64,000 nt of DNA, from the NCBI GenBank assembly GCA_963772095.1, contig CAVYVU010000017.1, positions 162,201 to 226,200 on the forward strand, written 5' to 3'. Under the pieces are notes generated by a model. That model had not been told where the DNA came from and searched no databases. It worked only from the letters and a program-made list of their open reading frames with translations. This document shows positions 1 through 64,000 of the stretch, one piece after another. The translations under genes were made by a program, and so were the position numbers. Source of the DNA: an uncultured Thermoleophilia bacterium (GTDB lineage Bacteria; Actinomycetota; Thermoleophilia; RBG-16-64-13). The first letter of the stretch is position 1; every line of letters begins with the position of its first letter.

Positions 1-1286
1 ACGAGGACGCCTACCTGGATATCGCCGGGGGTCGCTATGACTGGGTGGCACGGATGGTGAGGGCCGCCGTCGTGCATCCACGGCGCGGGGCGGTGAGCGT
101 CACCGATCGAATAGACCGGATCGCCACCCACCCGCTGTGGGGACTCCTGCTGCTGCTCGTTGCTTTCGGAGTCCTCTTCTGGGTAACCTATGCCGTGGCC
201 CGGCCCGCCGCCAATGGTCTTAGCCACCTGGTGTCCGGACCGCTCTCGACAGCTCTTCATAACCTGCTCGCTCCCGCTCCGCACTGGCTCTCCGGCGTAC
301 TTGTAGACGGCGTTATCGCGGGGGCCGGCAACGTGTTTTCCTTCGTTCCCATTCTCGTCATCTTCTTCGCCGCCCTGGCCCTTCTTGAGGATGTGGGCTA
401 CATGGCCCGGGCCGCCTACGTCATGGACCGCTACATGCACTGGATGGGACTACACGGGAAGTCCTGCATGCCCCTCATGCTGGGCTTTGGCTGCAATGTC
501 CCCGCCGTAATGGGGACCCGCATCATCGAGGAACGTCGGGCCCGCCTGCTCACCATGCTCCTCACCCCCTTCGTTCCCTGCACCGCACGCCTAGCGGTGC
601 TTGCCTTCCTGGCCTCGGCTTTCTTCGGGGGGGCGGCGGCCTGGGCTGCGCTGGCCTTTGTGGGTGGGAACCTCATCTTGCTGGCCCTCATAGGGGTGGG
701 AGTCAACCGATTCGTATTCAAGGGTGAGCGGAGCGCGTTTATCTTGGAGATGCCCCTTTATCATCGCCCCAACGCCCGCACCCTCGGGCTCTCGGTGGGA
801 CACCGGACCATGGCCTTCGTCAAGAAGGCGGGCACGGTGATCGTGATAGTTTCGGCGATCATCTGGATGCTCTCCAACTACCCGGGGTCTAACCCCAGCC
901 AAAGCGTGCTGGGAATTCTGGGCCGATTCCTCGCGCCGGCGGGTGCTCTCCTGGGCCTGGGCGACTGGCGTTTCGTTGTGGCTTTGCTCTCCAGCTTCAT
1001 CGCCAAAGAGAACAGCGTCGCCACGCTGGGCATCCTCTTCGGGGGCGCCGGGGCCTCAGGGGCTGCCGGGGTGGCGTTGGCTACCCGGCTCGCGTCTGCG
1101 CTCACCCCTGCCGCCGCGGCAGCTTTCCTGGCGGTCCAGATGACCTTCATACCCTGCGTGGCTACGGTGGCCGTCATCAAGCAGGAGTCCCGCTCATGGC
1201 GTTTCATGGCCACTAGCTTAGGCTTGATGCTGGCCGTTTCTTTCGTGGTGGGGCTGCTCGTCTATCAGATCGGCACAAGACTTTAG
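1..1286 (+). CDS. feoB: Ferrous iron transporter FeoB, C-terminal membrane portion (5' partial at window edge)
   Basis: The reading frame is open from the window edge (EDAYLDIAGGRYDW...). It has the TDRIDRIATHPLWG motif followed by many hydrophobic helices typical of the FeoB gate/membrane domain. The G-domain must lie upstream of the window. Confidence 0.8.
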   Translation, partial: EDAYLDIAGGRYDWVARMVRAAVVHPRRGAVSVTDRIDRIATHPLWGLLLLLVAFGVLFWVTYAVARPAANGLSHLVSGPLSTALHNLLAPAPHWLSGVLVDGVIAGAGNVFSFVPILVIFFAALALLEDVGYMARAAYVMDRYMHWMGLHGKSCMPLMLGFGCNVPAVMGTRIIEERRARLLTMLLTPFVPCTARLAVLAFLASAFFGGAAAWAALAFVGGNLILLALIGVGVNRFVFKGERSAFILEMPLYHRPNARTLGLSVGHRTMAFVKKAGTVIVIVSAIIWMLSNYPGSNPSQSVLGILGRFLAPAGALLGLGDWRFVVALLSSFIAKENSVATLGILFGGAGASGAAGVALATRLASALTPAAAAAFLAVQMTFIPCVATVAVIKQESRSWRFMATSLGLMLAVSFVVGLLVYQIGTRL

Positions 1287-1319
1287 CCAAAGAACGCCGC
1301 CGCTTTCGCCGTCTCCGTA

Positions 1320-3440
1320 TCAGATCGCGTATCCGAGTAGCGCACCTTCGCGGATGGCATCCACGATCCAGCCCGGTTCTCGGCAGCTGCCGATCACATG
1401 AGTCTCGTCAACCAACCGCGAGAGCTCCTCGATCAACTCCGTATTGGGTCCCCAGTCCTGGGTGGTGATGATGTTCGTGCCCTCGAGGATGAAGACGCGT
1501 TTATCGGGCATCTGTATCTTCAGACCCTTGCCCACGATCTCTCGATAGTGCGCGTCGGCCCAGATAGGTACGTGGCGCTGCTTGAACCACGGCCAGAGAT
1601 TCTCGAGGTCGTCGACGGTCATGCCGTCGCCCAGCGCCGAAGCCGGGCCGTCGTGCACGATCACCACCCGTCTCCCCCGCTTGGTCAAGAATTCGGCCAG
1701 CTCGCAGCCGTGCAGGGTGCCGCCCATGACCACCACGCTCTTGCCCACCGGCATCCACAGCCGGGAAAGCTTCTCCACCCAAGCCGGAGAGAAGAACCTG
1801 AGAGCAGTCTTCAGCACGCCGTGGAGTTTCTCCGTTTGGATGACTTCGCGGCTGATCGCCCCCGGCAAATCGAACTTCGTGTGGGCCGCTCCGGCGGCGA
1901 TCACCAGCACATCGGGTCTCTCCTTCCGCACTACCTCGGGTGTCACCGCCTGCTTCAGGTGCACCGCGACATTCTCCTTGTTCAGCTGGGTGACCTGATA
2001 TCGATTGCAGTCGATCATGTCCTCGGTTTCGAGGTCTTTGACGATCGCCGCCACCAGGACCAGGCCGCCCAGGTAGGGGCCCTTCTCGTAGAGCGCCACC
2101 TTGTGACCGCGCTGGGCCGCCACCCTCGCCGCCTCCATACCCGCGGGCCCGCCGCCCACTACCAGCACCTTCTTCTTCTGCTCGGCGGGCCGGCACTGGT
2201 ATTCCGGCAGCGACTCCCGCCCCAGCGTGGCGTTCACGCGACATTCCAGCTTCTTGTTCTTGTTGCGCATATCAAAGCAGTGCAGGCAACCATGACAGGT
2301 GCGGATGTCTTCCAGCCGCCCCTCCCGCACTTTGTTGGGCAACTCCGGATCGGCAAGGAGACGACGCGTCATGCCGACAAAGTCGAGACTGCCTCGCTGC
2401 AGGTACTCCTCGCCCAGTTCGGCATCGAGCCGGCAGGCCGTCCACACCGGTATGGTGACTCTCTTGCGCTTTACCGCTTCCACCAGCGGCACGGTGGCTC
2501 CCCTTCCGCCCCGGCTCCAATCGAGATCCGCCGGCAATTCGGCGGGCGGCTCCGGATAGAGGATCCGGTCTGGTTGGATGAGCCCGCCCCGGTGGCCGTA
2601 GCGCTCCGCCCGACAGTTGATGCCGTCAGCGACTTGGGCTATCAGCCGGGCCATCTCGGCGCCCTCTTCGAGAGTGGTGGCGAGCGGATGGTTGTATTCC
2701 ACAACGTTGATTAGCGCGTGCACCGCGAAGTCTGGCCCGCAGCGCCGTTTCGCTTCGGAAATGATGTCGCGCAAGAAGCGAGTGCGGTTCTCGAAAGTCT
2801 GCGGACCATACTCGTCGTCGCGGTTGTTCCAGACCCGCGACAAGAACGTGTTGCCTTGGTGGCACGTGCCGTGGTTGATCTCACAGGCATCGAAACCGGC
2901 CTTGTGGGCCCGCTCGGCTGCCGATGCCCACAGATCGATCTGATCCTCGAGCTCCGCCTTGGTCATGGCTCGACAGGGCAAGAAGTCTGGTCCGGGCAGG
3001 TCCGCTTCGGTCAAAGCCGAGGCGCACTTGATGTCCCGTATCTTCGGATCCCGCGGCAAGAGGCCTGTTGGGTTCCAAGGCCCGGCGTGCTGGAACTGGA
3101 TCGACACCGGGCAGCCGAGCTTGTGCACCGCTTCCGTCAGCCGCTCGAAGCTGGGGATGAACTTGTCATCGTCCAGGTGGAGCTGTACCCCTTCGTAGCT
3201 ACCGTCGGGCTGGTAGTGCACGTGTTGGATCGCGAGCGGATACTCCACGCCGCAGGACTCCACCACGAGGAAGCCCACGCCACCCTTCGCCAGAGCCTCG
3301 TAGTAGGCGATCATCCGCGGTCCAACGGTTTGATCCTCCTCCATGAACGAGGTGCCGTTGGCCGTCTTGATTATCCGGTTGCGGGTCTTGATGGGCCCGA
3401 TCATGCCCGGTTCCATCAGCTTCTCGAATCGCTGGCTCAT
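1320..3440 (-). CDS. OYE-family FMN oxidoreductase fused to an FAD/NAD(P)-binding domain (2,4-dienoyl-CoA reductase / NADH oxidase-like)
   Basis: N-terminal OYE-like barrel (IKTRNRIIKTA, YYEALAKGGVGFLVVE), a Cys cluster (CHGCLHCF) and a GxGxxG fold (VLVVGGGPAGMEAA). The start was chosen at ATG 3440, behind AGAGGAA; the ORF is open to 3494. Confidence 0.85.
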   Translation of the reverse strand: MSQRFEKLMEPGMIGPIKTRNRIIKTANGTSFMEEDQTVGPRMIAYYEALAKGGVGFLVVESCGVEYPLAIQHVHYQPDGSYEGVQLHLDDDKFIPSFERLTEAVHKLGCPVSIQFQHAGPWNPTGLLPRDPKIRDIKCASALTEADLPGPDFLPCRAMTKAELEDQIDLWASAAERAHKAGFDACEINHGTCHQGNTFLSRVWNNRDDEYGPQTFENRTRFLRDIISEAKRRCGPDFAVHALINVVEYNHPLATTLEEGAEMARLIAQVADGINCRAERYGHRGGLIQPDRILYPEPPAELPADLDWSRGGRGATVPLVEAVKRKRVTIPVWTACRLDAELGEEYLQRGSLDFVGMTRRLLADPELPNKVREGRLEDIRTCHGCLHCFDMRNKNKKLECRVNATLGRESLPEYQCRPAEQKKKVLVVGGGPAGMEAARVAAQRGHKVALYEKGPYLGGLVLVAAIVKDLETEDMIDCNRYQVTQLNKENVAVHLKQAVTPEVVRKERPDVLVIAAGAAHTKFDLPGAISREVIQTEKLHGVLKTALRFFSPAWVEKLSRLWMPVGKSVVVMGGTLHGCELAEFLTKRGRRVVIVHDGPASALGDGMTVDDLENLWPWFKQRHVPIWADAHYREIVGKGLKIQMPDKRVFILEGTNIITTQDWGPNTELIEELSRLVDETHVIGSCREPGWIVDAIREGALLGYAI

Positions 3441-3519
3441 ATCTCTCATTTCCTCTTTCTCGCGGCCCGCCGTTCCCCGCGAAACACTCACCATCCAGCG
3501 ATGGATAGTCTGGCAAAGG

Positions 3520-4446
3520 TCAGGATTCGCGTGGCAGATTCTCGTCCACGATCCGGGCCGCGGCTTTGAGCGTATCGACGCTGCGCTTCAATCCCGCCTG
3601 CTCGTCCGGCTCCAGGTCCCATTCCAGTATTTCTCGTACGCCCTTCTCTCCGAGCACGACCGGCACCGACATGCTCAGCCCACGCTGACCGTACTCACCG
3701 TCCAACACCACCGAACAGGCAAAGATCTCCCCCGTGTTTTGGAGGAAAGCACGCGTAATCGCCGCCAGACCGATCGCACAAGTCCAGCCGGCCGTCCGTC
3801 CGGACTGCAACTCCTCATAGCGTCTCAGGATATCGGGCACCTGTGCCCGGATGTCCTGCTTCTCTTCTTCGCTGAAATGCACCGATCGGCCATCGATGCG
3901 CACCGAGCTGAACAGCAGCACCTGGCTGCTGCCGTGCTCCCCGATGACCGTTGCCTGCACCTGACCGACCTTCACCCCTTTGGCTCTTGCCACCATCTCG
4001 CGAAACCGAAGCGAATCGTTGAGCGTGTAGCCGATGAGCTGATGGCGGTCGAAGCCCCCGGCGAGCCAGGTGGCGTAGTTCAGGGGGTCGGCCGGATTGG
4101 TGGCTGTGATCACGAATGCCGCGGGACAGTAGCGCTCGATCTGCCGGGCGATATCTCGAGCCAAGGGGATGTTCTTGGGAAGCATGTCCATGCGGTCGGC
4201 GATAAGCCCCTGCTGCGCTCCAGCCGCGTTGACGACTAGGTTCGAGCCGGTTAGATCCTCGTATGCCCCCGCTCGAACACTGACGTCGAGTGCCGAGACC
4301 GCGGTACCGATATCCATGGCGTGCTGTTGCAGCACGTTTTGGCGGACGTCGATCATCACGATCTCATCGACCAGCCCCGAGGCAGCGATGAAGAAGGCCG
4401 CAGGTGCGCCGACCGAACCGGCCGCGCCGATGATAGTCATCTTCAT
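3520..4446 (-). CDS. L-lactate/malate dehydrogenase family protein
   Basis: MKMTIIGAAGSVGAPAAF Rossmann start and ITATNPAD / IGEHG motifs. The substrate loop (GAQQGLIADRMDM) is atypical, so LDH versus MDH is not resolved. RBS GGGGAAGG. Confidence 0.8.
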   Translation of the reverse strand: MKMTIIGAAGSVGAPAAFFIAASGLVDEIVMIDVRQNVLQQHAMDIGTAVSALDVSVRAGAYEDLTGSNLVVNAAGAQQGLIADRMDMLPKNIPLARDIARQIERYCPAAFVITATNPADPLNYATWLAGGFDRHQLIGYTLNDSLRFREMVARAKGVKVGQVQATVIGEHGSSQVLLFSSVRIDGRSVHFSEEEKQDIRAQVPDILRRYEELQSGRTAGWTCAIGLAAITRAFLQNTGEIFACSVVLDGEYGQRGLSMSVPVVLGEKGVREILEWDLEPDEQAGLKRSVDTLKAAARIVDENLPRES

Positions 4447-4707
4447 AGCCTTCCCCTTTCTCTCTTGCGGCGGGTTCAGTCCGTCAAGCCGCGCACGGGC
4501 CCATGACCGCCGGAGTGCATCCGGGCGACAGTACGCAGCATCTTGGCCCCGGATCAGCAGGTCGGGTCCTCGGGAACAGGATAACGGAGCCGTCGTGGCC
4601 TGCGCAGCGAGATCCTTGCGGCGAAATCACCGGCCGCTAGCCCGGGGGCACGAACTCGGTAGTGAGTGCCACGAAGTCCGCTGGACGATGACGCAGACTT
4701 CCCGGGA

Positions 4708-4725
4708 AAAGAATAAAGATTCTTT
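4708..4725. promoter_or_regulatory. Inverted repeat AAAGAAT-N4-ATTCTTT in the divergent mdh-like/tetR intergenic region; candidate TetR operator
   Basis: A 7-bp perfect inverted repeat read directly from the sequence, about 65 nt upstream of the TetR start, in an AT-rich patch. Confidence 0.3.
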
Positions 4726-4790
4726 AATCGGAATTCAAGGAACACAGCAGACGTCACTACTGGAGAAGGGGCGACGATATACTGCTGGTC

Positions 4791-5444
4791 ATGAAGAGAA
4801 TCTCGACCCCTTATCGGCCGCCGCGCCAAAAGCGCAGCGTAGAGTCGCTGGAACGGCTGCTGAAGGCCGCCGAGGAACAGATCCGGACTGAAGGTTTTGA
4901 GGCCCTCACGATCGGGGGCGTGGTGGCCCAGGCGGGACTTTCGGTGGGAGCCTTCTATGCCCGCTTTCCCGACAAAGCCGCACTCTTCCACGCGGTCCAA
5001 GACCGTTTTCACAACAGGCTCGAGCCGATCATCCGGAGCGAGGTGCTTGCCGAAGCCGGTGGCTGCACGACCCTGGGGGAAGCGGTGGGAGCGGCGATCG
5101 AGGTCCTTATCCGCAACGTTACGGGGGAGTCGGAACTTTCTCGTGCCTTCCTGAGCATGTCGGTCTTCGATTCAGTGTTGAGAGCCAGAGGCGAGCTGGT
5201 CAGCCTTGAGCGTAGGGAAGCGCTGACCGAAGTCCTGCTCGCTCATCGCGACGAGATAGGCCACGCCGACCCGGTTCTGGCCATCGATGTGGCCTACGGC
5301 ATGTACGCAGCGGTCGTCCGAGGCCGACTGATATTCGGCTTGGAGCACGAACTGCAATACGGCATCACCAACCAGACCATCTACGGCGAACTCAAACAAG
5401 CGCTAACGCTGTATCTTCGAGGCGAGCGCCCCGCCATCGCTTGA
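4791..5444 (+). CDS. TetR/AcrR family transcriptional regulator
   Basis: N-terminal HTH signature RSVESLERLLKAAEEQIRTEGFEALTIGGVVAQAGLSVGAFYARFPDKAALF. Confidence 0.85.
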   Translation: MKRISTPYRPPRQKRSVESLERLLKAAEEQIRTEGFEALTIGGVVAQAGLSVGAFYARFPDKAALFHAVQDRFHNRLEPIIRSEVLAEAGGCTTLGEAVGAAIEVLIRNVTGESELSRAFLSMSVFDSVLRARGELVSLERREALTEVLLAHRDEIGHADPVLAIDVAYGMYAAVVRGRLIFGLEHELQYGITNQTIYGELKQALTLYLRGERPAIA

Positions 5445-5682
5445 GGTCTCGCTGACGCCCACTGGGTCGGCGCCGCGAGAAAACCGCCAGACTGTAAAGG
5501 AGGCCGGCGTCACTCTTACTAGATGAGTCGCCGAAGCGTTCTTGTCAGTACGCCACCGTTCGTGTGGTCGGAAATGGCAAGTTAACGAGTCACCATCGGT
5601 CTTTTAACTCTTGTTACTCCCGTCGGGACTTATGTTGTTTGCGGGCGATCAAGGCATGAAAAGCGACAGCAGGAGCAAAACA

Positions 5683-7137
5683 ATGGAGAGCATGAAACCC
5701 GGGATGGCGCACATTGGAGAGATGGAGGCCGACGCCATAATCATCGGCGCCGGAGCGTCCGGGCTCTGCGCGGCTCTGACGCTCAGTTTCGGCGGGGCCT
5801 CTGTCCTCATCTTCGAGCAAATGTCCGAGTGTGGAGGCATGACCAACCACGCGGAGGGGATGTTCGCTGTCGGAAGCACGATGCAGAAGATCAACAAAGT
5901 CGGCCTCACGGTGGCCGAAGCCTTCAAGGTCCACATGGAAGAGACGCATTGGCTTGCCAACGCCCGGCTCGTAAGGACCTTTATGGAACGATCCGGCGCT
6001 ACGATCGATTGGCTCGAGAGCCTGGGGGCTGAATTCAGCGGACTCTTTGCCATATCTCCGTTCACCCCGCGGGTGTGGCACCAATTTACCGACTTCGCCA
6101 AGAACGGGCTGGTCAAGCCTCTGTACGCGAGGGCACAGGCGGAAGAGAACATCCGAATCTATCTGGAAACACCGGTCAAAAGTTTGACGATGGAAGCCGG
6201 TCGAATCACCGGCGTCGTCGCAGAAGATACGGAAGGAAATACCATTCGGGCTAAGGCCAAAGCGGTCGTCATCGCTTCCGGTGGTTATCAGGACAACAAG
6301 GAATGGGTCGACAAATACTGTAAGTCCGGCTTCACGACGCCGGTCGTTCCCTCCAAACAGATGGGCGGTCCCATCCAAATGGCCTGGGACGTCGGTGCAG
6401 AACCTCACGATCTGGGTGTTATGCAGACCATCGTGCTCGTTCCCGCCGAAGAGCTCAGCTCCCAGCTCCTGGTGGCAGGGTATCAACCTCGCCTTTGGGT
6501 CAACCAACTGGGAGAAAGATTCTGTGACGAATCCATCTGCTGGAAGTTCCCCATGGCGGGAAATGCACTGGCAAGACAGCCGGATGCTGCCGCGTTTTGC
6601 ATGTTCGACGAAGACACAAAAGAGTTCATGAGGGAGAAGGGCATCAACTACGTACTCGGCGAGTTCTTCGACATTTCGGCGAGACTTACCGACATCGATG
6701 ACGAACTACGGCGGGGCGAGAGGGAGGGCAAAGTCTTCCGGGGCAGTTCTCTCGAAGAACTGGCTGAAAAGATCGACGTAGATTTCGAAGCGCTGCGGTC
6801 CACGGTAGACGAGTACAACGCATGTGTCGACCGGAATCAAGACTTCATCTTCGGGAAAGACGGCACCTACTTACAAGCCATAAGGAAACCAAAGTTCTAT
6901 GCGGTAAGACTGGGCCTGGCGGCCTTCATGACGAACGGCGGGATCAGGATCAACCACAAGACACAGGTCTTGAGGAAGGACCGCGAAGTGATTCCCGGGC
7001 TCTACGCGGTGGGATGTTGCGCGGGCGGCCTCCTCGGTGACACCTACGAGGTATCGACAACTGGTGGTTCCCTTAGCTTCGCCGTCAACTCTGGACGTAT
7101 GGCAGGTGAGAACGCGCTGCAATACATTGGCAGATAG
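5683..7137 (+). CDS. FAD-dependent oxidoreductase (FAD_binding_2; fumarate reductase / 3-ketosteroid dehydrogenase-like flavoprotein)
   Basis: DAIIIGAGASGLCAAL dinucleotide fold, GGYQDN, and the C-terminal IPGLYAVGCCAGG motif. The start was chosen at ATG 5683, behind AGGAGC; the ORF is open from 5611. Confidence 0.75.
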   Translation: MESMKPGMAHIGEMEADAIIIGAGASGLCAALTLSFGGASVLIFEQMSECGGMTNHAEGMFAVGSTMQKINKVGLTVAEAFKVHMEETHWLANARLVRTFMERSGATIDWLESLGAEFSGLFAISPFTPRVWHQFTDFAKNGLVKPLYARAQAEENIRIYLETPVKSLTMEAGRITGVVAEDTEGNTIRAKAKAVVIASGGYQDNKEWVDKYCKSGFTTPVVPSKQMGGPIQMAWDVGAEPHDLGVMQTIVLVPAEELSSQLLVAGYQPRLWVNQLGERFCDESICWKFPMAGNALARQPDAAAFCMFDEDTKEFMREKGINYVLGEFFDISARLTDIDDELRRGEREGKVFRGSSLEELAEKIDVDFEALRSTVDEYNACVDRNQDFIFGKDGTYLQAIRKPKFYAVRLGLAAFMTNGGIRINHKTQVLRKDREVIPGLYAVGCCAGGLLGDTYEVSTTGGSLSFAVNSGRMAGENALQYIGR

Positions 7138-7414
7138 GTAGCTACTCCGGGTGATACCTTGACACAGCGCAAGCCGAAGTCTCCAGGGGGCGATGGAGAG
7201 TCTCCGGCTCGGAGGGTTGATGGCGGCGGGCAAGGAGGGGACTATGCCCACGCGCTCTACCGGGATGTTGCCCGCCAGCGGTGAAGACAATGTAACGACT
7301 ATGTAACGGTTCAGTCTCACTGCGCCAAGCAGAACTAAGGAACGCTCGCTTTACAAAAGCCTTACAGGCACGGGGGTAAACTCCCGGTGCGGTTACCCCC
7401 CGCATTGCACGCTA

Positions 7415-7448
7415 AGCCCCGCCCCAACATCCCTCCTGGGGCGGGGCT
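7415..7448 (-). terminator. GC-rich hairpin (11-bp stem AGCCCCGCCCC/GGGGCGGGGCT, 12-nt loop)
   Basis: A perfect inverted repeat 45 nt downstream of the stop of the 57-aa ORF on the minus strand. There is no U-tract. Confidence 0.45.
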
Positions 7449-7492
7449 CCCCCCATTCCCCCGATTGCCGAGCGGTGCTACTCAGGGGCGAG

Positions 7493-7666
7493 TCAGCGGA
7501 AGAGACCACGCATGAGGGTCTGGCCCAGGAGTTTGCCCACCCCGCGCCTCGCGATGCGACGGGAGACGCGGCCGGTCCGCACTGCTTGGACGTCGCCCAG
7601 GATACGGGCGCCGCGGTAGAGGCTCCTCCTCACCTTCGGGATAGTGAGTCCTCTTCTTCGAGCCAT
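7493..7666 (-). CDS. Small basic protein, 57 aa (below the ORF-track cutoff)
   Basis: Hand translation: MARRRGLTIPKVRRSLYRGARILGDVQAVRTGRVSRRIARRGVGKLLGQTLMRGLFR. The ATG is preceded by GAAGGGGGG and the stop is followed by the hairpin at 7415-7448. It resembles a recurrent Arg-rich small-protein pattern (YR.ARILGD..A...GR...R..RR..GK); this is from my recollection only. Confidence 0.45.
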   Translation of the reverse strand: MARRRGLTIPKVRRSLYRGARILGDVQAVRTGRVSRRIARRGVGKLLGQTLMRGLFR

Positions 7667-7906
7667 GTTGCCCCCCTTCTCGCCGGCCGGTCTTTATCAT
7701 CATAAGGGGCGGCCCGGACGAGAACTACAAGACGCCGCTCCAAGAAGCCGGTGCCCCCCACGGCCCTCCGATCCTAGCCGATCAGCTGGCCGCCGGACGC
7801 TGGTCCCCCCTCAGTCTTCGCAGGAGGCAACCCATTCTTCGTCGCCGATCCGCCGACTAGACTTAGGCCGGGCGATCTCGAGGGATCCCTGCAGCCCTCA
7901 CTACCG

Positions 7907-8200
7907 TCAGGAGGCCAACCGTGGCTGGATCTCCTCCTTGGTGAGACTAGCGCCATAGACGGAGATCATGGCTGTAGACGCCGACCTCCCTCGGCCAGCG
8001 CGCCTTCGTCCACCGTGTCGAAACCGATCTGGTCAATAAGCCGAGCCACTGTGTGCTTGGCCCGCGCGTCGTCGCCGGCGATCGAGATCGCGACCCGGCC
8101 TGGTGTTCCCGCCGGCCGCCCGCTGCTTGTAAGATCGCGGGCATACTGGGTGTTGAAGGCTTTCACCCGCCCGATTGACCGCCTTAGCGGTCGCCCCAGC
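7907..8200 (-). pseudogene. C-terminal remnant of an NADP/F420-dependent oxidoreductase (COG2085-like), frameshifted and lacking the Rossmann N-terminus
   Basis: VKAFNT...ISIAGDDARAKHTVARLIDQIGFDTVDEGALAEGGRRLQP, then a stop. Homology continues in another frame (..SVYGASLTKEEIQPRLAS). There is no GxGxxG region upstream. Confidence 0.45.
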
Positions 8201-8219
8201 GCAGGGACTGAGGTCGGCC

Positions 8220-8510
8220 CTAGCTCGCGCGCACCCGCCGGCGTTTCGTCACCTTGCGTCGGTTGAACATGCCTATAGTCGCGAAAGCGATGACCACGAT
8301 GATGAGGATCCGGAGCCAGAGCGCGAGGGAGCTGTGCCAGATCCAGAGCGAACCGACCCAGGGCAGAAACACGATCCAAAGTATGACTTCAAACACGAGG
8401 GGAATAGTGGCGATCCAGTGCTGGATGTGCCCCAAGGTGCTGGGCGTGAAGATCCACAGTACTGCGAAGGCGATCCAGAGAGCCGGAACGGGGAAGCCGA
8501 GAAAAAACAT
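8220..8510 (-). CDS. Small membrane protein (about 3 TM, basic C-terminus), function unknown
   Basis: Strongly hydrophobic, Trp-rich 96-aa ORF with GGAGGA 5 nt upstream of the ATG. Confidence 0.5.
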   Translation of the reverse strand: MFFLGFPVPALWIAFAVLWIFTPSTLGHIQHWIATIPLVFEVILWIVFLPWVGSLWIWHSSLALWLRILIIVVIAFATIGMFNRRKVTKRRRVRAS

Positions 8511-8731
8511 GCGTTCCTCCAGACTGGCCGGACTGCTTAGGGGTTGACCTGCCCCATCCTACCCTTCGCGGGTATGGCGTTGCAATTGAACAAGCTAAAT
8601 CCCAGCCCGGACCACGAACTCGGAGGGGACCGTTCGGATAGGACCGATTCCGACGCCCTAGCGGAGCCAAGCGTCGCGCTGGCCAGGCCAGGAGCGTGAT
8701 AGGCTGGCCCCATCCTACTGGGGGTAGAAAC

Positions 8732-9337
8732 ATGAACATTTCCGTCATCCTCGCGCATCCGATGCCTGGCAGCTTCAACCACGCCATCGCCGAGAAGGCG
8801 GTTGCCGAGTTGGGCCGTAACGATCACGTGGTCAGCTTCCACGACCTCTACCGAGAGGGTTTCAACCCACTTCTGCCAGGCGCGGAGATCCCCGCGGGCG
8901 TGCCCCTCCCCCCGGTCGTCGCTAGGCATTGCGATGAACTCGCGGCTGCCGACGGCATCGTGATAGTTCATCCCAACTGGTGGGGACAGGCTCCTGCGAT
9001 CCTCACCGGCTGGGTCGATCGAGTCCTGAGGCGCTCTGTCGCCTACAACTTTACCGAGGGTGACAGCGGCGAGGGAGTCCCCGTCGGTCTCCTGAAGGCA
9101 GGAACGGCGATCGTCTTCAATACTTCCGACACGCCCGCGCTTCGGGAGCAGGCTGTTTTCGGGGATCCACTCGAGTTGGTCTGGAAGAACTGCGTCTTCG
9201 GACTCTGTGGGGTGCAAGAATTCCATCGAAGAACGTTCAGCGTGGTGGTCACGAGCACCCAGGAAGAACGGGAGGCGTGGCTGGCAGAAGCGAAAGAACT
9301 CGTCGGCCGCTGCTTTCCACGAAAGAGGCTGCGGTAG
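8732..9337 (+). CDS. Flavodoxin-like fold NAD(P)H dehydrogenase (quinone)
   Basis: MNISVILAHPMPGSFNHAIAE...HDLYREGFNPLL...IVIVHPNWWGQAPAILTGWVDRV, typical of the Flavodoxin_2/MdaB-like family. Confidence 0.8.
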   Translation: MNISVILAHPMPGSFNHAIAEKAVAELGRNDHVVSFHDLYREGFNPLLPGAEIPAGVPLPPVVARHCDELAAADGIVIVHPNWWGQAPAILTGWVDRVLRRSVAYNFTEGDSGEGVPVGLLKAGTAIVFNTSDTPALREQAVFGDPLELVWKNCVFGLCGVQEFHRRTFSVVVTSTQEEREAWLAEAKELVGRCFPRKRLR

Positions 9338-9389
9338 CTGCTAGATCCTCGCGGCGCTGGCTGAGTACACGGTCTCGTGCGCAATGCAC

Positions 9390-9425
9390 GCGGGAGGATC
9401 CCCGGGGGTAAGGGGATCCTCCCGC
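9390..9425. terminator. 14-bp perfect hairpin between convergent genes
   Basis: GCGGGAGGATCCCC-loop-GGGGATCCTCCCGC, lying between the stops at 9337 (+) and 9486 (-). Confidence 0.5.
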
Positions 9426-9485
9426 CACCAAGGAGCGGTCGGCCACGTACTGTCCGCTACATCGACCGACCAGAGCGACGCGTCC

Positions 9486-10238
9486 TCACTCCTCCACAAA
9501 GGCGACCAGCCGTACAATGGATCCGTCACCACCCACCCAGCGGATGGGGAACCCAGAAATAGTGACACGCTTGCCGACGACCTCGTCGATATCGCCTCCG
9601 ACGTTCTCCCAGCCCATGATGTGGTTGCCCAGGAGAAGGCGGTGTACCGGCTCCCACTCCGGAAAGTCCTCCGCGGCCGAGCGACCAGTCTCAGCCTCGT
9701 ACTCCTTCACGATGTCAGGGAGCAGCGGGCCCGGGCCGTGGTAGCTGATCGCTGTGGAGAGCGGATGGTCGAGCGCCTGCTGATCGACGCCGACGGCTTT
9801 CACGCCCTTTTCGACGAACCATTCTCCGGCACTCCGCACCAACCCCGGGGAACGGGCGAAGTAATTCTTGGAGTCGGTGTACTGGGCGTGCATATGTGTG
9901 TGGACGATGACGATGTCGCCCTTCTCGATCTTTGGAGTGGCTTTCTCCAGATCGTCGGCCGTGATCATGCCCCACTTGGGTTTGGGGATATCCACGACTA
10001 CACCGGTGCCGTAGTAGCAATCGAGCGGTATCTCGTCGGTGAAGAGTTCGCCTTCGATAACGTGCGCTGGCGAATCCGCATGCGTCGACACGTGCATAGG
10101 GGTCGTGATCCACTGAGTGAGCACCCCGGACTTGGCGTGGTAATGGAAGCGCTCGATCTTGATGTCTGGGAAGTACGGCCACAGCGGCACCCCATGACCG
10201 AACGGTTGGCTGAGGTCCACTATCCTGACTTTGCCCAT
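9486..10238 (-). CDS. Cyclase family protein (kynurenine formamidase-like, PF04199-type)
   Basis: VDLSQPF..G.PLWP...TPMHVSTHADSPAHV...DIVIVHT motifs. Start at MGKVRIV, behind GGAGAAGGAGAAGG. Confidence 0.85.
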   Translation of the reverse strand: MGKVRIVDLSQPFGHGVPLWPYFPDIKIERFHYHAKSGVLTQWITTPMHVSTHADSPAHVIEGELFTDEIPLDCYYGTGVVVDIPKPKWGMITADDLEKATPKIEKGDIVIVHTHMHAQYTDSKNYFARSPGLVRSAGEWFVEKGVKAVGVDQQALDHPLSTAISYHGPGPLLPDIVKEYEAETGRSAAEDFPEWEPVHRLLLGNHIMGWENVGGDIDEVVGKRVTISGFPIRWVGGDGSIVRLVAFVEE

Positions 10239-10272
10239 GATCGCCTTCTCCTTCTCCACTGGTCGGCCTAAA

Positions 10273-10292
10273 GTTGGTTAACGACAACCAAC
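10273..10292. promoter_or_regulatory. Inverted repeat GTTGGTT-N6-AACCAAC upstream of the cyclase gene; candidate operator
   Basis: A perfect 7-bp inverted repeat about 35 nt upstream of the cyclase start codon. Confidence 0.3.
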
Positions 10293-10809
10293 CAAATATC
10301 TTTGCAGGTCTGGGCGAGAATTGTCAAGCCGCATGACATGCCCGCGCGCAGATGTGGTGGCGACGACCCCTGCGCAGTGGCGTCTTCCTGGCTCGAAGTT
10401 TCGTACCAGTGAAGGCGCGGGCCTGCACAGCCCTGCTCCGAGCCCTGCGCCTGCCCAAGATAATCACCGATGGTGAGGAGTTTGAACTAGCTCATCTGTG
10501 AGAGGAGAAAGCTTTGCCTTCCTCTCCACGGTGTACGCCCACCATGGCTTGTTCGCCCGATCCGCCTCAGCTTCCCTGCCATCGCCGGGCCAATGTCGGG
10601 CAGAGCTCCTCCAGCTGCGTAAATGCCGCTCGCTCCATGGGCCCTCCCTTGCGCCTCATGGCCCGATGACCGACGACCATCCTCAGCCGTCTACGCGAGA
10701 ATGCCGCCGCACCTCCGGCTATTCACTGCTATCGACGATCAAGCGCGTGCAAGCAGACCGTGGACTTTCCATTTACAAGAACGGGGCGTCCGCTTTCTCT
10801 GGAGGCCGA

Positions 10810-11382
10810 CTAATACGGCTCGGTCCACAGCTCGTAGTAGAGCTGGGAGCGCTTGCAAGCCGGGCAAGCGATAGGGGCGGATGGTCCCTCATGCACGTAA
10901 CCGCAATTGCGGCACTTCCAGCGCACCGACACCTCGCGGTTGAAGATACGGCCTGTCTCAAGGTTCTCAAGGATCTTCCGGTACCGCCGCTCGTGCCATG
11001 ACTCTACCTTGGCGATCTCTCGAAACGAGAGAGCGACCGCCGGAAATCCCTCGGCTTCAGCCGTAGCGGCAAAGTCAGGGTAGAGGAGCTTCCACTCTTC
11101 GTTCTCGCCTTGGGAGGCGGCGAGAAGATTCTCGGCTGTTGTACCCGCGCCCCCGGCCGGGTAAGTCGCGACGATCTCGGCTGGGCCACCCTCGAGGTGG
11201 TTGAAGAAGACACGGGCGTGCTCTCTCTCGTTGTCAGCGGTCTCCAAAAAGAGGGCGCTTATCTGCTCGAAGCCCTCCTTCTTCGCCTGGTCCGAGAAGT
11301 ACGTATAGCGGTTGCGAGCCTGGCTCTCGCCTGCGAACGCCTTAAGCAGATTCTGTTCAGTGCTTGTTCCCCTGACGCTCAT
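10810..11382 (-). CDS. rbr: Rubrerythrin
   Basis: TEQNLLKAFAGESQARNRYTYF...ADNEREHA ferritin-like diiron motifs plus a C-terminal rubredoxin-like WKCRNCGY...CPACK. Confidence 0.9.
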   Translation of the reverse strand: MSVRGTSTEQNLLKAFAGESQARNRYTYFSDQAKKEGFEQISALFLETADNEREHARVFFNHLEGGPAEIVATYPAGGAGTTAENLLAASQGENEEWKLLYPDFAATAEAEGFPAVALSFREIAKVESWHERRYRKILENLETGRIFNREVSVRWKCRNCGYVHEGPSAPIACPACKRSQLYYELWTEPY

Positions 11383-11610
11383 GACGGCATGTGCTCCTTT
11401 CGTCTGACAGAGAATGAGCGTCATATACCCATTTTGATCGATTATCTCGGTGTTCCATCAAATATCCGCCGGCGACGGATCGGGTCGTGACCGCCTTTCG
11501 CCGGGCGTGAACGCTACACGCCGGCGTCGCCCGGAAGACAAGGAGGATTTAGGCCGGGAAATGTGGCGGAAACAATCGGACGCCAGGTCTGTACGTCTAT
11601 CGTGCCCCCC

Positions 11611-11648
11611 ATAAGAAAAAGCGCGCCCCGCTTGTAAGCAGAGCGCGC
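11611..11648 (-). terminator. Rho-independent terminator (11-bp stem with 2 G-U pairs, loop TTACAA, then TTTTTCTTAT on the minus strand)
   Basis: Minus strand reads GCGCGCTCTGC-TTACAA-GCGGGGCGCGC-TTTTTCTTAT, starting about 15 nt after the stop at 11663. Confidence 0.65.
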
Positions 11649-11662
11649 CAGGCTTCGTGATC

Positions 11663-11986
11663 TTAGGCGGCTTTCTTGGAGTTCCACCGAGCCATGAAGT
11701 CATGAACGCGGTAGTCCTTCAGCGCCCGAGCCTCATGTAGGCCTTCTTTTCGACCGACGGGGGTGTCGCCGGATGATGCGAGCCGACTCTCAATGAGTTG
11801 GGCTCTGTGTTTCAACCAGCTGGATAGAGTCTTCAATTGCGTCTCCCTGTCTTTGGGCCTCGCCGCAAACGAGCGCTCCAGCGCTCTTGAAGGCCCCTTG
11901 CCTTCCGCGGATCGGCCCGCTCTTTTCTCTTTCTTGTCTTTGTTAGTATACACTAACTGCAAGCCGGAGGTCACCCGCGAGGGCAC
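11663..11986 (-). CDS. Hypothetical protein (Lys/Arg-rich, unrecognised)
   Basis: A 107-aa ORF followed directly by a canonical terminator. No family was recognised. The N-terminus overlaps the inverted repeat GTTAGT-ATAC-ACTAAC (11942-11957), so the true start is uncertain. Confidence 0.35.
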   Translation of the reverse strand: MPSRVTSGLQLVYTNKDKKEKRAGRSAEGKGPSRALERSFAARPKDRETQLKTLSSWLKHRAQLIESRLASSGDTPVGRKEGLHEARALKDYRVHDFMARWNSKKAA

Positions 11987-12093
11987 GGGGAGGAGAGGAG
12001 GCTTCGTGCTTTGGGAATCGAGCTCGGTGGGCCTAAGTCGGCTGATTCACGAGAACGACCGCCATCGGACTTAGCTGCCCACGGGGATGAGCA

Positions 12094-12166
12094 TGCGCCG
12101 TGTTGGGCTCGAACCAACGACCGTCGGATTAAGAGTCCGGTGCTCTACCAGCTGAGCTAACGGCGC
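12094..12166 (-). tRNA. tRNA-Lys (anticodon CTT)
   Basis: The reverse complement folds as a cloverleaf: acceptor GCGCCGT/ACGGCGC, D-arm GCTC-AGCTGGTA-GAGC, anticodon loop CT-CTT-AA, T-arm GTTGG-TTCGAGC-CCAAC. CCA is not encoded. Confidence 0.9.
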
Positions 12167-12221
12167 GGGAACCGAATAGCGCATGCTAGTCCCCCAGGCG
12201 GTCAGCGTCAACAGATCTGAC

Positions 12222-12483
12222 ATCTCCATCGCGGAAGTACTTGTACTCGGATGGGTTCCTTGACCTTCACCACCATCTCAGCCCGGGCCCATACCTCGGC
12301 GGCGCCCTCCGCGAGCGCGGCCCGTTTGGCCGCATAGTCCTCATCCGCGAAGCCGCCACCCTGCCCGGCGAATCTACCGACGAGGACCTTGTGTCCAGCC
12401 TGGGTGAGAGCCCATGCGCCCGCAGGCGTCAGGCCCACCCGGTTCTCGTTGTTCTTGATCTCCTTCGCGCATCCGACGATCAC
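12222..12483 (-). pseudogene. ald: Alanine dehydrogenase N-terminal remnant (about 88 codons, frameshifted, truncated next to tRNA-Lys)
   Basis: MIVGCAKEIKNNENRVGLTPAG...EMVVKVKEP matches the Ald N-terminus. PSEYKYFRDGD continues in another frame, and homology then stops about 55 nt from the tRNA. Confidence 0.7.
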
Positions 12484-12575
12484 GTTCGCGCCCCCCTCGT
12501 CCTCCCCGTGGCGCGGTTGCTATGCTCAAGCCGCCTTGCTTCCGGTCGCTCGTACAGTTGTGCCAAGATTCTCCT

Positions 12576-12857
12576 CTATCCAGCCCCCAACAAAGGCACC
12601 AGTACCAGCACGTCGCCATCGGCCACCTGAACATCCAGCGAGTGAAGCACGCGCCCGTTTCGGACTACTCGAATGGCACTCCAGGAACCGCCCTCACCCG
12701 CTCGAAGCAGACCGCTCAGGTCTCTCTTCTCAGCTTCCGCCACCGCCATGATCACGTCACGAGCCGTCGGCTCCGTGATCGCGTCCATTTGCAGGTCTAT
12801 TTCCTCTTTGCCAACAAGGTCTCTCGTGTTTGCCATAAAGCGGACTTTGATGGACAT
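12576..12857 (-). CDS. MoaD/ThiS-family ubiquitin-like small protein (C-terminus ...LLGAG)
   Basis: MSIKVRFMANTRDLVGKEEIDL...VADGDVLVLVPLLGAG has the length and pattern of beta-grasp sulfur carriers. It sits immediately downstream of AOR. Confidence 0.6.
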   Translation of the reverse strand: MSIKVRFMANTRDLVGKEEIDLQMDAITEPTARDVIMAVAEAEKRDLSGLLRAGEGGSWSAIRVVRNGRVLHSLDVQVADGDVLVLVPLLGAG

Positions 12858-12911
12858 GGGCCACCACCCTTGGATGTGCTCTGCGCTCTTGATCACCGGC
12901 GTCAGCTTACT

Positions 12912-14780
12912 CTAACCGATGATCGAACTCAGCCCCAATCTAGCCAACTTGTCTTCAGACGGAATCCCACCGGGCCATCCCCGCTCGCGATAGTATTCTT
13001 CCATCATGTCGGCAAAGGGAAGCGGGACACCCGCGGCACCGCCCTCGGTGTGGGGTGTAAGGAAGCGCTGAGGCAACACGTAATCTTGGCTCGGCACGAC
13101 TCCGTGCTTGAGATTGAACATCTGCATGAGATTGACTATGCGCTCACCGATTTCAAGAAGCTCAATCGGTTTTAGGTCCCAACCAGTCACGGCATTCAGA
13201 AGGTCAGTAAGCAGTGTGAAATCCAAGCCGGCGAACTCGTAGAAGAAGCAGACGACAGCGGAGTTGCAGACCGCCATCCGATCCTGGAACTTCATTTGGG
13301 CAAGCCCTTTGTGTTCGGAGCTGTGAGGAGGCAGCGGGTTGAGCAACTCGTCCCTTCCGGTTTCCGGAAACGTGACGCCCAGCTCGATAGCTTCGGGGAA
13401 CCCGTGGAGGTGGCTTGCTCCCTTCATCGAGGTGGCGGTTTCCACTGCCATGGACAGGAAGGCCCTCGGATCATGTGCCGGGACAGCCGCGCCGCAGACG
13501 TGTAGCGCCGCATCAGGAATCCCCAGTGCCTCTCCCGCCGGCCTCAGCCCCTCGCCGAGAAGATACGGGACCCGGCCCTCGCGTTTCGCGATCTTCTCCA
13601 AAAGGGCGATCATGGCATCGCCGTCACCCCACTTGAGTTCGATGCCCCCGAGATCTTCGCTGGTGATCGCGCCCCGGTCGTAAGCTTCCATCGCGAAGGC
13701 GCAGACGCCCCCGAAGTCGATCGTATCGAGGCTATAACGGTTGCAGAGCTCGTTGGCCTTGTTGATGGCCAAGAGGTTGTCGACCAGCAAGTCGGAGCCC
13801 ATCATGCCAAGGGTTTCGTATTCCGGCCCGTAGCTGTCCATTGCATAGGCGCCGTCCTCAATGGTGACGCGCCGGTGGCAGCCCATTATGCAGTTTGAGC
13901 AGGCGTCCGGCTTTGGCTTCAGGACGGGATTGAAGTCAGCTCCCTCGCCCGCTCCCAGCTTGCGGGCCCCGTCCTGCCAGCGGTCCTGTAGGAAGTTCTT
14001 CATGGGAAGAAGCCCGTTTTCCTCGCGAGGCACGACGGCCATCGCCTGGCCAAGTTCGCGGTTCGCCTTCGCAAAATCCGCGTTCTTAGCGCGTTCGGCG
14101 TACTCTTTCTTCAGTGCCGAAAGCGCGTCGGGGCGAGCGATCGACACGTTCTGCGTTCCCCGAAAAGCGAGCGCCTTGAGATTCTTCGAGCCCATCACGG
14201 CTCCCATGCCGGTACGACCGGCGCAGCCGTGCCCGTGGTTGCAGATGACTCCAGCGTATCGGACGAGATTCTCTCCCCCGGCCCCTATAGGAGCGACTCG
14301 GACCTTCGGATCGTTCAGTTCGGCAATAATCGCGTCTTCTGTCTCATAAGCGTCCGTCTTGCCCCATAGATGCGATGCATCCCGGATCTCCACTTGTCCG
14401 TCGTGGAGGAAGAGGTACACGGGCCTGACGGCCCTACCCTTGACCACAAGCGCGTCGAATCCAGTCTTCTTGAACTCCTCGGCGTTGTAGCCGCCCCCAG
14501 TGGACTCGCCGAATATCCCCGTCAATGGGGACTTTGCACAGATCGTGAACCGCCCGCTGCCCAGGATTCTGCTCCCGCCTTGAAAGGGACCAGTGGCAAA
14601 TACTAGGACGTTATCCGGACCGAGCGGGTCCGCACCAGCTGGAATCTGTTCGTAGAGGATCGTCGCTGCCAAGCCTGTCCCACCAAGGAAGTCACGCCTC
14701 AATTCCTCTGGAAACGGAATCGTCTTGCTGGTTCCTTGGGTAAGATCCACCTCGATCATCTTTCCCCAGTATCCACTCAT
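12912..14780 (-). CDS. aor: Aldehyde:ferredoxin oxidoreductase (tungstopterin AOR family)
   Basis: MSGYWGKMIEVDLT...LGGTGLAA...GPDNVLVFATGPFQG, Cys motifs (CSNCIMGC), about 620 aa. RBS AGGAGACGAGG. Confidence 0.9.
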   Translation of the reverse strand: MSGYWGKMIEVDLTQGTSKTIPFPEELRRDFLGGTGLAATILYEQIPAGADPLGPDNVLVFATGPFQGGSRILGSGRFTICAKSPLTGIFGESTGGGYNAEEFKKTGFDALVVKGRAVRPVYLFLHDGQVEIRDASHLWGKTDAYETEDAIIAELNDPKVRVAPIGAGGENLVRYAGVICNHGHGCAGRTGMGAVMGSKNLKALAFRGTQNVSIARPDALSALKKEYAERAKNADFAKANRELGQAMAVVPREENGLLPMKNFLQDRWQDGARKLGAGEGADFNPVLKPKPDACSNCIMGCHRRVTIEDGAYAMDSYGPEYETLGMMGSDLLVDNLLAINKANELCNRYSLDTIDFGGVCAFAMEAYDRGAITSEDLGGIELKWGDGDAMIALLEKIAKREGRVPYLLGEGLRPAGEALGIPDAALHVCGAAVPAHDPRAFLSMAVETATSMKGASHLHGFPEAIELGVTFPETGRDELLNPLPPHSSEHKGLAQMKFQDRMAVCNSAVVCFFYEFAGLDFTLLTDLLNAVTGWDLKPIELLEIGERIVNLMQMFNLKHGVVPSQDYVLPQRFLTPHTEGGAAGVPLPFADMMEEYYRERGWPGGIPSEDKLARLGLSSIIG

Positions 14781-15024
14781 CCTCGTCTCCTGACACGGTT
14801 CGTGAAGTCCGGGCCACTCACAGGTCTCCGTAGGAATCCTCGGCACGCGATCGCAGGCGCCCTCCGGGGCTCCGTCCAATCCGAGTGGATTGTAGCGCCG
14901 TCCGATGTTGAATGCCATGGACTCCGATGGGCTCCCCCAAACGTTGCGGCGGCTCTGGAGCTAAGATATTACGAGCCTGATTACGAGCGTGCGGAACGTG
15001 AAGCATAAGCGCAAGGAGCGGAAA

Positions 15025-16434
15025 GTGCTCACGGATAGGCTGCTTCGCGAATTGAGAGGAATCGTCGGCACGGAAGACGTGCTCTGGAAGAAGGCTGATC
15101 TTCGGACCTACTCATACGATGCTTACGTGGAGAGGTCACTCCCCGATGCCGTCGTCTTTGTCGAGTCAACGGACGAAGTAGCATCAGTGATGCGAGTCGC
15201 TCATCGCGAGAACATACCTTTTGTGCCTCGTGGCTGCGCCACCAACTTGACGGGTGGGACGATCGCGGTGAGGGGGGGCCTCGTCGTCGAGATGGCTCGT
15301 ATGAGACGGGTCGTGGAGATAGATACCGCCAATGAGCGAATCATTGTGGAGTCCGGCATCAACAATCTGGAGATTTCGACCATTCTCGATCCGCTTGGTT
15401 ACTACTACGCTCCTGACCCGTCGAGCCAGAAGGCGTCTTCCATCGGGGGCAACATCGCGGAGAATGCCGGCGGTCCTCACTGCTTCAAGTACGGGGTCAC
15501 GTCCAACCACGTCGTTGGGGCGGAAGTCGTACTCCCTGACGGCGAGGTGGTCTGGCTGGGAGGCAAGGCTCTCGATCTGCCCGGATTCGATCTGCTCGGT
15601 GGTTTCGTCGGGAGCGAGGGCACTTTTGGGATCTGTACCAAGGCTGTCCTTCGGATTCTTCGCAAACCCGAAGCCGTCAAGACGTTGCTGGCGATCTACG
15701 ACAGCATCGATGACGCCGCCAGGACGGTCTCTGCCATAGTGGCCGCCGGCATGATGCCCGCGACTCTCGAAATGATGGACAAGCTCGCGATGCAAGCGGT
15801 GGAGGAGTCTGAAGCTCTGGGGTTTCCTAGAGATGCCGCGGCAGTACTCCTCATAGAACTGGACGGGCTCCTCGACGGCATGGAAGACATGGCCACCGAC
15901 GTGCTTGCGATGTGCAGGCGCAACCACGCCCGTGAGGTCCGAGTGGCAAGTTCCGAAGATGAACGGACCGCCCTATGGAAAGGACGCAAAGGCGCGGCTG
16001 CAGCTGTGGCTCGCTTGGCCCCTAATTACTTGCTTCTCGATGGCACGGTACCTCGTACAAAGCTCCCCGAGGCCTTGCGGAGGGTCCACGAAATCGGTGA
16101 CAAATACGATCTCAAGATTGCGAGCGTGGCTCACGCCGGTGATGGCAATCTACATCCGTTCGTGTTGTTCGACAGCAGGATCCCGGCGGATCAGGAGCGG
16201 GCTACGAAAGCAGGCATGGAGATCCTCGCTACGTGTGTGGAGCTGGGCGGCACGATAAGTGGGGAGCACGGCGTCGGCATTGAGAAGGTGAGGGCGATGA
16301 GTATGCTCTTCACCGAGAATGACCTTCGAGCGCAGGAGTGGCTCAAAGAGGTTTTTGACCCGGCCGACTTGTCCAACCCAGGAAAGGTCTTGCCGTCGCG
16401 AGTCGCCGTTCTGGGGGTTGCTGATGCCTCCTAG
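15025..16434 (+). CDS. glcD: FAD-linked oxidase, GlcD-like (glycolate/D-lactate oxidase subunit)
   Basis: FAD_binding_4 pattern (VVFVESTDEVASVMRVAHRENIPFVPRGCATNLTGG) and a C-terminal GTISGEHGVG. GTG start behind AAGGAG; the ORF is open from 14989. Confidence 0.85.
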   Translation: MLTDRLLRELRGIVGTEDVLWKKADLRTYSYDAYVERSLPDAVVFVESTDEVASVMRVAHRENIPFVPRGCATNLTGGTIAVRGGLVVEMARMRRVVEIDTANERIIVESGINNLEISTILDPLGYYYAPDPSSQKASSIGGNIAENAGGPHCFKYGVTSNHVVGAEVVLPDGEVVWLGGKALDLPGFDLLGGFVGSEGTFGICTKAVLRILRKPEAVKTLLAIYDSIDDAARTVSAIVAAGMMPATLEMMDKLAMQAVEESEALGFPRDAAAVLLIELDGLLDGMEDMATDVLAMCRRNHAREVRVASSEDERTALWKGRKGAAAAVARLAPNYLLLDGTVPRTKLPEALRRVHEIGDKYDLKIASVAHAGDGNLHPFVLFDSRIPADQERATKAGMEILATCVELGGTISGEHGVGIEKVRAMSMLFTENDLRAQEWLKEVFDPADLSNPGKVLPSRVAVLGVADAS

Positions 16435-17866
16435 TTTCGGTGACTTCCTGGCCGAGTTGAAGGTCCTTGTTCCTGGCGTCACGGTAGAAGAAGACCCGCA
16501 GATCAAGGTTGCGGGGGTCGTTCCAGCCGTCCGGGTAAGTCCGACAACTGTCCGCGAGCTGGAACAGATAGTAGGTTGGGCTTCCAGGCACGGCATGGCA
16601 ATGGCGGCGCTCGGGGGCGGGACCAAGCTGGGGATTGGAAACCCCCCTCCTCGCTTGGACTTGGTGCTCGACATGAGCGCGATGAATTCCATTATCGAGT
16701 GCGATCCCGAGAATCTTGTCCTGACCGCTCAGGCAGGGGTCACCATCCAACATGTTCAGTGGATGGCGCGCAAGGACTCCGTGGTTCTACCGCTTGATCC
16801 GCAGTCCAGAGATCGAGCAACCTTAGGTGGAGTGATCGCCTCGGCGGACCACGGCCCACGTCGAGGCCAGTATGGTGGTCTTAGGGACTTGGTTCTTGGA
16901 ATGAAGGTGGTTCTCCCTGACGGCAGCCTAGCCCACTTTGGCGGTCGAACACTCAAGAACGTCGCAGGTTACGATGTCGGCAAGCTTTTCATCGGCTCGA
17001 TTGGCACCATAGGCGTGATCGCTGAGGCCACCGTGCGTCTTCTGCCGCTGCCCGTGTGTGAGGAGCTTCTGCTTGTCACGGTGCCCGGCCTGGAGCATGG
17101 GCGACGCCTGGTGACCAAGATCCTGGAATCTGTCCTGATCCCCTCAACCCTTGAGTTTCTCTCACCTGCGTGTGCGGGCTTTCTCGGGTTGGATCAGTAC
17201 CTTCGCTCTTCCGGCACCGAAAGCCTTCTGCTCGTTGCTCTCGAAGGGCACCCCGCCGCCGTGGAACGCCATGTTGGCGACATCTCCGGCTACTGTGCTG
17301 AGCTGAACTCTGTGCCAACGGCGCTGCTCGGTGGGACCGGCGGCATCGCGCCGGGCGTCGAGAGCTCGGTTCGCATGGTGGCTCGCCCCGCTTGGTCCCA
17401 AGCCGGAGTTGTTGAATCTCGCCGCGCATCTGAGATCGGGCTCGCCCCCGATGGTTGCTGGGATACCTTCGCAGAGCTTCGCGGGAAGGCGCTTGGGAAC
17501 GGGTATCACGTCGGTTTGCGCTGTACGGTGCCGCTCGCGCGCGCCTGGGACCTGGCCTTTGCCGCGGACGAACACTCTAGGGCGAATGACGTTGCCATAT
17601 CCTACAGAATGAGTTGTGGATCGGGGTCCCTCGAGGTCCACGCTAGGGGTTCTTCGACGGGACTGCGAGCGTTCGCGCGGGAGTTGCGGACAGACGCAGA
17701 GAACCGAGAAGGGGCTGTCACGGTGCTGGACGGCTGGTCTGAGCTGGGGCCACAGTTCGACGCCTGGGGAGCTCATCGGACCGATTTCGGGCTCATCAAG
17801 GCCGTAAAGGAGAAGTTCGACCCCCAAGGCATCATGAATCCAGGTCGTTACGTGGGAGGCCTGTAG
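16424..17866 (+). CDS. FAD-binding oxidase subunit, GlcE-like (longer than typical GlcE)
   Basis: PCMH-type FAD-binding pattern (AALGGGTKLGIG...NLVLTAQAGV...) and a C-terminal KFDPQGIMNPGR. The start overlaps the glcD stop by 11 nt. Confidence 0.7.
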   Translation: MPPSFGDFLAELKVLVPGVTVEEDPQIKVAGVVPAVRVSPTTVRELEQIVGWASRHGMAMAALGGGTKLGIGNPPPRLDLVLDMSAMNSIIECDPENLVLTAQAGVTIQHVQWMARKDSVVLPLDPQSRDRATLGGVIASADHGPRRGQYGGLRDLVLGMKVVLPDGSLAHFGGRTLKNVAGYDVGKLFIGSIGTIGVIAEATVRLLPLPVCEELLLVTVPGLEHGRRLVTKILESVLIPSTLEFLSPACAGFLGLDQYLRSSGTESLLLVALEGHPAAVERHVGDISGYCAELNSVPTALLGGTGGIAPGVESSVRMVARPAWSQAGVVESRRASEIGLAPDGCWDTFAELRGKALGNGYHVGLRCTVPLARAWDLAFAADEHSRANDVAISYRMSCGSGSLEVHARGSSTGLRAFARELRTDAENREGAVTVLDGWSELGPQFDAWGAHRTDFGLIKAVKEKFDPQGIMNPGRYVGGL

Positions 17867-17868
17867 GC

Positions 17869-19251
17869 ATGGAACCCCAGCGCTCGACGACTGCCGAAGG
17901 CGCGGCTCCGGCGGCTACCTCCGAGAGGGTCGAGGAGTTCTTCGATCTCTACGACGAAGTCGCCACGTGCGGGAAATGCGGCTTCTGCCAGCCAACGTGC
18001 CCGGTGTATACGGCCACGAACGTCGAGGCCCACGTGGCGCGCGGGAAGAACGCACTGTTCCGCGATCTCATCGAGGGAGGGACTCCGCTGGAACCCGATC
18101 TCCGAGAGGCCTTTGACAACTGCCTCTTGTGTCGCGCCTGTACCGCGAACTGCTTTCCAGCGGTCAAGACGGACCGGGTAGTTATCGCCTTCCGCGAGAC
18201 CTATGGAAAGCGGCTTGGGCGGGCGGCCATTCAGCGATGGATATTCCGCGGGCTCCTCCCGTATCCGGAACGCATGTCTCGAATCATCGGCACGATGTGG
18301 ATAGCGCGCCGGCTCGGTCTGGCGGGTGTGGCGAAGCGCCTCGGACTGCTTAGGATGATAAATCCCAAGCTGGAGAAAGCAATGGAGATCAGGGAGGAGG
18401 TACCCTCAAGCTTCCTAAGGACCAGGCTGAAAAAGCGGGTCCGGCCGGTGCAGTCTCCCCTAGGTCTCAAGGTTGGATACTGGATCTCCTGCGGTTACAA
18501 CTACATGTTGCCGGAGGTGGGCGAAGCGACCGTAGATGTCCTTGAGCAGAACGGGATCGCGGTCACGGTGCTGCCCAATGCCTGCTGCGGCATGCCGGTG
18601 TATGGCTATGGGGATGTTGAAGGAGCTCGCCTTCTGGCTAGGATAAACATCGAGAGGCTCGGCGATCTTGGGCAATACGACTACATCGTGTCCGACTGCG
18701 GCAGTTGCTCAGGCCATCTCAAGGAATATGCCGACCTCCTGAGGGACGACCCCGAGTATGCCGAGCGGGCCAGGCTCCTTGTCGCCAAGGTGAGGAGCTT
18801 CAGCGAGTTGATGGAGGCCGAAGGCATCAGCGCTCCTCTCGGTGAGCTTCCGGCCGCGGTCACCTATCACGATCCTTGTCATCTCGGAGCCCGCTACCAA
18901 GGCATCGTGTCCCAACCCCGGGAGCTCATAAAGTCTATTCCCGGCGTCGACTACCGAGAGCTCTGCGAAGCCGACTGGTGCTGCGGAGCAGCCGGGTCAT
19001 ACAACTTCATGCACAACGAGATCTCCATGAAGATCCTTGACCGCAAGGTGGAGAACGTCGAGAAGTCCGGTGCGGATATCATTGTGACGGAATGCCCGTC
19101 GTGCATCATGCAACTGTCACTTGGGGCCAAGCGTCGCGGCCTGTCGACGCGAGTTCTAAGTGTTTCTCAGCTGCTCCAAGAGGCCGAGCGGGCTGCACCG
19201 CCCGCGGGAAACGAAGGTGCGATCGACCGCCCACAACTACCAGAGCCCTGA
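17869..19251 (+). CDS. glcF: (Fe-S)-binding subunit, GlcF-like (two 4Fe-4S motifs plus CCG domains)
   Basis: CGKCGFCQPTCP and CLLCRACTANC, then Cys-rich CCG-type repeats (CCGMP.., DPCHL.., CCGAAG, ECPSC). Confidence 0.85.
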   Translation: MEPQRSTTAEGAAPAATSERVEEFFDLYDEVATCGKCGFCQPTCPVYTATNVEAHVARGKNALFRDLIEGGTPLEPDLREAFDNCLLCRACTANCFPAVKTDRVVIAFRETYGKRLGRAAIQRWIFRGLLPYPERMSRIIGTMWIARRLGLAGVAKRLGLLRMINPKLEKAMEIREEVPSSFLRTRLKKRVRPVQSPLGLKVGYWISCGYNYMLPEVGEATVDVLEQNGIAVTVLPNACCGMPVYGYGDVEGARLLARINIERLGDLGQYDYIVSDCGSCSGHLKEYADLLRDDPEYAERARLLVAKVRSFSELMEAEGISAPLGELPAAVTYHDPCHLGARYQGIVSQPRELIKSIPGVDYRELCEADWCCGAAGSYNFMHNEISMKILDRKVENVEKSGADIIVTECPSCIMQLSLGAKRRGLSTRVLSVSQLLQEAERAAPPAGNEGAIDRPQLPEP

Positions 19252-19287
19252 GCGGTGAGCTACTCGAAAGGAGCAAAGATAGACAAG

Positions 19288-20076
19288 CGCATGTCGGACA
19301 ACGTAGTCATCATCACCGGCGCCGCCAAAGGGATCGGCCGGGGCATCGCCCGAGTCTTCGCGTCCGAAGGGGCCACTGTGATCATAGCCGACCTGGACGA
19401 GCAGGCTGGCAACGCCGCCGCCACGAATCTTGCCGAGACCGGCGCCATCGTCGACTTCGTGATGACTGATGTAACGCGGCAAGCATCCTGCGAAGCGGCA
19501 GTAAAGACCGTGATCGAAAGGTTCGGCCGTGTGGACATCTTGGTGAGCAACGCCGGCATCTACCCACAGGCATTCCTGCACCAGATGACCGAGGCCGACT
19601 GGGATAGGATCTTCGCGGTCAACGTCAAGGGCATGTTCTTCATGGTCACGGCGGTGCTGCCCCATATGCGACACCGCCGTCGCGGGCGCATCGTGCTCAC
19701 CTCTTCGGTCACTGGTCCCATCACCGGCTATCCCGGATGGGCACATTACGGCGCGACCAAGGCGGCGATGCTCGGCTTCATGCGCAGCGCTGCAATCGAG
19801 GTCGCCATGGAGGGCGTGACCATCAATGCCGTGATGCCCGGAAACATCATGACCGAGGGCATGGAGAGCATGGGGCAGGACTACATCAACGCGTTAGCCA
19901 CCTCTATACCGATGAAGAGGCTCGGCGAGCCGGAAGACGTCGGCTACGCGACGCTCTTCCTGGCATCAAACGATGCAAAGTACATTACGGGCCAGACGAT
20001 CGTCGTGGACGGTGGCCAGCTGCTGCCGGAAGGTGTAGAGGCATTGGGTGACACGACGAGCCAATCTTCCCGCTAG
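19288..20076 (+). CDS. Short-chain dehydrogenase/reductase (FabG-like)
   Basis: VVIITGAAKGIGRGIA, NAG, and the S...YGATK catalytic pattern. Confidence 0.85.
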   Translation, partial: RMSDNVVIITGAAKGIGRGIARVFASEGATVIIADLDEQAGNAAATNLAETGAIVDFVMTDVTRQASCEAAVKTVIERFGRVDILVSNAGIYPQAFLHQMTEADWDRIFAVNVKGMFFMVTAVLPHMRHRRRGRIVLTSSVTGPITGYPGWAHYGATKAAMLGFMRSAAIEVAMEGVTINAVMPGNIMTEGMESMGQDYINALATSIPMKRLGEPEDVGYATLFLASNDAKYITGQTIVVDGGQLLPEGVEALGDTTSQSSR

Positions 20077-20191
20077 ATACGTGGACGACCCGTCCGACCA
20101 GAACCGCGCTCGCTGTTGCTTGGAGCCGCCTGACCTGAGCTGATGCGCCACCAGCAGCGGCCCCTTGGCCCGCTGCTTTGCTATGGATCAC

Positions 20192-20248
20192 GTCGCAAGG
20201 GCCCGGTGCCAAGCTCGACTTCTGAGCTTGGCACCGGGCCCTTGCGAC
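20192..20248. terminator. 25-bp perfect hairpin (7-nt loop) between convergent SDR and gldA
   Basis: GTCGCAAGGGCCCGGTGCCAAGCTC-gacttct-GAGCTTGGCACCGGGCCCTTGCGAC. No U-tract on either strand. Confidence 0.6.
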
Positions 20249-20283
20249 ACAGAACGTCCTTCTACCGCTGCCGACGAAACACC

Positions 20284-21399
20284 TCAGCCCCGCGCTGCGA
20301 GGTACGCCCGGCCAAGTGCGTCTGCGCCCTTAATGGCGTCCATCGTGCTCTCAGGAGTCACAGACATCGGCTCACAGTACATTGTGTCTCCAGGTGCACC
20401 GGCCGCCTTACCGACCTCCAGCAGTTTGCGGTCCAAATCAGCTCCCTCATCCGTCAAGTTCAGCTGAGCAAGCGTCATGGGAAGGTTCACTGAGTGAAGG
20501 AAGCCAAGTACCTCGTCGATCTGCTTCTTGGGCCGGTTCTCCAACACCTGCATCGCTAGCACGCCGAAGGCGACTTTCTCGCCGTGTGAGAGCGAGTGAG
20601 TTTCCTCCAGTACGGTGAAACCGTTGTGAATGGCATGAGCACCGGCCAGGCCAGTGCTTTCGAAGCCGAGCGCGCCCATCAGCAGAACGGCCTCGACCAC
20701 CTTTTCATATGCCGGGGTCGCTGCTTGGACTTCGGCCGCCCGAATCGCATCTAAGCCATAAGTGATCAACGTCTCATAACAGAGCTTGGCTATGGCTAGA
20801 GCTGTTGCGGTGGCTGTGCCTCCAGCGAAGTTTGGTTTCGCTGTCAGAGCGCACGTTTCACCCTCGATCCACGCGGCCAGAGCATCCCCCATCCCCATCA
20901 TGAGCATCCGCGCCGGGTTCTTGACAAGAATACTTGTGTCTGCCACGACCAGATCAGGGTTTCGCGGCAGGAAGACGTATTCCTCAAACACGCCTTCTGG
21001 GCTGTAGATGACCGTGACCGCGCTGCAGGCGGCATTGGTAGCCACTGTGGTAGGAATGTTGATCCAACGGGCCCCCGCATCTCGACCAACCACTTTGGCT
21101 GTGTCAAGCACTTTGCCGCCGCCAACGCCGATGACCACCGATGCTTCTGCCGTCTTCGCGATCTCCACAAGCCGGCGAATCTCCTCCCAGGACGACTCGC
21201 CGCGGAAGAGTTCCACGCTGACCTTCACTCCAGCCGCCTCGAGGCTACTCATCAGGGATGACTGGGCCGCTTGGAGGGCCGTCTTGCCACCAATGATCAG
21301 TGCCCGCTTGCCCATTCCGGCCGCGTACTTGCCTACTTCGGCGACCGCACCTGGCCCCTGAACATACTTACTCGGGCTGATCAACGTCTTCATCAACAT
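20284..21399 (-). CDS. gldA: Glycerol dehydrogenase (iron-containing ADH family)
   Basis: Co-linear with E. coli GldA as I recall it: SPSKYVQGPG..., GVGGGKVLDTAK, PTTVATNAACSAVTVIY, GMGDALAAWIEGETC. Confidence 0.85.
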   Translation of the reverse strand: MLMKTLISPSKYVQGPGAVAEVGKYAAGMGKRALIIGGKTALQAAQSSLMSSLEAAGVKVSVELFRGESSWEEIRRLVEIAKTAEASVVIGVGGGKVLDTAKVVGRDAGARWINIPTTVATNAACSAVTVIYSPEGVFEEYVFLPRNPDLVVADTSILVKNPARMLMMGMGDALAAWIEGETCALTAKPNFAGGTATATALAIAKLCYETLITYGLDAIRAAEVQAATPAYEKVVEAVLLMGALGFESTGLAGAHAIHNGFTVLEETHSLSHGEKVAFGVLAMQVLENRPKKQIDEVLGFLHSVNLPMTLAQLNLTDEGADLDRKLLEVGKAAGAPGDTMYCEPMSVTPESTMDAIKGADALGRAYLAARG

Positions 21400-21409
21400 C
21401 GCCGGTACC

Positions 21410-22747
21410 TCAAATGTCCAAGGTGTTGAGCGACATCTCGTTTTCGGCTACGGATTCCTCTAGGATATCGAGAGCCTTGTCGGCCTCGGCATCAGTCAAG
21501 ATCAGAGGCGGCTTCAACTTGATGATATTGCCTTGGCCGCGCGCGCCGTTGGTGCCGAACAGCGCGCCCTTGTTGAGGGCCAAGCCGAATATGTTCCCGG
21601 CCCCCGCGAACCATGGCTCCCTCGTAGCCTTGTCCTTGACGATTTCCACGCCGATGAACATACCCATCGCCCGGACATCGCCTATGGACTTGTACTTGGC
21701 CATCATCTCGTTCAGCCGCTTGGTCAGTCGGTCGCCCTGCCGCGCCGCTTTTCCGGGGAGGTTCTCCTCGTTGACGAAGTCGATGGTTGCCGCGCCCGCC
21801 GCGCAGGAAATCGGGCTTCCGCCGAAGGTGAAGATCTGCCACTGGTCGTCGATCAACGTCTCCGGAAGTATGCCGTTCCTGATCACAGTGGCAGCGACGG
21901 GCATGCCGCCGCCTATAGCCTTGGACGTGGTGAAGATGTCCGGCTCGACATCGAAGTACTCGGCCGCCCACCACTTACCGGAGCGTCCGACACCAGTCTG
22001 AACCTCGTCCAGGATGTAGAGGACCTTGTACTCGTCGCAGATCTCGCGTATCCGCTTGAAGTAGGCTTTGGGTGGAACCATATGTCCACCGTTACCCGGA
22101 ACCGGCTCCTGAATGAAAGCGGCAACGCTCCCGGCAGAGCCGTACTTGATGGCGTGGCGAAGAGCTTCAGCGCATTCCAGTCCGCAGGACTCCGGCTTCT
22201 GGCCGAAGTAGCAGCGATAGCAGTATGCATTCGGAATCTGGTGGAACCCGGGATACCGAGGCCAGGGGCCGACACGGCTGTACGACTGACCCAGCAATCC
22301 CAGCTCAGCAAGAGTGTTGCCATGGTACGCGAAGTAGGTGGAGATCACCTCGTTCTTGCCGGTCGCGATCATCGCCATCTTCAACGCGACTTCATTGGCT
22401 TCAGAACCGCCGCTGGAGATGTACATCTTGCAATTGTTCTTCATGCGCCCCGGAGCAACAGCAGCGAGCTTCTCGGAAAAGACAGTCCGGGGGTCGTTGA
22501 TGAAGGAAGTCAGGATATGAAACGACTTATCAGCCTGCTCCTTGACAGCCGCGACAACCTTGGGGTTACAATGCCCGACCCCAATCACGCCGGCAGTCTG
22601 AGCCAGCATGTCGATGTACTCTTTGCCGTCGGAATCCCAGAACTTGGACCCCAGCCCCTTCACAACGTCAATAGGAATGTAGCCCCAGCCATGGATCAAG
22701 AACTGCCTGTCACGTCTGATCGCGTCCTGTGTTGACATCTCGAACAT
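21410..22747 (-). CDS. Class III (omega/acetylornithine-type) PLP aminotransferase
   Basis: GHCNPKVVAAVKEQ, SGGSEANEVALKMA, LDEVQTGVGRSGKWWA, FTTSKAIGGG (PLP Lys). Confidence 0.85.
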   Translation of the reverse strand: MFEMSTQDAIRRDRQFLIHGWGYIPIDVVKGLGSKFWDSDGKEYIDMLAQTAGVIGVGHCNPKVVAAVKEQADKSFHILTSFINDPRTVFSEKLAAVAPGRMKNNCKMYISSGGSEANEVALKMAMIATGKNEVISTYFAYHGNTLAELGLLGQSYSRVGPWPRYPGFHQIPNAYCYRCYFGQKPESCGLECAEALRHAIKYGSAGSVAAFIQEPVPGNGGHMVPPKAYFKRIREICDEYKVLYILDEVQTGVGRSGKWWAAEYFDVEPDIFTTSKAIGGGMPVAATVIRNGILPETLIDDQWQIFTFGGSPISCAAGAATIDFVNEENLPGKAARQGDRLTKRLNEMMAKYKSIGDVRAMGMFIGVEIVKDKATREPWFAGAGNIFGLALNKGALFGTNGARGQGNIIKLKPPLILTDAEADKALDILEESVAENEMSLNTLDI

Positions 22748-22926
22748 CGGATAATTCCTTTCGCCGTTGATGGCTACGGATGCATCCACACTGTCGCTCC
22801 GACTCAAGGTCCGCTCGGCATGGACTCTCTTCTCGAATCATAAGTCCAGTTGCCTCTTGGCGAGTTCAGCCTTCCCATCGTCACCCTCCCGTCGCGCCCG
22901 TCGCGTGGAAGTCGATGCTTTGTCTC

Positions 22927-23719
22927 CTAGTCGATCAGGTGCTCGGCGCGCTCCACCTCTTCGACGTCGTTGTACCACTGCTTTTTCGTCCCCACCTTAG
23001 CCCTGAGCTTCCAACCGAGCGACTTCGGCTCTTTCTCGATGATGGCGAGCAACTCGTCGATCCGGGCGGAGATGACGTCGCGATCATCCAAGGATAGAGC
23101 GTCGTACTCACCCAGGAGTGACTTAATCTTGGTCAAGTTGGTGGTGGAGGTGTAGTAGAAGCCCCAGTCTTTGGCCATGATCTTGCTTATGTACTCAACG
23201 TTGACGACCTCGTGGTCGCTGTCCCCGATCTCATGCTCCCGAAGCAGCATCATCACATCTTTGACGTCTTTTTCATTGATGTGGACGATCTGCAGTTTCT
23301 CCAGCATGAGGTCGGCCAGGCTGATCGTCGGTTTGTCGATCTCGAGCCGTCCGTGCTTCCAGCTGACGACATGGCACATGTTCAGCTCGTCGAAGAAGAT
23401 GTCGACGTGGGGTCGCTCGCCACTAGCGTCATCGTAGATCTTCCGGCCCATCATAAGGCCAGGCGTCAGAGACGCGGTCTGCGATTCGTACCCCATACTC
23501 CTGCAAAAAGAACTTGTCTATCGCCTTCTCCTGCTTGTAGTAGGCGGCGAAGTCGAGATCGGTCAGGATCCGATTCATCGAGACCTGGAGGTCCTTATGA
23601 GCGGGGCAGTGAATGCGGAATGCCACTGCTCCCAACAGCCGAAGAAGGATACCGCTCTTCTCGGCTGAATCGATGATTTCCAACGCCAGTCTTTCGAACT
23701 CGTTTTGTTCTAGTTCCAT
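22927..23719 (-). pseudogene. Nucleotidyltransferase-like protein (PF14907-like), split by one frameshift at a G4/C4 run (23491-23494)
   Basis: ORFs 23429..23719 and 22927..23496 join as ...FFLQEYG|YESQTASL... They are co-linear with the intact paralog at 29212..30021 (ILLRLLGAVAFRIHC / IVLRLLGGLAVRFHC; ...WKLRAKVG / WRLRAKIG). Confidence 0.6.
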
Positions 23720-23797
23720 GTCCTTCGCTGGTCCCCCCTTACAGGAATAATCAAAACCACATCGGCGGCTACCTCTCGCCGCGCAAGGCCAGAACCC

Positions 23798-24754
23798 TCA
23801 TCCGGAGGTGAAGGTCACGTTCTTGATGCCCTTCTTGTCGATATCCACTATGACGCCTCTCAATACCCCTTCGCCATATTCGCTGCCTGGGTTGACGCAA
23901 ACGGTGCGACCCAGCTTTTGTGATCCTCTGCTCTCATGTATGTGACCATGCAACCCCAGCCTGGGCTGATACTTATCTATGGCGCGGCGAACGGCCCGGC
24001 TGCCAACCGGGACCATGTGCGGTTTGCCGCCCATCTCAAGGGTAGGCCGCATTTGGTCGTCCAATTGGGGCGCTTGGTCGATCACGGTGTCGTAGGGTGG
24101 ACAATGGAAGTTGAAGATACAGTGCTCGAAATCCTTCACCTGGACGGCCATCGAGTCGATTATGGCCTCGAGTTGCTCCTCTGGAAGGTCCCGCGGGCAT
24201 TGCCATGGCGTGATATTGCCATACCCGGTGCTGACCATCGTGTAGTGCTCGTCGATCTGGATCAGTTTGCCCTCGGGATTCAAAACTCTGGTACCACTCT
24301 CGAAGAGTGGATCGATGTCGAACTCATCGTCGTTGCCGGGCTGGACATAGCATCGGATATTGGTCCCCTCCAATCGTTCCTCGGCGAATTGGAGAGACTC
24401 GCTGATCCGCTCCTTCATCAGACTCTTGAAGATGGCATCCTGAGCGGCGGTATCGCCGGCAAGTCTTTCCAGCTCTTCCGGATCGGTCATGTATGGGTAG
24501 TAGCCCATATCGATGATGTTCCGCTTGAGCCCCTCGACCTGCTCTTCATCCTTGACCACGTGTTCGCGATCGAGGTGATTGACCGTGAACGACCCATCGG
24601 GTTGTCGCACGAACGGGATGACCTTCTTGCCGGTGATATCTCCACCCAGAATGATCACGTGGGCATCGTAGAACTTGCCGCCGTTGATGAACTTCCTGAA
24701 ACAGACGTTGGACCCATGCGTGTCGGTGGTGAAAAAGACGCGTGTTACTGCCAT
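23798..24754 (-). CDS. Metallophosphoesterase (calcineurin-like)
   Basis: FFTTDTHGS, ILGGDITGK, GNDD, and GLHGHIHES motifs in order. Confidence 0.8.
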   Translation of the reverse strand: MAVTRVFFTTDTHGSNVCFRKFINGGKFYDAHVIILGGDITGKKVIPFVRQPDGSFTVNHLDREHVVKDEEQVEGLKRNIIDMGYYPYMTDPEELERLAGDTAAQDAIFKSLMKERISESLQFAEERLEGTNIRCYVQPGNDDEFDIDPLFESGTRVLNPEGKLIQIDEHYTMVSTGYGNITPWQCPRDLPEEQLEAIIDSMAVQVKDFEHCIFNFHCPPYDTVIDQAPQLDDQMRPTLEMGGKPHMVPVGSRAVRRAIDKYQPRLGLHGHIHESRGSQKLGRTVCVNPGSEYGEGVLRGVIVDIDKKGIKNVTFTSG

Positions 24755-24847
24755 ACACCTCAACCTTTTCTGGGCTGGGTCGGGCGCTCCCGACCCAGCC
24801 CATCACGAATGCTACTACCCTTGGATCACAGTCGCTGACAGACCACC

Positions 24848-26503
24848 TCAGTCGGGCGGTATCGTCTTGAAGCGTATGTCCATCGGCACGCCCTTACTTC
24901 TCTGCCAGGTTGTGGCGATGAAGTAGATGATAATCGGGAGAATAACGAAGAAGAGTGCCGTGTACGCGAGATTCTTGGTATTCATGGTCGGCGTGGTGCC
25001 CGTGAGGAAGGTGGCGTATACGGTGACCGCGGACACGATCGTTCCGACGAATCCCAGAATGGTGATCACAGGTATGACCCAGCAACTTCGACTGCACGAG
25101 TTGCGGGGACTTCTCGAAGATGTCCTTGCGAACGTAGGGAAACACCATGGCGGCAATCCCAAGGATCAACCACCCGACCATCCAGATCGTCACCGTGTAG
25201 GTGATGTAGTTGTACCACGTGGTGAAGGTCGCCACGGTGAGCACCAACCACGCAATAGCACCGGCCAGTAGAACGGCGCGGTTCGGGGAGCCGTTTCGAG
25301 AGACCTTGTTCGCCCACGCGGGAATCAGGCCATCAAAGGCGAAGGCGAACAGGTTTCGGACCGGACCGAAGGACAGCCCGAGGATGCCGCCCCAGGTGGC
25401 GACCAGGAAGCCGAACGGGCCGGCAAGGGCCACGAGGAACCAGTTCTGGGTCATCCACACGACCATGTAGCTGATGAGTCGGGTAGGTGCCGAGCATCGC
25501 GCTGGCCTCTCCCTGGGTCTCGAGCAAGGCCAGGGATCGGATGGTGTTTTCGCCGATGCCGTAGTTCGCCACTTTGGTGAACAGGATCCAGTACACCACG
25601 AACAGGGCCATGGACCCTAGCTGGGCCAAAGGCATGGCTTTGTTGACCTTCTTGATCTCGCCAGAGATGTTGGCGGCGTAGGTGGACCCCAAAGTGCTCA
25701 GGTTCACGAACGCGAGGCCGGCCCAAATGGTGGCCGCCACGGCGAATACCGGCAGGCCTCCTAGCGTTTTCACCGCGCTCGTCACATCGGAAAACTGATG
25801 CCCTGGGTGGCCTGGAATCCGGCGATGGTGTGGGCCTCGCCGCCTGCTACCAAACAAATGACGATGAACGTGATCAACATGACCCACTGGAAGACGAGGA
25901 CGGTCCACATTGCCCTCATCACGGCCTTGGTGCCCTGGACATAACGACGAACGCCGAGATAAGCAGCACTGACGCGATGCCCCATATCACCCATCTGCTA
26001 TCTGGGGTCGTGATGCTGAGATACTTGCCCCAGTGGATGAGAGTCTGGTTCCCGATGCGCCAGTCCCTCTGACAGGAAGAGGTTGCCGAACCCCCAGTTC
26101 ACGGCCCACTGCGAGAGGAGTCCTGACCAGTTGATGCCGACGATGGTGAGGGTCCAGCAAGCGATGAAGCCGAGGAGTGGGTGCAGGATACGACTGACAT
26201 AGATGTACTCACCGCCGGATCTCGGCATGCTGAGTGACATGAACACATAGATGGCGGCGATCGGGAAGAGCGCAAAGATAAGTGAAGCTTGTCAGGAATC
26301 CCTTGGCACCGAGATAGAGCGTCTGTTCTTGAGTGTAAGTAGAGGAAGGCAAACGTCATCGTCGGGCAGACAAAAGCGTAGACCAGAGCGCTCCACGGAC
26401 TGACCGTCCTCGTCAGGCCGGAGGCGCGCCGTACGAACAGTTCCCCCACTGGTCCCTGTCCTTCCTTTGCTTGTTTCGCCACAATCCACCTCCCTTCAGA
26501 CAC
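24848..26503 (-). pseudogene. APC-superfamily amino acid permease, disrupted by at least six frame changes
   Basis: Permease-like segments lie in successive frames: ...VYAFVCPTMTFAFLYL | YTQEQTLYLGAKGF | IFALFPIAAIYVFMSLSMPRSGGEYIYVSR... | ...WTVLVFQWVMLITFIV | ...TLGGLPVFAVAATIWAGLAF... | ...VVWMTQNWFLVALAGPFGFL... | ...ILPIIIYFIATTWQRSKG. Confidence 0.8.
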
Positions 26504-27071
26504 GACTACGGTGTAAAGGTCGATGCAGCAATTGGGCTTGGCTAAGGGACGATATGCAGGAGTCCTTGTCTGTTGTTAGCCTACGAAGCCAGCGCAAGCA
26601 GTTGCCCGTTCCGCGCTCAGCCAACCCGGCCCCCTGATGCAACAAAGGGAACCACAGACTGCCCCCCGCTCCTGCCTCACCTCCCTTCCGCCCCCCAATA
26701 CGGCCTTGGCCGGCTCAAGGGACGCCCCATTGTGAACTCCGGTGGGACCACTCTGGAACGACATGACTGTACACAACGGCACACACCGTCGCAAGGGTTC
26801 ATTCTGCAACATTATCGTGGACCGCCAGTGGAGCTTTCTTGCCTTGGAATCTAATGAGTCACGGGCGCTTGGAGGAGCGGCCGCGGCCGGAGGAGAAGCC
26901 CCCCACGAGCCTGGCAAGGGACACCCTCCCGACTTCGCCCGCAAACAGCTCTTTGATAACATCTTGATGAGGAACGGGCTCGCCTCTCGGGACAACGGAG
27001 AGGTCAGATCCCGCGGGACGCTCGTCCGCGAATCCGAGGAGCACCGGCTGCGGAGACCCCCGCGACAGAGC

Positions 27072-29094
27072 ATGAGGCATTGGCTGGAGGCACCCCATCA
27101 GAGAGGAAAAGCGCACCACCTGCATCCGCGACTGTCCCGATACTTGCGGCGTCATTGCAGTGGTCGAAGACGGGAAGATCGTCGGTCACAGAGGTGACCC
27201 TGCGCACGGGGTTACCCGTGGTGTCCTCTGCTGGCGCGGAAACAACTATCTCAAACGCTTCTATCATCCCGAACCGCGTGCTCTATCCGCTCCGGCGTAC
27301 TGAGATCGGCTGGAAACGTCTGTCCTGGGATGACGCCTTGGAACTCGTCGCCGAGAGGCTGACACACGATCGGAGCGCCTTCGGTCCTCGTTCTGTGCTG
27401 GTGGTCAACTACTCGGGAGTGCGCGGCCTGGTATCGAACGCGCTCGGTCGCCTCTTCTGGTCCCACTTTGGCGGAGCAACCTTCAGCGTGGGCGGCCTGA
27501 GCTTCGAAGCGAACGAAGCGGCTCAGGGCCTCGATTTCGGCGGCGACGGCACGCATGAGCCCGAGGATCTGGCCAACAGCGCCGCTCTCGTCGATCTGGG
27601 GCAAGAACATCGCCGTCACGCATCAGCACTGGATGCCCTTCATCGACGAGGCCCGGAAGAAAGGCGCACCGGTGGTCGTGATCGATCCGATGCAACTGCC
27701 TGACGGCGCAGAAGGCCGACCGCTTCTACCAGATCCGACCAGGCAGCGACGGAATGCTGGCCGTCGGGGTTGCTCGTCTAGCTTCTCGAGAGCGAGCGTT
27801 TTGACGCCGCTTTCATCGGCGACCATAGCCATGGCTTCGCTGCCTACCGCGAGCTGGTCTTCTCCCACAGCATGCGGGACGTCATGTCCGCGACCGACCT
27901 CACAGCGGAGCAGATCGGCGATCTCGCACAACTGTATGTCGAGAAGAAACCTCTGGCCACGCTCATCGGCTTGGGCACAGGATATTGGAAGAACAGCGGC
28001 GCCACGGTGCGGCTGATCGACGCTCTCGCTGCGATTAGCGGCAATATCGGCGTCTCTGGCGGAGGCGCGGGCACCAACATGACAGGGGCACGCGGCTTGG
28101 ACCTGACCGCGGGCAGCAAGGTGCCCTCGGTGGAGAGCAGGCGTGTTCTGTTGCCCCGATTGGGCGAGGAGCATTCTGGCCACCGAGGACCCGCCGCTAA
28201 AGATGGGCTGGATTGCGGGCGCTAATCCGGCGAGTTCGGCGCCAGACACGAGTCGGGTAAAGGAAGGGCTGCGTTCGTTGGAGTTCCTCGTTGTCGTCGA
28301 CCAGTTCATGACCGCAACCGCCGAGCTGGCTGACCTGATCCTGCCCTGTACCACCTATCTGGAGATGGACGATCTGGTAGACGCTTATGGTCACAACTGG
28401 CTGGGGCTGACCAAACCCGTCGTGTCGCCGAGGGGAGAGACGAAAAGCGACGGCGAGATCCTTCAGTTGCTGGCGCAACGGTTGGGCTTTGGAGAGGTAC
28501 TTGCTGGCGAGATGTCGGAATGGGCGGCGCGAGTGCTCGAGCCCTTGGAAGAATCCGGGCTGACACTCGATATGCTGCGGGAAAAGCCACGACGAAATCC
28601 AAGAGCAGTTGCCGTGCCTTTCGCGAACCACGAATTCGCCACGCCGTCCGGGAAGTTCGAGTTCGTCGGCCAGCTTCACCCCAACCGCCGTCACGAACGG
28701 CGAGGCTCTACACCTTGTCGCCAGCAAGACGCTCAGAACGCTCAACTCTCAGGTGTTGCCCGAGGACCTGCCCGAAGAGCCGATCGCGCGGGTCAACCCA
28801 GCGGTGATTGCGGAGCGGGGCTTGTCGAGGGTAGTGAGGGCATGGGTGGTGAGCAAGGTCGGCAGAGTCAAAGCGCGTGTGGTGGCCGACGGGTCCGTGC
28901 GCGACGACGTGCTTGTCTTCGACTCTGCATTGTGGAAAGGCGACCTGAGCGGCGTCAACCAACTGCGCGAAGCCGTCATGACCGACGTCGGCGATTGCGC
29001 GGCAATGCATCAAACAATGGTCACTCTCCGGCCGGTAGAAGAGTGCAACGGACCGGCCGGATCACACCGACAAGCCGCAGAATCAGGAGGATAA
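27072..29094 (+). pseudogene. Molybdopterin oxidoreductase (MopB family), disrupted by at least six frame changes
   Basis: EEKRTTCIRDCPDTCGVIAVVEDGKIVGHRGDPAHGVTRGVLC (4Fe-4S N-domain), then HPNRVLYPLRR.., IWGKNIAVTHQHWMPFIDEARKKGAPVVVIDP, LIGLGTGYWKNSGA.., WIAGANPASS..EFLVVVDQFMTATAELADLILPCTTYLE, and ..LHLVASKTLRTLNSQ..ARVNP.. each lie in a different frame. Confidence 0.8.
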
Positions 29095-29211
29095 CGAATA
29101 GGAAAGAGGAGCTCGCCCGGATCGTACCCCCGGGTGTGACCCCATGCCTAGGCGCGGCAACCTACGCCGTCGCGCACGTTTGTCGACCCTCCTTCCGGGA
29201 ACAAAGGGGCC

Positions 29212-30021
29212 ATGGAAGCCCTAGCTCCCACAGAACTTATACTCTCCACTCGCGAGGACATGATCGCCGAGGCGAAGCGCATCATCGACGCAGCTCGTGA
29301 GCAAGGCATCGTCCTGCGCCTCCTCGGCGGCCTCGCCGTACGCTTCCATTGTGAGTCGCTCGACTTCTGCGAGCGGGACCACGGCGACATCGACCTGGTC
29401 GGATTTGGGCACGACGTCGAGGGCATAGCCGCCCTTTTCGCCGATCTAGGTTACGAGGAGGTCGTCCACGTACGCCAGGCGACCGCGGGCCGCCAGCTGC
29501 AGTTCTCCAGAGAGTGCCGTCACAAGGACGAGTGGGCTCACTTCAGACCGCACGATGACGACCATATCGACGTCTTTCTTGACACCTTCAAGATGGATCA
29601 CGCGATCGACCTGAGCGACCGGCTTGGTCTCGACGAGTACACCATCTCGGTGAGCGATGTGCTCATTACGAAGCTGCAGATTGCCAAGCTGAACGAGAAG
29701 GACGAACGCGACATCTTCACCCTTCTTCAAGACCTCGAGCTTGGCAGTGCCGACGACCCGGGCGCGATCGACGTCCCCTATGTCGCCCGGCTCTGTGCAC
29801 ACGACTGGGGCCTCTTCCACGACGTTCAGCTTAACCTCGCGTTTCTGCGCGGGCGGCTCGAGGAGTACCCCTTGAAGCGCCGCGAGCGCGACCCGCTGCG
29901 CGACAAGCTCGCGCGCCTTGAGGAAGCGATCGAGGCCCAGCCCAAGTCGCGGGCCTGGCGGCTGCGCGCTAAGATCGGCACGCACCGTCCCTGGCACGAG
30001 ACGGTCGAAGAGCAGGACTAG
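29212..30021 (+). CDS. Nucleotidyltransferase-like protein (PF14907-like), intact paralog of 22927..23719
   Basis: GIVLRLLGGLAVRFHC...HGDIDLVG pattern. Co-linear along its full length with the split copy, at roughly 30% identity by eye. Confidence 0.6.
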   Translation: MEALAPTELILSTREDMIAEAKRIIDAAREQGIVLRLLGGLAVRFHCESLDFCERDHGDIDLVGFGHDVEGIAALFADLGYEEVVHVRQATAGRQLQFSRECRHKDEWAHFRPHDDDHIDVFLDTFKMDHAIDLSDRLGLDEYTISVSDVLITKLQIAKLNEKDERDIFTLLQDLELGSADDPGAIDVPYVARLCAHDWGLFHDVQLNLAFLRGRLEEYPLKRRERDPLRDKLARLEEAIEAQPKSRAWRLRAKIGTHRPWHETVEEQD

Positions 30022-30039
30022 AGAAGGGGGCAATCTTCC

Positions 30040-30973
30040 ATGTCAAGCGTCGAAATCAGGCAGCAGATCTACAGCTATACGTTCAATCCATATCTGGAAC
30101 CTGTAGCAAAGATCAGGCCGGGTGAGAGGATCATAATCCATACGGAGGACGCCTTCGGAGGTGGGATCAAGTCGGAAACCGATCTTCCGAGCAGGGCACT
30201 GGGCCCCAGCCTGAACCCGCTGACAGGCCCGATCTTTGTGGAGGGAGCGGAACCGGGCGATACGCTTTCTGTACACATCGAAAGCATCGAACCGGCCAGG
30301 GACTTTGCCGTCAGTTGTTTCGTCGATTATTTCGGGGGTCTGACGTCAACAAACACCACTCGAATGCTGCAGGAGCCTATTCCTGAAAGAACGTGGATAT
30401 GGTCCCTGGAAACAGGAGCAGAAGGAAGAGTACCTGGTGAACAAGGACATCAGAGTGAAGGTTCCGTGGAAACCATTCATGGGCAGTCTTGGAGTGGCTC
30501 CGTGGCCTGAGGCGATCTCCTCCCTTACCGGAGGGCCCTTCGGAGGGAACATGGATTGTCCGGACGTGAGGCCTCTCAACACTATCCAGCTGCCTGTTTA
30601 TAAGGAAGGTGCGCTTTTCTACGTTGGAGACTGCCATGCCAACCAAGGTCAAGGGGAGGTGTGCGGCGTTGCCCTTGAGATTCCTTGCACGCTTTCGGTG
30701 GTGTTTGAGGTCATTAAGGACAGGAGGATCCAGTGGCCGCGCATCATATCGGATGAAGTCATCATGGTCGTGGCCAGTGCCCGGCCCATGGAGGATTCCG
30801 CTCGAATAGCCTACGCGGAGCTTGCACTCTGGATGGAAGAAGGATTTGGTTTTACGCGCTGGGAAGCTTATGAATTGCTGACTCAAGTGGGAGGTCTCTA
30901 TGTCGGCAACATGGTTGACCCTGCCTACTCCCTTGTGGCCTCGATCAGCAAACAGTATTTGACGCGAGACTAG
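30040..30973 (+). pseudogene. Acetamidase/formamidase family protein with one frameshift (near the A-run at 30410-30412)
   Basis: ORFs 30040..30510 and 30437..30973 join as ...ERTWIWSLE|KQEQKEEYLVNKDIRVKVPWKPFMGSLGVAP... FmdA/AmdA-like motifs are present (NPLTGPIFVEGAEPGD, GGNMD, GDCHANQGQGEV). Confidence 0.75.
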
Positions 30974-31213
30974 GACACAGGCGTCGATCGCCGCCTGAAT
31001 GCCGCGGCCATGTTTGTCGGCGCCGCTACGCCCCTTCGGCCGATCTCGCGCCGGTGGGACATCGGGTTCCGTTCGATCTTCACTGAAGAAGGGGAAGCGC
31101 TTTACCTTCGTGATCGAATCCGGCTTCGCTCGAGTCGATACCGAGAATATTGCCCTCCGTATCCTTGAACCACGCAGCCATGGTGCCTTCTACCAGGTGG
31201 GTGCCCTTGTTGT

Positions 31214-32056
31214 TTACAACCGTGCCCCGGGCGACATCCCAAGGACCGGGAACACCGAGGAGTCTCTTACCTCGCCGAAGAAATCGCGGAGTTTCTGAAG
31301 CGCCGATCCCAGATCGTTGCTTTTAGCCACAATGTCGACCAGCGCGCTGCCGATTATCACACCGTCGGCGTAGGAAGCCACTTCAGCCACCTGTTGGGCG
31401 GTTGACAGTCCGAACCCCACTGCCAAGGGAAGAACGGTGTGGCTTCGCAGACGGGCGATGAAGGCCGGTAGGTCGGACCGCAACGTCGCCCGCGCCCCCG
31501 TAACTCCAGTCGTCGAAACGCAGTAGATGAAGCCGGAGGCCACGGCGGCAATGCGAGCCAACCTGGCGTCTGTGCTCGTAGGGGCGGCGAGCAAGATCAC
31601 GTCGACCTCTTGCGCGCGAGCGATCCTCTGCAGCTCCGAAGCTTCCTCCACCGGAAGATCAGGCACCACGACTCCCAGGACTCCCTTCTGCCGGCAGCGC
31701 TCGAAGAAGCGCTCGCCGCCAAAGGCGAGAATGGTATTGAGGTAGCTGAGCAGAACCACCCGCGCTCCCTCCTCGGCGGCATGTCCGGCCAGATCGAGCA
31801 CGTCTTTCGGCCGCACCCCCTGCCGCAGGGCTACCTGAGAAGCGGCCTGGATTACCGGACCATCGGCCAGCGGATCGGAAAAAGGTATCCCCAACTCCAC
31901 CAGACCAGCGCCGCTCTCGCGGTACGTCCGCACGATCTCGAGACAGGACCGCGGGTCGGGATAACCTCCCACCGCATAGGGCATGAGAAGCGGCCGCCCC
32001 CCTTCGCGAAAGACCTGAGAAAGCGTAGAGTCCCCCTCTTGTTTGACGGGAATCAT
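31214..32056 (-). CDS. trpA: Tryptophan synthase alpha chain
   Basis: LMPYAVGGYPD...VELGIPFSDPLADGPVIQ...GFIYCVSTTGVTG. Confidence 0.9.
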   Translation of the reverse strand: MIPVKQEGDSTLSQVFREGGRPLLMPYAVGGYPDPRSCLEIVRTYRESGAGLVELGIPFSDPLADGPVIQAASQVALRQGVRPKDVLDLAGHAAEEGARVVLLSYLNTILAFGGERFFERCRQKGVLGVVVPDLPVEEASELQRIARAQEVDVILLAAPTSTDARLARIAAVASGFIYCVSTTGVTGARATLRSDLPAFIARLRSHTVLPLAVGFGLSTAQQVAEVASYADGVIIGSALVDIVAKSNDLGSALQKLRDFFGEVRDSSVFPVLGMSPGARL

Positions 32057-33231
32057 TACTTCACCCCCAGCCGTTCAGCCACGCTGTAGACATCCTTGTC
32101 GCCGCGTCCCGACAGATTGAGCACGACCAAGTCCGCGGGCGAGAAGCCATGTTCGTGATCCAGGAGATAAGCGATAGCGTGCGCGCTCTCGAGGGCTGGG
32201 ATGATGCCTTCCAAACGAGAGAGGGTCTGGAAGGCGGCCAAGGCCTCGTCATCGACTACGCTGGTGTATTCAACGCGGCCCGAGTCTCTGAGGTAGGCAT
32301 GCTCCGGGCCCACCGAAGGATAGTCCAGCCCCGCGGCAATCGAGTGGGCCTCTTGGATCTGACCGTCCTCGTCCTGCAAAACTGAAGAGAACGAGCCATG
32401 CAAGATGCCGCCCGTTCCCCGGGCCAGGGACGCACCATGCTTTCCGGAATCGAGCCCGAATCCCGCTGCCTCCACTCCCACCAGACGCACCTCTTGATCG
32501 CCCAGGAACTCGTGGAAGATGCCGATGGCGTTGCTGCCGCCGCCCACGCAAGCTACGATGCCGTCAGGCAGGCGTCCCTCTTTCGCTAGAATCTGTCCTC
32601 GTGTCTCTCGTCCGATCACCGCCTGGAAGTCGCGCACCATGCGCGGATAGGGCGCGGGGCCGACCACCGAACCGATGATGTAGTGGGTAGTCTCGACATT
32701 CGCCACCCAGTCGCGGATCGCTTCATTGGTGGCATCTTTGAGAGTCCCGCAACCCGAGGTGACGGGGAGAACTTGAGCGCCCAGGAGTTTCATGCGAAAT
32801 ACGTTGAGCTCCTGCCGCCGAATATCTTCCTCGCCCATGTAGACGTGGCACTCGAGCCCGAAGAGCGCAGCCACCGTCGCCGTGGCTACCCCGTGCTGCC
32901 CCGCGCCCGTCTCGGCGATGATCCTCTTCTTGCCCATGCGGTCGGCCAGGAGGATCTGGCCGAGGGTGTTGTTGATCTTGTGGGCGCCTGTGTGAGCCAA
33001 GTCCTCCCGCTTCAAATACACCCGGCAACCCACGCGTGCCGACAGCCGTTTGGCCATGAAGAGCGGCGTCGGCCGGCCGGCGTAGTCGACCGCAAGTTCG
33101 CCCAATTCGCTCACGAACTCCGGATCGTCTTTATACCTGTCGTATGCCTCCTCCAGCTCCTCCAAGGCTGAGACCACAGTCTCGGGCACGTAGCGGCCCC
33201 CGTACGGACCGAATCTCCGCGAATCAATCAC
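32056..33231 (-). CDS. trpB: Tryptophan synthase beta chain
   Basis: [11 protein letters not shown]..., [24 protein letters not shown]. 1-nt overlap with the trpA start. Confidence 0.95.
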
Positions 33232-34069
33232 GTTCAGATTCCTCCCGCTCGTTTGTCTGACCCATCAACTCGGTCATGAGCCGGCCGTCTTTGACGCCCG
33301 GGCTCACTTCTATGCGACTGGACACGTCAACACCCCAGGCGCCCGACTCCCGCAGTGCAGCGCGGACGTTCTCGGGGCCGATCCCTCCGGCCACGAGAAA
33401 ACGGGTCTGCCCCAGGGCATCGGACGCAAGCCCCCAACGAAAGGCGGCCCCTGTCCCTCCAAAACGCCCGGCCACGCGGGTGTCCAGGAGAACCAGGTCG
33501 GCGTCCCCTGCTGCAGCCGCGACCGCGAGGCGGAGCGATTCAGGGTCCTCGTCCTCCGACGCTACGGCAACGGCCTGGATCACCAACACCGGAACGCACC
33601 GCCCGCCTGGCTGCGGCCGGGGCTGCCCCGCGCGCACCAACGCCTGCCTGACCTCGGCGACCCGCGGCCCGCGAGACCCGTGCAATTGAACCGCGTCGAG
33701 ACCAACCAGCCGAGCGATGCGGGCGATCTCCGCGGCTGAACAGTCTCCGAACACCCCTACCGTCAATGGTCGCGATAGGCGGTGGTCTTCGCGCGCCGAA
33801 TCAGCGGTCGCCGCTCCGCTGAGGGCTGCATCGCCACTCACCCCCTCCCTGGCCTCCCGCAGCAGCTCGCGTGCCTGCTCGACCGTCACACGCCGCGGGC
33901 TGGGCGCAAACACGAAACCCACAGCCCACGCACGCAGTCGATACGCCAACCGGACATCTTCTGGGCGAGTGAGCCCGCATATCTTCACGACCGGACCGGG
34001 CGGAAACGCCAAACGCGGCGCGGACCCGCTTTCCCTTGACGAAACCACGCGATTTCTTGTTGAACTCAT
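33224..34069 (-). CDS. trpF: Phosphoribosylanthranilate isomerase
   Basis: [12 protein letters not shown]...AVGFVF...[10 protein letters not shown]. Overlaps both trpC and trpB. Confidence 0.85.
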
Positions 34070-34917
34070 GGCACGCTCACGCCCGTCCCTTTGTGGCCTG
34101 GCGCGCGGTTGCCGGTCGCTGCACTCCCGGGGGGAATGAGTTCTCGGATGGCCTTCTCGATATCGGAGCTGCGCAAGAGACTTTCACCCACCAGCAATCC
34201 GTCGACCCCAACGGCCTCCAGTCTCATTACATCATCATGAGTCCAGATGCCGCTCTCTCCCACGACCAGGCGGTCGGAGGGGACACGAGGGACAAGCCGT
34301 TCGGTTGTCGCGAGTGACACCTCGAAGGTGTGGAGGTCACGGTTGTTGATGCCAATGACGGCACGCTCGACGCGCAGGGCCCGATCCAATTCAGCCGCGT
34401 CGTGCACTTCGAGCAACACCTCGAGTCCCAGGTGGGCGGCAAGATCAGCCATACTCGCAAGTTGCTCGTCAGTGAGAAGCGCGGCAATGAGCAGGACGGC
34501 GGACGCCCCATAGACCCTGGCCTCGTGGATCTGATATTCATCCAGCACGAAATCCTTGCAAAGGACTGGGAGGCTTGATGCCGAAACGGCGGCGCGCAGG
34601 TCCTCGAGGTTGCCGAGGAAATGATCCTGCTCGGTGAGCACTGAAACCGCTCTGGCCCCCGCCCGCTCGTACTTCCCCACCAGGGACTGAACATCCAGAT
34701 CGGGCCGGATCATCCCCTTGCTGGGCGACGCCCGCTTCACTTCGGCGATGAGCGAGACACCTCGCACACCAACGGCCGCTGCAAAGGAGGGGCGCGGTCC
34801 CGGCCCAGGCATGCTTTCAAGTTCCGCCTGCGAAAGCGACCGCCTGCGTTCATCCAATCGCTGCCACACGAAGGGAATGATGCGATCGAGATAGGTAGGG
34901 CCAGCTCCGGAGGTCAT
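34066..34917 (-). CDS. trpC: Indole-3-glycerol phosphate synthase
   Basis: LIAEVKRASPSKG..., LCKDFVLDEYQI, IGINNRDL, ESGI. Confidence 0.9.
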   Translation of the reverse strand: MTSGAGPTYLDRIIPFVWQRLDERRRSLSQAELESMPGPGPRPSFAAAVGVRGVSLIAEVKRASPSKGMIRPDLDVQSLVGKYERAGARAVSVLTEQDHFLGNLEDLRAAVSASSLPVLCKDFVLDEYQIHEARVYGASAVLLIAALLTDEQLASMADLAAHLGLEVLLEVHDAAELDRALRVERAVIGINNRDLHTFEVSLATTERLVPRVPSDRLVVGESGIWTHDDVMRLEAVGVDGLLVGESLLRSSDIEKAIRELIPPGSAATGNRAPGHKGTGVSVP

Positions 34918-35957
34918 GACCGTCTCCTCACGAGTTCATCGGTGAAACTCACCATCGCCCGCAACCTGAGCGCCGCCCGGCCCGAATCGATCGACTCGCG
35001 GGCCTGCGCGACTCCTTGCTGGAGCGAGGCCGCCACCCCCGCCACATAGAGAGCGGCCGCCGCGTTTAGCAATACAACATCACGCCGGGGTCCGGCGACG
35101 CCCGCCAACACCTCCCGGGTCACGGCAGCATTTTCCTGAGGACCTCCGCCGGCTAGGGCAGAAATCTCCCGGCGGGCGATCCCCAGGCCCTCCGGCTCGA
35201 TCTGATAGGAGTCCCAGACCTGGTTGCCTACCACTTCCACAACCGTGCTCGAGCCACTGATGGAGAGCTCATCCAGGCCTTCGTCGCCATGCACCAGGAG
35301 AGCGCGTTCGCACCCAAGGCAAGCGAGTGCCTGAGCCAGCAACCCGAGATACTCCCCCGCGCCTACCCCCAAGAGCTGGCGGCGAGCGCCCGCCGGGTTG
35401 GTGAGCGGTCCCAAGAAGTTGAACACGGTGCGAATGCCCAATGCCCCGCGCACGCCCGCCACTTGAGCCGCCGCGGGATGATGCAGTCGAGCCAGCATGA
35501 AGCCAATGCCTATCTCATCGATGCACGCGGCCACTTCTTCCGGACGGAGGTCGATCCGAACTCCCAGAGCTTCGAGCACATCGGCCGAACCGCACCGGGA
35601 ACTCGCCGCGCGGTTACCGTGTTTGGCGACTTTGACGCCCGCTCCCGCCACAACAAAGGCCGCCGTGGTCGAGATGTTGAAAGTACCGAGGCCGTCACCG
35701 CCGGTACCGACCACGTCCACCAGGCTGGCGGGATCTGCCGCGAACACCGGTACCGCGTGCCGCCGCATGGCGGCCGCCAGGCCTGCTATCTCGTCCGCGG
35801 TTTCTCCTTTGGTCCGCAACCCCATGAGAAATGCCGCCGCCTGAGCTTCACCGGCCCGTCCGTCCATTATCTCCTCGAGAGCAGAAGCCGCCTCCGGCCG
35901 GCTGAGGTCCCGGCGGAGCGCGAGGCGTTCAAGGATATCGGTGAAGGCCTGACTCAT
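34914..35957 (-). CDS. trpD: Anthranilate phosphoribosyltransferase
   Basis: Starts MSQAFTDILERL... with an ATGA overlap onto the trpG stop. Motifs: VGTGGDG.GTFNIST, KHGNRA.SS. The 130-aa upstream extension in the ORF track overlaps trpG and was rejected. Confidence 0.9.
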   Translation of the reverse strand: MSQAFTDILERLALRRDLSRPEAASALEEIMDGRAGEAQAAAFLMGLRTKGETADEIAGLAAAMRRHAVPVFAADPASLVDVVGTGGDGLGTFNISTTAAFVVAGAGVKVAKHGNRAASSRCGSADVLEALGVRIDLRPEEVAACIDEIGIGFMLARLHHPAAAQVAGVRGALGIRTVFNFLGPLTNPAGARRQLLGVGAGEYLGLLAQALACLGCERALLVHGDEGLDELSISGSSTVVEVVGNQVWDSYQIEPEGLGIARREISALAGGGPQENAAVTREVLAGVAGPRRDVVLLNAAAALYVAGVAASLQQGVAQARESIDSGRAALRLRAMVSFTDELVRRRS

Positions 35958-36655
35958 GGCGCCATTGCGGCCGACACCGGATCTTCCCAGCGGGCAGCCC
36001 GGCGAGACAGGAAACTGTGCAACATGTCCTTGCCCACCAGCGTCATCAGACTTTCCGGGTGAAACTGCACGCCTTCCACCGCGAACTCGCGATGGCGCAC
36101 GGCCATGACCACCCCGTCCTCGGTCCAGGCCGAACGCTGCAAGACCGGCGGCAGCTGGGGATCTAGGACCAAGGAGTGATACCGGGTGGCTACGAACGGA
36201 AGAGGCAATCCGGCAAAGAGGGTCCGCCCGTCGTGATGAATGAGGGAAGTCTTGCCGTGAACCGGCGCCTCGCCCCGGACAACCAGGCCCCCGTAGACCT
36301 GTCCGATCGCCTGGTGCCCCAGACAGACCCCGAGAAGAGGGCATTCGCCTCCCAAGGCTCGAATCGCTGCCAGGCTGATCCCGGCCTCATCGGGCGTGCA
36401 TGGGCCCGGCGATATGACCACGTGGGTGGGCCGCTCTTCTCGAATGCCGGCCACCGAGATCTTATCGTTGCGAAAAACCCGTATCTCCGCACCCGATATC
36501 TCCGCCAGGTACTGCACCAGGTTGTAGGTGAAGGAGTCATAGTTATCCACCACCAGGATGCGCAGGTCGCTCAGCCCCGGCACTGGAAAGCACGAATTTC
36601 TAGCCAGATCAAAGCCTGGCGTGGGCTCAGATCTTTCGCCTGCGGTCGTAGTCAT
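35954..36655 (-). CDS. trpG: Anthranilate synthase component II (glutamine amidotransferase)
   Basis: ILVVDNYDSFTYNLVQYL, PLLGVCLGHQ, GVQFHPES. Confidence 0.9.
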   Translation of the reverse strand: MTTTAGERSEPTPGFDLARNSCFPVPGLSDLRILVVDNYDSFTYNLVQYLAEISGAEIRVFRNDKISVAGIREERPTHVVISPGPCTPDEAGISLAAIRALGGECPLLGVCLGHQAIGQVYGGLVVRGEAPVHGKTSLIHHDGRTLFAGLPLPFVATRYHSLVLDPQLPPVLQRSAWTEDGVVMAVRHREFAVEGVQFHPESLMTLVGKDMLHSFLSRRAARWEDPVSAAMAP

Positions 36656-36658
36656 GAC

Positions 36659-38179
36659 TCACTCCCAATCCTCTTGAGTGGCGGCCAGTTCGATGGCCCG
36701 AAACATCGCTTCGGCCTTGTTCTCGGTCTCGACAAACTCGCGCTCCGGGTCGGAGTCGGCGACGATACCCGCTCCCGCCTGCACATAGGCGCGGCCATCT
36801 CGCACCAGGATCGTGCGGATGTATATGCAGGTGTCGAGCTCGCCCGAGTAGCTCAGATAGCCGACGGCTCCGGCGTATGGCCCGCGCCGGGCAGGCTCCA
36901 ACTCGTCGATGATCTGCATGGCTCGCACCTTCGGGGCCCCGGAAACCGTTCCCGCTGGAAATACGGCACGGAGAACATCCACGGCTTCGACCCCCTCGTC
37001 CAACTCACCGGCCACTGAGGACACCATGTGCATCACATGGCTGTAGCGTTCCACGGTCATGAACTCATCCACTCGCATCGTCCCCGGGCGGCAGACCCGC
37101 CCCAGATCGTTGCGTCCCAGATCGACGAGCATAAGGTGTTCCGCCTTCTCTTTCTCGTCGGCAAGGAGTTCTTCAGCCAAGGCTGCGTCCTCGGAAAAGG
37201 TGGCCCCGCGAGGCCGGGTACCAGCGATGGGCCGAGTCTCAGCCTTGTCGCCCGTCACGGTGACGAGCGGTTCGGGGCTTGATCCCACCAGCTCGAAGTC
37301 TCGAAACGACATGTAATACATATACGGACTGGGATTGACCGTGCGCAGCCCCCGGTAGATGGAAAAACCGCTCATGTTGACCGGACGCTCAAAGCGCTGC
37401 GAAAGCACCACCTGAAAGGCGTCGCCGGCGAGAATGTACTCGCGCACCCGCTCCACTCCGGCAAGGAAGCGCTCTTTCTCGAAGTTGGAGGTTACCGGCG
37501 CATCCACAGCCCGCGTGCGGCCAAGGCTCCAGCCCGGCTCAGGAATCGGGGCGCGCAGTCGGGTCTTCACCTCCACCAGGCGCTCGGTGGCTGCACGGTA
37601 GGCCACGTCGAAGTCCGGCTCTTCGTCACAAAAGATGTTGGTGAGCAGAGTGATCCTATGTTGCAGATGGTCGAAAACCACGACCACATCCGTCAGCAGG
37701 AACGCCATGTCGGGTAGGCCCATGTCGTCTGGCGGGGAGTCCGGCAGGTGCTCAACGTGCCGCACGCAGTCGTAACCGAAGTACCCCACCGCCCCTCCCA
37801 CGAAAGGCGGCAAGTCCTTGAGCGGCGGCACCCGATAGCGGCCAAGATGAGCAGCCACGAAAGCGAAGGGGTCCTTGCCCGAGTCGGCAAGATCGTAGTG
37901 ATCGTCTACCCCAGCTCGACGTACCGTCATGGTGCTGCCAAAGAGGCGGATACTTTCCCACGCCTTGATGCCCAGGAACGAGTACCGGCCGACACGGAGG
38001 CCTTGCTCCGCGCTCTCCAGTAAGAAGCATCCGGCCGGCTGCCGCAGCTTCAGAAACGCCGATACTGGAGTCTCGGTGTCGTCCAAGAACTGGTGGACAA
38101 CCGGAATGACGTTATAGCTTGCGCTCAGGCCCCGCGCCTCTTCAATTGAAGGCGCAGTGGCGATGCTGCCGGATGTCAT
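36659..38179 (-). CDS. trpE: Anthranilate synthase component I
   Basis: Chorismate-binding signature: ..AGDAFQVVLSQRF.., PSPYMYY, GAPKVRAMQIIDELE..RGPYAGAVGY. Confidence 0.95.
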   Translation of the reverse strand: MTSGSIATAPSIEEARGLSASYNVIPVVHQFLDDTETPVSAFLKLRQPAGCFLLESAEQGLRVGRYSFLGIKAWESIRLFGSTMTVRRAGVDDHYDLADSGKDPFAFVAAHLGRYRVPPLKDLPPFVGGAVGYFGYDCVRHVEHLPDSPPDDMGLPDMAFLLTDVVVVFDHLQHRITLLTNIFCDEEPDFDVAYRAATERLVEVKTRLRAPIPEPGWSLGRTRAVDAPVTSNFEKERFLAGVERVREYILAGDAFQVVLSQRFERPVNMSGFSIYRGLRTVNPSPYMYYMSFRDFELVGSSPEPLVTVTGDKAETRPIAGTRPRGATFSEDAALAEELLADEKEKAEHLMLVDLGRNDLGRVCRPGTMRVDEFMTVERYSHVMHMVSSVAGELDEGVEAVDVLRAVFPAGTVSGAPKVRAMQIIDELEPARRGPYAGAVGYLSYSGELDTCIYIRTILVRDGRAYVQAGAGIVADSDPEREFVETENKAEAMFRAIELAATQEDWE

Positions 38180-38875
38180 GGCCGCCTACCTCTTTCGGCA
38201 GGCGAGAAAAGCGGGCCGCTCTCCGGTTGGGGAACCGAGCCATCGGCCGTCCAAGCAGGTGTTCGACTTCAAGGTGTTCTTCGGGAACCCGGGGTTCATG
38301 CACGCGAGCATGAGTGGGACCGCCGCGTCCCGGTCTTGTGCGACGCGGGACGCCAGCCCATGAAAGTCGGATTTCAGCAAAGACGGGTCGGAAAGACCAG
38401 GCGCGCATACGGCGCTGTGTGTATTCTCACGCGGTCTAGTATTCACGGCTTGCTCCTGCACTTTGTCCCTTTCGTGGTCACTTGCCAGCCAAATGGCGCG
38501 TATTTACGCCGAGAACCAGCCGAAACTTGTCCGTCAACATTCCGGCCGTTGGAGGCGCCCCTCGCGTGTCGCGAGGGGCTAGAACCACAAGAGCTGCCAG
38601 CCGCGAAAAGAATCGAGAACGTGCCGACGATGGGTGCACGGAGCCAGGACGGAGAAAGACACCTTTGACGTGCCGTTCGCATTTCTCCTGTCCTTGCTTC
38701 CTCATTACCGTAGCTCTCCCTCAACACTCGTAATCACACCGGCGCCGGGTGCCGAAGAACCCGCCGTATTCGGCAAGTATGATACACGACAATCGCCATG
38801 CGCGACTGGCGATGACCGCCCACGGCACCCCGAGGGGCGCGTTGCCCTTTGGGACGTGCCGCGGAGACACGTGCC

Positions 38876-39292
38876 TCAGGTCGCCTGATTTGCCCGCATT
38901 CGATTGTTCTTGGGATTATGTTCGAGCTCGCAAAGACCGAGCTCTTCCATCAGCGGAGGGATGTAGACGGCGAAGCGCCCGCGGAGCCCCTTCTTCCGGC
39001 CGTACCAACCGCCTATCGGGTTGCTAGGCGAGCGGCCCCAAGCCTCCACGGTCCCTTCCTTGGCGGGCTTCTGCTCATCAGCCCCCCCGAGCTCCACCCA
39101 TCCTCCGGCGGCCTTGAGCATGGCGTCCAGATCGTCGATGCAGCGGGCGTCGTAAAGGAGCACGGTCTTGCCGACTGTGCATACAAGGACGCGCATCCCG
39201 TCCTTCTCATCGACATAGATCGTGTACTCAGCCGTCCCGGGGGGTGTCTTTAGTACCCACGGATCTGCTTTCGTGCGATCGAGCATTGCCAT
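38876..39292 (-). CDS. Conserved hypothetical protein (unnamed family)
   Basis: A clean 138-aa ORF. The motifs ...GTVEAWGRSPSNPIGGWYG...NNRMRA recur in uncharacterised proteins, from my recollection only. Confidence 0.55.
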   Translation of the reverse strand: MAMLDRTKADPWVLKTPPGTAEYTIYVDEKDGMRVLVCTVGKTVLLYDARCIDDLDAMLKAAGGWVELGGADEQKPAKEGTVEAWGRSPSNPIGGWYGRKKGLRGRFAVYIPPLMEELGLCELEHNPKNNRMRANQAT

Positions 39293-39568
39293 GGATCTTC
39301 CTTTCCTCGCGGAACGGGCGGATCAACAGCCGCTCAACGACCAATCCGCGGGTTGGTGCAACCCACGAAGGAAGGAGAGCGGCCAAGAATCAACCGCACA
39401 AAAACACGAGCCCCAAGTGACTCCGCTCGCCTTCTTTTCAGTCGGCCGCGCTATTTCTCTTGGGACTCGCAGATTGATTATGCGCATTGGGCGGGATCTT
39501 CAAACCTTTGTCTGCACGATGGCCGCGTGTTGTTGGCTGCTAGCCGTGCCGGACAAGCCGTGAAGCAG

Positions 39569-41380
39569 TCACTCAAGCGCTGTCTGGCCGATCCGGAGGC
39601 CGAAGACGTGATTGACAATCGCGAAGCCCGGACGCGAGAGGGTAACGTCGAACCGGACCAGTCCCGGCGCGGCCAAAGGCAGGTCGAGAAACAGGTACCG
39701 CTCCAGCGTGCGGCCTTGCCGCTCGGAAGCCAACGTCGATCCTTCGCTTTGTGAGCCGACCACCTTCAAGGTCACCCTCCCCTCGACTGTCGCGGCGCCG
39801 GTTCGTGGATCAGCGACATCGATGGCGATGGAGTTCGAACCTGTCCGGCCGGGGGTCACTCGGATGACGAGTTGGACACTTCCGACGCTCGAGGCTCGCA
39901 TCGGTTCAAGACGCTGATGCTCGGCCCAGACCGAAGCACTCGGGGCGAGGGTGGTCATGATTCCCACGGCCCCCAGCAGCAACGCTCCCGCCGCCAATTC
40001 TGCCCTCAGAGACCAGCGGAAGTGCCTTGTTGCCCGGTCTGCGACTTCGTGGCCGCTCGTCCGCATGCCGGGCAGGACTAGCAGACGATTGAGCGCGCCG
40101 AGTCCAACGAGCGCGGCCACAAGTCCAAGCTTGACGAGTAGTACCCTGCCATACGTGGTTTGGGGAAGAAGAGCGATGTGCCGGACGTCAAGAAGAAAGG
40201 CGTAGAGGCCCGTCACCAAGAGTATCGCCACGCAGACGAGGGCGAGACGGGAGAAACGTCCAACAAGCGGACGATAGTCCGCGATCGCAGGCCCGCCCGG
40301 CAAAGCGGGCTGGGAGGCACGCCGTAGGGCCAATGCCAGGGGGACCAGGCCTCCCAACCACGCGACCATGGCCAAGAGATGGACCCAATCAAGTCCGGTC
40401 GAGACAACGGCCTGGCTCGATGCTGCCGCGTGTCCGCTCAGGCTGAAGGTCAGCAGGATTCCCGCCATCAGCAGGAGGTCGAAGCTCGCGAAGAGGAAGC
40501 GCCGAAGGGTTGTAGCCACCGCTTTGGGTCGCGCGGCAATCCAAGCGACCACGGCAAGAAGAAGGGCAAAGCCCATGCGAACCAGGAGAAGCTCGCCCGA
40601 GCGCCTCATCAGGACATCCGCAAGCGGAGCCCCGAATGCCTGACCAAGGGGCACACCGGCTGCACCAGCTGCCTCGACGAGCAGCACAAGGAAAGCGCCC
40701 ACCACCATCAGACCCGTTCCGACGAAGACCATGGGCAAGGACCCAGCCGTGAACTCCGTCCCGGCAGTGCGACGCACCAGGAAGCCGAAGAGTACGGAGC
40801 CCGCCGCAAGGGCTGCACCCAACAGACCCAACCAGCGGGCGATCGACTCCAACACGGGCGGTGGCTGAAGAGCCGGATCGGCAGTACCGAGTGGAGGCAA
40901 GCCGCCGATCGTATTGATCCCCAACCCGATCGAGAACGGCAAGGCCGTCTGGGTGACGTGCCCATCGTCGACAGAGCGGATCCTTAGGTCGGCGATGTAG
41001 TTACCGGAGGGGAGGCGGCCGATCTCGATACTCAGTTGCCGGGAGTCCGTGGGGCTGGCGGTTCCTGGGCCGGGATCTATCACTCGGTCCTGACCATCCA
41101 GTATCCGGACTTGACTGAAGGTCGGATCAATGGCCTCGCTGAAGTGAAAGACCAGCATTTGCGGTGGCTTTCCAGCGCTTGAGGCCCCCTGGAACTCCGC
41201 TTTCAGCAAGTCGGCGTGGGCAACAGCGGGGGTTGCGGGCAGAAACGTGAAAGACGCCATCAGGAGGATGGCCAGGACCACGCCCAGTCGCACGGGGCTA
41301 CGTAACCGTCTCGCGTTTCGCGGTGCTGAATGGAGTCTCAAGTTGTTGGACCGCGTTGCCGGTTGCCTGCGCCGCTCCAC
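39569..41380 (-). CDS. Copper resistance CopC/CopD fusion with a C-terminal YtkA/FixH-like domain
   Basis: Signal/TM, then CopC-like HADLL...FHFSEAIDP..., an approximately 8-TM CopD-like core, and a beta-rich tail. The exact start is uncertain. Confidence 0.8.
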   Translation of the reverse strand: MERRRQPATRSNNLRLHSAPRNARRLRSPVRLGVVLAILLMASFTFLPATPAVAHADLLKAEFQGASSAGKPPQMLVFHFSEAIDPTFSQVRILDGQDRVIDPGPGTASPTDSRQLSIEIGRLPSGNYIADLRIRSVDDGHVTQTALPFSIGLGINTIGGLPPLGTADPALQPPPVLESIARWLGLLGAALAAGSVLFGFLVRRTAGTEFTAGSLPMVFVGTGLMVVGAFLVLLVEAAGAAGVPLGQAFGAPLADVLMRRSGELLLVRMGFALLLAVVAWIAARPKAVATTLRRFLFASFDLLLMAGILLTFSLSGHAAASSQAVVSTGLDWVHLLAMVAWLGGLVPLALALRRASQPALPGGPAIADYRPLVGRFSRLALVCVAILLVTGLYAFLLDVRHIALLPQTTYGRVLLVKLGLVAALVGLGALNRLLVLPGMRTSGHEVADRATRHFRWSLRAELAAGALLLGAVGIMTTLAPSASVWAEHQRLEPMRASSVGSVQLVIRVTPGRTGSNSIAIDVADPRTGAATVEGRVTLKVVGSQSEGSTLASERQGRTLERYLFLDLPLAAPGLVRFDVTLSRPGFAIVNHVFGLRIGQTALE

Positions 41381-41547
41381 CCTTGACTTCCCGGCCTGGT
41401 CCGGTTCTACTCCTAGACCCCACGGATCATGCCGGAATGCCCCTTCGCCAGTTCGTCACCGCGAACCATGCGGTCGTAGAGCGGATCCGCAAAGTGTGTA
41501 CACTGACCTTGGAGCAAGACTGATACGTGCAACGAGGGGGGAATCCG

Positions 41548-42120
41548 ATGAAAGACAGGAAGCAACTGTTCTTCTGGCCTGTGCTCGTTATCGGTATCGC
41601 GTTGATCGTGATGCCCTTTGCGATGTCCATGCCCAGTAAGGCGGGCGCCGGACAGACCATGCTGGACAACTTCCGGCCGATCATGCAGCCGGCCAGCGTG
41701 AGCCAGACGGCCGACTACTACAACAAGACGTTCGTGCAACTGCGTCCAATCGCTGAAGCGGGACCGCAGCTTGCGAGCGAGGCGCCCAAGCTCATCGCGG
41801 CGCTCGCTCAACAGCTCAACATGTCGCCGGATCAGGTGCAGCAGTTCCTTGGATCGCAGTTCCCGGCGATGGCCGGCCTGCTCGGCGGCCTCCCCCAGCT
41901 GGTGCCCGTCTTCGCTAATGTGCCACCGGGTCTCGACCACTACAAGCCGCTGGTGGATGTGATGCAGGCGAACGTGACGAACTACCAGCAGGTCGATAGC
42001 TTGCCGAGCTTCCGTCTCTTCACGTGGTTCTTCGTTATCCCCGGCATCCTGCTCGTGCTGCTCGCCGGGGTGCCTCTGCTTTTGGGACTGCGCAAGCGCG
42101 GGACTCAGACGACCGCGTAG
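41548..42120 (+). CDS. Membrane-anchored hypothetical protein (TM at each end)
   Basis: MKDRKQLFFWPVLVIGIALIVMPF... and a C-terminal TM FTWFFVIPGILLVLLAGVPLLL. No family was recognised. Confidence 0.5.
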   Translation: MKDRKQLFFWPVLVIGIALIVMPFAMSMPSKAGAGQTMLDNFRPIMQPASVSQTADYYNKTFVQLRPIAEAGPQLASEAPKLIAALAQQLNMSPDQVQQFLGSQFPAMAGLLGGLPQLVPVFANVPPGLDHYKPLVDVMQANVTNYQQVDSLPSFRLFTWFFVIPGILLVLLAGVPLLLGLRKRGTQTTA

Positions 42121-42238
42121 CAAGCCCGGCGCGATGACGCGCGCCGCGAGGCGCGCACCTGGCCGTAGCCGCAACAGTTACAGCGAGGTGCGCGCCCGAG
42201 GAGTCGACACTCATCGTCGGTGCTGCGCAAGAATGGTG

Positions 42239-42279
42239 ACCTCGACCAGGCAACCTTTCCCGATCGTCCTGGTCGAGGT
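42239..42279. terminator. 12-bp hairpin (ACCTCGACCAGG/CCTGGTCGAGGT) between convergent genes
   Basis: A perfect inverted repeat with a 17-nt loop, followed by TTTGTCTCT on the plus strand. Confidence 0.55.
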
Positions 42280-42285
42280 TTGTCT

Positions 42286-43269
42286 CTACAGCATCCCCTG
42301 CCCCGCGAACCAGCCCACGGTGTCCTCCATCGTCTCCCGAAGGGGGCGAGGGGAGAAACCGAGCTCACGATAAGCCTTTTCGTGACTCATAAAGCAGTTG
42401 GAGGAGATGACATCGAGCGAGTAGGTGGTGAAGAGGGGCCGCTGACGGGTGATCCAATAGTAAGCAGGGATGAGGAAGCTGACCGCGCGCGTGAAACCGA
42501 AAGGAATACGCCAGCGCGGAGCTGGAGCTCCCGTGATGAGCTCCACGGTGTGGATCAGGTCGCCCACTGTCATCTGGTGGCCGGCTAGGATGTAACCCTC
42601 CCCACGGCGGCCCTTCTTGGCCGCGGCCATCAATCCTTGCGCCACATCCCGCACGTCGACGAAGTTGTAAGCGCCCCGGACGTAGGCCCTGAGGCGGCCA
42701 TGAAAACAATCGAGCATTAGCTGACCGAGGTCGGAGGGACGGAAATCGTAGGGCCCGACGATGGCGGAGGGATAGACAACGACTGCGTCGAGACCTTCCC
42801 TTGCGGCGTCCAATACGAGGAGAGTGGCTTCGGCCTTGGTCTTCGCATAGGGACCGCGGACGCGGAGGGGATCGATGGTATTGGTCTCCTCAAGACAGGT
42901 CCCCCACGGCCACTCCACAAAGGCGTGGACTGAGCTCGTGTACACGAGGCGACCCACACCAGCCTCCCGGCAGGCGGCGAGGACGTTGCGAGTGCCAGCT
43001 ACATTGGTTTCGCGCAGCCGCTTCGTCCCGCCCCCGGCGATGGACACGATACCCGCCAGATGAAAGACCACGTCGGCCCCGTGAAAGGCCTGGACGAGGG
43101 AGTCGTAGCGGCGCACATCGGCCTCGATCACCTCCACATCGAGATCGGCGATGGAGACAGTGCTCCTGCCCGGCGCCACCACCGCGCGCAGCCCCGCCGC
43201 CCCTTCGGCAGCCAGGCTGCGTACAAGCACGTTGCCTGCGTGGCCCGTTGCCCCTGTCACGACAATCAT
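42286..43269 (-). CDS. NAD-dependent epimerase/dehydratase family (extended SDR)
   Basis: MIVVTGATGHAGNVLVRSL, and YAKTK catalytic pattern. ATGA overlap with the pabBC stop. Confidence 0.8.
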   Translation of the reverse strand: MIVVTGATGHAGNVLVRSLAAEGAAGLRAVVAPGRSTVSIADLDVEVIEADVRRYDSLVQAFHGADVVFHLAGIVSIAGGGTKRLRETNVAGTRNVLAACREAGVGRLVYTSSVHAFVEWPWGTCLEETNTIDPLRVRGPYAKTKAEATLLVLDAAREGLDAVVVYPSAIVGPYDFRPSDLGQLMLDCFHGRLRAYVRGAYNFVDVRDVAQGLMAAAKKGRRGEGYILAGHQMTVGDLIHTVELITGAPAPRWRIPFGFTRAVSFLIPAYYWITRQRPLFTTYSLDVISSNCFMSHEKAYRELGFSPRPLRETMEDTVGWFAGQGML

Positions 43270-45131
43270 TCCGCTTCTCCCCGACGAGTTTGAGAGCGCC
43301 GCCCGGCACCGACGGACCACAGCATCTTCCCGCCACCCCACACTTCTCCGACTACCACGCCGCCCCGCACTGAGTTCCCGACGACGATCTCGTCGGCCGT
43401 CTGAAGTTCTGCGCCGGTAAGGGACCGTTCTTGCGCGCCCACCTGCCGGATGAAGGCCTCGCGCCAGATGCCGGGCAGTAGTCCGTCAAAAACGGGAGGT
43501 GTGACCCAACGCTCGCCGAACCTGGCAAACAGGTTGGTGATGGCGCCCTCAGTCACGCAGCCGCGCTCGTTGGAGAAGATAACCTCGAAGAACCTTGAGC
43601 TGGTGGCTGCCTCACGCTCCGCGTCGTAGAAGGTGCGCCGGTTCGTCTTGTGGTAAAGGAAGCGGTCCCTCGAATCGGTGATTCCCTCGGCAAGCAACAA
43701 GCGCACCGGCGATGAGGGTGCCGGGGAAAGCTTACGCTCTTCGAACGTCATCGTGCCATCGGCTCGGAGCTGGAGACGCACGACCACCGGGACCTGGCTG
43801 GCCCGGCGCGCGAACTCGGCCATCCGCCGCTTGGTCGTGCGCAGGTCGAAGGGGTAATCCCAGTATTCGGCTGAATCGCCAAGTCGCTTCAAGTGTTCAG
43901 CTTTGAAGCGATAGTCGCGAGACTCGTCCAAGAGCATCGTCTCAAACAGCGTGAGCCCCAGAGTGATGTTGGAGAGGAACCGCGACTTGAGCAGTGCCTC
44001 CTCGTACTCGCTCTCGGCCCGAGAATCCCAGACTATCCCCCCGCCCACACCCAGGTCGAAGAAACCTCCTTCATGCACGAGCGTGCGGATGGCGAGATTA
44101 CAGGTGAAGTCCCCGCCGGGCAGGAAGAGGCAGATGGCGCCGGTGTAGACGCCACGGGGCTCCGGCTCCAGGTCACGAATGATCTGCATGGTGCGGTGCT
44201 TGGGCGCCCCGGTGATCGAGGCGCCCGGGAAGGTCGCTTCGAATATGCCACTAAGGCCGACGTCATCACGCACCTTCCCGATGACCGTACTCGTCATCTG
44301 CATAAGGCTGCGATACTTCTCCACGCAAAACACGGCTGGCCAGCGCACGGAACCGGTCCGACAGATGCGTCCCAGATCGTTCCGCACCATGTCGGTGATC
44401 ATCAGATTCTCGGCTCTGTCTTTCTCACTAGCCCGGAGCGCCGCCGCCAATTCCATGTCCTCCTCTTTGGTCCTTCCCCGGCGGATAGTCCCTTTCATAG
44501 GCCGGCTTTCCAGGGTCTCCCCGCGACGGCTGAGGAACAGCTCGGGGGACAAGCTGAGTATCTGCGCGTCCCCCAGGTCGAGATAGGCCGCAAAAGGAAC
44601 CGGATGCGAGTCCAGCAGGACGAGGAAGAGCTCCGAGGGATCTACGTTTAGAGAGAACCGAGCGTGACAGGTGTAGTTCACTTGATAGGTGTCCCCGGCG
44701 GCGATGAGCTCCCTGATCCTGCCGATGGCGGTTTCGTAGGAAGCCCGGCTCACGTTCAGATGTTCGCCGGTCAGAAAGAGACTGGGCGGCGTGAGAGCAG
44801 GCCGGAGGTCGCGTGGCGCGAGCTTCTGTGCGCGCTCGGGTGAGTAGACCGCCATCCACGCTAAAGGCACGTCAGTCGAAGGAGCGTGAGTCGAGAGGCC
44901 GAAGGCGGAGCCGGCCTCGTAGCTTAGATACCCAGCCACGAAGCGTCCGCGGCCCTGCTCCACCTCGACCTCGGCCAACAACCCTGGGACGTCCTCGGCC
45001 ACTAGAGCCGTCAGGATTCGCCGCGGCTCGGTGAGAAGCAAAGCCGGGGCGACTTCGCCCCAGGCGCCCTGGCCGGAGAATAGCAGGGTAGGAGGTTTTC
45101 CCGATGAAGTTCGCCAGCCAGAAGAAGTCAT
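43266..45131 (-). CDS. pabB: Aminodeoxychorismate synthase component I fused to an aminodeoxychorismate lyase-like (class IV aminotransferase) domain
   Basis: N-terminal: GDTYQVNYT.., GAPKHRTMQIIRDLEPEPRGVYTGAI. C-terminal: ..ERGCVTEGAITNLF...PPVFDGLLPGIWR. Confidence 0.85.
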   Translation of the reverse strand: MTSSGWRTSSGKPPTLLFSGQGAWGEVAPALLLTEPRRILTALVAEDVPGLLAEVEVEQGRGRFVAGYLSYEAGSAFGLSTHAPSTDVPLAWMAVYSPERAQKLAPRDLRPALTPPSLFLTGEHLNVSRASYETAIGRIRELIAAGDTYQVNYTCHARFSLNVDPSELFLVLLDSHPVPFAAYLDLGDAQILSLSPELFLSRRGETLESRPMKGTIRRGRTKEEDMELAAALRASEKDRAENLMITDMVRNDLGRICRTGSVRWPAVFCVEKYRSLMQMTSTVIGKVRDDVGLSGIFEATFPGASITGAPKHRTMQIIRDLEPEPRGVYTGAICLFLPGGDFTCNLAIRTLVHEGGFFDLGVGGGIVWDSRAESEYEEALLKSRFLSNITLGLTLFETMLLDESRDYRFKAEHLKRLGDSAEYWDYPFDLRTTKRRMAEFARRASQVPVVVRLQLRADGTMTFEERKLSPAPSSPVRLLLAEGITDSRDRFLYHKTNRRTFYDAEREAATSSRFFEVIFSNERGCVTEGAITNLFARFGERWVTPPVFDGLLPGIWREAFIRQVGAQERSLTGAELQTADEIVVGNSVRGGVVVGEVWGGGKMLWSVGAGRRSQTRRGEAE

Positions 45132-45203
45132 GCCACCAGTGTCTCAGCTACACGAGGTTTCGGCACCGACCGTCTCCACCGGGCGGCGGGGTCTTCCGCG
45201 CGT

Positions 45204-45310
45204 GCGCCGTTGCAGCCGACATCGGATCTTCCCAGCGGGCAGCCCGGCGAGACAGGAAACTGTACAAGAATTTCCTTGCCCACCAGCGTCATCAGACTCT
45301 CCCGATGAAA
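45204..45310 (-). pseudogene. Stub of a glutamine amidotransferase (pabA/trpG-like) 3' end immediately upstream of pabB
   Basis: About 108 nt aligns to trpG at 35959-36064. A 47-nt core has 2 mismatches and there is one 1-nt indel. The region upstream of the stub is not GATase-like and begins after a TAA. Confidence 0.6.
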
Positions 45311-45514
45311 TTACTCCCTTCGCTGCCCAACGCGGAATCAGCTCTCCACGACCGTCCGAAGGATCGTTCCGGCGTGGTTTGCGATGAAGGAAATGCTACC
45401 TTCTTCAGACCGTTCCACCGGAGCCGTTGGGCGGCGCCAGCTCACTGCTCCAATCGCCCGCTCCCCAATCACATCGACGAGAAGAAGCTTACCCGCGGCC
45501 GGCAAGCTGCGCGA

Positions 45515-46819
45515 TCAAGCCTTCGATAGCGCGAACCGCACGAATCGTGAGCGGACCTGCTCGGCGGCCACCAGACGCTCGGCCGGGGGCAGGGAAAGGA
45601 TCGTCCTGAGCACAGCATTCGCGAAGGCCGGTCCCCTCCCAGCGGTGCCGTCGATGAGAAGGTCCGCGAGTCTCCCCCGCTCGAGCATTGCTCGGGTCAA
45701 GAATTCGACCGTGTTTGCAGGGATGTGCCGCTGCTGCGGGCGACGTTGCAACTGGAGAGAGTGCTGGCGACACGAACCGACGCACACGCCGCAACCAACA
45801 CAGCGATCGTAATCGACCAGGGCGACCGGGCGCTTTCCAGTACTCGCTTCGCCGGCTGAGACAGACCGCCGGGCAACCAGTGAGATGGCTTCCACCGGGC
45901 AAGCACGGAGGCAGCGAGCGCAGCCATTACAGCTTTCTGTGTCGACCAGAGGCTGAAAGCCGCTGGGCACGACGACCGAATGGCCCACGCGCACCGAGTG
46001 GAGCTCTTCACAGCAGCAAGAACAGCAACTGCAGATGTACGTTACCTTCTGTTGCACGTTGTCTGCGATGTGGACGAGGCCTGCTTCGCGGCCTGCCGCC
46101 AAGACCTGCAGACCCTCCTCTCGGCTGATCTCTCGGGCCAGACCGTGGCGGATCAAATAGTCGGCTCCTCTGTTCAGGCTCATGCACATCTCCATCGGGG
46201 TCTCACAAGCAGTGCCCAGGTGATGGGCCTTGTGACGGCAGTAGCAGTTGGTGACGCTAAGCCTGTTCGCGTCCTCGACCAAGGCGTCGGCCCGTTCCCA
46301 GTCGAGCACTTCCGACAACAGATCATCGAAGAGCGCTGATTCGTGGGCCAAGGCCCGGCCGATCACGGTATCGGCCCCGGATGCCTCCTCCATGAAGCGC
46401 GGGTCATGCAGGTAGATGTCGTAAGCCTGGGCCAGCTTCGCCTTGGGCAGGTGATCGGCTAAGCGCATCATGGAGAACTCGAAGAGCCCGACCATCGGTG
46501 GCGCGAGCATGTAGAGCGTTTCTCCGTCGCGCTGGTCGGTGAGGTCCAGCACGAGACCCTTGTCGGCCATGGCCTCAAGCCGGGCGCGCACGCCTTCCTT
46601 CTCCAGCCGCATCCGGCGGGCGATGCGCTCCACCGACGTGGGTAGCACTGGTAGCTTGGCGGCCAGAGCCGCGTCGTCGGGTGAGAATAGGGTCTCGAGA
46701 ATATCCTGCCAGGCTGCTTTTGCGGTCGGATCTGCCGGCTCGACCATGGCGAGCGCCCCATGTCGTAGCCGATCGGCAAGTGCCCGATGCTCTTTCCCCA
46801 AGTGGCCTCCGTGCCCCAT
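45515..46819 (-). CDS. Fe-S cluster protein with an N-terminal winged-helix-like region and a 4Fe-4S dicluster domain
   Basis: CYCRHKAHHLGTAC, CSCCSCCCE, CNGCARCLRACP and CVGCGVCVGSC. The start was chosen at ATG 46819, behind GGAGG. Confidence 0.7.
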   Translation of the reverse strand: MGHGGHLGKEHRALADRLRHGALAMVEPADPTAKAAWQDILETLFSPDDAALAAKLPVLPTSVERIARRMRLEKEGVRARLEAMADKGLVLDLTDQRDGETLYMLAPPMVGLFEFSMMRLADHLPKAKLAQAYDIYLHDPRFMEEASGADTVIGRALAHESALFDDLLSEVLDWERADALVEDANRLSVTNCYCRHKAHHLGTACETPMEMCMSLNRGADYLIRHGLAREISREEGLQVLAAGREAGLVHIADNVQQKVTYICSCCSCCCEELHSVRVGHSVVVPSGFQPLVDTESCNGCARCLRACPVEAISLVARRSVSAGEASTGKRPVALVDYDRCVGCGVCVGSCRQHSLQLQRRPQQRHIPANTVEFLTRAMLERGRLADLLIDGTAGRGPAFANAVLRTILSLPPAERLVAAEQVRSRFVRFALSKA

Positions 46820-47392
46820 GACGCCTCCGTCGCACATTGCCTTTGTCACACCTATCAACCCGCAGCTACTGCCTGACTTTAGTCTAATACGGCCGCCGGG
46901 AAAACGGGAACGGCTCTGTCTTCGGCGACGAACTGGTGCTAGCAGGACCGCTATTCTTGGTCTGGGGGGACCCAGGCAGGGTTGCGCCTTGGCTGGTTCT
47001 CACGTCGGCCTCCGCGCCCGCCGGTCTGATCCCGCCCGCGGAATTCGCATCTTCGCATCACGACAGCCCGACCATGAGCCCTAGCGATGACCACTTCTCG
47101 AATGGCGCCCTGACGCTGGGGCGGCAGTGACTTCAGCTCCGCCACTGCGCGGCACCCTCGACACACGCGGACGGGTAGGTGACGTCCTCAAGTGAGGGTC
47201 GCTTTGTGGCTAAGAGCAGGTCCACGTGTTTCACGACAAGGCTTGTCCAACGAATGTCGCTTTCTGGCCGCTCGCGTTCGCCCTGCTGTCGCATGCATCA
47301 AGACCGAAATCGCGGCGAGACCTCTCGTCCGCATCCCCTGTCGGCAACCGAAGCCCGAGCGAGCGGCGCGACCGCGCCGCGAGGCATCAGCC

Positions 47393-47590
47393 TCAGCCGT
47401 AGATCGTGCGGGTGGGGCCGCCACAGTTCGGGTCAGACAGCGGGCCGTTGCGCAGGAAGCTGGCGAAGGTCTGGCGGACGGCATTCGATCCGCACTCCGG
47501 GCAGCGCTTCTGCTTGGGCTTGAGGGCCACGCGCGTCACCAACTCGAAAACGTGTTTGCACTCCCTGCAGACCAGATCGACTTGTGCCAT
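47393..47590 (-). CDS. FmdB-family zinc-ribbon protein
   Basis: MAQVDLVCRECKHVFE...KRCPECGS, 65 aa. The start overlaps the upstream stop (TGATG). Confidence 0.65.
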   Translation of the reverse strand: MAQVDLVCRECKHVFELVTRVALKPKQKRCPECGSNAVRQTFASFLRNGPLSDPNCGGPTRTIYG

Positions 47591-47787
47591 CAGAGCACCC
47601 CGACATTGTCCGAGACCCGCGAGAACACGCGGCAGACCTGGCTGCACGCGCCGCACTCGGTGCATAACTCCCGATCGATGCGCGGCGCCGAGGAGATGCT
47701 GTCCTGGATGAGCGCTCCGACAGGACAGCGCCCCACCGCGGGGCAAGCGTGGTTCTGTGGACAGAAGTGCTGGTTCACGGCGATCAT
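47590..47787 (-). CDS. Small ferredoxin-like Cys-rich protein
   Basis: 65 aa with CPQNHACPAVGRCP and CTECGACSQVC. Confidence 0.6.
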   Translation of the reverse strand: MIAVNQHFCPQNHACPAVGRCPVGALIQDSISSAPRIDRELCTECGACSQVCRVFSRVSDNVGVL

Positions 47788-47899
47788 TCTTTCTCCTGAG
47801 GATCGTTTACGTGGATTTGACGGCGTTGAAGCCGGCTACTTGTGGCAAGTGGCACGAGGCGGTCGGCGGTATCTTCATTGTTCTCGCACAACGGAGCCA

Positions 47900-48181
47900 C
47901 TAGCTTTCGAGTACGTGTGCTCTGTCGGCCAGGTGGCGACCGAGGATCTCGTCGATGATCTCGCAGGCCTCCGAGAGACGGGGGTCGATGACCTCCCACC
48001 GTACGCGGCCCTCCCGACGAGACCGTTTCACCAGCCCTTCGCCCTGGAGGACGGCCAGATGCTGAGACACATTCGGCCGGCTCACCTCCAGCGCTTCCGC
48101 CAGTTCGCTGGGCGTAAGGGCGCCTTTGCACAGCAGATGCATCAGCTCGTGGCGCGTGGGATTGGCGAGCGCCGCGAACAC
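47900..48181 (-). CDS. ArsR/SmtB family transcriptional regulator
   Basis: FAALANPTRHELMHLL....TPSELAEALEVSRPNVSQHLAVLQGEGLV. GTG start; short N-terminus. Confidence 0.8.
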   Translation of the reverse strand: MFAALANPTRHELMHLLCKGALTPSELAEALEVSRPNVSQHLAVLQGEGLVKRSRREGRVRWEVIDPRLSEACEIIDEILGRHLADRAHVLES

Positions 48182-48450
48182 TGCGGCATGGATGGGCGTT
48201 CGCGTTCCTTGCTCATGTGACCATTATTGCAGAATTTCGCAATTACGAAACATCGCGGCCTTGGGGCGCGGCGAGAGCTGCTTCTAGGAACACCACCTGA
48301 GCATCCCTGATCCCCGGCAATGGCCGTCACACATCACGAAGAGGCTCGTGTGCGACGAGGCCATTCACGGAGAGCACGAATCCGTGAGCTGCACGAGGAA
48401 AGAAGGACTCAGTGCTTGCACCGCATTCCTCACGCTGGGCCTTTCGTGGG

Positions 48451-49261
48451 CTACTCGAGCAGCATTCGGTCCACGGCGAGGGTCTCACCGCTGACTTCGT
48501 GGAACTTCCGGATGAGACCCGGTATTGTCAAGGTCTCCTTCTGAGCGCCGGTCATATCTAGGATGATCCGACCCGCGTGCATCATCATGAGGCGGTTGCC
48601 CCAGCTGGAGCGCGATCTCCATGTTGTGCGTAACCATTAGAGTGGTCAATTTGCGTTCCTGGACGATCTTACCCGTGAGATCCATGATCGTTGCGGCGAC
48701 TTTGGGATCAAGCGCAGCGGTGTGTTCATCCAGGAGCAGTAGTCGCGGTTCGGCCACAGTGGCCATCAGAAGCGACATTGCCTGTCGCTGGCCCCCGGAC
48801 AGTTTGTTTACCTGAGCATTTAGGCGGGTCTCCAGACCCATGTCGAGCTCGGCCAACTGCTCTTTCATCTGCCGTCTCAGTCTTGCGGGTACCCCAGGCC
48901 GCAGACCCCTTCGGCGCCCCCGGAGATAGGCCATGGCCATGTTTTCTTGAATGGACATAGAGGGCGCCGTCCCCGCGCGGGGATCCTGAAAGACCCGTCC
49001 TATCAGTTTTGCTCTCGTGTGCTCAGCGAGGTTGGTTATGTCTTTGCCCTCAAGTCGAACGGTGCCGGCAGTGACAGGCACGGTGCCCGCGATGGCGTTC
49101 AAGAGGGTCGATTTGCCTGATCCGTTCGAGCCGATTATCGTGATGAAATCGCCGGGGTTGACCTCAAGGCTGATGTCGTTCAGAGCCACGACCTCATTGA
49201 TTGTGCGAGGGAAGAAGACCTTCTTGAGGTCCTGCACGAGAAGACCGGCTGGATCGCTCAC
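48451..49261 (-). pseudogene. ABC transporter ATP-binding protein (COG1101-type) with a single +1 frameshift at a G4/C4 run (48599-48602); possibly a sequencing artefact
   Basis: Walker A GSNGSGKST, LSGGQRQ, LLLDEH. After ...ALQLG the listed frame reads nonsense. Removing one G restores GNRLMMMHAGRIILDMTGAQKETLTIPGLIRKFHEVSGETLAVDRMLLE, ending at a stop at 48451. Confidence 0.7.
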
Positions 49262-50160
49262 ATTCTTATCACTTTCCGCCTGACGGTGGGCAGAGACAAC
49301 GCCACCACCACCAGAAGGGCTGTAAACAACTTCAGATCCGTTGGAGCGATTCCAAGCCTCAAGCTGACGGAGATAAGCAGCCGGAAGACTATCGAGCCGC
49401 CAATTGCGCTAAAAAGGACCCAACTGATGCTTCTCGTTCCGAAAAGCACCTCGCCGATGATGACCCCGGCTAGGCCGGCCACGATCGTACCGATACCCAT
49501 GCCCACGTCCGCGAACCCTTGGTACTGAGCGACCAGCGAGCCACTCAGGGCGACAAGTGCGTTCGCCAGGCCGAGCCCGAGCACACGCACCACGTTAGTG
49601 TTGACTCCAAGCGAACGAAGCATCTGTTCGTTGTCGCCGGTGGCCTGCAGAGCAAGACCCAGTTCGGTGTGCAAGAACCAGTCAAGTACATACTTGACTA
49701 TCAGCATGAGTATGGCCAGCGCAAGGATGAGCCACCATCCGGTCATGTGTACCGACAGCCACTTACCGATCTGGTCGAAGACGTTTTTCTGACGGAGGAG
49801 GGGTATGTTGCTGCCCCCCATGATGCGTAGATTCACCGTGTAGAGACTGGTCATGACGAGAATGCCGGCAAGCAGCTTGGGCCCATAGTTGGTGGAATTG
49901 CTGTCTCCCGATTTCAGAAGAAGGTGGAGAAGCCCGGTTATGAGGCCTGCACCCAAGCCTGCAGCAGTACCGGCGATAGTTGCCAACCAGGGAGAGTGGC
50001 CCGCGGTGATGATGACAGCCGTTACCGCCGCTCCCAGAGGAAGACTTCCGTCCACCGTCAAGTCAGGGAAGTCCAAGACCCGAAAAGTCAAGAAGACCCC
50101 GAGGACCATGAAGCCATACAGAAGGCCCTGCTCGAGCGCACTGGTTATCACCGACTCCAC
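49258..50160 (-). CDS. ABC transporter permease (COG4120-type)
   Basis: SALEQGLLYGFMVLGVFLTFRVLDFPDLTVDGS.. and multiple TM helices. GTG start behind GGAG is proposed; the ORF is open to 50235. Confidence 0.75.
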   Translation of the reverse strand: MESVITSALEQGLLYGFMVLGVFLTFRVLDFPDLTVDGSLPLGAAVTAVIITAGHSPWLATIAGTAAGLGAGLITGLLHLLLKSGDSNSTNYGPKLLAGILVMTSLYTVNLRIMGGSNIPLLRQKNVFDQIGKWLSVHMTGWWLILALAILMLIVKYVLDWFLHTELGLALQATGDNEQMLRSLGVNTNVVRVLGLGLANALVALSGSLVAQYQGFADVGMGIGTIVAGLAGVIIGEVLFGTRSISWVLFSAIGGSIVFRLLISVSLRLGIAPTDLKLFTALLVVVALSLPTVRRKVIRM

Positions 50161-50278
50161 TAATGCACCACTCCGCGTGCGCCTGTAGTCAGGTGCGAGA
50201 GGCCACCAGATGGCGGGGCCGCGGAGCCCCTGCATCTGGTGGCACTCGCTTCATGCCGTGAATCGCGCTGTTGGTGAG

Positions 50279-51319
50279 CTAGAAGGTCGTATTAGCCTTA
50301 GCTTTCAGCGCGTCGGGGATGGTTACCCCCATGGCGGTGGCCGCACTCAGGTTTATGGCCAGTTGGAGGTTCTGCGCGTACTGGACGGGTATTTTCGAAA
50401 TCGGAGTACCTTGAAGGACCTGCACGGCGATCTGTCCAGCCTGCTTTCCATGATCGGTGTAGTCAAATGCATAAGCGGCGACTGCTCCCGCTTTGACGCT
50501 GTCGATATCACCGGCGATCAGGGGGATCTTGTTGTCTTGACAAACCTTGATCACGCTATCCAGCGCCGAAACGACAGTGTTGTCGGTAAGTACCGAGATT
50601 GCATCGACCCGGCCCACGAGAGACTGTGCGGCGGCGAGCACTTCGGAGGAACTCGCGGCCGTAGCTTCAACGACCTTCAGGCCCATGGCCGCAGCGGCCG
50701 TCTTCTCTTTCTCAACCAACGTCACCGAGTTGGTTTCGCCGGCATTGTAGAGAAGACCGATTGTCTTGACATTTGGGACCAGCTGCTTGATCAGGTCGAG
50801 GTGAGGTTGAACGGGCAGCATGTCCGAGGCGCCTGTGACGTTGCCCTCGGGTGCGTTAGCGTTTTTGACAAGGCCCGCTGCGACTGGGTCAGTGACGGCC
50901 GCGAAGACGATCGGGATTGTCGTCGTGGCTTTTGCCACCGCTTGGCTGGTAGGCGTGGCCACGGAGAGTATCAAGTCCAATTTCTCGCTTGCGAACTTCT
51001 GTGCGATTGCTGTGGCGTTGGCCATGTCGCCCTGGGCGTTCTCCTTGTCGAAGGTGACGTTCTTACCCTCGACGTATCCCGCTTGGGCAAGGGCCTGGAT
51101 AAACCCCGTGACCGTGGCGTCGAGCGCGGGGTGCGTAACGATCTGAGTGATGCCGATCTTATAAACCTTGCCCGGTGCGGGTCCCCCGGTATTGCCTCCA
51201 CTTGCGGAGGTCGCTCCAGTGGTAGCAGTGGAGCCACCGCACCCCGCGCCAACAATCGCGAAGACGATCACCGCCGTTAGAACACCCAAGATGGCCATTG
51301 CTTTGTGTGAAGCACGCAT
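50279..51319 (-). CDS. ABC transporter substrate-binding protein (ABC_sub_bind / COG2984-type)
   Basis: Signal peptide with a lipobox-like AGCGG, then KIGITQIVTHPALDA...GF...AGYVEGKNV. Confidence 0.85.
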   Translation of the reverse strand: MRASHKAMAILGVLTAVIVFAIVGAGCGGSTATTGATSASGGNTGGPAPGKVYKIGITQIVTHPALDATVTGFIQALAQAGYVEGKNVTFDKENAQGDMANATAIAQKFASEKLDLILSVATPTSQAVAKATTTIPIVFAAVTDPVAAGLVKNANAPEGNVTGASDMLPVQPHLDLIKQLVPNVKTIGLLYNAGETNSVTLVEKEKTAAAAMGLKVVEATAASSSEVLAAAQSLVGRVDAISVLTDNTVVSALDSVIKVCQDNKIPLIAGDIDSVKAGAVAAYAFDYTDHGKQAGQIAVQVLQGTPISKIPVQYAQNLQLAINLSAATAMGVTIPDALKAKANTTF

Positions 51320-51628
51320 GCTTTCCCCCCTCTAGATACGATTCAACGCAAGCATTGTATGTTCTTACTCCACACATCTGCAAGTCAACCCATTTGGGAC
51401 TGCACATTGCAGAATGCCTGCAGACCGGCATTCCTGGACCGCGCTGCCTCGATCTCAAGACTGCAAACTATCTGGAAGACAAGATCTTCTCCATGGCATT
51501 GGGGGAGCATGATGTGAGCCTCCGACTCTAGCGGCACCCCCGGCGCAATCCCTTGCGCCTCGCCGTGCCTAATGAGCAGAAGCTCCCTCACCTTTTCCTC
51601 CGGCTCGCTCGGTTTCTTCCGACAAGAA

Positions 51629-51658
51629 GCCCTGGGCTTGCGCGCGCAAGCCCAGGGC
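51629..51658. repeat. Perfect 30-nt palindrome GCCCTGGGCTTGCGC|GCGCAAGCCCAGGGC
   Basis: Read directly from the sequence. It lies in a 680-nt non-coding gap and is flanked by a second small inverted repeat, TTCTT-ccgac-AAGAA. Confidence 0.6.
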
Positions 51659-52002
51659 CATACATCCGGATCGAACTTGACGATGCCCGTCGGACCTGCT
51701 ACGCCCCAAGTGACATGTCAACGACAAGTGATGAGGCCGTACCGGAATATTGACATCATCACCCTTTTCTTGGAACATTCTTTTGCATTTGCTCTGCCAT
51801 TGGTGTGCGCGCTTGCGCAATGCAGGCTGGGGAGGTGCGACACCGGGGATCGGCACTGCTCGTAGCGCGCTTGTGTGAGTGCACCAACCTACCCGAATCA
51901 CTGACCATGGAGAGCCGGCTTATTCGGCACCTAGAGCCCGCAGGCAGGAAGACGTGTCCGGTTTCACCGAAATGCTGCTGAGAAGGTAAGAGGGGATGAA
52001 GC

Positions 52003-53466
52003 ATGAAGGATCTGAGGCAGTGGATCGCGGCCATCGAGGCCGAGGGCGAACTCAAGCGGATAACCACCGAGGTCGACTGGGAGCTGGAGCTGGGGCATAT
52101 CGCCACCCTGAACGAGCGGCAGCAAGGACCGGCACTGCTATTTGAGAACGTCAAGGGCTACAAGGTGCCGGTTCTTGCGAGCACCTGCAGCACAGCGAAG
52201 AAGATGGCCATCACGTGCAACAGGCCATCTCACTACACGCTGTGCGAGGTAGCGAAAGACTGGATGGCTATCCACGAGGAAGGCAAGAGCGTCGACCCTG
52301 TCGTCGTGGAAGGCGTCCCGTCGATTTACGAGGTGCTCGAGGGCGATGACATCAACCTCTGGGACATCCCCGTGCCACGGATGTATCCCCAAGACGGCGG
52401 CCGCTATTTCGGCCTGGCGACCTGTTTCGTCACCGAGGACCCGGAAACCGGCTGGACCAACCTGGGCACCTACCGCGCCCAGGTATTGGACGAGAAGACC
52501 CTCGGATGCAATATCTGGATCGGGACGAAGCATGGCAAACACCACATCGACAAGTACCTGAAGAGCGGCAAGACCAAGATGCCTATCGCCATCTACTGCG
52601 GTTGCGACATCTTCCATTTCGTCGTCGGATCGGCCCGGGTACCGGAGCAGCAGGACGAATACGGGGTCATAGGCGCGATGATGGGCGAGCCGGTGGAGGT
52701 GTTCAAGAGCGATCTTACCGGGCTCAAGCTGCCGGCTAACGCTGAGTACATCCTGGAGGGTGAGCTCGACCTGGATCAGGCCAATTGGCGGCCAGAGGGC
52801 CCCCTTGGCGAGTACGTCGGCTACTACGGCGCCAGCGGTGCAGGGACCCCGAAACCTCCGATGACGGTCACACGCATGTATCGCCGGAGAGACCCCATCT
52901 TCGTAGTGACCACGGTGGGACGCCCGATAGGTGATACTCATATCATCAACACCATAACCCTGACCGCTGCTCTCTGGGCGGATCTGGGGACGATGAAGGT
53001 GCCGGGTGTCAAGTCGGTCTATGTCCCGCCCGAGGCGGCCGGTAGGTTCTGGGCTATCGTCTCAGCCAAGATCGCCTACCCGGCCCATGCCCAACGGATC
53101 CTGGAGGCGGTTGCGTGTAGCCCAACCGGACATTTCGGGATCAAAGGCGTGATTGTCGTGGACGAAGACATCGCAGCCGACGACATGGCCGGAGTGTGGT
53201 GGTCGCTGGCCTGCCGCTACAACCCGGTACCGGACACCCAGCTGCTGAACAAGATGCGACCCACGCCGTTCGACCCGGCCCTTCCCATCGGACAGAAGAC
53301 CTTCGGTTCCACGATTCTGATTGACGCCACCATACCGATCGAGTGGGAGAAGAAGCCCATCCCGGTTGTGCTGGATGAAGCTACCACCAAGAAGGTGGTC
53401 GACAAATGGCAGCAGTACGGTTTCGACAAGCCGTACCCGACACTGGGCGGTACTCTGCCCCGATAA
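52003..53466 (+). CDS. UbiD-family (prFMN-dependent) decarboxylase
   Basis: MKDLRQWIAAIEAEGELKRITTEVDWELELG...GPALLFENVKGY... and full UbiD-like length. No ubiX is adjacent. Confidence 0.9.
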   Translation: MKDLRQWIAAIEAEGELKRITTEVDWELELGHIATLNERQQGPALLFENVKGYKVPVLASTCSTAKKMAITCNRPSHYTLCEVAKDWMAIHEEGKSVDPVVVEGVPSIYEVLEGDDINLWDIPVPRMYPQDGGRYFGLATCFVTEDPETGWTNLGTYRAQVLDEKTLGCNIWIGTKHGKHHIDKYLKSGKTKMPIAIYCGCDIFHFVVGSARVPEQQDEYGVIGAMMGEPVEVFKSDLTGLKLPANAEYILEGELDLDQANWRPEGPLGEYVGYYGASGAGTPKPPMTVTRMYRRRDPIFVVTTVGRPIGDTHIINTITLTAALWADLGTMKVPGVKSVYVPPEAAGRFWAIVSAKIAYPAHAQRILEAVACSPTGHFGIKGVIVVDEDIAADDMAGVWWSLACRYNPVPDTQLLNKMRPTPFDPALPIGQKTFGSTILIDATIPIEWEKKPIPVVLDEATTKKVVDKWQQYGFDKPYPTLGGTLPR

Positions 53467-53483
53467 TCTACGGAACACGCACC

Positions 53484-53532
53484 GTGGTGGCGAGCGACGA
53501 GGCCTGCTCAGGTCCTCGTCGCTCGCCACCAC
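53484..53532 (+). terminator. 19-bp perfect hairpin downstream of UbiD
   Basis: GTGGTGGCGAGCGACGAGG-11 nt-CCTCGTCGCTCGCCACCAC, 18 nt after the stop. Confidence 0.6.
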
Positions 53533-53565
53533 TTCCAACGTGTACTGAGCGGGAGCAAGCCGGAT

Positions 53566-53760
53566 CTACTGGTGATGGGTCCTGACTCGCTCTAAGACCT
53601 GATCCAGGGTTCCCGCGAACGCCCCGGGCGTCTCCATCTTGATCGACACCAAAGCCGCCGCGAACTTGAGTGATTCCTCAACGTCGTGATCCAGGCGGCC
53701 CGAGACCTGTTGGCGCCCTCTCGGTTTCTCTCCGAGGCCAGACACGCTGCCGCTGCCATT
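53566..53760 (-). pseudogene. Possible C-terminal remnant of a PfkB-family sugar kinase
   Basis: Only ...EESLKFAAALVSIKMETPGAFAGTLDQVLERV resembles the PfkB C-terminus. No GAGD motif or N-terminal domain is present. Confidence 0.3.
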
Positions 53761-53939
53761 TTCGAGCGCCCCTAAGAGGGGCATGGAGTCGTGCCCGGCA
53801 GGAGCGACGGCTCTCCGGGCAGATGAGGCTCCGTCTGTAACGATCGTGCTCCGATTCCACAAGTGTAACCAGACTTTAGAAGAACTTTACTGCCCATGGG
53901 AGATACTTCGCGGGCAAAGCGCCAGAAGGAGCCGTTGGG

Positions 53940-54392
53940 ATGAAGAAGTTCATACTCTCCGCGTTCACCATAGCTGCCTTTACCATCTACGCGGTCCAGT
54001 CGCGCCAGGGGCTGGCAACTCGAGCGACCGCGAGCACGCAGCCCGCGTCCACGGTCACCTCCTCCGCGCCCCGGCAGGGTTCAGCCGGGGTTGCCGCTGG
54101 AACGAGCGGCTACAAGAACGGAAGCTACACCGGTAGCCAGGCCGACGCCTTGTACGGCACGGTGCAGGTGAAGGCCGTAATCAAGAATGGCCGACTGACC
54201 GACGTCCAGTTCTTGAGCCAGCCCACAGACCGACGACGGTCACAATCCATAAACAGCCAGGCGACCCCGATCCTTAGGCAAGAAGCGATCCAAGCGCAGA
54301 GTGCCAACGTACAGGCGGTCAGCGGCGCGACCTTGACCAGCGAAGCGTTTGTCCAGTCCCTGCAATCTGCTCTGAGTCAAGCGAAGGCTTGA
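53940..54392 (+). CDS. Secreted/anchored FMN-binding domain protein (predicted ApbE substrate)
   Basis: N-terminal hydrophobic anchor and an FMN_bind pattern carrying the flavinylation motif AVSGATLTS. Confidence 0.8.
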   Translation: MKKFILSAFTIAAFTIYAVQSRQGLATRATASTQPASTVTSSAPRQGSAGVAAGTSGYKNGSYTGSQADALYGTVQVKAVIKNGRLTDVQFLSQPTDRRRSQSINSQATPILRQEAIQAQSANVQAVSGATLTSEAFVQSLQSALSQAKA

Positions 54393-54436
54393 GGCAGCCG
54401 CGCAGGCAAGAACGCCGGCAGGGAGCATCACGGGCT

Positions 54437-55216
54437 ATGAAAGAACAGCGCATCCTGATGGACATGCCTGTCACGATCGAGATAGCGGGGCAGAAGGCCG
54501 ATGCCGGGCATTTCGAGCGCCTGTTCGCGTACTTCCAGTACGTGGAGGACACGTTCAGCCCCTATAAGGCCACCAGTGAGACGACCCGCCTAAACGAAGG
54601 AATCCTCCGCCCGAGCGACTACAGCGAAGATATGAGGACCATCATGCGTTTGGCCGAGCAGACCCGACTTGAGACCAAGGGCTACTTCGATGTCTTCAAG
54701 AACGGCATGTTTAATCCTGTGGGGATAGTCAAAGGCTGGGCGGTTCACAACGCTTCTGAGATGCTGAGAAAGGAAGGCGTGTGGGACTTCTTCGTGGACG
54801 CGGGAGGAGACATCCAACTTTCCGGCCTCAACGACGAGCAAGAATACTGGGTTGTGGGCATCCGGAACCCTTTCAATCCGCAAGAGGTGATTAAGGTCCT
54901 GCGCTTAAGCGACATCGGCATCGCCACCTCCGGCACTTACGTGAGGGGACAACATATCTACAACCCGCTCTCCTCCGAGGACCGTCCCATCGACGAGATC
55001 GTGAGCGTCACCGTGCTGGGCCCAAACGTCTACGAAGCTGACCGCTTCGCGACTGCGGCCTTTGCCATGGGCCTGGAGGGCATCCACTTCATCGAGGAAC
55101 TGTCGGGATTCGAGGGGTATCTGATCGACAAGACGGGCATGGCGACCATGACGAGCGGGTTCGCGGACCATGTGGTCCGGCGGCTGGTCGATCCCGGCTC
55201 AAGGGTGACGCCATGA
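54437..55216 (+). CDS. apbE: FAD:protein FMN transferase
   Basis: MDMPVTIEI..., FSPYK..SE..RLN, GIVKGWA, DAGGDI, GIATSGTY. Confidence 0.85.
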   Translation: MKEQRILMDMPVTIEIAGQKADAGHFERLFAYFQYVEDTFSPYKATSETTRLNEGILRPSDYSEDMRTIMRLAEQTRLETKGYFDVFKNGMFNPVGIVKGWAVHNASEMLRKEGVWDFFVDAGGDIQLSGLNDEQEYWVVGIRNPFNPQEVIKVLRLSDIGIATSGTYVRGQHIYNPLSSEDRPIDEIVSVTVLGPNVYEADRFATAAFAMGLEGIHFIEELSGFEGYLIDKTGMATMTSGFADHVVRRLVDPGSRVTP

Positions 55217-56733
55217 TCAGACGCCTGGACCGAGTCCTTGGCGGCGTCACCATGTACCGGCTGATCCTCGTCTGGCTCGCCATCCTGGTCCTTGCCGGCG
55301 TGCTGTTCTCCTTGGTGGGCCTGCTGCCTTATAGCGCCGCCAACATCCTGGCCTCGACCGTCTTCCTGCTCGCCGTATCAATCGTCTCCAACGCGATCTT
55401 CGCCAGGGTTTTCGAAGCTGCCACCAGTAACGAGTCGGTATACATCACGGCGCTCATCTTGGCCCTCATCATCTCGCCCACTGCTACCTCTGCAAACTTG
55501 CCCTTCCTCGCGTGCGCCGCGGTCCTGGCCACCGCTTCGAAGTACATCATCGCGCCGCGTCGGCGCCATATCTTCAATCCGGCCGCTCTTGCCGTCGTCA
55601 TGACATCGCTGTTCCTGAACCACTCCGCCAGTTGGTGGGTGGGTAACCTCCTGATGCTGCCCATCGTTCTGGTGGGCGGCATTCTCGTTGTTTACAAGAT
55701 GCGGAGATTCGACCTCGTCTGGGCCTTCTTCATCGCCGTACTCCTCACCGTTTTGGGTTTTGCTGTCTTTGCTGGAACCCAGTTCATACCGACTCTCCGC
55801 GAGCTGGTCGTCCACTCTCCGCTGCTGTTCTTCGCGTTCGCCATGCTCACAGAACCGCTCACGACGCCCCCTACCAAGGCGTTACAACTGTGGTACGGAG
55901 CGCTCGTGGGCCTGCTCTTTGTTCCGCAGACGCACCTCGGGAGCTTCTACTTCACCCCGGAGATCGCGCTGCTCGTGGGCAACGTGTTCTCATACATGGT
56001 CAGTCCAAAGACAAACCTCATGCTTTCCCTGAAAGAGAGAAGAAAGTTGGCTCCGGACATCTATGAGTTCGTCTTCCATAATGAGAGAAGATTGCGCTTC
56101 AAACCAGGCCAGTACATGGAATGGACACTCCCTCACGACCGTGCGGACGGCAGAGGCAACCGAAGGTTCCTCACACTCTCGTCTTCGCCGACGGAACGGG
56201 AGGTGAAGATAGGCGTGAAGTTCCATTCCCGGCCGAGTTCGTTCAAGCGCCGGCTCCTCAGCATGAAGAAGGGCGAACGGATTGCGGCTGGGCACTTGGC
56301 CGGAGACTTCGTCTTGCCCGACGACAAAGCCGAGAAGGTCGCTTTTATTGCCGGGGGCATCGGGATAACCCCATTCAAGAGCATGATCAAATATATGCTC
56401 GATACCGGCGACAGACGCGCTGTCGTGGTGCTATACGCGAATAGGCGGGTCGAGGACATCGCCTATGACGGGCTGTTGGAGCAGGCAGCGGAGCGGCTCG
56501 GGATACGCACCGTGCACATCCTGACCGATCTTCGTCAAGTACCCTCAAGCTGGGACGGAAGGACCGGCCACATCGACGAGAATCTCATTGCGCAAGAAGT
56601 ACCGGATTATCGCGATCGCATCTTCTTCGTGTCTGGCCCGCCGGACATGGTCGCCGCAGCCAAGAAGGCGATAGCCCGGTTGGGAGTTAAGCGGAACCGC
56701 ATACGAACGGACTACTTTCCCGGCCTCGCGTAG
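55213..56733 (+). CDS. RnfD/NqrB-like membrane domain fused to a ferredoxin-NADP reductase-like FAD/NAD(P) domain
   Basis: HIFNPAA and MLTEPLTTPPT membrane motifs, then RRFLTLSS (RxYS-like), FIAGGIGITPF and FVSGPPDMV. ATGA overlap with apbE. Confidence 0.8.
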   Translation: MIRRLDRVLGGVTMYRLILVWLAILVLAGVLFSLVGLLPYSAANILASTVFLLAVSIVSNAIFARVFEAATSNESVYITALILALIISPTATSANLPFLACAAVLATASKYIIAPRRRHIFNPAALAVVMTSLFLNHSASWWVGNLLMLPIVLVGGILVVYKMRRFDLVWAFFIAVLLTVLGFAVFAGTQFIPTLRELVVHSPLLFFAFAMLTEPLTTPPTKALQLWYGALVGLLFVPQTHLGSFYFTPEIALLVGNVFSYMVSPKTNLMLSLKERRKLAPDIYEFVFHNERRLRFKPGQYMEWTLPHDRADGRGNRRFLTLSSSPTEREVKIGVKFHSRPSSFKRRLLSMKKGERIAAGHLAGDFVLPDDKAEKVAFIAGGIGITPFKSMIKYMLDTGDRRAVVVLYANRRVEDIAYDGLLEQAAERLGIRTVHILTDLRQVPSSWDGRTGHIDENLIAQEVPDYRDRIFFVSGPPDMVAAAKKAIARLGVKRNRIRTDYFPGLA

Positions 56734-56993
56734 CCGGCCGCGGGATCGCCTGCACCACTCCCGCTACTTACCAGCCGGGAACGAACACCATGACCAAGTG
56801 GTGATCGTCAGGCAAGCGCTCTAGACGCCATCCATTCTGCAGCCGCCCTGCCCCAGCCCTGACGCGTCGGCTCAACGCTCTCCTTTGGTTTCGCTTCCTC
56901 ACTCCGGGGAATCTTTGGTCCGTCTGACTCATTCTGACCCCGGGGATGCAAATGGCAGCTAGCGGCTCGCTCCTTCTTGGAAAGGTGAAGAGG

Positions 56994-58598
56994 ATGAAGA
57001 GCTACGAGAGGCTCATCCTTCTTGTGCTTCTTGCCCTCGCGGTGATTGTTGCGCTTTCGGGTACCGCCCACGCCGCTGGTTTCTCGGATGTCCCGCCAAG
57101 CCACCCGTACTTCACCGCCATCTCGGATCTGGCCGGGCGCCAGGTGATAAACGGCTTTACGGACGGCACCTTCCGCCCCGACAACCCGGTAACCCGCCAG
57201 CAGTTCGCCAAGATGATCGTCAAGTCGCTCGGTCTTCCCGTCTCCGCGGCCGACACCGATCCCTTCACGGACGTGCCGACCGGCCAGGACCCCAGCGACC
57301 CTTTCTACCCTGACAAGTACGTGGCAGTGGTCTGGAAGAACGGCATAACCGCGGGGAAGACAGCCACCACCTTCGCGCCGGCCGACCACCTTACGAGTGC
57401 TCAACTCGTCACCTTGGTGGCTCGGGCCGCCCAACTGCCCGATCCCCCCGCCGACTACACTCCCCCCTTCGGTGACTTCTCTCCCGTGCACTACCCCTGG
57501 GCAAGGAAAGCGGCCTATGCTGGGCTCTTGGCTGGTCTGCAAGGGTTGGGAGAGACTTTCGACTTCACCAAGGACGCGACGCGTGGGGAATGCGCCCAGC
57601 TCCTGCATAACCTGCTCGTCCACAACCAAACGGGCAACTTCTGGAGAAACCTAAACCCCTCCGGCACCGTTCCACCTGCCCGTTACGGCCATTCTATGGT
57701 CTACCTCTCGGCCGGCGTAAGCGGAAAGACGATCCTGTTTGGAGGGGAGACCACCGTCGGGCCTGCGAACGACACCTGGGTCTACGAGCGAACCACCAAC
57801 ACCTGGACCGAGCTGAGTCCGTCCGGCCCATTGCCCTCGCCTCGCCAGGGCCAAGCCATGGTCTATGATCCGGCCAATGGTCAGGTGATCATGTTTGGAG
57901 GGCAAGGCTCTGCCGGCTACATGAACGACACCTGGGCGTACGACCCGGCGGCCAACACGTGGACTAACCTCAACCCGTCCGGTCAGTTGCCCTCGGCTCG
58001 GGTGTACCATTCGATGGCCTTTGACCCGGTGAGCGGAAAGGTGATCCTTTTCGGGGGGTTCGGCGGAGCACCGGACTTCTTATTCGACACCTGGGCCTAC
58101 GACCCCAGCGCCAACACCTGGACCCAGCTTCACCCTTCAGGCAGCGTGCCGCCCGCCCGCGACCTCTCAGCGATGGCCTACGACCCTCCCACGGCCAAGA
58201 TGATCCTCTTTGGGGGGCTCGGCACCGGTGGTGACCTGAACGACACCTGGGCTTATGACCCTGCCGCCAACTCATGGACCAACCTTAACCCCGCCGGTCC
58301 ATTGCCGACCGCCCGCAGGGGACATGCCATGGTCTACATATACGTGCAGAACGGCGGGAAGATGATCATGGAGGGCGGCAGAGCCGGCAGATCTCCAAAC
58401 GACGAGGACCTCGACGACACTGAGGTGTTCGATCCCTTTACTTTGCGCTGGGTGGAACTCGCGCCCAGGGGCCCAGTACCCGCCGCCCGTGACGGTCACG
58501 CCATGGTCCTTGGTGGGTCGGCCGGCGAGGTGATCCTCTTCGGAGGGATCGGTAACGCCGACACTCCCTTTGCCGACACCTGGGCTTACACCCCCTGA
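56994..58598 (+). CDS. S-layer homology (SLH) domain protein with a Kelch-repeat beta-propeller
   Basis: Signal peptide ...GTAHA. SLH repeats (FSDVPPSHPYFTAISDLAGRQVINGFTDGTFRPDNPVTRQQFAKM). About 6-7 Kelch-like repeats (NDTWAYDPAANTWT.L.PSG.LP.AR..H.M). Confidence 0.85.
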   Translation: MKSYERLILLVLLALAVIVALSGTAHAAGFSDVPPSHPYFTAISDLAGRQVINGFTDGTFRPDNPVTRQQFAKMIVKSLGLPVSAADTDPFTDVPTGQDPSDPFYPDKYVAVVWKNGITAGKTATTFAPADHLTSAQLVTLVARAAQLPDPPADYTPPFGDFSPVHYPWARKAAYAGLLAGLQGLGETFDFTKDATRGECAQLLHNLLVHNQTGNFWRNLNPSGTVPPARYGHSMVYLSAGVSGKTILFGGETTVGPANDTWVYERTTNTWTELSPSGPLPSPRQGQAMVYDPANGQVIMFGGQGSAGYMNDTWAYDPAANTWTNLNPSGQLPSARVYHSMAFDPVSGKVILFGGFGGAPDFLFDTWAYDPSANTWTQLHPSGSVPPARDLSAMAYDPPTAKMILFGGLGTGGDLNDTWAYDPAANSWTNLNPAGPLPTARRGHAMVYIYVQNGGKMIMEGGRAGRSPNDEDLDDTEVFDPFTLRWVELAPRGPVPAARDGHAMVLGGSAGEVILFGGIGNADTPFADTWAYTP

Positions 58599-58894
58599 GG
58601 TAGGCTAGGACCGCCACCACGGGGCAGCTGACGGCCCGCCCTACCGACTTTGGCCCATGGGACCGATACTATGACGTCGACGATGAAGCGATCCTGGTCA
58701 CACCAGGCCCACAGGGTGATATCAGCCTTCTCCTCGGGTGGTCGATCGCCGCGCGAAGGCCTCATAGACCGCGAGCTTGAGGCGATAGGTCGGCTCCTCG
58801 GCCGGCCCCACTTCTTCTGCCCACTTCTCCACGAAAGCGCCAGGTTGCTCTCTGCCTTCAGGCTCAAGCTGACCGTTGCCACTCAGGCCGAAGG

Positions 58895-59698
58895 TTACGA
58901 GGCCATTCCCAGACCGGCGCAGATTTCCACGAGTGCATCCTTGAGGTGGGTGTAGTCTCCCGCGAAGATCGGTTGGCACTGGTGGGCCGGCCGTTGGCCC
59001 TGCCATACCCGAGCCGCAAACGCCATGCAGGTCGACTCGCCACAAAGGCCGCAGTTGGTGCGCGGCAGGCGTTTGAGAATTTCCAAGACAGGCGGGCGTT
59101 TGCGCATCTCGTAGCAAGGCTCGATCTCTGTGCGCCGCGCCCAAACCGCGTTCACCTGGCGGCGGATGGCTTCCAGAGTCCGCCAGGCGTCCACCAGTTC
59201 ATCGGCCTTGGCGACCGTGATCCGCCTCTGGTAAAGAGAGATCATGCGGTAGGCATCCATGAACGTGAGGGTGGGCCCATTTCGGTCATACGAGGTGCTG
59301 TGCATCTCCGCGTTCAAATAGGGAAAGACCTCGGTCAGGTCTCCGCTGATGTGAGCGATGAGGCGTATCTTCGTTGGGTCGGCCACGCACGGAGCGAGAA
59401 CCATGATGGCGGCCGTTCCGAACAGGTCTTCCGGAAACTCGGGCGGGGGGGCGCAGGGGATAGAGATAGCCGCCGGCCGGTAGTCCGCCCAGCCGGAGCA
59501 GACGAAGTCGCCGTCACGTGGAGCAAGCCGTAGGCGCGTCTCGGCGTCCATTGCCAAAGACGGCACACCGACCCGGGCAAATCCGGGATCGGGGGAGATG
59601 ATTTCGTAGTCCAGGTCCAGATCGTCAAGCGCACGCTTGGCCTTGTCGAACTCGCAGCGCTTAGGAAATGTGGTCAGAGTGCTGGCCAAAATGGTCAC
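58895..59698 (-). CDS. Uncharacterised protein with a C-terminal RnfB/CdhD-type Fe-S motif
   Basis: LPRTNCGLCGESTCMAFAARV matches the 'putative Fe-S cluster' domain motif (LPxTNCGxCGxxxC). The N-terminal 200 aa were not recognised. Confidence 0.65.
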   Translation of the reverse strand: MTILASTLTTFPKRCEFDKAKRALDDLDLDYEIISPDPGFARVGVPSLAMDAETRLRLAPRDGDFVCSGWADYRPAAISIPCAPPPEFPEDLFGTAAIMVLAPCVADPTKIRLIAHISGDLTEVFPYLNAEMHSTSYDRNGPTLTFMDAYRMISLYQRRITVAKADELVDAWRTLEAIRRQVNAVWARRTEIEPCYEMRKRPPVLEILKRLPRTNCGLCGESTCMAFAARVWQGQRPAHQCQPIFAGDYTHLKDALVEICAGLGMAS

Positions 59699-59754
59699 GC
59701 CCCTCTCGCGCTACAGAAGCATCCGATCGCTTAGAGCCGGATCTCCTTCGCAGG

Positions 59755-60018
59755 CTATTCCAGCCCGGCCTCTCTCAGGGCCCCGATCAGTCCTTCCTTG
59801 GTGGGGCAGACCCCCACGAAGCGCACCAGGTCCCCCACAATGATGGCGGGGGCAGAAGACAACTTGAGTTCCTCGTAGCGCGCGTCACGGCCCTGGTGAT
59901 AGACGACATTCATCTGATCCCCATATGTCTCGGCCACTCCATCAATGAGCCGTCTGACGGCCACCCCGCCCGAGCAGGCAGGGACGGAGAGGAACACTTC
60001 CACCTTTATCGGATCCAT
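59755..60018 (-). CDS. Thioredoxin_3-like small protein, monothiol variant (CSGG in place of CxxC)
   Basis: 87 aa; VEVFLSVPACSGG...SSAPAIIVGDLVRFVGVCPTKEGLIGAL. Co-linear with the two upstream paralogs. Confidence 0.6.
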   Translation of the reverse strand: MDPIKVEVFLSVPACSGGVAVRRLIDGVAETYGDQMNVVYHQGRDARYEELKLSSAPAIIVGDLVRFVGVCPTKEGLIGALREAGLE

Positions 60019-60281
60019 AGCCCGCCCTCCCGGAGCGCGTTGTTCATGGTGCCCTCATCCGGGGAGGTGCCCTCTATCTTGATGACGCCGTTGATGACGG
60101 CCGCCGGCACGCAGGACAGGTTGTACTCGTCATATTTCTCCAACGCGTCCAGGCCGACGTACTTCTTCACCACAAGCTCCTCCGCTGGATACTTCTCCGC
60201 ATAGCGGTCGGCCATGGCGAGAATGGCGACACAGCCGGGGCACGGGGGCTCTCCGCTGAACACTTCCATGAGTACAGGCAC
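60006..60281 (-). CDS. Thioredoxin_3-like small protein (CPGC)
   Basis: 91 aa; MEVFSGEPPCPGC...VPAAVINGVIKIEGTSPDEGTM. GTG start behind AGGAGA. Confidence 0.7.
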   Translation of the reverse strand: MPVLMEVFSGEPPCPGCVAILAMADRYAEKYPAEELVVKKYVGLDALEKYDEYNLSCVPAAVINGVIKIEGTSPDEGTMNNALREGGLWIR

Positions 60282-60282
60282 G

Positions 60283-60540
60283 TCAGTCTCCTAGCTCGGC
60301 TCGGAAGATCCTCTCGAATTCAGGCTCCTCTGCCACTCTGCCTTGAGCCACCAGCCTTCCGTTCACCACCACGGCGGGCGTGGCCATGAGTCCTAGTTGC
60401 AGCCCTTCGGAAGAGAGCGCCGAGAGCTTCTCCACGGTCACTTGGCCGGGGAATTTGGCCGCCGCCCTCTTCGCCGCTTCCTCCGTCTTCTTGCATTTCA
60501 CGCAAGGCGGCTCACTGCCGAACACCTTGACCTCGATCAA
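60283..60540 (-). CDS. Thioredoxin_3-like small protein (CVKC)
   Basis: About 86 aa; IEVKVFGSEPPCVKC...TPAVVVNGRLVAQGRVAEEPEF. TTG start behind GAAAGGTGG is proposed; the ORF is open to 60600. Confidence 0.7.
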   Translation of the reverse strand: MIEVKVFGSEPPCVKCKKTEEAAKRAAAKFPGQVTVEKLSALSSEGLQLGLMATPAVVVNGRLVAQGRVAEEPEFERIFRAELGD

Positions 60541-60553
60541 GACGTCCCACCTT

Positions 60554-60952
60554 TCATTTCGTCGTATTTGTGACCGCTGCGCAGCAGGACTCGCTCGCAT
60601 CTCCGCCCGGAGTGCGACCGGCAGCCTTGAGCGTTAACCACTCTTCTAGGCGGCCGCCCAATTCGCGCTTTCGGTCCTCGCCAATCGCTTTCGAGAGTGC
60701 GGCGAGAATCGTCGCCTGCTCCAGGGGCAGACTGCGTGAGATCCGATAGTGCATCCACAGGCCGTCCCGGCGATCCTCGACCAGTCCGGCGTGGTGAAGG
60801 TACCGCAAATGACGGGAAGCCTTAGATTGGGTGAGCTCGAGCGCCCCCACGAAGTCGCACACGCAAAGCTCCTCCCGCTCGAGAAGAAGAGTAATGATCT
60901 GCAGTCTCGTCTCGTCAGAAAGTGCCTTGAAGGTATCGGCCAGGTCTTCCAT
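60554..60952 (-). CDS. arsR: ArsR/SmtB family metalloregulator with an ELCVCD (As(III)-type) site
   Basis: FKALSDETRLQIITLLLEREELCVCDFVGALELTQSKASRHLRYLHHAGLV. There is an extra C-terminal CC pair. Confidence 0.85.
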   Translation of the reverse strand: MEDLADTFKALSDETRLQIITLLLEREELCVCDFVGALELTQSKASRHLRYLHHAGLVEDRRDGLWMHYRISRSLPLEQATILAALSKAIGEDRKRELGGRLEEWLTLKAAGRTPGGDASESCCAAVTNTTK

Positions 60953-61002
60953 GTGTCCCTCTGTGCTCTTGCGAGCGATCTGAAATCGCCTCTCAACCCC
61001 GA

Positions 61003-61031
61003 GTGTCTGCCAGTATAAGCGCCTACTCGGT
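61003..61031 (-). promoter_or_regulatory. Sigma70-like promoter for arsR (TTGGCT-17 nt-TATACT)
   Basis: Read on the minus strand about 45 nt upstream of the arsR ATG. An inverted repeat GCGAT-N5-ATCGC (about 60974-60988) lies between the -10 element and the start codon. Confidence 0.4.
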
Positions 61032-61136
61032 TGTAGCCAATGGAAGTAGTGCCACGCGCGCTCTTAAAGCTGCCTCCACCTGCTCCACTGAAGGGTAACC
61101 CTGCATGACGCCCGAACCGGGCACCCGGTACCGTCG

Positions 61137-62039
61137 TCACCCGGAGTTGATTGGAGGTGGCTCCGTCTCTAGGTCCACGCCGTCGATGGTGATGGTGGGA
61201 GAGCCACGCAGACCTACTTCCCGCGCCATCACGTCGCCAACCACCTCGACGATCTCCAAAGTGGCGTCGAGGCCCAGCGCTTCGACAGCCTCGCGAACAC
61301 CGACCTCAGCGGGTGGCGCATTGTCACACACTGATGTATGCAGGATCCTGATCACAGTCATTCGCATCTCCCTAAGGCTTGGGCTCCAAGGGCCCATGAG
61401 CCGGTGCGCGGCTTCTAGGGCCGCCCGCTCGATGACTTGCCGGCCGGCATCGACGCGCAGTTCCCGCAATGTCACCAGAAAGTCACGGTGCGTGCGACCT
61501 CCCCGGTACTCCGGCTCGCGCGTCGGCTGCCGGAGCACGGCATCAGCGAGATCGTAATCAAAGCCTACCAGGACGGTGCCGTGCAAGAGCACGGATTTCC
61601 AACGGCGGCACTGAGCATTACCGGATATCTTCCGATCTCCCACGACGACATCGGAGGTGCTCGCTGGGGCGCCTCGGATACCCAAGATGTCCAGTAGACT
61701 GCAGACGAGATCCGCCCCAAAGCCATAACTTGCCTTGAGTCCGGCCAGTGAGGGGCCGGGCACGACGAGCGTGTAGTTCAGAACGTCTTCGGTCTGCAGC
61801 ACGCTGCCACCGCCCGAGACCCGGGGGAGCACCTCGACCCCGAGCCGCGCACACTCATCGAGATACACCGTCTGCTCAGGCCGCTCGCTCGCCCCCAATA
61901 CTACGGCAGGCGGGCCGCCCCACCAGAAGCGCAGCGTGCGCTCACCGGATCGGCCGGCCGTGCGGGCCATCGCCTCGTCGATGTCAAGATTCTCTCGGAC
62001 GGTCGGCGCCGTCGCCCAGAAGACGGCTGTGTTGGTCAT
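61137..62039 (-). CDS. Lipoate/octanoate-protein ligase-like (BPL_LplA_LipB domain) with a C-terminal thioredoxin-fold-like tail
   Basis: RFWWGGPPAVVLG, RVSGGGSVLQ, GDRKISGNAQ (catalytic Lys) and LLHGTVL. Then in frame: MTVIRILHTSVCDNAP...LRGSPTITIDGVDLE. The ATG overlaps the upstream ORF's stop (ATGA). Confidence 0.75.
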   Translation of the reverse strand: MTNTAVFWATAPTVRENLDIDEAMARTAGRSGERTLRFWWGGPPAVVLGASERPEQTVYLDECARLGVEVLPRVSGGGSVLQTEDVLNYTLVVPGPSLAGLKASYGFGADLVCSLLDILGIRGAPASTSDVVVGDRKISGNAQCRRWKSVLLHGTVLVGFDYDLADAVLRQPTREPEYRGGRTHRDFLVTLRELRVDAGRQVIERAALEAAHRLMGPWSPSLREMRMTVIRILHTSVCDNAPPAEVGVREAVEALGLDATLEIVEVVGDVMAREVGLRGSPTITIDGVDLETEPPPINSG

Positions 62040-62230
62040 CCGGCCAGCAAGTCCCGATACGCCACCGGGACCGCCGCTTTGTAGCACGGCTCCTCTTCCG
62101 GCGCCACGTGATGGTGGATCTTCACCATTTCCGGCAACTCAGGAACGTTCTCGCCATCCGCGGCCAATCCAACTTCCGCGCACTGACTAAAGACAGGAGG
62201 AAGAGAGACCGGCGACATCCGCGTCCTCAC
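62036..62230 (-). CDS. Small ORF (up to 64 aa), or a frameshifted C-terminus of the upstream DGC protein
   Basis: It ends in an ATGA overlap with the ligase start and overlaps the 3' end of 62187..62762 in another frame. No family was recognised. Confidence 0.3.
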   Translation of the reverse strand: MRTRMSPVSLPPVFSQCAEVGLAADGENVPELPEMVKIHHHVAPEEEPCYKAAVPVAYRDLLAG

Positions 62231-62762
62231 CCTTCAGGTGGATCCTGCCGGAGAGAGGGCGCTGCCTGCAGGCGCATACCGCCTCAGCCTCCGGTTCGAC
62301 CGATTCGCTCGATGTCGTCTCGGTAATGGCTGCCTCGCTCATCGTCTGATTCATCACAACGTCGACCGCAGCCGCGATCCGTTCGGCGACCACCCCAACC
62401 GCCTCATTGTCCACCGCGCCTCGCGAGCGCGACGACCGACTGCACCCTAGGGTGGTCGTGCCCAAGATGTCCGACACGACCAGCGCGCCGGCCACCGGCC
62501 CCCCATGTTTCTCGGTTCCCCACTTGGCACACTGCTTCTCGCAGCCATCGATCGTGATCGTAGGGTGCGTGCGGGCGAAGTTGCGCTCGCCTTCATTGCC
62601 GGCAAGAAACAAGGGCAGGCACAGGGTCACGGTCACCTCGGAGCGTAGAGATTCAAGCACTCGGCGGGTGGCGAGACGCGATATAGTCCCCTCCGGGATC
62701 TCCTCGCCGCTGCAGGAGATGATGCCGACTTTGATAGTAGGCGTGCTGGTGGAATCGCTCAT
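62187..62762 (-). CDS. DGC-domain protein (putative Cys4 metal-binding) with a C-terminal extension
   Basis: KVGIISCSGEE...THPTITIDGCEKQCAKW. The start ATG overlaps the upstream stop (ATGA). Confidence 0.7.
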   Translation of the reverse strand: MSDSTSTPTIKVGIISCSGEEIPEGTISRLATRRVLESLRSEVTVTLCLPLFLAGNEGERNFARTHPTITIDGCEKQCAKWGTEKHGGPVAGALVVSDILGTTTLGCSRSSRSRGAVDNEAVGVVAERIAAAVDVVMNQTMSEAAITETTSSESVEPEAEAVCACRQRPLSGRIHLKGEDADVAGLSSSCL

Positions 62763-63217
62763 CGCCCCTTCTCCTTGCCGCTCCCCAGACGAGCCGCTTC
62801 GGCCACCACGGTTTCCGCGATTTCTCGGGCGATCACCCATCCGTCTTTGGTCAGAGTCGAGCCTGAACCTGGTTGCGCTCCGCGATGGTCCTTGAGCGCC
62901 GCCGCAACTTGCACAGCCTTCGCGACCGTTCCGCCCGCCAACGTCACGTTCTTTTGCGCGCAAGCCTTGCCGCAGCCGTCGATGGTTATGCAGCGGTGCG
63001 TTTGCACGTCCGCTACGGCTTCGGGATCGCCTTTCACGAGCAACGCCAAGCACAGTGTGTCGGTCTCCTTCGGCGCCAACTCGTCCGTCACCAGGTAGGT
63101 GGCCTCGCGGCTGAGGAGCCCATGCACCTTGCCGATCCCACTGCAGGGAATGATCAGCACCGGATTTTCACTTGCTCCGCGTTTCACTGTTCTACGTATT
63201 CCTTCATGTAATCGCAT
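62759..63217 (-). CDS. DGC-domain protein
   Basis: VLIIPCSGIGKVHG...THRCITIDGCGKACAQKN. Confidence 0.7.
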   Translation of the reverse strand: MRLHEGIRRTVKRGASENPVLIIPCSGIGKVHGLLSREATYLVTDELAPKETDTLCLALLVKGDPEAVADVQTHRCITIDGCGKACAQKNVTLAGGTVAKAVQVAAALKDHRGAQPGSGSTLTKDGWVIAREIAETVVAEAARLGSGKEKGR

Positions 63218-63239
63218 GTGGCCACCGCAACTCTTCGCT

Positions 63240-64000
63240 TCACTCTTCGGCCGCTTTGCGCTCGAGAGTCTCGGCGTAGGCGGGTCCGTCCAGGAGAAGT
63301 TCCCGGTCATTTTGCCAGTCGGAGAGTTCGATCTCGGCAAGCCAACCACGACCATAGGGGTCTTCGTTCGCCAGCTCCGGGATTTCTTCGACCGCTGGGT
63401 TCGTAGCCACGACGGTGCCGCTCACAGGCGACACGATTTCGAAGACGGCCTTAGTCGATTCCACCGAACCCAACTCGCCGAACTGCTCCACTACAGCGCC
63501 GGCCTGGGGCGGATCAAAATAGTTGATGTCGGTGAGGCGCTGCTGCATGTAGTCGGAGATGCCCACCCGCGCCCGGGCGTCGGCCACCCGGACCCAGACG
63601 TCGTTTTCGTTGAAAAGGTATTCGCTCTTCGGTATGCGGAACTCGAACTTGTCGTACACCACGGTCAGGAATTCCGCCGGCGCCTCCCAGTCCGCAGCCG
63701 TTTCCGCTGCGGCAGCCGGAGCGTTCAGCGAGGAGATGAGGCCATCGGCGATGGTCTGGACCAGCGCCATCTCATTCGGCCCCAGTCGAAGCGAATCCTC
63801 CAGGGACTGACCGGCAGCCTTAGCGACTTCCGAAACCAACACTTTGCGCTCGGGCTTCGCTCGCATCGTTGCCGCCAACTTGCTCGCGCAGCGCGTGGCG
63901 CAGCCGTCAACAACGACCAGCGCATTTTCGGCCAGGAGCTTCTTGTAGCGGACCGGTGTGCGGTTCAGAAGCACCGGGCAGACGATCTCGGCCCCGGTCT
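63240..64000 (-). CDS. DGC-domain :: GcvH-like lipoyl-carrier fusion (5' partial; continues beyond the window)
   Basis: The frame is open to the window edge (..GAEIVCPVLLNRTP..ALVVVDGCATRCASK). An Ala-rich linker follows, then VWVRV..RVGISDYMQQRLTDI..GSVESTKAVFEIVSPVSGTV..NEDPYGRGWL (H-protein pattern with the lipoyl-Lys position). Confidence 0.75.
   Translation of the reverse strand, partial: TGAEIVCPVLLNRTPVRYKKLLAENALVVVDGCATRCASKLAATMRAKPERKVLVSEVAKAAGQSLEDSLRLGPNEMALVQTIADGLISSLNAPAAAAETAADWEAPAEFLTVVYDKFEFRIPKSEYLFNENDVWVRVADARARVGISDYMQQRLTDINYFDPPQAGAVVEQFGELGSVESTKAVFEIVSPVSGTVVATNPAVEEIPELANEDPYGRGWLAEIELSDWQNDRELLLDGPAYAETLERKAAEE

Follow-up and report, generated by a model that had tools for sequence, protein, structure and literature searches.

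Staphylococcus and Streptococcus harbor a stress-linked operon encoding GcvH-L, LplA2, a macrodomain protein and SirTM, in which a second H-like protein is paired with a second ligase. In mycobacteria, the Lpd-DlaT-AhpD-AhpC system employs a protein-bound dihydrolipoyl arm for the reduction of a small thiol enzyme. The ArsEFG system, reportedly described by Chen, Zhang and Rosen in 2019, is said to comprise neither a lipoyl carrier nor a ligase, DGC or Fe-S proteins. In the sHdr-LbpA system of sulfur oxidation the carrier is accompanied by its own ligase sLpl(AB) and by LipS1/LipS2 (Cao et al. 2018, PMC6067878; Tanabe et al. 2023, PMC10332631), and lipoyl-dependent OsmC/Ohr peroxidases, including the Trichomonas OsmC, H and L proteins, represent an established precedent, as cited in PMC10332631. 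The initial annotation states that the pairing of a ligase and a GcvH-like carrier with DGC and ArsR/Thioredoxin_3 genes is not known to be described; in line with this, no paper in the literature searched joins DGC with lipoate, and the system presented here is described nowhere therein.

The minus-strand cluster at positions 58895-64000 of the window, i.e., the whole 64-kb stretch of DNA analysed, is one copy of a widespread, previously undescribed soil-bacterial operon located inside arsenic-resistance gene islands. Profile HMM searches against Pfam revealed three DGC domains (PF08859), GCV_H, LplA-B_cat, HTH_5/ArsR, three Thioredoxin_3 domains and FeS (Table 1), upholding all domain assignments made beforehand. 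The row of ten genes proposed initially likewise stands as a cluster; however, the count is nine, since one gene is split by a frameshift. ATGA overlaps connect DGC_b with DGC_c (62762-62759) and the C-terminal ORF of DGC_c with the ligase gene (62039-62036), and the remaining genes are separated by gaps of 1-56 nt, except for 184 nt ahead of arsR.

Table 1. Features of the cluster, in window positions
Feature	Position	Strand	Evidence or remark
DGC::GcvH fusion	63240..64000	-	Pfam DGC 6e-9, GCV_H 1.2e-29
DGC_b, second DGC protein, ~152 aa	62759..63216	-	Pfam DGC 3.5e-13
DGC_c, third DGC protein, N-terminal 191 aa	62187..62762	-	Pfam DGC 4.9e-16
DGC_c C-terminal domain ("64-aa ORF")	62036..62218 (ORF 62036-62230)	-	+1 frame; alignment to single-chain homologues
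LplA-type lipoate-protein ligase catalytic subunit, 300 aa (P0001)	61137..62039	-	LplA-B_cat 4e-31
Intergenic region, 184 nt	60953..61136	-	imperfect hairpin and one sigma70-like site
ArsR/SmtB repressor, 132 aa	60554..60952	-	HTH_5 1.3e-14
Thioredoxin_3 paralogue A (CVKC)	60283..60543	-	Trx_3 1.9e-14
Thioredoxin_3 paralogue B (CPGC)	60006..60281	-	Trx_3 4e-7
Thioredoxin_3 paralogue C (CSGG, monothiol)	59755..60018	-	Trx_3 1.4e-3, below Pfam cut-off
267-aa Fe-S protein	58895..59698	-	FeS PF04060 8e-13

The DGC::GcvH fusion, annotated as partial, is represented in the window by its 3′ 252 codons; the complete protein comprises 281 aa (P0121), of which 29 codons are located past the window edge. 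In an alignment of 50 homologues the four cysteines of its DGC domain (C8, C36, C62 and C66) and the lipoyl-lysine K212 within VESTKAV (P0121 numbering) are invariant. Foldseek searches with the AF2 model (pLDDT 83.8) placed the H-domain close to solved H-proteins (TM 0.9, 34-39% identity), as opposed to only 21% identity to the solved GcvH-L (5a35). For the DGC fold, Foldseek did not return an informative structural neighbour (best E about 0.01-0.04, generic flavodoxin-like); Zn, an Fe-S cluster or arsenic itself could be the ligand of the four cysteines. DGC_b, the start of which was assigned by inspection, contains the motifs PCSG...LCLAL...DGCxxxC and is orthologous to a gene of 137-142 aa in loci L002, L003 and L083. 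The third DGC protein is a single polypeptide of ~233 aa in more than 100 homologues, and eight cysteines are invariant in its family (alignment A3). In the window, the N-terminal ORF, which harbors the DGC Cys4 site as well as C103, C151 and C153 as three of the four residues of a second conserved cysteine set, stops early due to a frameshift, and the fourth residue (C181) together with a conserved YH motif is found in the C-terminal ORF that aligns to residues about 170-230 of the 233-aa homologues. Thus, the 64-aa ORF that had been listed separately is not a gene of its own; it encodes the C-terminal domain of DGC_c, shifted out of frame. The reading frame is broken by an indel within the CT-rich tract ggtctctcttcctcct at about 62190-62205, and an independent Logan assembly (contig L001) is identical in sequence, without indels, and displays the same split; the local copy may therefore be impaired.

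The ligase belongs to a clade derived from the ligases of ordinary lipA-gcvTHP operons, and K137, the lysine of RKISGNAQ, is invariant among its homologues. Its closest solved relative is the large subunit of the Thermoplasma LplA (2ars, 1e-18), as compared to only 5.5e-7 for LipM. The Thermoplasma enzyme requires LplB, the C-terminal accessory domain, for lipoyl-AMP synthesis. Compared with it, the window ligase lacks this domain, and lipoylation by this enzyme alone is consequently only putative. The assignment as a ligase with a thioredoxin-fold tail holds for the catalytic part, whereas the tail of ~75 aa (61137-61364) is only weakly thioredoxin-like (Trx_3 0.009; NCBIfam "DF family (seleno)protein" 2e-11, below cut-off). 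This monothiol tail is lineage-specific, as among the 120 matches listed it is present in the 300-aa protein of the window only, the other 119 comprising 212-276 aa.

An imperfect hairpin (61097-61148) spans the stop codon of the ligase gene. As to the proposal that arsR lies behind its own promoter, the 184-nt gap is a possible internal promoter of the arsR module; it contains one sigma70-like site (61040-61012), which with one promoter match found vs 0.8 expected does not exceed chance. The repressor comprises ELCVCD in helix alpha3 and a CC pair at the C-terminus, and scores above the cut-off of an NCBIfam metalloregulator model (93.7 bits) and below that of PRK10141 ArsR (87.5 vs 97). Among the thioredoxins, paralogue A, the start of which is uncertain (the gene caller predicts 80 aa), is the most ArsE-like one (TIGR00412 MTH895/ArsE, 50 bits, cut-off 62). 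Paralogue B is 33% identical to A and 36% to C, and the latter matches the MJ0307 family (1.4e-6). None of the three reaches the ArsE cut-off, and their identity to ArsE of Acidobacteriota amounts to just ~22%. The final gene of the cluster, on which the adjoining plus-strand genes converge, encodes the 267-aa Fe-S protein, in which an N-terminal domain, itself optional, is followed by a central domain that is conserved (PCxAD, PYLNA) and by a CFeSP/RnfB-type FeS domain with four invariant cysteines (C216, C219, C224 and C241). Its family comprises 786 clusters. It matches the N-terminus of the CFeSP large subunit (4djd_C, 4e-5). In contrast to the initial reading, the motif LPRTNCGLCGESTC does not terminate the protein, but is located at residues 211-224 of 267. 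Relatives of this protein adjoin Trx_3, DGC, ArsF, ArsG, ArsR and ArsM, and members of the family are frequently encoded downstream of ArsG. The second module of the window (ArsR, three thioredoxins and the FeS protein) is not adjacent to the core in loci of Acidobacteriota; at other loci it belongs to the same gene guild.

This core has the order Trx_3(ArsE) - HdrA-N-like Fe-S protein - HgcB-like ferredoxin - DGC::GcvH - DGC - DGC - LplA and is common to 39 distinct loci from Acidobacteriota and some Armatimonadota. The DGC+GcvH+LplA neighbourhood is hence strongly conserved and not due to chance. The ligase is present in all 39 loci, the ferredoxin in 38, the HdrA-N-like protein u116 in 36 and Trx_3 in 35, and each locus encodes three to four DGC paralogues with four invariant cysteines apiece. 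At the head of the operon are two Fe-S proteins, which weigh most for its mechanism. Their genes are located just past the window edge and were thus outside the view of the initial annotation; they are visible in L083, a 95%-identical relative. The first, u116 (116-125 aa), matches the HdrA N-terminal domain marginally (E=0.019, with the cysteines aligned), and its copies in 26 other loci, three of them from or near Armatimonadota, are 80-94% identical to that of L002. The second is an HgcB-like 2x[4Fe-4S] ferredoxin with best matches to HgcAB-like and HgcB models, below cut-off.

As in sHdr-LbpA, the genes for a GcvH-like lipoyl carrier and a dedicated ligase neighbour those for Fe-S redox proteins in a setting other than central metabolism, and u116 resembles part of HdrA. 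Unlike in that system, HdrB/C, DsrE/TusA, the radical-SAM proteins LipS1/S2 and LipT are absent from the annotated loci, the carrier closely resembles true GcvH and is fused to DGC, the ligase consists of the LplA catalytic domain alone, and the context is arsenic. The stress-linked pairing of a second H-like protein with a second ligase is shared with the GcvH-L/SirTM operon; however, macrodomain and sirtuin genes are missing in the annotated loci, and the H-domain is nearer to true H-proteins. Inspection of the annotated or ORF-read loci L002, L003, L090 and L095 did not reveal hdr, lipS, macrodomain, sirtuin or gcvT/P genes. The noted absence of sHdr-LbpA and GcvH-L/SirTM partners extends to the Pfam gene lists of L002 and L003 and the operon head of L083, and includes glycine-cleavage partners.

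Within 10 kb of the core, ArsF and ArsG are each encoded in 18 of the 39 loci and the arsenite methyltransferase ArsM in 12 (345-361 bits vs an NCBIfam cut-off of 263); ArsR is found at a distance of up to 2.5 kb in 23, and LMWP-ArsC-like genes are near the core in eight. In eight of the 12 loci with ArsM, judged by a shared stop-free ORF, the enzyme is fused in frame to the operon-heading Trx_3. In L014 and L025, scored with NCBIfam, ArsM and an ArsE-type Trx_3 form one chain directly upstream of u116. In Acidobacteriota operons such as L002, ArsE, ArsF and ArsG, named here after the NCBIfam models, exceed the cut-offs, a feature shared with ArsEFG; the present system adds the lipoyl carrier, ligase, DGC and Fe-S proteins, and the window contains just an ArsE-like thioredoxin below cut-off. 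The DsbD_2/CcdA-type membrane protein ArsG has a cytoplasmic Trx-like protein and a secreted CxxC protein as its neighbours, as in CcdA/DsbD relays, from which the system would differ in that the cytoplasmic donor would be the lipoyl/DGC system instead of thioredoxin reductase and thioredoxin.

Based on these sequence data, we tentatively propose, at somewhat less than an even chance, that the cluster encodes an ArsR-controlled thiol-redox relay built on a dedicated lipoyl carrier. As(III) or another thiophilic metalloid would release the CVC-type ArsR, and the single-domain LplA-type ligase would attach lipoate or octanoate to K212 of the DGC-fused H-domain. With regard to the presumed direction of electron flow, reducing equivalents would enter via u116 and the HgcB-like ferredoxin, for which dihydrolipoyl dehydrogenase would substitute in one variant locus, and the 267-aa FeS protein of the window may provide a second entry point. 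Dithiol/disulfide exchange would run through the swinging dihydrolipoyl arm and the Cys4 sites of the three DGC modules to small ArsE-type thioredoxins, with ArsM, LMWP-type ArsC and OsmC as predicted clients, and with CcdA-like ArsG as a further one that would pass electrons on to periplasmic ArsF. Overall, the lipoylated H-domain and the Fe-S-fed Cys4 DGC modules would keep the ArsE-type thioredoxins reduced for arsenic-detoxifying enzymes. According to a model attributed to the Rosen laboratory, the catalytic disulfide of ArsM reportedly needs re-reduction in every cycle.

The relay is supported by the ordered core in 39 loci and the invariant K212, DGC cysteines and ligase K137, by the two Fe-S proteins as inputs, by ArsE/ArsF/ArsG, the ArsM::Trx_3 fusions and the genes resembling LMWP-ArsC, and by variant loci that encode OsmC, Lpd and LipA. 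Two suggestions made at the outset, a lipoyl-arm dithiol relay and a link to metalloids, gain support from these ars, OsmC, Lpd and LipA associations. The gene set of L090 comprises GcvH, two DGC, OsmC, dihydrolipoyl dehydrogenase (475 bits vs a cut-off of 409), LipA, ligase, FeS protein and another DGC, and L095 and Armatimonadota loci encode OsmC, a CcdA-like protein and periplasmic thioredoxins. The lipoyl-dependent OsmC/Ohr peroxidases are a precedent for such redox use of the arm, and several sister families carry the NCBIfam name "(seleno)protein", with which redox catalysis is more compatible than metal chelation. Like the lipoyl-dependent thiol peroxidases, the system would use a protein-bound dihydrolipoyl arm as reductant of a small thiol enzyme. 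Unlike in these peroxidase systems, the presumed electron input is provided by Fe-S proteins and not by Lpd in 36-38 of the 39 loci, and the DGC modules have no counterpart there. However, ArsM, ArsC, ArsF, ArsG, OsmC and Lpd were not seen among the genes of the window, its thioredoxin paralogues do not reach the ArsE cut-off, and its DGC_c is split. The marginal u116-HdrA match, the DGC fold lacking an informative neighbour and the ligase devoid of LplB likewise argue against the relay.

The main rival, which we consider rather unlikely, is that the system acts on the arsenical itself: the Cys4 DGC sites and the dihydrolipoyl arm would directly capture As(III) or methyl-As(III) and either sequester it from essential lipoyl enzymes or pass it in a "bucket brigade" to ArsM or efflux proteins, with the Fe-S proteins and thioredoxins merely maintaining reduced thiols. 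Dihydrolipoyl groups are the classical target of arsenite, and the multiple DGC paralogues with their invariant cysteines, the physical linkage to ArsM and ArsG and a regulator with a CVC site would fit this function, as would the DGC in the ArsR-ArsP-ArsE-DGC operon of P. mercurii (bioRxiv 10.1101/2022.10.17.512643). However, a passive binder would hardly call for a pair of dedicated Fe-S electron carriers or for the Lpd and OsmC of variant loci; it would be costly if stoichiometric, and its arsenic binding is a prediction.

Less probable still is a general defence against peroxide or disulfide stress that is of the Lpd/H-protein/OsmC (or AhpD) type and merely travels with ars islands, its ArsR-family regulator sensing oxidants or other thiol-reactive compounds instead of arsenic. 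The precedents of Ohr and the Trichomonas OsmC, H and L proteins speak for it, as does a window without a visible arsenic enzyme. OsmC-family genes adjoin the core in L043, L045, L090 and L095, are found within 10 kb in L007 and occur together with two DGC genes in L153. Lpd is encoded in L090. However, OsmC is present in only three of the 39 core loci and absent from the window, ArsM, ArsF, ArsG and ArsC-like genes being far commoner neighbours, with ArsM fused to the operon thioredoxin in eight loci.

In Bacillus and Staphylococcus, GcvH serves as a lipoyl donor. By analogy, an arsenic-inducible H-protein and ligase could re-supply lipoyl groups to poisoned 2-oxoacid dehydrogenases, an improbable reading that the similarity to genuine GcvH, the origin of the ligase clade and the co-occurrence of LipA and ligase in L090 would favour; yet inspection of ORFs did not bring to notice an amidotransferase of the LipL type, and three DGC, two Fe-S proteins, the Trx_3 genes and the carrier-DGC fusion are left unexplained. 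Sulfur or persulfide handling akin to sHdr-LbpA, with u116 as a remnant of an Hdr-type complex, could draw on the HdrA-N match and a lipoate-binding protein with its own ligase, but this reading, of which a persulfide-handling module had been suggested initially, is highly improbable, given that HdrB/C (CCG), DsrE, TusA, rhodanese, LipS1/S2 and LipT are absent from the Pfam-annotated neighbourhoods of L002 and L003, the H-domain is GcvH-like and not LbpA-like, and the context is arsenic and not sulfur.

Taken together, the presence of a lipoyl protein with its own ligase in arsenic islands suggests a new role for lipoic acid in arsenic detoxification.

The gene neighborhood is conserved and does not reflect chance juxtaposition, as the same ordered core was found in 39 distinct loci. 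One genome per GTDB species was scanned with the ligase alignment, yielding 79 loci, and their six-frame open reading frames were then searched with the proteins of the window and of the homologous locus L002. The 39 core loci stem from Terriglobia, Bryobacterales, Solibacteraceae, Acidobacteriaceae, Armatimonadota and unclassified metagenome-assembled genomes (MAGs), with MAGs making up almost the whole evidence base. Two long contigs share the order ArsR, DGC, a 152-aa protein, DsbD_2, Thioredoxin_3 (Trx_3), a 116-aa Cys-rich protein (hereafter u116), a small ferredoxin, the DGC::GcvH fusion (281 aa), DGC, DGC (233 aa) and ligase. The ligase is present in all 39 core loci, the ferredoxin in 38, u116 in 36 and Trx_3 in 35. 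ArsR lies within 2.5 kb in 23 of them, ArsF and ArsG occur in 18 each, ArsM in 12, an LMWP-ArsC-like protein in 8 and OsmC in 3. Searches of public data gave over 1,200 matches for the fusion and over 2,000 for the third DGC protein (DGC_c), some of which may cover one domain only. Plasmid searches returned zero plasmids with the fusion, and DGC-only matches in Ralstonia, Cupriavidus and Klebsiella lacking an ars context. On the IncFIB/IncHI1B plasmid pRWS292.s1 of Klebsiella pneumoniae (locus L164), the neighbors of a stand-alone DGC gene are a MarR regulator gene and a flavin reductase gene, with cadR and a cation transporter close by, a different, non-ars context.

The genes form a tight row, all in one direction on the minus strand, from 58895 up to the window edge. 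The domains that the initial annotation had read from the sequence were all recovered by Pfam, and NCBIfam agrees. Likewise, ATGA overlaps link the second DGC gene (DGC_b) to DGC_c and the small ORF to the ligase gene as described, with gaps of 1-56 nt elsewhere; a 184-nt gap precedes ArsR. Two details had to be revised, namely the Fe-S motif of the 267-aa protein (FeS-267), which occupies residues 211-224 and not the C-terminus, and the presumed 64-aa ORF, which does not constitute a separate gene and aligns with the last ~60 residues of a single-chain ~233-aa third DGC protein. Promoter and terminator scans returned one promoter-like site, at chance level, and zero terminators. Downstream, a secreted protein converges on the cluster end; judged by eye from its translation, it has Kelch-type repeats and, at the N-terminus, a segment resembling S-layer homology (SLH) domains. 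The SLH-like segment hints at a host that is not a typical member of Acidobacteriota.

Features of the gene row in the window and of related loci
Feature	Coordinates	Strand	Assignment
550-aa secreted protein	56946-58598	plus	
267-aa protein (FeS-267)	58895-59698	minus	FeS (PF04060), Pfam
Three small paralogues, A (CVKC), B (CPGC), C (CSGG)		minus	Thioredoxin_3, Pfam; C below Pfam cut-off
132-aa ArsR with ELCVCD		minus	HTH_5, Pfam
Ligase (P0001)	61137-62039	minus	LplA-B_cat, Pfam
DGC_c	split within 62187-62230	minus	DGC (PF08859), above gathering cut-off, Pfam
CT-rich tract in DGC_c	~62190-62205		ggtctctcttcctcct
DGC_b		minus	DGC (PF08859), above gathering cut-off, Pfam
DGC::GcvH fusion (full length P0121, 281 aa)		minus	DGC (PF08859), above gathering cut-off, with GCV_H joined behind this most upstream DGC, Pfam
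Queries with sub-threshold (seleno)protein matches	58895-60952, 61137-61364		NCBIfam
u116 in L002	L002:7421-7771		
ArsM::Trx_3 in L025	L025:6264-7352		
Glycine-cleavage operon	L062:4130-10708		
Stand-alone DGC gene (L164)	NZ_CP110524.1 306087-307757		

The head of the window's operon was deduced from its relative L083, whose fusion is 95% identical to that of the window. In L083 the operon begins with u116 and the ferredoxin, right after a divergent gene, suggesting that the window edge cuts off these two genes only. The ArsR and Trx genes, which form the operon head in Acidobacteriota, appear to have moved behind the ligase gene in the window.

One uninterrupted chain of ~233 aa makes up the third DGC protein in the Acidobacteriota locus L002 and in more than 100 database homologs. 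Eight cysteines are invariant in this family: C13, C44, C70 and C74 form the DGC set, and C103, C151, C153 and C181 a further set. The window's DGC_c is divided into ORFs of 191 and 60 aa by an indel within a microsatellite-like, CT-rich tract, which cuts C181 off from C103, C151 and C153 and leaves the ATGA coupling to the ligase gene in place. Look-ups by exact sequence, with the fusion, the ligase and ArsR as queries, gave either a Logan contig of 2.5 kb or no match. An independent Logan assembly from another run, which differs by 2 mismatches and 0 indels over 2,521 nt, contains the same split, so that the split is probably genuine in this population. Programmed +1 frameshifting at CTT-TAG was rejected in favor of an indel in the CT tract, as frameshifting there would bypass the conserved PLIF motif. 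Real pseudogenization could explain the split, as could slippage-prone phase variation, or the split may be tolerated.

In the confident model of the fusion (pLDDT 83.8), the C-terminal half matches the fold of true H-proteins, with a TM-score of ~0.9 and 34-39% identity; the solved GcvH-L is just 21% identical to the H-domain. The predicted lipoyl-lysine K212 lies in the conserved hairpin and is invariant in 50 of 50 fusions. By profile, the nearest solved relative of the ligase (PF21948, 4e-31) is the catalytic subunit of Thermoplasma LplA, a bipartite enzyme (1e-18), with LipM far off (5.5e-7), and K137 of its RKISGNAQ motif, the lipoyl-AMP-binding lysine, is invariant in 39 sequences. Adenylation by an LplA-type ligase needs an accessory C-terminal domain or an LplB subunit. 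Lip_prot_lig_C was detected neither in the window ligase at E<=0.01 (Pfam) nor, at E<=1, in the eight of 11 L002 operon genes covered by the search, i.e., those other than ArsR, DGC_b and the ligase, and an LplB was not found either. Among the matches listed, excluding the window's own, the ligase homologs share 53-80% identity (for most, 55-65%); they are 212-276 aa long and uniformly tail-less. The tail of the window ligase weakly matches the thioredoxin-like 'DF family (seleno)protein' model of NCBIfam.

Omnitrophota and Planctomycetia carry more distant members of the ligase clade inside ordinary lipA-gcvT-gcvH-gcvPA-gcvPB-ligase operons. These relatives, with GcvH ~3.2 kb upstream, had been expected to mark lbpA-lipS clusters and proved to be ordinary lipA-gcvTHP operons. 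In L062 and ~20 similar loci, a short single-domain LplA-type ligase is the last gene of such an operon. The ligase of glycine-cleavage operons is the apparent evolutionary source of the ligase in the arsenic-linked operon, and since the distant ligase relatives end lipA-gcvTHP operons, carrier and ligase were probably taken over jointly from such a glycine-cleavage operon.

Four cysteines of the DGC domain, including those of the DGC motif, are invariant in two paralogue families, and the domain is modeled as a flavodoxin-like alpha/beta sandwich, for which the searches gave no informative solved neighbor. A sequence search of the PDB with DGC gave zero matches. The fold search with the DGC domain and the C-terminal domain of DGC_c returned generic flavodoxin-like matches only (LMW-PTP, lumazine synthase, ArsH; E ~0.01-0.1), from which we draw no conclusion on function.

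Genes ahead of the fusion in L002 include members of arsenic families, with ArsE, ArsF and ArsG all above cut-off. The Trx_3 protein belongs to the MTH895/ArsE family (TIGR00412, 101 bits, cut-off 62), the 152-aa secreted CxxC protein to ArsF (NF040494, 107 bits, cut-off 60), and the DsbD_2 protein is ArsG (NF040495, 279 bits, cut-off 200). The best NCBIfam models for the ferredoxin are HgcAB-like and HgcB, both below cut-off. The 26 other copies of u116 occur in Acidobacteriota and in three loci assigned to or near Armatimonadota; they are 80-94% identical to that of L002 and share five invariant cysteines. This conservation far exceeds that of the operon partners (the ligase is 52-62% identical to the window's), which hints that nearly every surface residue of u116 may be constrained. 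Its profile aligns to the HdrA N-terminal Fe-S domain (7bkb_A, residues 14-100, E=0.019) so that the cysteines of both coincide; the match is marginal but coherent.

ArsM was assigned solidly (NF008823, 345-361 bits, cut-off 263). In L014 and L025, both checked with NCBIfam, ArsM and an ArsE-type Trx_3 form one chain directly upstream of u116, and a shared stop-free ORF indicates this fusion in eight loci (L006, L007, L014, L019, L023, L025, L028 and L030). As exemplified by L025, it is in-frame, keeps the CxxC of the ArsE-type Trx_3 intact and directly precedes the lipoyl/DGC operon. In the window, ArsR (HTH_5, 1.3e-14) has the CVC site in alpha3 and a C-terminal CC pair, which points to As(III)-type induction.

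The second module of the window, comprising ArsR, the Trx paralogues and FeS-267, is not located beside the core in Acidobacteriota. The FeS-267 family comprises 786 clusters with members of ~265 aa, or ~180 aa when the N-terminal domain is missing; the four cysteines of the FeS domain are invariant and the central domain conserves PCxAD/PYLNA. A metagenome scan placed its relatives next to Trx_3, DGC, ArsF-ArsG, ArsR and ArsM, often right after ArsG. The ~180-aa form lies directly downstream of ArsG in the metagenome contigs L122, L124, L129-L132, L134, L145 and L155, which gives it the look of a fourth, still unnamed arsEFG gene. Moreover, L095 has the order ArsR, Trx_3, stand-alone GcvH, DGC, DGC (intact), OsmC, FeS protein and ferredoxin, and L090 the order GcvH, DGC, DGC, OsmC, dihydrolipoyl dehydrogenase (Lpd; TIGR01350, 475 bits, cut-off 409), LipA (358 bits, cut-off 310), ligase, FeS protein and DGC. 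In Armatimonadota, periplasmic thioredoxins and a CcdA-like membrane protein precede the ligase, and an OsmC-related protein follows it. Together with the neighbors of the FeS-267 relatives, these arrangements place the second module in the same gene guild as the core. ArsR, the Trx paralogues, the ligase tail and the H-domain of the window also gave sub-threshold NCBIfam matches to 'Tso' (TsoR/TsoC/TsoX), SaoT, 'DF family' and 'GcvH_rel_desulf' (seleno)protein models. As a lead only, they suggest a curated, apparently unpublished sister system in Desulfobacterota with ArsR-type, thioredoxin-like and GcvH-related members.

The cluster fails membership of the sHdr-LbpA system, the GcvH-L/LplA2/macrodomain/SirTM operon and the glycine cleavage system. 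Whereas sHdr-LbpA has shdrC1B1AHC2B2 beside lbpA, the 10-kb flanks of L002 and L003 are devoid of CCG/Hdr genes (Pfam), and the operon head in L083 consists of u116 and ferredoxin only. The radical-SAM genes LipS1/LipS2 of sHdr-LbpA have no counterpart in the L002 and L003 neighbor lists, and in contrast to its fused sLpl(AB), the ligase comprises just the catalytic domain (215-260 aa); the window ligase scores 63.9 bits against the LplAB model of NCBIfam (cut-off 550). Macrodomain and sirtuin genes are absent from the L002 and L003 Pfam lists and from the window ORFs, as are GcvT and GcvP from the same lists; the window H-domain scores 105.9, below the cut-off of 115.85, with the glycine cleavage H-protein equivalog TIGR00527. 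The possibility raised by the initial annotation that the row is simply the tail of a standard shdr-lbpA or glycine-cleavage locus is not borne out by the L002 and L003 lists and the L083 head.

The cluster overlaps two further systems, ArsEFG and the lipoyl-dependent peroxidases, and is identical to neither. ArsE, ArsF and ArsG are found by homology in 18 of the 39 loci, whereas in the window TrxA (paralogue A) alone is ArsE-like (50 bits, cut-off 62), with ArsF and ArsG not in view. Among the parts of the Lpd/H-protein/OsmC peroxidase, L090 has OsmC and Lpd, and L095, L043, L045, L007 and L153 have OsmC alone, whereas both are absent from the window and most core loci. None of the open-access papers searched in full text connects lipoate ligases or H-proteins with PF08859/DGC or with arsM; the sole mention of PF08859 found there is an unknown gene in an ArsR-ArsP-ArsE-DGC operon. 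Since membership of the known systems fails and none of these papers joins its parts, we rate this widespread, arsenic-linked form of a dedicated lipoyl-carrier system as new.

Taken together, we favor a thiol-redox relay. Electrons would enter through the two Fe-S carriers, with dihydrolipoyl dehydrogenase in their place in one variant, and would pass through the lipoyl arm and three Cys4 modules to ArsE-type thioredoxins. The thiol-dependent clients, fused or adjacent, would be ArsM, the LMWP-ArsC-like protein, the CcdA-like ArsG with secreted ArsF, and OsmC. In the published model of ArsM, its catalytic disulfide must be re-reduced. It is established that OsmC/Ohr can be reduced in a lipoyl-dependent manner (Cussiol 2010, Nyvltova 2016, as cited in PMC10332631). 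Throughout, we infer the direction of flow and the chemistry of DGC. According to the main rival, the lipoyl arm and the DGC cysteines themselves bind arsenicals; the dihydrolipoyl group is the classical arsenite target. However, such binding does not account for Lpd, OsmC or the Fe-S proteins, and we therefore rank it second to the relay. A further reading, which we consider unlikely, is that the DGC modules, the HdrA-N-like protein and the ferredoxin constitute a new Fe-S-driven reductase of protein-bound lipoyl disulfide, whose arm would take As(III)/MAs(III) and deliver it reduced to ArsM or efflux. If true, lipoate would have a catalytic role in metalloid biotransformation, distinct from acyl/aminomethyl transfer, sulfur oxidation and peroxide reduction; to our knowledge, the known roles of lipoate are very few.

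The dedicated carrier-plus-ligase pairs of sHdr-LbpA and GcvH-L each opened a new field. The cluster adds a third, widespread pair, found in soil and peat Acidobacteriota and physically tied to the arsenite methyltransferase, even fused to it through the operon's thioredoxin. If the relay model holds, ArsM and other thiol-dependent arsenic enzymes would be supplied with reductant by a path that bypasses the arsenic-sensitive NADPH-thioredoxin reductase system, and DGC (PF08859), the HdrA N-terminal-like family and the FeS (PF04060) family of ~800 clusters would gain a first function. A target of arsenite, the dihydrolipoyl group, would then become part of the defence, and the model would also affect how arsenic methylation is predicted for peat and paddy soils.

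Follow-up and report, generated by a model that had tools for sequence, protein, structure and literature searches.

A DGC-GcvH fusion at the centre of a conserved gene module associated with ArsR and arsenic-resistance genes

The window, a 64-kb stretch of DNA from an uncultured Thermoleophilia bacterium, ends within a gene that joins a DGC domain to a GcvH-like lipoyl carrier. This gene and those downstream of it form a co-directional run on the minus strand, with the following features.

63240..64000, minus strand: DGC-GcvH fusion gene, partial; residues 30-281 of 281 and the stop codon are visible
63723..64000, minus strand: DGC domain, residues 30-121 visible (Pfam, invariant alignment columns, AF2)
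63675..63722, minus strand: Ala-rich flexible linker, residues 122-137 (AF2 pLDDT, alignment A1)
63630..63671, minus strand: beta-hairpin extension before the GcvH fold, residues 139-152
63243..63629, minus strand: GcvH-like lipoyl carrier domain, residues 153-281 (Pfam, alignments, Foldseek)
62759..63217, minus strand: second DGC protein (DGC2), 152 aa (Pfam DGC, E 1.8e-13); it starts 22 nt past the fusion stop
62187..62762, minus strand: third DGC protein (DGC3), 191 aa (Pfam DGC, E 1.7e-16)
61137..62087, minus strand: LplA/LipB-superfamily ligase domain with a C-terminal thioredoxin-like 'DF family' domain (PF21948, E 4.3e-31)
60554..60952, minus strand: ArsR/SmtB repressor (HTH_5, E 1.3e-14; NF033788, 93.7 against a cut-off of 55)
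59755..60600, minus strand: three tandem small thioredoxin-fold genes with Thioredoxin_3 matches, resembling the MTH895/ArsE family; singly 60283-60600 (CVKC), 60006-60281 (CPGC) and 59755-60018 (CSGG)
58895..59698, minus strand: 267-aa protein with a C-terminal PF04060 Fe-S domain, RnfB/CdhG N-terminal type (Pfam)

An earlier note on this DNA had read the fusion gene as open to the window edge, and so it is: its stop codon lies at 63240-63242 and the frame continues to base 64000, the end of the window. The first 29 codons, that of the conserved Cys8 among them, lie beyond the edge. The full-length protein (P0001, 281 aa) is 100 % identical to the 252 residues encoded in the window and carries the DGC motif and all four DGC cysteines (Cys8, Cys36, Cys62 and Cys66). 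The hallmark that the note had picked out, VVVDGCATRCASK, was located on the minus strand, with Asp60-Gly61-Cys62 at 63900-63908; the cysteine codons within the window are those of Cys36 (63978-63980), Cys62 (63900-63902) and Cys66 (63888-63890). Pfam assigns the visible 252 aa to the DGC family (PF08859, E 6e-9, 36.3 bits against a cut-off of 27) through a match to profile positions 28-91 of 106; the window edge removes the start of the domain. In the alignments Cys8, Cys62 and Cys66 are invariant, and Cys36 is missing from distant fusions.

The linker, NAPAAAAETAADWEAP, is Ala-rich as described, varies in length among homologues (gapped, variable columns in alignment A1) and contains the sole disordered stretch of the full-length AF2 model (residues 124-130, pLDDT below 50). 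The hairpin that follows has the motif DKFxFR[IV]P with an invariant Lys146, and marks this GcvH-like subfamily, fused or unfused. The C-terminal part had been called a full H-protein-like domain, which PF01597 (GCV_H) bears out over profile positions 3-121 of 122 (E 1.2e-29, 103.2 bits against a cut-off of 22.2). Its SVESTKAV motif contains Lys212 (codon 63450-63452), and the alignment check proposed in the note was run: this lysine falls in the lipoyl-lysine column of the GcvH proteins of T. thermophilus, T. maritima and E. coli (1onl, 1zko, 3a8i). Lys212 is invariant in 25 fusion proteins with identity down to 26 % (A1) and also in alignment A3, and Glu209, at position -3 to it, is likewise invariant. 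Lys212 is the predicted site of lipoylation. The GcvH-like part (residues 138-281) contains no cysteines. By sequence, the carrier is a GcvH-like subfamily of its own, cysteine-free and with an N-terminal DKFxFRVP hairpin ahead of the GcvH fold.

In the full-length AF2 model (pLDDT 90) the GcvH domain superposes on 1onl and 3ab9 with a target-normalised TM of 0.94 and an rmsd of 1.1-1.2 Å (Foldseek); at a pTM of 0.57 the placement of the DGC domain relative to it is not defined. Searched against the PDB, the full-length model returned mostly GcvH structures and nothing on DGC. Modelled by itself, the DGC domain is predicted to adopt a Rossmann-like four-stranded alpha/beta fold (pLDDT 93.7) for which no PDB entry reached E below 1e-3 in Foldseek. 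The best hit had E 4e-3 and TM at most 0.47, which leaves a DsrE-like or MvhD-like fold unsupported. As modelled, the DGC fold is without a solved homologue.

The DGC-GcvH architecture is found in at least 272 GTDB species genomes, spread over many bacterial phyla and Asgard archaea. The search for it that the note had suggested gave more than 240 listed clusters, every one of which carries both PF08859 and PF01597. The fusion proteins fall into about 25 clusters at 50 % identity, going down to 26 % identity, and all full-length homologues have a precomputed PF08859 match. An assembly or frameshift artefact, including the possibility raised in the note of two separate genes joined by misassembly, is ruled out because the length is a uniform ~281 aa across hundreds of independent assemblies; the in-frame fusion is real. 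The architecture itself is already catalogued in databases, under the names 'glycine cleavage system protein H' or 'putative zinc-binding protein'. Our literature search found no study of the module, and a search for plasmid-borne copies with curated annotation found only canonical gcvH. In each of three unfused relatives a GcvH-like gene directly adjoins DGC genes, with ArsR and Trx_3 nearby. The breadth of the fusion, the adjacency of the unfused genes and the two further DGC paralogues that follow the fusion strongly back a functional partnership of DGC and GcvH, as the note had supposed from the sequence. The lipoyl arm would partner the DGC cysteine sites.

Related loci were sought with alignment A2, A1 being too diverse, and 83 were mapped. 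These share a five-gene core in the order CxC125 (an HdrA-N-like Fe-S protein), Fer95 (a 2x[4Fe-4S] ferredoxin), DGC-GcvH, DGC, DGC, with CxC125 found in 77 loci, Fer95 in 79, DGC2 in 81 and DGC3 in 77. In almost every gene map DGC2 is the next gene after the fusion. In the window the start of the third DGC gene overlaps the DGC2 stop (ATGA), and its product has a Cys-rich C-terminal tail with CAC. The module is conserved and widespread, and the fusion stands at its centre. CxC125 (125 aa) is 63-94 % identical across phyla and matches the HdrA N-terminal domain (7bkb_A residues 7-93, E 6e-4); its candidacy as a distant DGC homologue was rejected (hhalign probability 0.8 %). The partners around the core are variable, with ArsR in 71 of the 83 loci, an ArsE-like thioredoxin in 62, LplA in 41 and dihydrolipoyl dehydrogenase (Lpd; 517 against an NCBIfam cut-off of 409) in about 10.

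One account of the fusion would be an ordinary glycine-cleavage H protein with an incidental zinc-binding N-terminal domain. The carrier shares with canonical GcvH its fold, the ExxK lipoyl-lysine with Glu at -3 and about 38 % identity (38 % to both the E. coli and the T. thermophilus proteins), it scores just under the NCBIfam cut-offs (TIGR00527, 105.6 against 115.85; PRK01202, 112.5 against 117), and databases name it GcvH. Unlike canonical GcvH, it combines a DGC domain, the DKFxFRVP hairpin and sub-equivalog scores, and neither the window nor the annotated surroundings of the 83 loci yielded gcvT or gcvP, whereas in the plasmid control canonical gcvH adjoins both. Another role is suggested by the hairpin peculiar to the subfamily and by the constancy of DGC, Fe-S and ArsR genes around it, and we consider a part in glycine cleavage very improbable.

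The LplA-like gene lies three genes downstream of the fusion and has a likely ATG start at 62039. NCBIfam lipoate-ligase models match its product far below their cut-offs and DF_fam_seleno matches at 2e-11; the protein carries GDRKISGNAQ, which we take to be the motif with the catalytic lysine. A superfamily member in 41 of the 83 loci as well as in the window, with all specific subtype models below cut-off, would fit a lipoate decoy or repair function, in which the GcvH-like domain is an As(III) sink or a lipoyl donor and DGC is only structural or metal-binding. In the donor version, a LipM/LipL-like ligase would re-lipoylate 2-oxoacid dehydrogenases poisoned by arsenic. As(III) inhibits lipoyl enzymes, and the GcvH of B. 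subtilis is a lipoyl relay donor. However, such a function leaves the Fe-S proteins and the three DGC paralogues unexplained, though these are near-universal and more conserved than the ligase, and no lipoyl synthase occurs among the annotated neighbour clusters. We regard it as improbable.

Two known systems resemble the module in pairing a GcvH-like carrier with a ligase of its own. The GcvH-L/LplA2/SirTM/macrodomain operon of Streptococcus and Staphylococcus is a stress operon with a specialised carrier and a dedicated ligase. The fusion GcvH domain is 22 % identical to GcvH-L (Foldseek E 7e-7 to 5a35) and, unlike in that operon, no sirtuin or macrodomain gene is found in the fusion neighbourhoods. 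LbpA is a GcvH-like carrier outside glycine cleavage with its own LplA-type ligase and a link to Hdr-related Fe-S proteins, and has two conserved cysteines near its N and C termini (Cao et al. 2018, PMC6067878). Membership of the LbpA family was rejected, as the GcvH domain is without these hallmark cysteines. Unlike LbpA loci, the fusion loci are without sHdr, LipS1/LipS2, DsrE3 and TusA; their carrier is partnered with DGC, in an ars setting instead of one of sulfur oxidation.

The likeness to LbpA bears on a further alternative, a sulfur or selenium (persulfide/perselenide) carrier modelled on LbpA with sHdr and on the DsrE/TusA sulfur relay, in which the chalcogen would sit on the DGC cysteines, to be accepted or reduced by the lipoyl arm. 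Consistent with this are (i) the resemblance of CxC125 to the HdrA N-terminal domain; (ii) cysteine desulfurase/SclA-like genes in 10 loci; (iii) Se_S_carrier and rhodanese in D. metallidurans, and YeeE-type Sulf_transp and rhodanese near one locus (L001); (iv) weak NCBIfam similarity to the Tso selenoprotein system (GcvH_rel_desulf, TsoR, TsoC, TsoX). The Tso matches are all below cut-off, however (GcvH_rel_desulf 38.8 against 150, TsoR 41.1 against 115, TsoC and TsoX too), the core is without sHdr B/C genes, DsrE or TusA, and sulfur and selenium neighbours are far rarer than ars genes. With the DGC model also lacking a DsrE-like PDB match and the two LbpA-marking cysteines absent from the GcvH domain, chalcogen transfer appears distinctly unlikely.

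The real functional handle is the tie of the whole module to ArsR and ars genes. ACR3, ArsA, ArsC or ArsF/ArsG is encoded within 7 kb in 50 of the 83 loci, a count in which the ArsC-like cluster scores below its NCBIfam cut-off. The other ars neighbours exceed theirs: ACR3 461 against 283, ArsG 276 against 200, ArsF 110 against 60, the ArsE family 101 against 62 and ArsA 816 against 650. Of the 71 loci with ArsR, 69 have the CVC motif in the nearest one. R773 ArsR senses As(III) through Cys32 and Cys34 of its ELCVCD motif, and the window ArsR reads ELCVCDF, an As(III)-type CVC site. Hard ars genes are absent within 7 kb in the remaining 33 loci. The Asgard loci have an ArsR-type regulator only, without ars transporters, and some loci have sulfur, selenium or peroxide-type accessories instead (cysteine desulfurase, Se_S_carrier, rhodanese, AhpD/CMD, OsmC).

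The window itself, whose upstream side is cut off, holds no arsenic transporter or reductase in its 64 kb; its ars-type genes are only the ArsR and the ArsE-like thioredoxins. Just beyond the edge we predict the 125-aa Fe-S protein, with the sequence MCVCTGKCPGF, and a two-cluster ferredoxin of roughly 95 aa, and, going by Actinomycetota relatives, ACR3 may follow further upstream. The ArsE-like thioredoxins of the window match TIGR00412 and TIGR00411 below cut-off, and an orthologue in another locus (L002) scores 101 against 62. The PF04060 Fe-S gene, the last of the co-directional run, recurs in 13 of the 83 related loci. Between 58.5 and 64 kb a promoter scan gave one promoter-like site upstream of arsR, at the rate expected by chance, and a terminator scan gave none.

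Known ars accessories (the As(III) metallochaperone ArsD, ArsC-thioredoxin, ArsEFG and the P. mercurii operon) resemble the module in genomic setting and type of regulator, and share with it small Cys-rich proteins and co-encoded ArsE-type thioredoxins. In P. mercurii an ArsR-ArsP-ArsE-DGC operon has been noted (bioRxiv 10.1101/2022.10.17.512643). We found no lipoyl carrier in any ars system described in the literature, where DGC is without an assigned function.

Arsenic might be one of several inducers of a more general system that counters oxidative or electrophile stress, a thiol reductase relay dependent on lipoyl groups. In it the DGC proteins would be reduced by the lipoyl arm and would in turn reduce peroxidase-type partners. 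Lipoylated proteins serve as reductants of AhpD and Ohr, and the Lpd-DlaT-AhpD-AhpC system of M. tuberculosis and lipoyl-dependent Ohr/OsmC embody the same proposed principle, a dihydrolipoyl arm that reduces a cysteine partner. AhpD/CMD-like genes in about 18 loci, Lpd in its smaller set of loci, the thioredoxin-fold genes that are almost always there, OsmC after the unfused cluster of L089 and the transporter-free Asgard loci all point this way. Unlike those relays, the fusion has a GcvH-like rather than an E2 carrier, DGC as the partner, apparent Fe-S electron input and ArsR control. Moreover, no peroxiredoxin occurs among the annotated neighbour clusters, OsmC appears only in one unfused locus (L089), the regulator is the CVC ArsR rather than OxyR, PerR or OhrR, and the commonest specific neighbours are ACR3, ArsA, ArsC, ArsF/ArsG and ArsP. 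General stress defence seems to us unlikely, if less so than the alternatives already discussed.

We tentatively propose, at somewhat less than an even chance, that the module is a lipoyl-dithiol relay that arsenite induces and Fe-S proteins feed, and that the lipoyl arm has DGC cysteine sites as its partners. Dihydrolipoamide is a classic high-affinity target of As(III). Arsenite would release ArsR, and the dedicated ligase would lipoylate Lys212. Electrons to reduce the lipoyl disulfide would come by way of the ferredoxin and HdrA-N-like protein, or through Lpd where present. The dihydrolipoyl arm would swing into DGC cysteine sites, both in the domain to which it is tethered and in the two paralogues, for dithiol/disulfide exchange or the hand-over of a thiophilic arsenical. 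In this way the module would serve arsenicals bound for ACR3, ArsA, ArsP or ArsG as a relay, of either reductant or chaperone type. The domain architecture, the column of the lysine, the conserved gene order and the association with ars genes and ArsR are observed; we infer lipoylation, the electron path, the DGC chemistry and the substrate. The cofactor of DGC could be Zn, an Fe-S cluster, a disulfide or As. A bolder and more doubtful version is that the five-gene core is an unrecognised ferredoxin-driven, lipoate-dependent arsenical machine, either a reductase of As(V) or pentavalent organoarsenicals or a chaperone that hands As(III) from lipoyl to cysteine.

Only a handful of functions are established for lipoate bound to protein, namely in the 2-oxoacid dehydrogenases, in glycine cleavage, in sHdr sulfur oxidation and in some redox relays. 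In the fusion, a lipoyl carrier shares one polypeptide with a domain of unknown function, within a module whose conservation extends from Acidobacteriota and Clostridia as far as Asgard archaea, and the place of this module among arsenic-resistance genes possibly points to a new job for lipoic acid. The DGC family ('putative zinc-binding protein') and the highly conserved 125-aa Fe-S protein become testable candidates in arsenic biology, and cultured hosts exist for such tests (Acetobacterium spp., Clostridium ragsdalei and Desulfosporosinus). If the proposal is true, metalloid detoxification would be a new role for protein-bound lipoate, and the DGC family would gain its first function.

The earlier note described a DGC domain (a cysteine-rich family, PF08859) fused in frame to a GcvH-like lipoyl carrier (GCV_H, PF01597), and every sequence string that it quoted is found in a single minus-strand ORF at 63240-64000, whose stop codon lies at 63240-63242 and which is open at the window edge. 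The 252 visible residues match both Pfam families in one frame, with E-values that exclude chance: GCV_H as a complete domain (E 1.2e-29) and DGC, which the window edge cuts short, over positions 28-91 of the 106-position profile (E 6e-9; 36.3 bits, cut-off 27 bits). A 281-aa database protein (P0001, used here for residue numbering) is 100% identical to the visible ORF and supplies 29 residues beyond the edge, including the first conserved cysteine (MKLAILSC...).

The fusion is real. That it is one gene, not two misjoined halves, is shown by its recurrence at full length, with relatives in at least 272 species when one genome per species was scanned. Among the matches listed by two database searches, at least 240 clusters, all of about 281-299 aa, contain both Pfam domains, and when the 50%-identity representatives were searched exhaustively, about 25 clusters of full-length fusions emerged, the most distant at 26% identity. 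Carriers are found in Acidobacteriota, Thermoleophilia/Gaiellales, Planctomycetota, Armatimonadota, Clostridia, Desulfovibrio and Dehalococcoidales, among them such cultured organisms as Clostridium ragsdalei, several Acetobacterium species and Moorella; searching by profile brought in Desulfosporosinus, Caloramator and Asgard archaea. Databases name the architecture 'glycine cleavage system protein H' or 'putative zinc-binding protein'. Since it is already held there, the sequence itself is no discovery; our literature search found no publication discussing the DGC-GcvH architecture.

The lysine read as the lipoyl attachment site, Lys212 (codon 63450-63452), does align with the lipoyl-lysine of the Thermus, Thermotoga and E. 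coli H proteins. Lys212 and Glu209, at position -3, are invariant in 25 fusion proteins with identity down to 26%. In the AlphaFold2 model of the fusion (71 homologues, mean pLDDT 90, disorder at residues 124-130 only), the C-terminal domain superposes on solved H proteins with a target-normalised TM of 0.94 and rmsd of 1.1 Å. Ahead of the GcvH fold lies a DKFxFR[IV]P beta-hairpin (63630-63671, minus strand) with an invariant lysine, Lys146; it is common to fused and unfused members (P0152, P0153, P0156, P0167, P0183, P0184) and is lacking in canonical GcvH. In its working, the carrier would be closest to the non-canonical lipoyl carriers LbpA and GcvH-L and to lipoyl-dependent thiol relays. 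By membership tests it falls outside both carrier families: the LbpA cysteines (PMC6067878) and sHdr genes are missing from the carrier and its loci, and it is merely 22% identical to GcvH-L. It also scores slightly below the equivalog cut-offs of canonical GcvH.

Both a larger gene module and its link to arsenic (ars) genes were overlooked in the earlier note. ORFs were called in 82 related loci and the window (83 loci) and clustered, and family profiles were built. The order CxC125 (an Fe-S-type protein), Fer95 (a two-cluster ferredoxin), DGC-GcvH, DGC2, DGC3 is nearly universal, with CxC125 in 77, Fer95 in 79, DGC2 in 81 and DGC3 in 77 of the 83 loci. The run in the window is:

62759-63217, minus strand, second DGC gene, starting 22 nt past the fusion stop
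62187-62762, minus strand, third DGC gene (DGC3), its start overlapping the stop of the second
61137-62087, minus strand, LplA/LipB-superfamily ligase with a thioredoxin-like C-terminal domain
60554-60952, minus strand, ArsR repressor
59755-60600, minus strand, three small thioredoxin-fold genes
58895-59698, minus strand, PF04060 Fe-S domain protein

DGC3 and its orthologues (e.g. L002:11287-11985) have variable Cys-rich C-terminal tails past the DGC domain, with additional cysteines besides CAC or CSC pairs. In the window ligase an NF049942-like domain ('DF family (seleno)protein', E 2e-11, under its cut-off) stands where LplA normally has its accessory domain; in related loci most orthologues consist of the catalytic domain alone (215-280 aa). 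The tandem thioredoxin-fold paralogues have the active-site motifs CVKC, CPGC and monothiol CSGG, and the first overlaps the end of arsR. The 267-aa PF04060 protein carries that domain (RnfB/CdhG N-terminal type) after a 200-aa N-terminal part; relatives (173-484 aa) occur in 13/83 loci, and HgcB-like models score best for the neighbouring ferredoxin family. Directly downstream of the operon, on the opposite strand (56946-58598, plus), is the gene of a secreted protein of 550 aa; by eye, its N-terminal region is SLH-like and many Kelch-like repeats follow.

No other gene of the module is as conserved as CxC125 (e.g. L002:9347-9724, L083:6939-7337), which is expected just beyond base 64000, outside the window, and may form the module's catalytic core. 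The 125-aa protein has five invariant cysteines (MCVCTGKCPGF...HPQLCE...CAPNMQ), matched no Pfam family, shares 63-94% identity between its Acidobacteriota and Clostridia versions, and can still be recognised in Asgard archaea. Its profile matches the HdrA N-terminal domain as solved in three complexes (7bkb_A, residues 7-93, E 6e-4). CxC125 as a DGC relative was considered and rejected.

One of the database names would fit ordinary glycine cleavage. Neither gcvT nor gcvP was found in the annotated neighbourhoods of the 83 loci, and in a control search on plasmids canonical gcvH adjoins both; this reading is extremely improbable.

The earlier note held the DGC domain to be the reaction partner of the lipoyl arm. 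Unfused GcvH-like proteins of about 150 aa share the distinctive N-terminal hairpin (DKFxFRV), and DGC genes directly adjoin theirs in all three cases looked up: (i) GcvH-like, DGC; (ii) ArsR, GcvH-like, DGC, DGC, OsmC, Trx_3; (iii) DGC, DGC, GcvH-like, DGC, DGC, Fer4. Genes that are fused in some genomes and neighbours in others are a classical sign of proteins working together. The pattern therefore supports the partnership at the level of gene organisation; its chemistry we infer. A lipoate decoy or repair system would draw on the LplA gene of 41/83 loci and leave the near-universal Fe-S proteins and DGC paralogues unexplained; it is very unlikely.

The DGC-only model (pLDDT 93.7, pTM 0.88) is a four-stranded Rossmann-like alpha/beta domain in which strands 1-3 have Cys8, Cys36 and Cys62 at their C-terminal ends and the next helix carries Cys66. 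Read from this topology, the cysteines should gather in one site atop the sheet. Cys8, Cys62 and Cys66 are invariant; Cys36 is missing from the most distant fusions. As(III) favours three-thiolate sites, and the predicted site could equally be a three-thiolate As(III) site, a Zn site, an Fe-S cluster or a redox disulfide. Foldseek matched the DGC-only model to no solved structure at E <1e-3, which leaves DsrE-like or MvhD-like assignments without support.

An ArsR-family regulator is present in 71/83 loci, an ArsE-family thioredoxin in 62, ACR3 in 24, ArsF/ArsG in 22-24, an LMW-PTP ArsC-like gene (scoring under its cut-off) in 20, an ArsP-like permease in 11 and ArsA in 9. ACR3, ArsG, ArsF, ArsE and ArsA pass curated NCBIfam cut-offs, and at least one of ACR3, ArsA, ArsC, ArsF and ArsG lies inside 7 kb in 50/83 loci. 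The core-nearest ArsR has a CVC motif in 69 of 71 loci, in the alpha-3 ELCVCD/ERCVCE form or a C-terminal form; that of the window reads ELCVCDF, and the CVC of ELCVCD forms the As(III) site of R773 ArsR. Against an arsenic reading stand (i) the finding of no arsenic transporter or reductase in the 64-kb window, its upstream side being cut off; (ii) the Asgard loci, which have the regulator alone of the ars set; and (iii) Se/S-type accessory genes in some Firmicutes loci. Asgard modules add a CMD/AhpD-like gene and a PF28096 'CC_Se_fam' gene (L083:9760-10050 and L083:7640-7990), and Desulfosporosinus metallidurans adds Se_S_carrier (PF11823) and cysteine desulfurase (L087:5113-6593). For some lineages these extra genes hint at a connection to chalcogens. 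A carrier system for sulfur or selenium that resembles LbpA/sHdr would accommodate them and the cysteine desulfurase of 10/83 loci; given the carrier's differences from LbpA, we consider it quite unlikely.

We propose, at somewhat less than even confidence, that the whole module is an ArsR-controlled lipoyl-dithiol relay. ArsR would control the module, the dedicated ligase would put the lipoyl group on Lys212, and electrons would reach the lipoyl disulfide via ferredoxin and the HdrA-N-like protein, or via dihydrolipoyl dehydrogenase (Lpd) where encoded. With the lipoyl domain on a 15-35-residue flexible tether, the reduced arm would visit the cysteine sites of three DGC domains, where reducing equivalents would be exchanged or a bound arsenical, the putative substrate, handed on towards efflux. 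A general lipoyl-dependent thiol reductase relay, comparable to Lpd-DlaT-AhpD-AhpC or lipoyl-dependent Ohr/OsmC, would draw on the AhpD-like gene (15/83 loci) and Lpd (10/83, above the curated NCBIfam cut-off); it would make arsenic just one of several inducers and is unlikely.

In P. mercurii, an ArsR-ArsP-ArsE operon has been mentioned in passing as containing a DGC gene, with no function given (bioRxiv 10.1101/2022.10.17.512643). We regard the DGC-GcvH module as a dedicated system built on a GcvH-like carrier, with DGC as a new partner domain and in a new context that is probably arsenic-related. Databases already list the protein family, but the way its genes are organised points to a predicted role of lipoate in metalloid handling, and the module offers a concrete experimental entry point to DGC and CxC125.
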